20,000 nucleotides of DNA from contig JBNGIO010006257.1 in the NCBI GenBank assembly GCA_049999805.1, positions 128,100-148,099 of the forward strand. The letters are read 5' to 3'. The translations under genes were made by a program, and so were the position numbers. The DNA comes from Folioceros fuciformis (taxonomy: Eukaryota). Position 1 is the first letter of the stretch, and each line of letters opens with the position of its first letter. Below the pieces are notes generated by a model. It did no database searches. It saw nothing but the letters and a program-made list of their open reading frames with translations, and was not told where the DNA came from. Below, piece by piece: positions 1 through 20,000 of this stretch.

Positions 1-267
1 ACACAACATGGCCATTTATATGTCCATGTCCATTGGAACTCAATTGAATGTGCTAGTTAATCAGTTTGGTCATCTTTGCCTGCAACCAAACACAAGCATG
101 GGTTCATACCAACCTTCAGCCTCGTTCACCTCTAAATTAAAGGAAAAGAATTCTGAGTCTACTTCCTCTGTGAGCAGAGGATCATTTAGGTCTCCTGTAG
201 AGTATGACAACAATGACTCGGGCTGCACCTAGCTGCTAGGCTAGGTTTTGGTTGGTGGGGCCTCTGG

Positions 268-660
268 TTATCAGTGCATGTTGTGTGATGCATAATTCAT
301 AATCATACATTCAAAGCAAGGGCTTATGTGCATTATGCCAATATACGCAATGATGCTAATTTGACCATATCTATCATAGGGGACATACATACACGGGATT
401 GTTGTTGCTAAAGATATTGTATTTGCAGTTGGACAACACAAGCCGCGAGAACAAAAACCAACTATTATTCCCATATCTAAACATGCTTATCGAGCTAGGG
501 ATTTTTGAGAAAGTGAAGGTTGGGTTTCTCTCTTAGTGGGTCACACTCATGATGAAGTGGACCAAATGTTCTCATGGCATTTGAAGCACAAGGAGGCCAA
601 GTCCCTTCCTATAATGACGGAGATATAACACAATGCATATACACCGGCCCCATAGGTAAA
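268..660 (+). mobile_element. Degenerate DNA-transposon DDE transposase fragment (DUF7869-type, possibly Sola-like), pseudogenised
   Basis: Manual translation across frameshifts gives LSVHVV*CIIHNHTFKARAYVHYANIRNDANLTISII (268-~378), then LYLQLDNTSRENKNQLLFPYLNMLIELGIFEKVKVGFL (417-530), then after a 2-nt TC insertion LVGHTHDEVDQMFS (533-574) and LKHKEAKSLP...AYTPAP. The 'LQLDN..RENKN' and 'FL.VGHTH..vDQ.FS' motifs are typical of this transposase group. It is not visible in the ORF track. Confidence 0.8.
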
Positions 661-672
661 GATACTAACCAA

Positions 673-682
673 NNNNNNNNNN
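673..682. other. Assembly gap (10 N)
   Basis: Run of n in the sequence. Contiguity between the left and right sides is not guaranteed. Confidence 0.99.
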
Positions 683-792
683 TTTCTGGCTTTCCTCTCC
701 TGGTAAGAGACTCTCTCTTTTGTCTCCTGGCTAGCTTCCTCTTCTAGACGGTCTTCAGATCCTATCAGAATGAGTGGGAGCACACTAGGGAG

Positions 793-1353
793 TCAGGATG
801 GCAACATGCATGGACTGATTTTCAGGGGGCTGGAAAAATGTTGCTTAAAGCATAAACGGCAACTGGGAAGATTGCCAAAACAGGTTAGGCAACTCACTAT
901 AATAGGTGATGACTGATCTTCAAAAACTGGACAATTCTGGATGTGAACGCGAACCATTTTCAGCCTTGAAGCAACACACCTATACCAAACAGGGGTTCCA
1001 GGCCACCTAGCTGTTCCAAGGGTAACAATCCTTGTTTCAGACACCACTCGTCTTGGCTCAGGAAACTTGGGTGATGCTGAAGGATGTGGCTTGAGGGAGG
1101 TGTACTCGAACTCTCCCCACTCATATTTGCGGGCATTGAAAGAAGCCCTTGAGAAGGTCTGCTTCATAGGTTGTGGCGGTGAAGGATGACGAGATGGTGC
1201 TCCCATGTTGGGACTGGCCGTAGCAGCGGCAGCTGCTTGTCGCCGTTGCTGAAGCACCACTCTGGTTGTTCCCCTTGGTCTGCCTCTAGGCCGACCAGTT
1301 CCTCTGAATGTCCCAGCACCGACAGTCCCCTTTGCAGCAACACTTTGGTTCAT
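793..1353 (-). CDS. Uncharacterised ORF with an AT-hook (GRPRGRPRG) and a C-terminal Cys/His cluster; probably a transposon-associated gene or relic
   Basis: 186-aa ATG-initiated ORF with an RPRGRPR AT-hook core and CLTC-x6-CRLCFKQH at the C-terminus. A TATA-like CTATATATG lies on the minus strand at ~1751-1759. The ORF sits next to the transposase relic. No recognised family. Confidence 0.4.
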   Translation of the reverse strand: MNQSVAAKGTVGAGTFRGTGRPRGRPRGTTRVVLQQRRQAAAAATASPNMGAPSRHPSPPQPMKQTFSRASFNARKYEWGEFEYTSLKPHPSASPKFPEPRRVVSETRIVTLGTARWPGTPVWYRCVASRLKMVRVHIQNCPVFEDQSSPIIVSCLTCFGNLPSCRLCFKQHFSSPLKISPCMLPS

Positions 1354-1976
1354 AGCTGAGGTAACGAACCGCCCCAGAGCATCCCTCTATAAGATCCAAC
1401 GCTTGGGACGTGAGAGGAGTTCTTCAGACTCCGAGGAAGACATACCGCCCAGTGGTGTGAGTTTACGCCCCAGAATCCAAGAGAGAATGAAAGCCAAAAC
1501 GTAAAGACACGCTAACGTACACGCAGCGGACCTGAACCGGGCCGTCTTCATATCGTGCGGTTCCATTGCGATCCGAGGAGGTCCAGTTGCTGAATCCGTT
1601 ACACACTGTGTAGAGTAAGCTGGCCGAGCTGCCTACTCAAGACCTTCCTGAAGCTGGAGACAGTCCTCTGCGTCCTCTGCGCAATGATCAATAAGTGGGA
1701 GGAAAGGAAGATAGTGTGTTGATTCATTACTCAGGGTTTTGTTATATCCACATATATAGTGTGTACGCGTATATAGTTTAACGTATAGCCACTTACCCAT
1801 TTCGCTAGGGTTACGTCTCTAGCCCAAAGGTCATGTCTTTTCACAATTAGATTAAGTCTAGTTGCTACGCTGTGTTACTTACTTCATATTCTTATGAACA
1901 TATGAAAATGTAATGTAATTACTAAATACGTAATTGATCTATACCATTAATATATTTCGTTATAAGCCTCCTGCAG

Positions 1977-2755
1977 ATTCTAGTGTTGATACTCTTGAAA
2001 CAGACGTAGACACAGTAGATCAGCCACCCTTCTTCCGCTCGCAAATGCTGTGGAAGGGCAGCGATGATCTGCAGGCCGCTCGCAGTGGGCTGGACGCGGG
2101 TAGCTCCTGCGCCGCATTCGTGAAGTTTTAAGAGCTGTGGCGTAGGGGGGTACTGTGCTGACTGCTGATGCTTTAGCCATGAATCTACTAGGGAGGCCCG
2201 GACGAAACCTGGCCTGTAAGCTACGGGAGCCTTGGAAGGGATAGCCTGTGGCTCAGTGAGAACTTCCTGGACCTGCGTTTGAGATCCTCATCGTGAGTGA
2301 AAGTCTCTTACGAAGATGAAAAAGTCGAGTGACATGAATTCTTGCCAGCAATTGTAACCTTGTGTGCCGAGCCCTTGGATGAGGCAGTGTCTACTCGCAG
2401 GGTCATCTCCATTGAAGCTTCTAGTGCCCTGAGGCGTCATTTTGAAGTAAGGGACCCGGTCATGGAGAAGGAAGCAGGGTCTGACGACTCGTGCTGGCAT
2501 CATTCTACGGGATGCGTACATGATCAGGTTTTGTGTCTTTCCTGCATAGATTTCGTCGGTGCAGACTTTTGCAAATGTGTGCATTTTTTAGACCTTTTTT
2601 TGTCTGTGTTTTCAGACGTTGATGATGGGAGACTGCGGGTACAAAGCTCGCGACAGCTATCACTGTGCGCCCTCTGCTTCAGGGCGCAGCTTCTTGGAAG
2701 AGTCTTGGTGCTGAGTAAGATCGGCACAGAGTCTGTACAAGGGCAACGTGAATGA
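1977..2755 (+). pseudogene. Decayed spliced ORF of unknown type (likely transposon-borne)
   Basis: One frame runs from an acceptor (cctgcag|1977) through DSSVDTLET...FVKF*ELWRR...RSSS*VKVSYEDEKVE*HEFLPAIVTLCAE...VHDQ with scattered stops. Apparent intron at 2530-2615 (cag|gttttg...tgttttcag|). Confidence 0.3.
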
Positions 2756-3040
2756 CTGGCCTTGTTGTCTGTGCGTCGAGAGGGGCTTGCCGCGAAATAG
2801 CAAGTGAGTAGCGGAGTGTACAGAAAGAATTTAAAACAGAGAAGTATGACAGCGACGGGCGAAGTGTACCATCGCAATTTGTACATAATCGTGAGCTTGT
2901 ATTATGCTGTTAGCGAATGCTGACGAATGATTGTGACATCAACTAGTACAGATGAATCGAGAACCAATATTCCTGTGCTACCTACAAAACTGGAGTTTCA
3001 CTCTTATTGTGCACCTATGTCCAAATACGGGTACAAGCTA

Positions 3041-4401
3041 TCATGGTTCCCAAGTGTCCCAGCCGTCTTTGTTGGTCCGTCTCGAGTTCAATCCTTTGGC
3101 AGACAGGCTTGGCACCAGTGACCGAGCAGAAGTTCTCGCAGCTTCAGTGTCCTCCCACTCTTCATCATCCCACACTTCATCCCATCCATCGGCAGATGAG
3201 TCCTGGCCAAAAACAGTTGACATGTCGACGGCCGGAGAACTCATCTCCACTTCCTGGTACTTCGCACCAGCCCCATGCCGCTTCCGTGTCTTGATTCGGT
3301 AACAGATGCAGCTGCACGTAGTTCCCAAGATAGCCAACACCACCAAGATCCCTCCGATAACTCTCGCGCCCCCTCCCCACGCGACAAGGCTCTGAAAACT
3401 ATCAGGGTGTGATGAAGCAATCGGCATCGCTATGGGCACCTCGGCCTCACAGTATATATGTGTGCCTGTCAAGCTGATGGTGAGTAGCACGGCGGGGTCG
3501 GCCGTGCTTGTGTCGATCACACAAATCGTCACCTGCAGGCCACGTGATGAGCTACTCCTGCCAGGAGGACATGCAAACACATTTGCAATCGATGCAAAGA
3601 GTTCGCTTACTTCAGATTCCCCGTCTTTGATCTCCAGCTCACTGGGCTCTACTTTGAGGTTGACTGGAGAAGTGATCTTAACCGGCACGCCCTTCGAACC
3701 CTCCTGTTTCAGCTTCAAAAACCAACGGTGCTCTGGAATCGTACAAAAACGCTTCCTTCAGCCTCATCAGCAGCCCGAAGGACACCAGCTCGGAATGAAG
3801 GCCAAAACAGCTTACCTTCGTCTCCAGTCTGATTGATGCAGTAAGAAACCTTGCTGTTATTGCAAGGCCGGTAAGAACAAAGTGATTGAGTTTCCTTAGT
3901 CCTGGCATCTTTGTTGACCCTGTCTCCCGGGGGAGGCTGCTGTAAACCATCAAGAGGAGGAGGCGGAGGCGGAGGCTGATTCAAGATTGCAGGGGAGGGA
4001 GGAGGTGGAGAAAGAGAAGGAGCTGGAGGAGGTTCTGATCGCTCCGGCAGTGGAGCTTTCGGATTCGGATCCTTCGGAGTCGGGACAGATGGCTGTGGAG
4101 GACCCTTCCCTGTCGTTTCCCCACCCGAAGTGGATCCACCTTCAGCTACATCAGCCGCCCCCGCTTTCTTAGTTTCGTCCCCTGCATCATCCCCTTCCAA
4201 TCTCCTACCACCAGCAAGCCGGAGTGGGTCTCCTAACCTCGTTGCGTCCAGGGCAACCTCATCTTCCACGGACACGTCTGTTGCACCTGGTTGTAAGGCG
4301 AGGATCTTCCCCGCACCTCCAGCAAGAAGTGACAGCCACACAGTCCAAACTACGAAGGCCGGGAGAGCAGAAGCCCGCCGTCCTCCTGTATTCGCTGCCA
4401 T
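3041..4401 (-). CDS. Conserved plant single-pass membrane protein with signal peptide, Pro-rich region and acidic Trp/Asp tail (DUF7356 / At1g64385-like)
   Basis: Three exons: 4401-3816, 3732-3611, 3532-3041, with GT-AG introns and frames that join. N-terminal hydrophobic signal, poly-Pro segment, TM helix VIGGILVVLAILGTTCSCICY, then KYQEVEM...DGWDEVWDDEEWED...SLSAKGLNSRRTNKDGW, which matches the C-terminal pattern of this plant family. Confidence 0.8.
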
Positions 4402-5236
4402 TCCAGCTACTGGTTGTCGAATACACTATCTGTCCATATCCCGGCCGTGCAAACGAATCAATCGACAGCTCTCCCACTTCCGATCACAGCCACTCCGGTT
4501 CGTGCCGCCTTCCGATCTGGAGCCTTCCCGATGGGGTGAAACTGAATTAGGCCATCCCTTCACAGCCATTCCAGTCTCCCGCTTGCCAGCTCATACCTCC
4601 TGAGCTCACCTCAACGATCCGGACAACGAACATGTCAAACACGCAAGGCCCCCTAAAACGCAGGACATGCACAACGAAATCGCAAGCTATGTACAGGGAT
4701 CGCTGCAAACCGGGAGCCAGCATGGAATTGGCACCAAAACCTCATCGTCCGCGAGATTCTTCACATCGAAGCCTGCTCCCCCTCACATCCCACAGGCGTC
4801 AACCTGGTTTTGCCTCGACGCAGTCTTCACGATCGGCATCCCCGGTTACCCGTACCCTGACCCTAGGGCCAGAATATCCTGCGACTTTAAGGCGTTGCGT
4901 TGGAGTGTGTTGGGACTGGTTCATCTCACTGCTAACGACAATCGGTGCTTTCCTGGTGTAGGGCCAGTGAGTATCGAACCCGCGATCTCCATACCTCGGT
5001 GGACTCATTACCCTATCTCTCATCATAATTTCGGCGCTGGTACAACTCTTTCCCCGGTTTCCTGACCTGAATTAGCCCAACGGCCGAAGGGAAGATTTCC
5101 AATGACCCAAGTTTCTCAGGGTCCCGTGCAGATTCCAAATTTCAAGGTACTTGGAGGACACAGACATCTATTATCCTACAATGCAAACGCCGATGCAAAT
5201 GCAAATTTCACAACAGAAGCAAGTGGAATGATAACT

Positions 5237-8200
5237 TTAATCCAGGGGGCCTGGAAACAGCATCACCGTGCAAATACATACACTTGCTGCAAAAAAGAGA
5301 GGAGTGAACCCACCTCTCCGGCCTGCACCCCCACCTACACCACCTCCACCAGCACCTGTGCCTTGCCCGATAGCAGCACCGGGTGGCTTGTTAGATAGAC
5401 GCCGCTTATATCGTTTCAACACAGATGCCAAGTTCTCTTTCCCTTTAGGAAATGCAACATCTCCGGCAGCTGTACCAGTGCGTCCTTTGCGATGCCCCAC
5501 TGCTAATTCCACGTCTTTGATGATGTCCAAGAACATGGAGGCACTAGCACCCTTACCCTGGACAGCACAAGCGGTATTCTGTCCCCAAAGTGCGCTGCCG
5601 TGAGCATTTTTAGGTGAGTAACCGTTGGAAGGTGAGAAAGCGTTGATGTGTTCCAGCCCTTCATAGTCTCTCGCACTACCTAGTCTGCCAAGGGATGTTC
5701 GCTTCACTCCATTTTCCAGTGCCCCAAATTCTTGCAGACACAGACAAGGCAGTGGGACCTGCCGTGGTTTCCCGAAAGCTGGTTCAAGGATACCCTGCAA
5801 CCGAGGTAGTTTTGGTCAGCATAAGCTCCTCACACTGTGTATGAACAGATTATAAGTGAGTGGCAACAAGACTTGATACCTGAAGGCGGTTCAACACGTA
5901 TGTGTATTTCCCCCACAGTTCTGGCCTGCTCTCCATCACAGAAAGCTCCAGGACACGATGAACACACCACACTCCAAAGCTGAGCAGCAGTCCCTTGTTC
6001 CAAACACATTGATCGCCACAACGAGGAATGGCACTGTTTCCAAAGCTAACTTCAGGACTTTTCTTTACTGGGACGCCCACAGACCGACCGTAGGTCTGCC
6101 AGTGCTGCTGGTCGCTGCAAATTCTTTTGAGTGAGTCAGAGGCTAACCTCTGATATGCAGCAATGGAAGCAATGAGGTCCTGGTCTGAGCCACCACTGTC
6201 AAAGCGAAATAGCCAATCTGAACCTTCCAGCTGTGACAGCTTGACAAGACATGCCTTGAAACCCTCCAGCATTTCTACTTCAAAGTCAGTTGCGCCAGCA
6301 CTCCCACTCGGAGGAGCATAAGTTATACCAGAGCCATCCATTCCAAGAGTTCTACTATCCAAGGAACTCTCTGTCGTTCCAAAAAGTTGTTCAAAGGGCT
6401 GCGTCGACCAAAGGGACTGATTTCCGGAATCTGGCATTGTCTGTGTCGAGAAGTTTTCTTTGGATGACCGAGCTGGTGAGATTTCATCGAATGGCAATAG
6501 GACCCTAGGCTCAGTACCAAACCCTTCCTCCCTAAGTGCAGAGCCACCGAACGTAGCAGGACGTGTACCCTCAGTCCACTGAGAAACTGAGTCGAATTGA
6601 TGTGACATATCCAGTTCCCCTGTGGCTCTAGACACGAGCGGATCCCATCGGCCCGTGGCCCTGCTCACAAGAGGGCTCCACTGAGGGAACTCATATTCTG
6701 ATGGCGGAAAGCTGGAATCATCTACATTCGACTGGCCTGCTTCTCTTGGATATCGCATATCAAGGTACATGGGTCTTGCTTTCACTCTGGGAGAGACAGG
6801 GCTACTACTTGGGCTAGATCGATTCATAAATGAAATACTTTGACATCCATGAATCGTGGCAGGTTGGTGGTCATACTCCTCACGAGGTGCAGGAAGCTTC
6901 ATACTGGAATAAGGGCGTTCAGTCCTGAGAAGTCCACTCCTGCCCAGCATATCAGGTGAAAGTCCAAATCGAGATGATGTTGACGCTGCTGCATAAGTGT
7001 GTGCACGCAAATATGCATCCATGCGGCCCAGCTGGTCAGAGAACGTCTGTGTTTGCCAGGATTTCTTGGGCTGCCTGGGAGCAAATGACTGCAGGTCACT
7101 CCTTTCGTTCCCATTCTGCTGTCTTTGTTTCACCGCCGTACCATGCTTGGTGCTAGGTGGCCCTACTGGCTGCCCATGGAGGTCAAAAATGTTGCCCCAA
7201 AATTCATCGAGGATTGCAGCAAATTGCCGCCGAGCCGCCCGGCCAAATCCTGAAAGTCTGGATAGACTACCACTGCCACTTCCGCCCCCACTACCTTCAC
7301 TGGTGTCACTTCGGCCCCCAACACTTCGTCCTGACCCGGGGCCATCATATGCCAGGGAGGGGAGACTTCCACTACGGCCAGGAAGGACCACTTCTTCGGG
7401 CCCTAGATTCTCCCAGGCATCTGCTTCCTCGTGTGTGTCTAGCAAGTCCAACTCCGCATCAAGACCTACCTCTGCATCCGCCTCTGCCTCCGAGTGCTTC
7501 AATATAGAAGAATCGATGTCCTCCTCCTTCAAGTCACGCATCAGGCTCTCACTCTTACTGATCACACTCCCGAGGACAGACCCTGCTGGCGACTGTGCAA
7601 GGGGTGACGGCCCTGGTGTTGAAGTTGAGCTTGTAGACGAAAGGGACTCCTCGAGGAAACAGTCGTCACAACTGAACACAGGAGGTCGCTTCAATCCTTC
7701 TGGTTCAGAGTCTGCCTCAATGGTCAGATTGGGTGCAGACTTTGATGGCACAGCATAACCATGAAGTCCCTGGATAGAATCACCTATGCCCCTTGACAGT
7801 GAGCCTTCTTGAGAAGAGGTTGGACAATTGCTGGAAGGCAGATCAGGACTCTTCTCATGGTGTGCCAGTTCACGTTCAGCACAAGGAGCAAGATCCCGTT
7901 GTGTTGCATTTATTTCACATCCAGTTAACCCCTCTTGTTTTGAAACAGTTGCTCCTTGTATCCTTTCATATTCCTCAATCCACAATTGCCTCCGCAGCTC
8001 TTGGCTCTCAACTCGAAGAGGAGTTATAGTCATCCAGACCAGGAAACCCACTGACATAAATACTGCAACTAGCATCGTAGAAAACAAGGCAGCTTGTCCT
8101 GTCTCTGCCCATGTCAGCGACCACCACTCTAGGTTTGCTACTGTCTCCCAACTTGCAAAATTGACCCACTCATCACTTTCTCCGAAAAGCATGTCGGAGA

Positions 8201-9943
8201 CAAGCCACATGTCCAGAAAGAAAACTATACCTACTGTGATCCAAGCTAAAGATTTTACAGCAGCAGCATTTTTGTGGGCACCCATATGGGCACCAGATGA
8301 CGTTATCTTAATCAGGGGGACTACAGCAAAAGGAAGCTGCAGGGCAAGAAAGACCTGCGAAAAAATCAATAATTGATATGTCCCTTGACTGCCTGTTCTC
8401 CAGACACACACAGCTGCAGGAATAATAGCTGCGAGTCGTATACAGAATCGATGGACCCACCCATGCATTTTGGCCTGAAGAAACCCCTCCAGAGCTACTT
8501 GCCCTGCTACAGTTCCTGTGAACGCTGAGAGCTGGCCCGCACATACCAACGCTAAGCCAAAGACTGCTGGTGCCATGGCATTGTCCAATATCTGCAGACC
8601 CACACCAAGGGTTCACATTCCAGAGGACACAGCAGGTCTTGCTGATAGCTACCAAAAGACACAAATGCAAAGTTCAGCAATCAAGCCAGACCTAGTCAGC
8701 TACAGCATGCACGTGTCCCTTACAAGTTCCATGAGTGCATGGGCATCTTGAAGGGTAAGAACCACACGCCCAGCGTTGTGGAAGGTGGTGGCAGCCACCA
8801 TGAGAACCACCAGGTTGACAATGAGAGCTGCACCAAATGCAACTGCAATATCTACAAAATTGTACCTACAAAGAGCATCAAACGAACCCCTCCACCTCTC
8901 CCGTCGACCCTGCAGTGTGGGAATCGCGCAGGCGAGTTAGAGTAGCTTCCAGCCTTGAAGCATACGATCGTGTGGGATATTCGCACCTGACCGGAAGGAA
9001 CACCCTGAAACGTAAATTACCTGAAGAAGAGAAGAATGCAGATACAAGTTGTGGGGCATGATATTTGCGCCAAACAAACTGACTACAGTGTACAGGCTCT
9101 CCCGCCTCAGCCTGGGTACCAACCCGGACACGACCGCAGCCATCGGTGGATTGCTCAGCAGGATATGAAGAACAAAGCAAAGCAGCACGAGTCCAATAAC
9201 ACACACCGACGCCATCTCCGCCTTCCGAACACCCTGCAAGATAGGAACGCTACCGGCTCAGTACATATACGAACATCCATGTTACATTTAATTGAGCACC
9301 AGAAAGTGCAAAAACAAGACCTTCGTACCAGTAAGGGCAGAATCAACAGGTAGAGAACCGCATCGGCTGCCATAAGAAATATACTGGAAAGCATGGGAAA
9401 ATGCAGGAGAAGGTCCAAGCCGATAGCAGTCCCCAACACCTGAACACACAAACATCACAATTCAGTCCACCAACCCTTACTCACAAGACATAACCTCCAA
9501 TTCACATTATGGGGCAGGACATCACCATTGTCAAGTCTTGAGCTACGACGGACATCTCGCACAGAATCCACATAAACAGGGACGTCCCTCTTGGATACTC
9601 CTCCCTGCAAATCTGCGCTCGGAATCACGCCAATGTCAGTAAAACCCCACTGCACCCGGCCATACACGCATGTGCGCTCGCGGAATACAGTGAGCAATCA
9701 GACGCTTCTGCCCACCTGAGCCAGGTGCTTCCCCGTCACCAACCCTAACCGGGCGGCCAAAGTCTGCAGAAACAACGCCATGACGTTGGCCAACACCAAC
9801 ACCCACACCAGCTCGTACCCGAATCGTGATCCCCCCTCAATGGCCGTTGCCCAGTTTCCGGGATCCATATACCCCACTGAGACCAGAAATGCTGGCCCCA
9901 GAAACGGCACAAACGTGGCCACGGCTGCCTGGACCCTGTCCAT
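5237..9943 (-). CDS. EIN2: Ethylene-insensitive protein 2 (NRAMP-like membrane domain plus C-terminal signalling CEND), ~1364 aa
   Basis: Seven exons: 9943-9716, 9612-9526, 9439-9329, 9233-9021, 8909-8724, 8591-5880, 5794-5237, all phase-0 GT-AG. The ATG is in a GCCATGG context. NRAMP motifs GYMDPGNW and MPHNLYLHS are present. EIN2-specific motifs: [114 protein letters not shown] (NLS at 5419-5396). The extreme 3' end is uncertain. Confidence 0.97.
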
Positions 9944-10020
9944 GGCCAGGCCCACGCCCTCAAGTCTCAAAAAGCCAAGGACTATCGTCACGCCCAGCGC
10001 TCCATCCTCCTACCCTGTTG

Positions 10021-10084
10021 CACACACACACTTTCCTGCTCCTGCTCTTGCTCTTTCTCTTTCTCTTGCTCCTGCTCCTGCTCC
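10021..10084. repeat. (CA)5 followed by a degenerate hexamer microsatellite (CTCYTK)n in the EIN2 5' region
   Basis: cacacacaca ctttcctgctcctgctcttgctctttctctttctcttgctcctgctcctgctcc. Confidence 0.85.
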
Positions 10085-10348
10085 AGCTGGGCCCGTCTCG
10101 CCTCCGCCCGTCTCTTGCTGCAGACACGATCTGATTTAACCCACATTGTGTACCCGAATTCCGCAGCCAGGCGAGCTAAGATTCCCCGTCGGACTTCTCC
10201 GCCATCAGCAGCTGCCGCTGCCTCGTATAACACCGTCCACGCGTGTCCGGGCAAATCCGATAGCGATCATCCACCGGCCCCCGCTGTTCTGGCTTCACTC
10301 CCACTTGCACTATTGGGAGAGCAATGTATCTTTGCATGTGGCGTGGGT

Positions 10349-10403
10349 TCGAACCCCCGACTCTGGACTGGCTCGAACCCCCGACTCTGGACTGGCTCGA
10401 ACC
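10349..10403. repeat. Perfect 24-bp tandem duplication (2.3 copies)
   Basis: tcgaacccccgactctggactggc at 10349-10372 and 10373-10396, followed by tcgaacc at 10397-10403. Confidence 0.95.
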
Positions 10404-10572
10404 GGAAGTCCCAGTTCAAACCCGCGGCCTGTGTTCCAACCATCCTCTGCAGTTTGAACCCTAAGCACCAGCATGACACCGCATCATCGTTTTATCTCAC
10501 CATGGTTTACATGGATTCTGTCTTATCATGCCGCATGTCCCTTTCCCGGGAGCCGCCAACGCTGAGGGCGGC

Positions 10573-12606
10573 ATGGTGAAGAAGAAGCGGGAGCGGCATC
10601 ATGCCGCTGTGGTAACGTCGCCCGGAGATTACGTTCATTTCAAGGCCATCGTCCCGCTGCGCCATATCTCGGTGGGCGCAGCTCGGCCGCGTTTCGTGGG
10701 CTGTTTTTTTTTTCAGCTCAATTTTGGTGCATGCATGAATTTTCAAGTAGCCTGGATCATGCAGATAGGGACTAAGCAGTGGCGGTATTACGATTTCGGG
10801 CCCAAGACTGTGCCCCCACTGGTTTGCCTTTCCGGCATAGCTGGCACAGCTGACGTGTTTTACAAGCAGATTTTGTCTCTGTCTTCCAAGGTGAGTTTTG
10901 TAGGAGGTGGTTTTGGGTGGAATCTGCTGTGGATTTGTGCAGGGAGCCCTGCCAAGATGGGAAAGTGCATTCTGACTGCGGATCTGTACTCAGGGTTATC
11001 GGCTGATCGCTGCAGATGCACCATCGGTTTGGAGCCACCAGGAGTGGGTTACTTCGTTCGAGAAGTTTCTGGACGTTCTTGGAGTGCATCATGTAAGGTT
11101 GGCGGGTTTTGCTGACTTGGGAATTGGGAAGGTTTGTGATGCTGGGATCATCTGTTGATGGGTGGTCCTGGTTGGGTTTCTGCAGGTGCATCTCTATGGT
11201 ACCTCGCTGGGTGGCCTTCTAGCTCAGCTGTTTACACAGTTTCGTCCTCGGCGTGTGAAGTCGCTGCTGCTGTCCAACACGTTTTTGGATACGCAGACTT
11301 ATCATGATGCCATGACATGGCACTCGCTGTGAGTAAATTGCCTGCTTGGAGCTGGTAGGCCCTTGGCTGCTTGTGTGAGCTAGAATCGCTCATGGTAAGG
11401 TTTTTTTTTGTCTATGCAGCATAAATTGGACTCCTGAATTTCTTCTCAAGAGGTATATTCTGACGGGGATTCAAGACGGAGTTCATGATCTTCTTATTGC
11501 GGATGCTATTGACTTCGTGGTCAGCCAGGTTGGTGGAGCATAATCTATGTTGTTTGTGTTCTGTGTCTGGTGCTTGTTAGTGAGGGATGGATGTTAGCGC
11601 CTTAATTTTCTTGTTGGGGAATGTTGTAGTGTGGTTAACGATGAGATGAGCTCCTTAGTGGCATGTGTGCAGTCTTGAGTTTCTAGGCTGACTTATCTTC
11701 GATCTTTGAGTTGTGCAGCTTGAGAATGTGACCCGGGAAAAGCTAGCTTCAAGTCTCACTCTGAATTCTCAACCTATTTCGGTCGGACAACTTTCACTGC
11801 CAGACTCAACCATCACCATAATGGATGTGAGTCAGTTGAGATTCGTCCCGTCCATGGATGCGGGCATGTTTAGAGAAAGGATTTAGAATAGGAGACAGAC
11901 GTGTTTCTTTCGTATGTTCGGAACATGATGATGTTTGAATCTCCAGCTGGTGTTTGTGGTTCTGCAGACAAATGATTACTGTGCTATACCTCAGCTGTTG
12001 AAAGACCAAGTCCTTGCCCGATATCCTGGAGCCAGACGTGCGCATCTTAAGACGGGTGGAGATTTTCCTTTTCTGTCAAGACCCGATGAAGTTAATCTCC
12101 ATGTCAAGGTCTGTACGTTTGGCTGGAGCGATGACGATAATGGGGCCTTGGTTGATGGGACGGCATTTTGGTGACGTGGTTATTGGGTCTTTTAACAGCT
12201 CCACTTGAAGCGTGTTGGAGTTGAAGGCACTGAGTTAATGGAGGCTGAGGAAGCACTCTCAAGAGATGATCAAAATGGCGTTTCAGGAGTCGGTGAAGAT
12301 TTCCATATGCAGCATGAGGATCAGGCTTCAAGGAGGAATGGGGGCCTGACATCAAAAGAACCACATGGTCCTTACGCTGGTAACGGAGGAATTTCTCTTG
12401 CTCAAGACGTCTCATCATCAGAAGGTGAAATTCAACACGGTAAGCAGCCATCTCATCTTCTGGTTAGTGGCTATCCGCACAAGCATTCCAAATCGTTTCA
12501 GTGAAGCCTTGGTGGCTGCTCTCTTCCAGAAACCGACAGACGAAGTCGCTCCCACCCAAGTTTTCTGGACGAGTACAATGGTTTTGGAGACTTCAGTACT
12601 GTGTAG
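10573..12606 (+). CDS. SPG21: Maspardin (SPG21/ACP33)-like alpha/beta-hydrolase fold protein
   Basis: Exons 10573-10671, 10765-10890, 10994-11092, 11186-11328, 11420-11528, 11719-11826, 11968-12108, 12199-12439 and 12530-12606. The last intron is tentative; without it the stop is at 12504. Motifs: PGDYVHFK, QWRYYDFGPKTVPPLVCLSGIAGTADVFYKQ, VHLYGTSLGG (nucleophile elbow), WTPEFLLKRYIL, HLKTGGDFPFLSRPDEVNLH. Confidence 0.92.
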
Positions 12607-13253
12607 TCGCCGTTGCCCTAGTAGGTGTGTTGTAACGTTTCTCTTAAATTTGTACAACTTCGCAGTTCGTATGGGAGGGTGCCAATGTGGTGTGGAGACC
12701 GCCATCACCTCCTGGCCATCTAGTATGCTGGGTGGCGTCAGGTAGAGCCTTGGATATCAAACTCCCATCCTGTATCTTGAGCTCTGAGTTGGGTGAGTTG
12801 GGCCGTGGGGAGTGGTCCCTTTTTCGCTTGATGCGCAACTCAATGTATATATCCAAGTTTTTCCACTGCTGTGGTTGAAGCTAGCTCAACTCAGTCGGGA
12901 GATGGAAGCGAGCTTCAGCAGATGGACCATGTAAAATAAAGAAGAGTCTTTTTTGGTATCGGATATTCTAGGCACAGAAAGCAAGCAACCTTGGTTTTTG
13001 TGTGAGGTGATCGAGCGGCATGGCCATCATACGATCTAGAATATCACTTACGGTACTGTATGTGAATGTGCATCTGGACGATTTCCTGGATGGCACATGG
13101 CAGTAGAAGGACTAGTGGAGCTGCCTGACTTCCGGCCGAGCTTCTAACCCGAGTTGGGTGAGCAGCAGATGTATCTGGTTCTGTATCTGGCCCTGTGGAA
13201 CTTTATTCCATCCTGTGCAGGTAACAGGTGCAAAGTCCATCGGTTCGGACGCC

Positions 13254-14541
13254 ATGGTGGCCGTGGAGAGAGTGGCAGATGTGTCCACCATCGAAGAGAG
13301 GCTGAAGAAGTTGAACTTGGACCCGAGCTTCGTGGTGGAACCGGAGCATCGCCCTCGGCCAGAAGTGCGACGCAATTCGGAGAACTTGGAGAAGGACAAC
13401 ATACCGGTAATCGATCTGAGTCCTCTGTGGGGCGGGTTGCAGAAATTGATCGGAGACGCTGCAGGATTTGCCGCAGCTGCAGCAAAGGAGCCAGCGCTGG
13501 AAGAGCTAGTTGCGGAAGTGGGCCGGGCCTGCGAGGAGTGGGGCTTCTTTCAGGCGGTGAACCACGGTGTGCCGCTTTCCCTGCTGGACGAGCTGCAGGA
13601 GGTGAGCCGCCAGTTCTTCAGCCTCCCCCTGGCAGAGAAGCGGCAGGTACGGCGCACCCTGGAACGGCCCCTGGGCTACTACGACTCAGAGCTCACCAAG
13701 AACAAGCGCGACTGGAAGGAGGTGTTCGACTACTCGTGCAGCGGGAGCGTGGAGATTCCTGCCGGGCTAGAGGGGGACGAGGAGGTGTCGCAGCAGATGA
13801 TCGTGGTGGAAAACCAGTGGCCGGCCAATCCCCCCGGCCTGAGAGAGGCTTGCGAGAAATGGAGCAGGGCTGTGGAAAGGCTGGCTTCCGACCTGGTGGG
13901 TGTCATCTCTCTGAGCCTGGGCCTCCCCTTCTCGCAATTCCATCAACACTTCGACCAGGGCACTAGCGCCATCCGGTTGAACTACTACCCCAAGTGCCCA
14001 GTCCCGGACCTGGCTCTGGGTGTCAGCAGGCACAAGGATTCCGGCGCTCTCACTGTGCTGGTGCAGGACGAGGTGGGCGGGCTCCAGGTCCGGCGCAGCG
14101 ACGGGGAGTGGATCTCCGTTCAGCCCCGCCGAGATGCCTTTGTCATCAACGTCGGTGACTTGTTTCAGGTAAGTCTCACGTGCGATCGAAGGCTGGAAGG
14201 AAGGAAGGCTGTGGCTGTGGCTGTGGTTGTGGCTTGTGCACTAGGAAAGGATTTTTCGTCATGCTTGGGATGTCACGTTGCAGGTGTGGAGCAATGATCG
14301 TTATCGTTCTGTGGAGCACCGGGTTGTGGTGAATGAGAATCGCGAAAGGTTTTCCTTCCCACTCTTCTTCAACCCGTCCGTCCGAACGGAGGTATCTCCA
14401 GCGCCGCAACTGCTCGACGCCAACCACCCTCCTAATTACCGCACTTTCAACTGGGGTTTTTTTCTCGTGTCTAGAAACAACGGGAATTACGAGCAGCTGG
14501 GGGAAGATATACAAATCCACCACTTTGCCGCACAAGCGTGA
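13254..14541 (+). CDS. 2-oxoglutarate/Fe(II)-dependent dioxygenase (plant DOXC class; At3g19000/'DMR6-like oxygenase'-annotated type), ~390 aa
   Basis: Exons 13254-14168 and 14284-14541 (intron GTAAGT...TTGCAG). DIOX_N motifs IPVIDL and ACEEWGFFQAVNHGV; YYDSELTKNKRDWKEVFD; catalytic RLNYYPKCP, HKD...H (SVEHRV) and RFS. The ATG is in a GCCATGG context. Confidence 0.95.
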
Positions 14542-14780
14542 GTGATTTTCATTTCTTACTCGCGGCGCGCCACTTTCCTTACCATATACAGATAGAGTGG
14601 TTTGTATCTACAAGGTGTATAGTCATCTCACATTTTACACTTCACATAACAAACGCCATGATGATAGCTTTTGCTCACAAAATCTCGTCTCCCTCTCGGA
14701 ATAGAAGAGCAGCCCACCCGGGAAGGATCCGATCCTCCCTTAGAGTAGGAAAATGTCATGAACTGAAAATTTGCCCTCAT

Positions 14781-14804
14781 GGGCACGGGCACGGGCACGG
14801 GCAC
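14781..14804. repeat. (GGGCAC)4 microsatellite between convergent 3' ends
   Basis: gggcacgggcacgggcacgggcac. Confidence 0.9.
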
Positions 14805-14842
14805 GTGCTACACTACACTAAACGAGAATGTGATGCACTATA

Positions 14843-17800
14843 CTACAGTCGAAGAATAGTTCGAAGGGTATCAGATAGATTCTCTATAATCTGTTGCTCC
14901 TGAACTGCTTGTGCGCCCTTCAGAGGCATTTCTTCATAACACCTGTAGGTTCACGTTGAGAAAAGGCCCAAAACACTTCCCTTGAAAACAACAAGCAGTT
15001 CTGAAGACACATCTGGCAAAACTCACATATTGTGATAAGCTAAAGCTCGGGCGAGGTTGGGCAACGTTGTGCTAGTCGCAAGACGTTGGTATACACCTGG
15101 AGGCAGTGGTGCCTGCGCATAACGAGATAACTATTGATGCCATTGTGAACTTCAGCGGACGACACCGTAACGTCCATACAGGACAATTTGGCGGTTACCA
15201 GGACAAGCATACCTCAGTGTTGGTAACCTTCCGACCCTTCCGAAGTTGAGCATCAGCAAAGCTTACGCCATTACACAGCTCCTGGACAGCTTCCAACGCT
15301 ATACCTCCACTTTGATCGGTTCGGCCATCACCAGAACTATTTGACAGCAGCGCTATTGGAGATATGTCTGTTGCTTTGAGAAATGGAATAGGAACAATAT
15401 TGCCCGCTGCATACACAGAACTCAACTGCATGCAAATAGACTGATAATCAGCAAAAACCCAATTCGGCAAAAAAACCAGTAGTACGAGAGAAGAAAGATT
15501 TTCAAACGCCAGGGCACCTTATCCTGTAAAGAGAATCCTTGTCGAACCAGGGCTGAACTACCCTGTGGGGTGCTCACTGTAGTGCCAGTCCCCAACGTAC
15601 TTCCTTTTTCCCCAAGCCTGAAAGTATCAAGAAGTGGGGAAGGTATGTCGGAACCAGAAGTGGAGGATGCAGACACTTGAGCCAATTCTACTTGCAGGCT
15701 TCTGCCTGGCTTGGCTGGTGTGACACTCTGACCTACGAAACTTTCACCCCTGCAGAGGAAAAAAGAAAAAAGCATCACCAAGTTAGCAAAAAACTGCAGG
15801 GATGCAGCTTCACAGCGAGATACCATCCACTCTACCTCATCCAACGTTTCATACCTCTCCTCCAGGTTGTTTTGGATGACCACCGTTCCTGATAATACAG
15901 TTGCATCCACTCGCTGCAGAGTCCCCGTCTTATGCACAACGGTTGTTCCAAAATCAACATCTGGAAAGAGAACGTCATTTCGTTGCATCAACAACCTATC
16001 TTCATATTTGACGCCCTTGGACAAATAGCACAAGGGAAGTCCAGAAAATCTTCTGGCCAGCGCTTACCATCACCTTCTTCCGACTCCGTTTGACGAGCTG
16101 TGACATCTGGGTCCTCTGGTGTGGATGACTTCAGAAGCGTATCTGCACCTGCCCTCACAAGAACGGTGCCCCCAAAGGTTTCGTTCATTTTCACTGTCTG
16201 GCCTTTCTCCCATGACCATTGCTGCAGTGCACAGACAGCTACCAGGGTTAGAGAGGGACCAACACCCAGAATGGAGCGCAATGAAAGAATCTTTGGGATA
16301 ACTAGTCAACAAAGATGAATTGAAACGCCTCAGTCACAAGGTACTCAAAGAACAGCAGCTCACCCCACCACCTGATGACACAGTCCCTTGCTTTTTCTCC
16401 AAAGCAGCTTCGCGGGCAATCATCTCAATCCTAATGATCCGTGCCTTATCAATTCGTGGAAGCATTGCCGCAGCATTAACCTTGCATTTTTCGATGAATT
16501 TGTGCTACAAAGCATATTTCACGAGTCAGTAAGACAGTGCCCCACAGCAAACCGCCACTTCTCCAATTTGAACATCTGAACAGATCCACTACCTCGAGCA
16601 TTTCAGTGGCTGTTGGTCGCAGCCGAGGCTCCTTTGAAAGACACTTAGCCACAAAATCATGAAAGACTAGGGACCTAAAACACGCAAGCAATCTCAGTTA
16701 AATATGAAAAGCTGCAGAGCAACTGGCAGATGGAAAACCAGAGATAACAGCATACCACTTTTCCTTATCCTCCAGCATCGGGGCAGGTTCGCTTGAAATC
16801 ATAAACAGTACCTGAGGTAGCACAGGTAGAACCTCACTCTCTGAGAGTTTGTTCTTTTAGAAACAGAGCTCCAAATAAGTTCACGAGCAATCATCACCAA
16901 CTTACTCACTCTCATTGGATGAACATTTGACCGAGGAGGAAGCCCCTGAACAAAAAAGACACCTGGGCATGTTATGAAGGACACATTGTGACATGATGAA
17001 CCCCATGAAAACTGTTTTTCGCAAACAGCGAGAAGATACGATTTACTCACCTCGGCCATCTCAATCGCTGAAACACCGAGTGCCCACACATCAACCTAAG
17101 ACATGATTTCACAGAGGAAACAACTATTACCCAACGTTGCCCAGCTCTATACTTATTACTACTAGCACAACTAGCAGAATCAGACATACCTTTCCGTCAT
17201 ACCGGCTCTCTTGAATAACCTCAGGTGCCATCCAATGGGGAGTGCCAATAAACTACAGGATCCAAAGACAAGTGTAAGCTCTGGAACTGGGGAGTTCCCT
17301 GTACTACTACATCAGAATAAGCGTAATCAGTGCAGTTAAGGCACAACGCAAGCAAAATGGTGCCAACAGACCCCAGCAGAGCAGAAGAGGAAACAAGGGG
17401 TGTTGTGGTACAGACCGTGTTGCGCTTCGACATCGTTCTTGTCAACTGTGCAGCTACACCGAAGTCCCCTGGCAACCAGAACACCGTGATCAATCATCCC
17501 ATCAAGACGCCGTCCATAGCAGATGAACCATCAAATTTAGCAAATCCAACAAGTTAAGTTTTTGCTATGAAGAGGCTTGAATACACATCCGAAAACACGA
17601 CAAACATGCTTGAAGGTGAACGTACCAAGCTTCACCTCCCCTTGTTCTGTGAGCAAGATATTTCCCCCTTTAATGTCTCTGTGAACCTTGAAAATGGAAT
17701 GCAGATAGGCTAGACCCTGACAGAACCCGAAATGCTCAGGTCAGACGGGTCCTGAGCAGCTGCAACGTGTGGTAAATCCATCCAACGTTGGGCAAATCCG

Positions 17801-18402
17801 GGTGCTGTCACCTTGAGGGCCTCCCGACAAATGTAGGCAATCTGCTGCTCTTCCAAGGCTTCATCCGTTATACTCATGAGATCTGCGACACTCCCCCCTC
17901 CACAGTACTCCATGACTATCTGCACGACTATGCTATCAGTCGTAAATTAGAAATGCGGTCACCACCACACGATAACCAAAACAGGCTTGCTTCCAGCTGA
18001 CCATACCCAAAGATAATCCTCCCCCTGGTAGCTTCCAAGGTACCGGACCACATTCGGATGGTTGCATTGTTGCAACATCTCAATTTCGCCTCGAATCTCC
18101 TCATACCCCTCTTCCTGCACATCCACGCACCTCAGCTCACGCCTACTCCTTACACCCCGTTCTCCAAATGCAGAATGACGGTCCCAGAACTACAACGACC
18201 AACTCACCCCCTCACTCAAGGATATGACTTTGATCGCCACGAGCTCAGATGTCCTCAAATCCCTGGCCTTGTAAACAGCTCCATACGAACCCTTCCCAAG
18301 CTCGTTGAGAAGCTCGTACTTCAACGACGGATCCTCCTTAATCACATTGTCGTTAGCGCCCCCGCTCCGCCTCCTAATGTCCTTAGAATGGTCGTTCTCC
18401 AT
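14843..18402 (-). CDS. SIK1: STE20/MAP4K-family Ser/Thr kinase, SIK1 (Hippo-like) homologue, ~622 aa
   Basis: Seventeen exons: 18402-18208, 18114-18007, 17919-17812, 17716-17626, 17468-17416, 17252-17190, 17095-17051, 16945-16910, 16811-16756, 16674-16593, 16504-16364, 16221-16068, 15960-15855, 15749-15518, 15425-15213, 15112-15027, 14942-14843 (sum 1869 nt, open frame). Kinase motifs [37 protein letters not shown]1-type C-terminus [24 protein letters not shown]...LAYHNMCYEEMPL...DTLRTILRL*. Confidence 0.95.
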
Positions 18403-18496
18403 CTCATGTAGCTACATGTTCCTCCACACCGGGCCTTGGCATCAGTCTTCCTTCCACCCGCTCCGTCTCATCTTCCCACAATCGGGACACTAACCC

Positions 18497-18525
18497 TGCC
18501 ATGCCATGCCATACCATGCCATACC
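18497..18525. repeat. Pentamer microsatellite (TRCCA)n upstream of the kinase ATG
   Basis: tgccatgccatgccataccatgccatacc. Confidence 0.85.
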
Positions 18526-19237
18526 TCACCCCTGATTTAGGGCTCAGAGCTAGCTCCAAAAATGTGTTTCTTACACGTGATGTGTCTCCATCTCATGTAA
18601 TCCTTCCCCTCCACCGGCCAGAGCCTCCGAATCTCATGTCCGAGCTTTTGCCCTCACCAAACAGCCGTACCGCAAGCAGTTGCTTTCCACGTGTAACCCC
18701 AGCTCTGATCAGTTGTCACCGCAGGTGTGACAGCTCGGGTACAGCATCGCCCACCATGCAGATCCAAACGCCACGGTATGCGCCGGGATTGTGCTGTGGA
18801 GGACAGAGACGCAGAATATTCTGGCAGACGGCGCCCTGCTCGCCTTCCCGTTGCGACGGGATTCAAACCGGGAACGGGGTTGGAAATGGAGGGAAAGCCC
18901 GATTTAGGCCGGACGGGGGTGAGCCTAGGGAGTAGAGCCTTCCACAAATCCCCAGTCCCGGCTCCCGCCCTCTGCCAACGATCATGGCGGAACAGCCATT
19001 GCACGAGTTCATGCATCCGGGATTTTTGCAGCCCAGGAGTCGTTGCCGCGTTTGAATGCGGGCTCCCGTTGGCATTCAAACGGGCCAAGAGCCGCCTGTT
19101 ACGGTGCGGCGCATTAAATGCGCACAGCCTCACGTTCTCGCCACTTCCTCTCCAAAGTGTCGTGTCTCACCAGGCTTTCACGTCTCACGTCTCCCCGCGG
19201 ACGTATTCGGCCAAGAGCCGAGGTCACTGCCATGTGC

Positions 19238-19280
19238 CCGGTGCCGGGGCCGGTCCCGGTCCCGGTCCGGGTCCTGGTCC
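19238..19280. repeat. Degenerate GC-rich hexamer repeat (CCGGTC-like) at the GC-to-AT transition
   Basis: ccggtgccggggccggtcccggtcccggtccgggtcctggtcc. Confidence 0.75.
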
Positions 19281-19306
19281 TATTGTCCTACTCTTCTCCG
19301 GCGTCA

Positions 19307-20000
19307 ATGTAATATTATTTTATAACTGATATTTCTAAATCCTTTTATTCATGATTGGCACGGTACTAGTAGGTTTCACGTACATCCTGGATATGTGAGG
19401 GAGGGATCTTTTACTCGACCTGGGTCCTGGTGCACGAGAACAAATTTAGTTGGTATGAACATTAAATTTATTTTATTTTATTTTTTTCTCTCATAGCCAA
19501 AGATCTCATAGGTTTTCAAGTACCATTTCTCTTCCTGTGAAAAATCAAGTTACCAACACACATGTATCTTGGAGACCATATATTTATTTTTATAAATAAT
19601 ATCATGAAATGAATTTTAATTCATCGATTATTATTCTAATTTTGTCTCTCATTCGTCACTTAGTGCATGCCTAAATTCCGTTCTCTGGGAATCAAATAAT
19701 ATCATATTTATAATATATTCCTTTTCATTTACAAGCTAGATATGTTGGTGAGTAATCGAGTTTTATCATAAAATAATTCATATTTTCATTTAATTTATAC
19801 CATAAGCATAAAATCTTGCTGTACTCAAAAAACCATGCGAATATCCATCTCTATGAAATAAAAGATTAAAAAATATTTTAAAATATGAAAATTCCCTCGA
19901 AAAGAAAAGAGTGTAGATAATATTGAAAGTCATCATGGATTCCAATTTTGAAATATAGGTTTTGGAAGTCAAAAGAACATCATATTGGGGAGATTAATGT
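19307..20000. other. AT-rich non-coding segment (intergenic, or part of a non-autonomous element)
   Basis: Abrupt compositional switch after ~19305 to long A/T runs. No credible ORF. Confidence 0.55.

Follow-up and report, generated by a model that had tools for sequence, protein, structure and literature searches.

Folioceros fuciformis EIN2 keeps the residues of a canonical NRAMP metal site, a state shared with chlorophyte, liverwort and Chara EIN2s

The window analysed here (a stretch of 20,000 nucleotides of the Folioceros fuciformis genome, whose positions are used throughout) contains a minus-strand gene for EIN2, in which an NRAMP membrane domain is followed by the three conserved boxes of the CEND (Table 1). 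Its seven exons are separated by six introns, all of them GT-AG, and the spliced translation gives 1364 amino acids with no internal stop; the TM3 stretch straddles the junction of exons 2 and 3. A single Logan contig (X1, 4387 nt, 0 differences) runs across the seven exons with 6/6 introns absent, and among contigs of relatives at 90-95% identity X2 and X8 lack the same six introns and X16 lacks five of them, so that the basis of the splicing is a set of intron-skipping public contigs. None of their source runs is recorded as RNA, and that they are RNA is a guess. The TM6 codons (9036-9065) show no base difference in X2, and the codon differences listed for the gene are mostly silent (14/17 in X2 and 14/19 in X8); exon 1, which holds the TM1 codons, has two differences in X2 and one in X8. 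Contamination, or a chimera joining a canonical NRAMP to EIN2, could be ruled out, because one contig covers all seven exons and the membrane domain groups with EIN2. The gene is single-copy, the last CEND box having one match across the genome assembly searched (87 Mb). Upstream of it, at about 10477-12174 (+), lies a divergent multi-exon gene resembling alpha/beta-hydrolases (Abhydrolase_1 at E 3e-5, under the cut-off), and downstream, at about 4425-3041 (-), a gene of at least two frames whose product has a Pro-rich stretch, a hydrophobic segment and an acidic tail rich in Trp, and for which a Pfam search gave no match.

Table 1. Features of the Folioceros fuciformis EIN2 gene, with equivalent DraNramp residues in brackets
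Feature	Position in the window	Strand	Residues and remarks
EIN2 exon 1	9716..9943	-	aa 1-76, TM1-TM2, ATG at 9943
TM1 DPGN	9854..9865	-	D27 (= DraNramp D56), N30 (= N59), predicted metal ligands
EIN2 exon 2 (TM3)	9526..9612	-	E95 (= DraNramp E124), D102 (= D131), M105 (E134 position)
TM3 residues	E95 9558-9556, D102 9537-9535, M105 9528-9526	-	
EIN2 exon 3	9329..9439	-	end of TM3 to TM4
EIN2 exon 4 (TM5-TM6)	9021..9233	-	E148 (= E176), N199 (T228 position), M201 (= M230), H203 (= H232), H208 (= H237)
TM6 motif M201-H208	9036..9059	-	M201 9059-9057, H203 9053-9051, H208 9038-9036
EIN2 exon 5 (TM7)	8724..8909	-	R215, D233 (= D263), N245 (= N275)
EIN2 exon 6	5880..8591	-	TM8-TM12 (H322, R323, R327, Q354 = Q378), acidic linker, CEND boxes 1 and 2
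CEND conserved box 1	7197..7232	-	aa 729-740
CEND conserved box 2	5880..5981	-	aa 1146-1179
EIN2 exon 7, including stop codon	5237..5794	-	
CEND box 3 with putative NLS	5396..5464	-	aa 1290-1312; NLS 5419-5396, named after PMC12290401
Hydrophobic Cys-bearing C-terminal tail	5240..5308	-	aa 1342-1364, 23 aa, after the NLS

Four of five exon translations match Pfam Nramp (E 3e-9 to 3e-28), so that the occurrence of the motifs is not due to chance, and a crude hydropathy scan finds nine peaks in residues 1-460. The C-terminal half matches named EIN2 proteins, the best of them from Marchantia paleacea at 45%, and a CEND profile of 22 land-plant sequences detects the protein at E 3e-193. In quick IQ-TREE searches without bootstrap, 33 EIN2 rows form one clade (SH-aLRT 100) when the motif columns are excluded together with P0406 and P0439, two long branches that joined each other in a 58-row tree, and the land-plant EIN2 group (25 rows) has an SH-aLRT of 99. 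Folioceros EIN2 is placed within land plants, outside liverworts, mosses, lycophytes and ferns, as sister to liverworts plus mosses with an SH-aLRT of only 76. It is an ordinary ortholog of a known protein. We also noted two putative CTR1-type phosphosite contexts at residues 691-699 and 834-839, where a comparison by eye with Arabidopsis EIN2 (whose phosphosites we take to be S645 and S924) suggests an Arg-Ser and a Tyr-Ser-Ser resemblance. The C-terminal tail is also found in Marchantia, Riccia, Ceratodon, P0240 and Chara EIN2; it is absent from the fern, seed-plant, Sphagnum, Calypogeia and Selaginella rows shown, and Diphasiastrum has a shorter hydrophobic end. This tail might serve as an additional anchor in the membrane or as a site of acylation, either of which would affect CEND release. 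The highest identity to Folioceros is that of Marchantia paleacea EIN2 (57% over 386 columns), and the bryophyte and Chara proteins (MpEIN2, our P0232; PpEIN2A/B; CbEIN2) likewise combine an NRAMP domain with a three-box CEND and an NLS (PMC12290401). For the moss orthologs, location in the ER, release of the CEND and a requirement for the ethylene response have been demonstrated (PMC12290401).

The same genome contains one match to EIN3, nine exon matches to CTR1/EDR1-type genes on four contigs, and three canonical NRAMP genes plus one weak fifth match. Two of these canonical genes are intronless single frames (L002, 184-2031 on the minus strand, and L003, 1216-2994 on the plus strand) and the third, L004, is split by introns. 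A gene of the LCIB family, which is not known from land plants other than hornworts, was also observed (L006/L007, G000:C1919), with several exons and an N-terminus resembling a transit peptide.

In DraNramp, Mn2+ is bound by D56, N59, M230, two carbonyls and a water to Q378 (PMC6888756, PMC10185341). All three side-chain ligands are matched in Folioceros EIN2 (D27, N30 and M201), which together with H203 and H208 make up the five site residues followed below. The register to DraNramp is exact in TM3, where E124 is followed after seven residues by D131 and after three more by E134 (DraNramp sequence, EcoDMT E129Q and ScaDMT alignments). Matches extend to the canonical gate-network positions Y54, Q89, E176, D263, N275 and Q378 and to H232/H237, the gate residues retained in Folioceros being Y25, N53, Q60, E148, D233, N245 and Q354. 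The T228 position is Asn (N199) and the T130 position is Gln, and the protein is off the consensus at H322, I326 and A358. The canonical proton path is incomplete, with M105 at the E134 position and H322 in place of the first TM9 Arg; E95, D102, R323 and R327 are kept. The original prediction had read these residues correctly from the DNA: the coordinates of DPGN (D27-N30) check, the TM6 Met is accompanied by both His, and in TM3 the first Glu and the Asp are kept where the proton-coupling Glu has become Met. Its description of Arabidopsis EIN2 also holds, since DPGK, DLTM and VPH can be seen in the supplementary alignment of PMC12290401. Overall, all side-chain ligands and most gate residues are common to Folioceros EIN2 and the canonical Nramp/MntH proteins (DraNramp, EcoDMT, ScaDMT), which have Glu134 where Folioceros EIN2 has Met and, like the Nramp+USP proteins, are without a CEND.

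The distribution of the site was tallied from a set of 515 sequences, of which 444 span the whole NRAMP domain and 129 of those have a CEND. Besides Folioceros, the tally covers EIN2 or EIN2-like proteins of 11 chlorophytes, 5 liverworts, 10 mosses, 3 lycophytes, 6 ferns, 7 gymnosperms and 68 angiosperms, as well as 206 bacterial Nramp+USP proteins and 102 other Nramps; lineage labels of unnamed proteins (4 ferns, 5 gymnosperms, 1 moss, some algae and angiosperms) were given by tree position, and the 11 chlorophytes exclude the members of a near-identical Picocystis cluster and include two proteins without a CEND that fall inside the clade. A sequence labelled Diacronema lutheri, a haptophyte (P0366), sits among near-identical Picocystis-like sequences and is probably a contaminant of the dataset. 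The five residues are all intact in 11/11 chlorophytes, Folioceros, 5/5 liverworts, one of ten mosses and none of the three lycophytes or the 81 ferns and seed plants, and all 12 tallied sites are invariant in every chlorophyte and liverwort of the tally. The site is also intact in Chara EIN2 (CbEIN2) and moss PpEIN2A according to the published supplementary alignment, where MpEIN2, PpEIN2A and CbEIN2 likewise have DPGN, Met at the TM3 Glu position, MPH and both His (PMC12290401). This wide sharing excludes a peculiarity of the Folioceros gene and bears out the earlier suggestion that other seedless-plant EIN2s may be in the same state. The site has nevertheless been eroded repeatedly, in other mosses and in lycophytes, and was lost in Spirogloea, a zygnematophyte alga whose EIN2 (P0406) shows an independent loss of D27, N30, M201 and H203. 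In Diphasiastrum EIN2 (P0125) the TM6 Met has become Ala with the other site residues intact, and DraNramp with the same Met-to-Ala change admits Mg2+ import (PMC13060092).

The individual positions behave differently. All 30 rows from chlorophytes, bryophytes and lycophytes have Asn at position 30, and 81/81 ferns and seed plants have Lys there, with D27 invariant in every one of them; N30K is a change that marks vascular plants and is fixed in ferns and seed plants. On the 58-row tree, from which the motif columns were left out, N30 changes twice among 34 EIN2 rows, so that free variation among relatives is not seen, and M201 changes eight times. The contrast with Arabidopsis EIN2 that the original prediction had drawn at the TM6 Met is not supported as a general one: Met is present in 54/68 angiosperms and in 5/7 gymnosperms, the Arabidopsis VPH is not the seed-plant norm, and Met to Val is ruled out as a seed-plant marker. 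Seed-plant EIN2 shares with the Folioceros protein the domain order, the CEND boxes, Asp27, His203 and His208 and, in most cases, Met105, and differs from it in Lys30, in the absence of the hydrophobic tail and, in angiosperms, in the loss of E148 and D233 from most sequences. All rows from chlorophytes, bryophytes, lycophytes and ferns have Met at position 105, and the corresponding residue is Glu in 206/206 Nramp+USP proteins and 97/102 other Nramps.

The combination of an EIN2-type NRAMP domain with two or three CEND boxes was observed in several chlorophyte proteins (P0018, P0241, P0244-P0250 and P0254), with CEND matches at E 1e-25 to 1e-39 in Chlamydomonas, Pleodorina, Tetraselmis, Picocystis, Ostreobium and Flechtneria and weaker ones in Scenedesmus and Volvox. 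These EIN2-like proteins form the sister clade to land-plant EIN2 and share the same site signature, including Glu to Met (11/11); they differ in their linkers, which are shorter or of low complexity, and in retaining the first TM9 Arg. Chlorophytes thus already have both the fusion of NRAMP with CEND and the change from Glu to Met in TM3, which makes the two older than land plants. It follows that the site in Folioceros is a retained ancestral state and not a half-way form, and the proposal of an intermediate in a transition from NRAMP to EIN2 is not supported. In the available text of a review, EIN2 homologs are described as apparently absent from chlorophytes (PMC10518463), and a preprint, as far as its available text goes, reports the signalling domain as missing in most chlorophyte lineages (10.1101/2024.02.21.581324). 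A Chlamydomonas EIN2-like gene (CrEIN2L, Cre07.g315200) has served as an outgroup (PMC12290401) and was named NRM3 elsewhere (PMC3772215); the C. reinhardtii protein XP_001700793 (P0018) is likely the product of this gene, and functional data on the Chlamydomonas ortholog were not found in the literature searched.

For one chlorophyte ortholog (P0248), the predicted NRAMP fold overlays Mn-bound DraNramp (8e60) with a target TM-score of 0.90 and an rmsd of 2.8, and the three CEND boxes are predicted to form one compact helical domain at residues of about 650-880 (pLDDT 85.9, pTM 0.86). This CEND core matches no Pfam family, and its best structural match (Z 8.6, rmsd 3.1, 122 aligned) is to generic helical repeats, which neither name a family for it nor exclude one; EIN2 entries were absent from the solved-structure searches. 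A likeness of the core to EST1/SMG7 was considered and dropped: EST1_DNA_bind came first in the Atlas for two queries, at 0.78 and 0.76, under the lead level, the matches listed in three fold searches with the core included no chain of SMG or EST1, and a CEND-core profile detected nothing at the EST1-family locus of the Folioceros genome (best E 0.68). The core is predicted to be all-helical, unlike USP, the fold of which is alpha/beta. Bacterial Nramp+USP proteins (MntH CaU, PMC9606685) are the best non-EIN2 matches, about 50% identical to the algal domain, and the available part of the paper that describes this clade mentions neither EIN2 nor ethylene (PMC9606685).

Conservation over the whole domain was scored at 71 positions that are conserved in at least 85% of the 102 reference Nramps. 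Folioceros EIN2 matches 63 of them, the top value among the land-plant EIN2s sampled, compared with 64 and 65 for the genome's own canonical NRAMPs, 62 for Diphasiastrum and 63-67 for chlorophytes, a score that favours algae because the references were fetched with a Chlamydomonas query. Liverworts (50-57) and mosses (52-55) keep fewer, as do ferns (48-56), gymnosperms (44-49), the best angiosperm (50) and Spirogloea (46). The comparison of 63 matches with the best angiosperm gives a Fisher p of 0.012, that with Marchantia (55 of 71) does not reach significance (p = 0.12), and 92 of the 102 reference NRAMPs score above Folioceros EIN2.

Considering that all ancestral metal-site residues are kept, it is likely, as judged from sequence, that Folioceros EIN2 and other early EIN2s still bind Mn2+ or Fe2+. 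We tentatively favour, at somewhat under an even chance, a reading in which the membrane domain would hold Mn2+ or Fe2+ and work alongside the canonical NRAMPs as a carrier that is slow or biased, and in which the output of the CEND would depend little on metal. A possible but less probable explanation is that the residues are a structural relic, which would hold the unwound TM1 and TM6 and bind partners in an ordinary EIN2 scaffold, with no metal in vivo. DPGN and MPH are also helix-breaking structural motifs (PMC6888756), so that their conservation does not tell a structural role from one in metal binding. Such a relic would fit the erosion seen repeatedly in mosses, lycophytes and Spirogloea, as well as the fact that angiosperms keep D27, H203, H208 and mostly M201, yet heterologously expressed EIN2 showed no detectable transport in reports that also suggest a metal-sensor role (PMC7912600, PMC13449459). 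Binding of the stabilising protein MHZ3 by the NRAMP-like domain of rice EIN2 (PMC5877927) would give the scaffold a partner. However, invariance of the 12 tallied sites in all chlorophytes and liverworts argues against it, and so does the transporter-like conservation of Folioceros and algae, compared with only 44-56 of 71 positions in the lineages without the site.

According to the favoured carrier reading, Folioceros EIN2 would reside in the ER membrane, as other EIN2s do, and its unwound TM1 and TM6 would enclose a divalent ion between them in a DraNramp-like manner, the clade-wide changes at the E134 and T228 positions making the carrier slow or conformationally biased. EIN2 would not be the main importer of the cell because the genome has three canonical NRAMPs. 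What the change at the E134 position implies for proton coupling differs between model transporters, the evidence being split between DraNramp and EcoDMT. Glu134 of DraNramp is needed for H+ transport, with E134A removing most of the metal-stimulated H+ transport, and mutation of the equivalent residue in E. coli MntH abolishes Mn2+ transport (PMC6888756); in EcoDMT, Mn2+ transport persists in both E129A and E129Q, of which the former leaks H+ and the latter remains H+-coupled (PMC5230734). The suggestion that metal might move uncoupled from protons is therefore not sustained, given that EcoDMT E129Q stays coupled and that D102 and H203 are kept, although the DraNramp evidence points the other way. 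We regard it as very unlikely that EIN2 functions as a uniporter uncoupled from protons and contributes in its own right to Mn or Fe homeostasis in the secretory pathway. The behaviour of DraNramp E134A would agree with it, proton-independent canonical Nramps such as BfraNramp exist (PMC12873925), and algal orthologs carry database names such as 'nramp2' and 'manganese transport protein', which are labels and not tests; against it stand E95 and the two TM9 arginines, retained along with D102 and H203 in the proton path, the behaviour of both EcoDMT variants, and the three canonical NRAMP genes. A published DraNramp variant library includes N59K and E134M (PMC13060092), two variants that are directly relevant to the carrier reading.

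Evidence on whether signalling needs the site comes mainly from moss. In transient assays with ppein2ab, Arabidopsis EIN2, Chara EIN2 and the membrane-less CENDs of both restore the response of an ABA reporter (PMC12290401), so that the rescue covers the ABA response. Since Arabidopsis EIN2 and CEND-only constructs rescue this defect, a signalling role of the site is doubtful, and signalling probably does not need the metal site; rescue by the CEND alone also suits the relic reading. The link between metal status and ethylene signalling that the original prediction had proposed finds no support, because Arabidopsis EIN2 restores the ABA response with Lys and Val at the two positions and the CEND does so by itself. 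It is thus unlikely that EIN2 works as a transceptor, in which metal occupancy would set the conformation of the membrane domain, gate phosphorylation or release of the CEND and so convey metal status to ethylene or ABA output. Several observations would nonetheless suit such a device: an intact site and a three-box CEND have been fused since before the split of chlorophytes and streptophytes, a divalent-metal sensor role for EIN2 has been proposed in print (PMC7912600), the Arabidopsis triple response requires the membrane domain (PMC5877927), and Lys30 is fixed instead of drifting, a hint that the charge at this site is of importance. However, the moss rescues argue against it, seed-plant EIN2s signal without N30, and no direct evidence was found.

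For the carrier reading with signalling through a cytosolic CEND that would not need metal, the Asn-to-Lys change may be understood as a replacement of the ion. In ferns and seed plants, the amine of Lys30 would pair with the invariant Asp27 and take over from the metal as a built-in cation, a step that is suggested by conservation (Lys30 fixed, not drifting, beside Asp27) and by analogy with ApcT. Such a lysine would explain the absent transport by Arabidopsis EIN2, the protein with which the negative result was reportedly obtained. A wider scenario, which we consider doubtful, is that EIN2 originated as a Mn/Fe-carrying transceptor before chlorophytes and streptophytes split, that carriage or sensing of metal persists in the EIN2s of hornworts, liverworts, Chara and chlorophytes, and that a lysine lock in the ancestor of ferns and seed plants turned the protein into a metal-independent ethylene switch.

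The residues concerned are visible in the supplement of PMC12290401, the main text of which does not contain the word 'metal', and comment on retention of the site or on the Asn-to-Lys switch was not found in the open-access literature (subscription journals were mostly outside the search). If the site is inert, the finding shrinks to an ordinary ortholog with ancestral residues. The NRAMP+CEND fusion is placed in chlorophytes, contrary to a review as far as its available text goes (PMC10518463), the Chlamydomonas EIN2-like gene having already been named in PMC12290401. The role of the NRAMP-like half of EIN2 has been described as unclear (PMC7912600), and the protein for which no transport was detected, reportedly Arabidopsis EIN2, has Lys at a key ligand. 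The orthologs informative for the metal question are those of hornwort, Chara, Marchantia and Chlamydomonas, and the single key swap is Asn/Lys at position 30.
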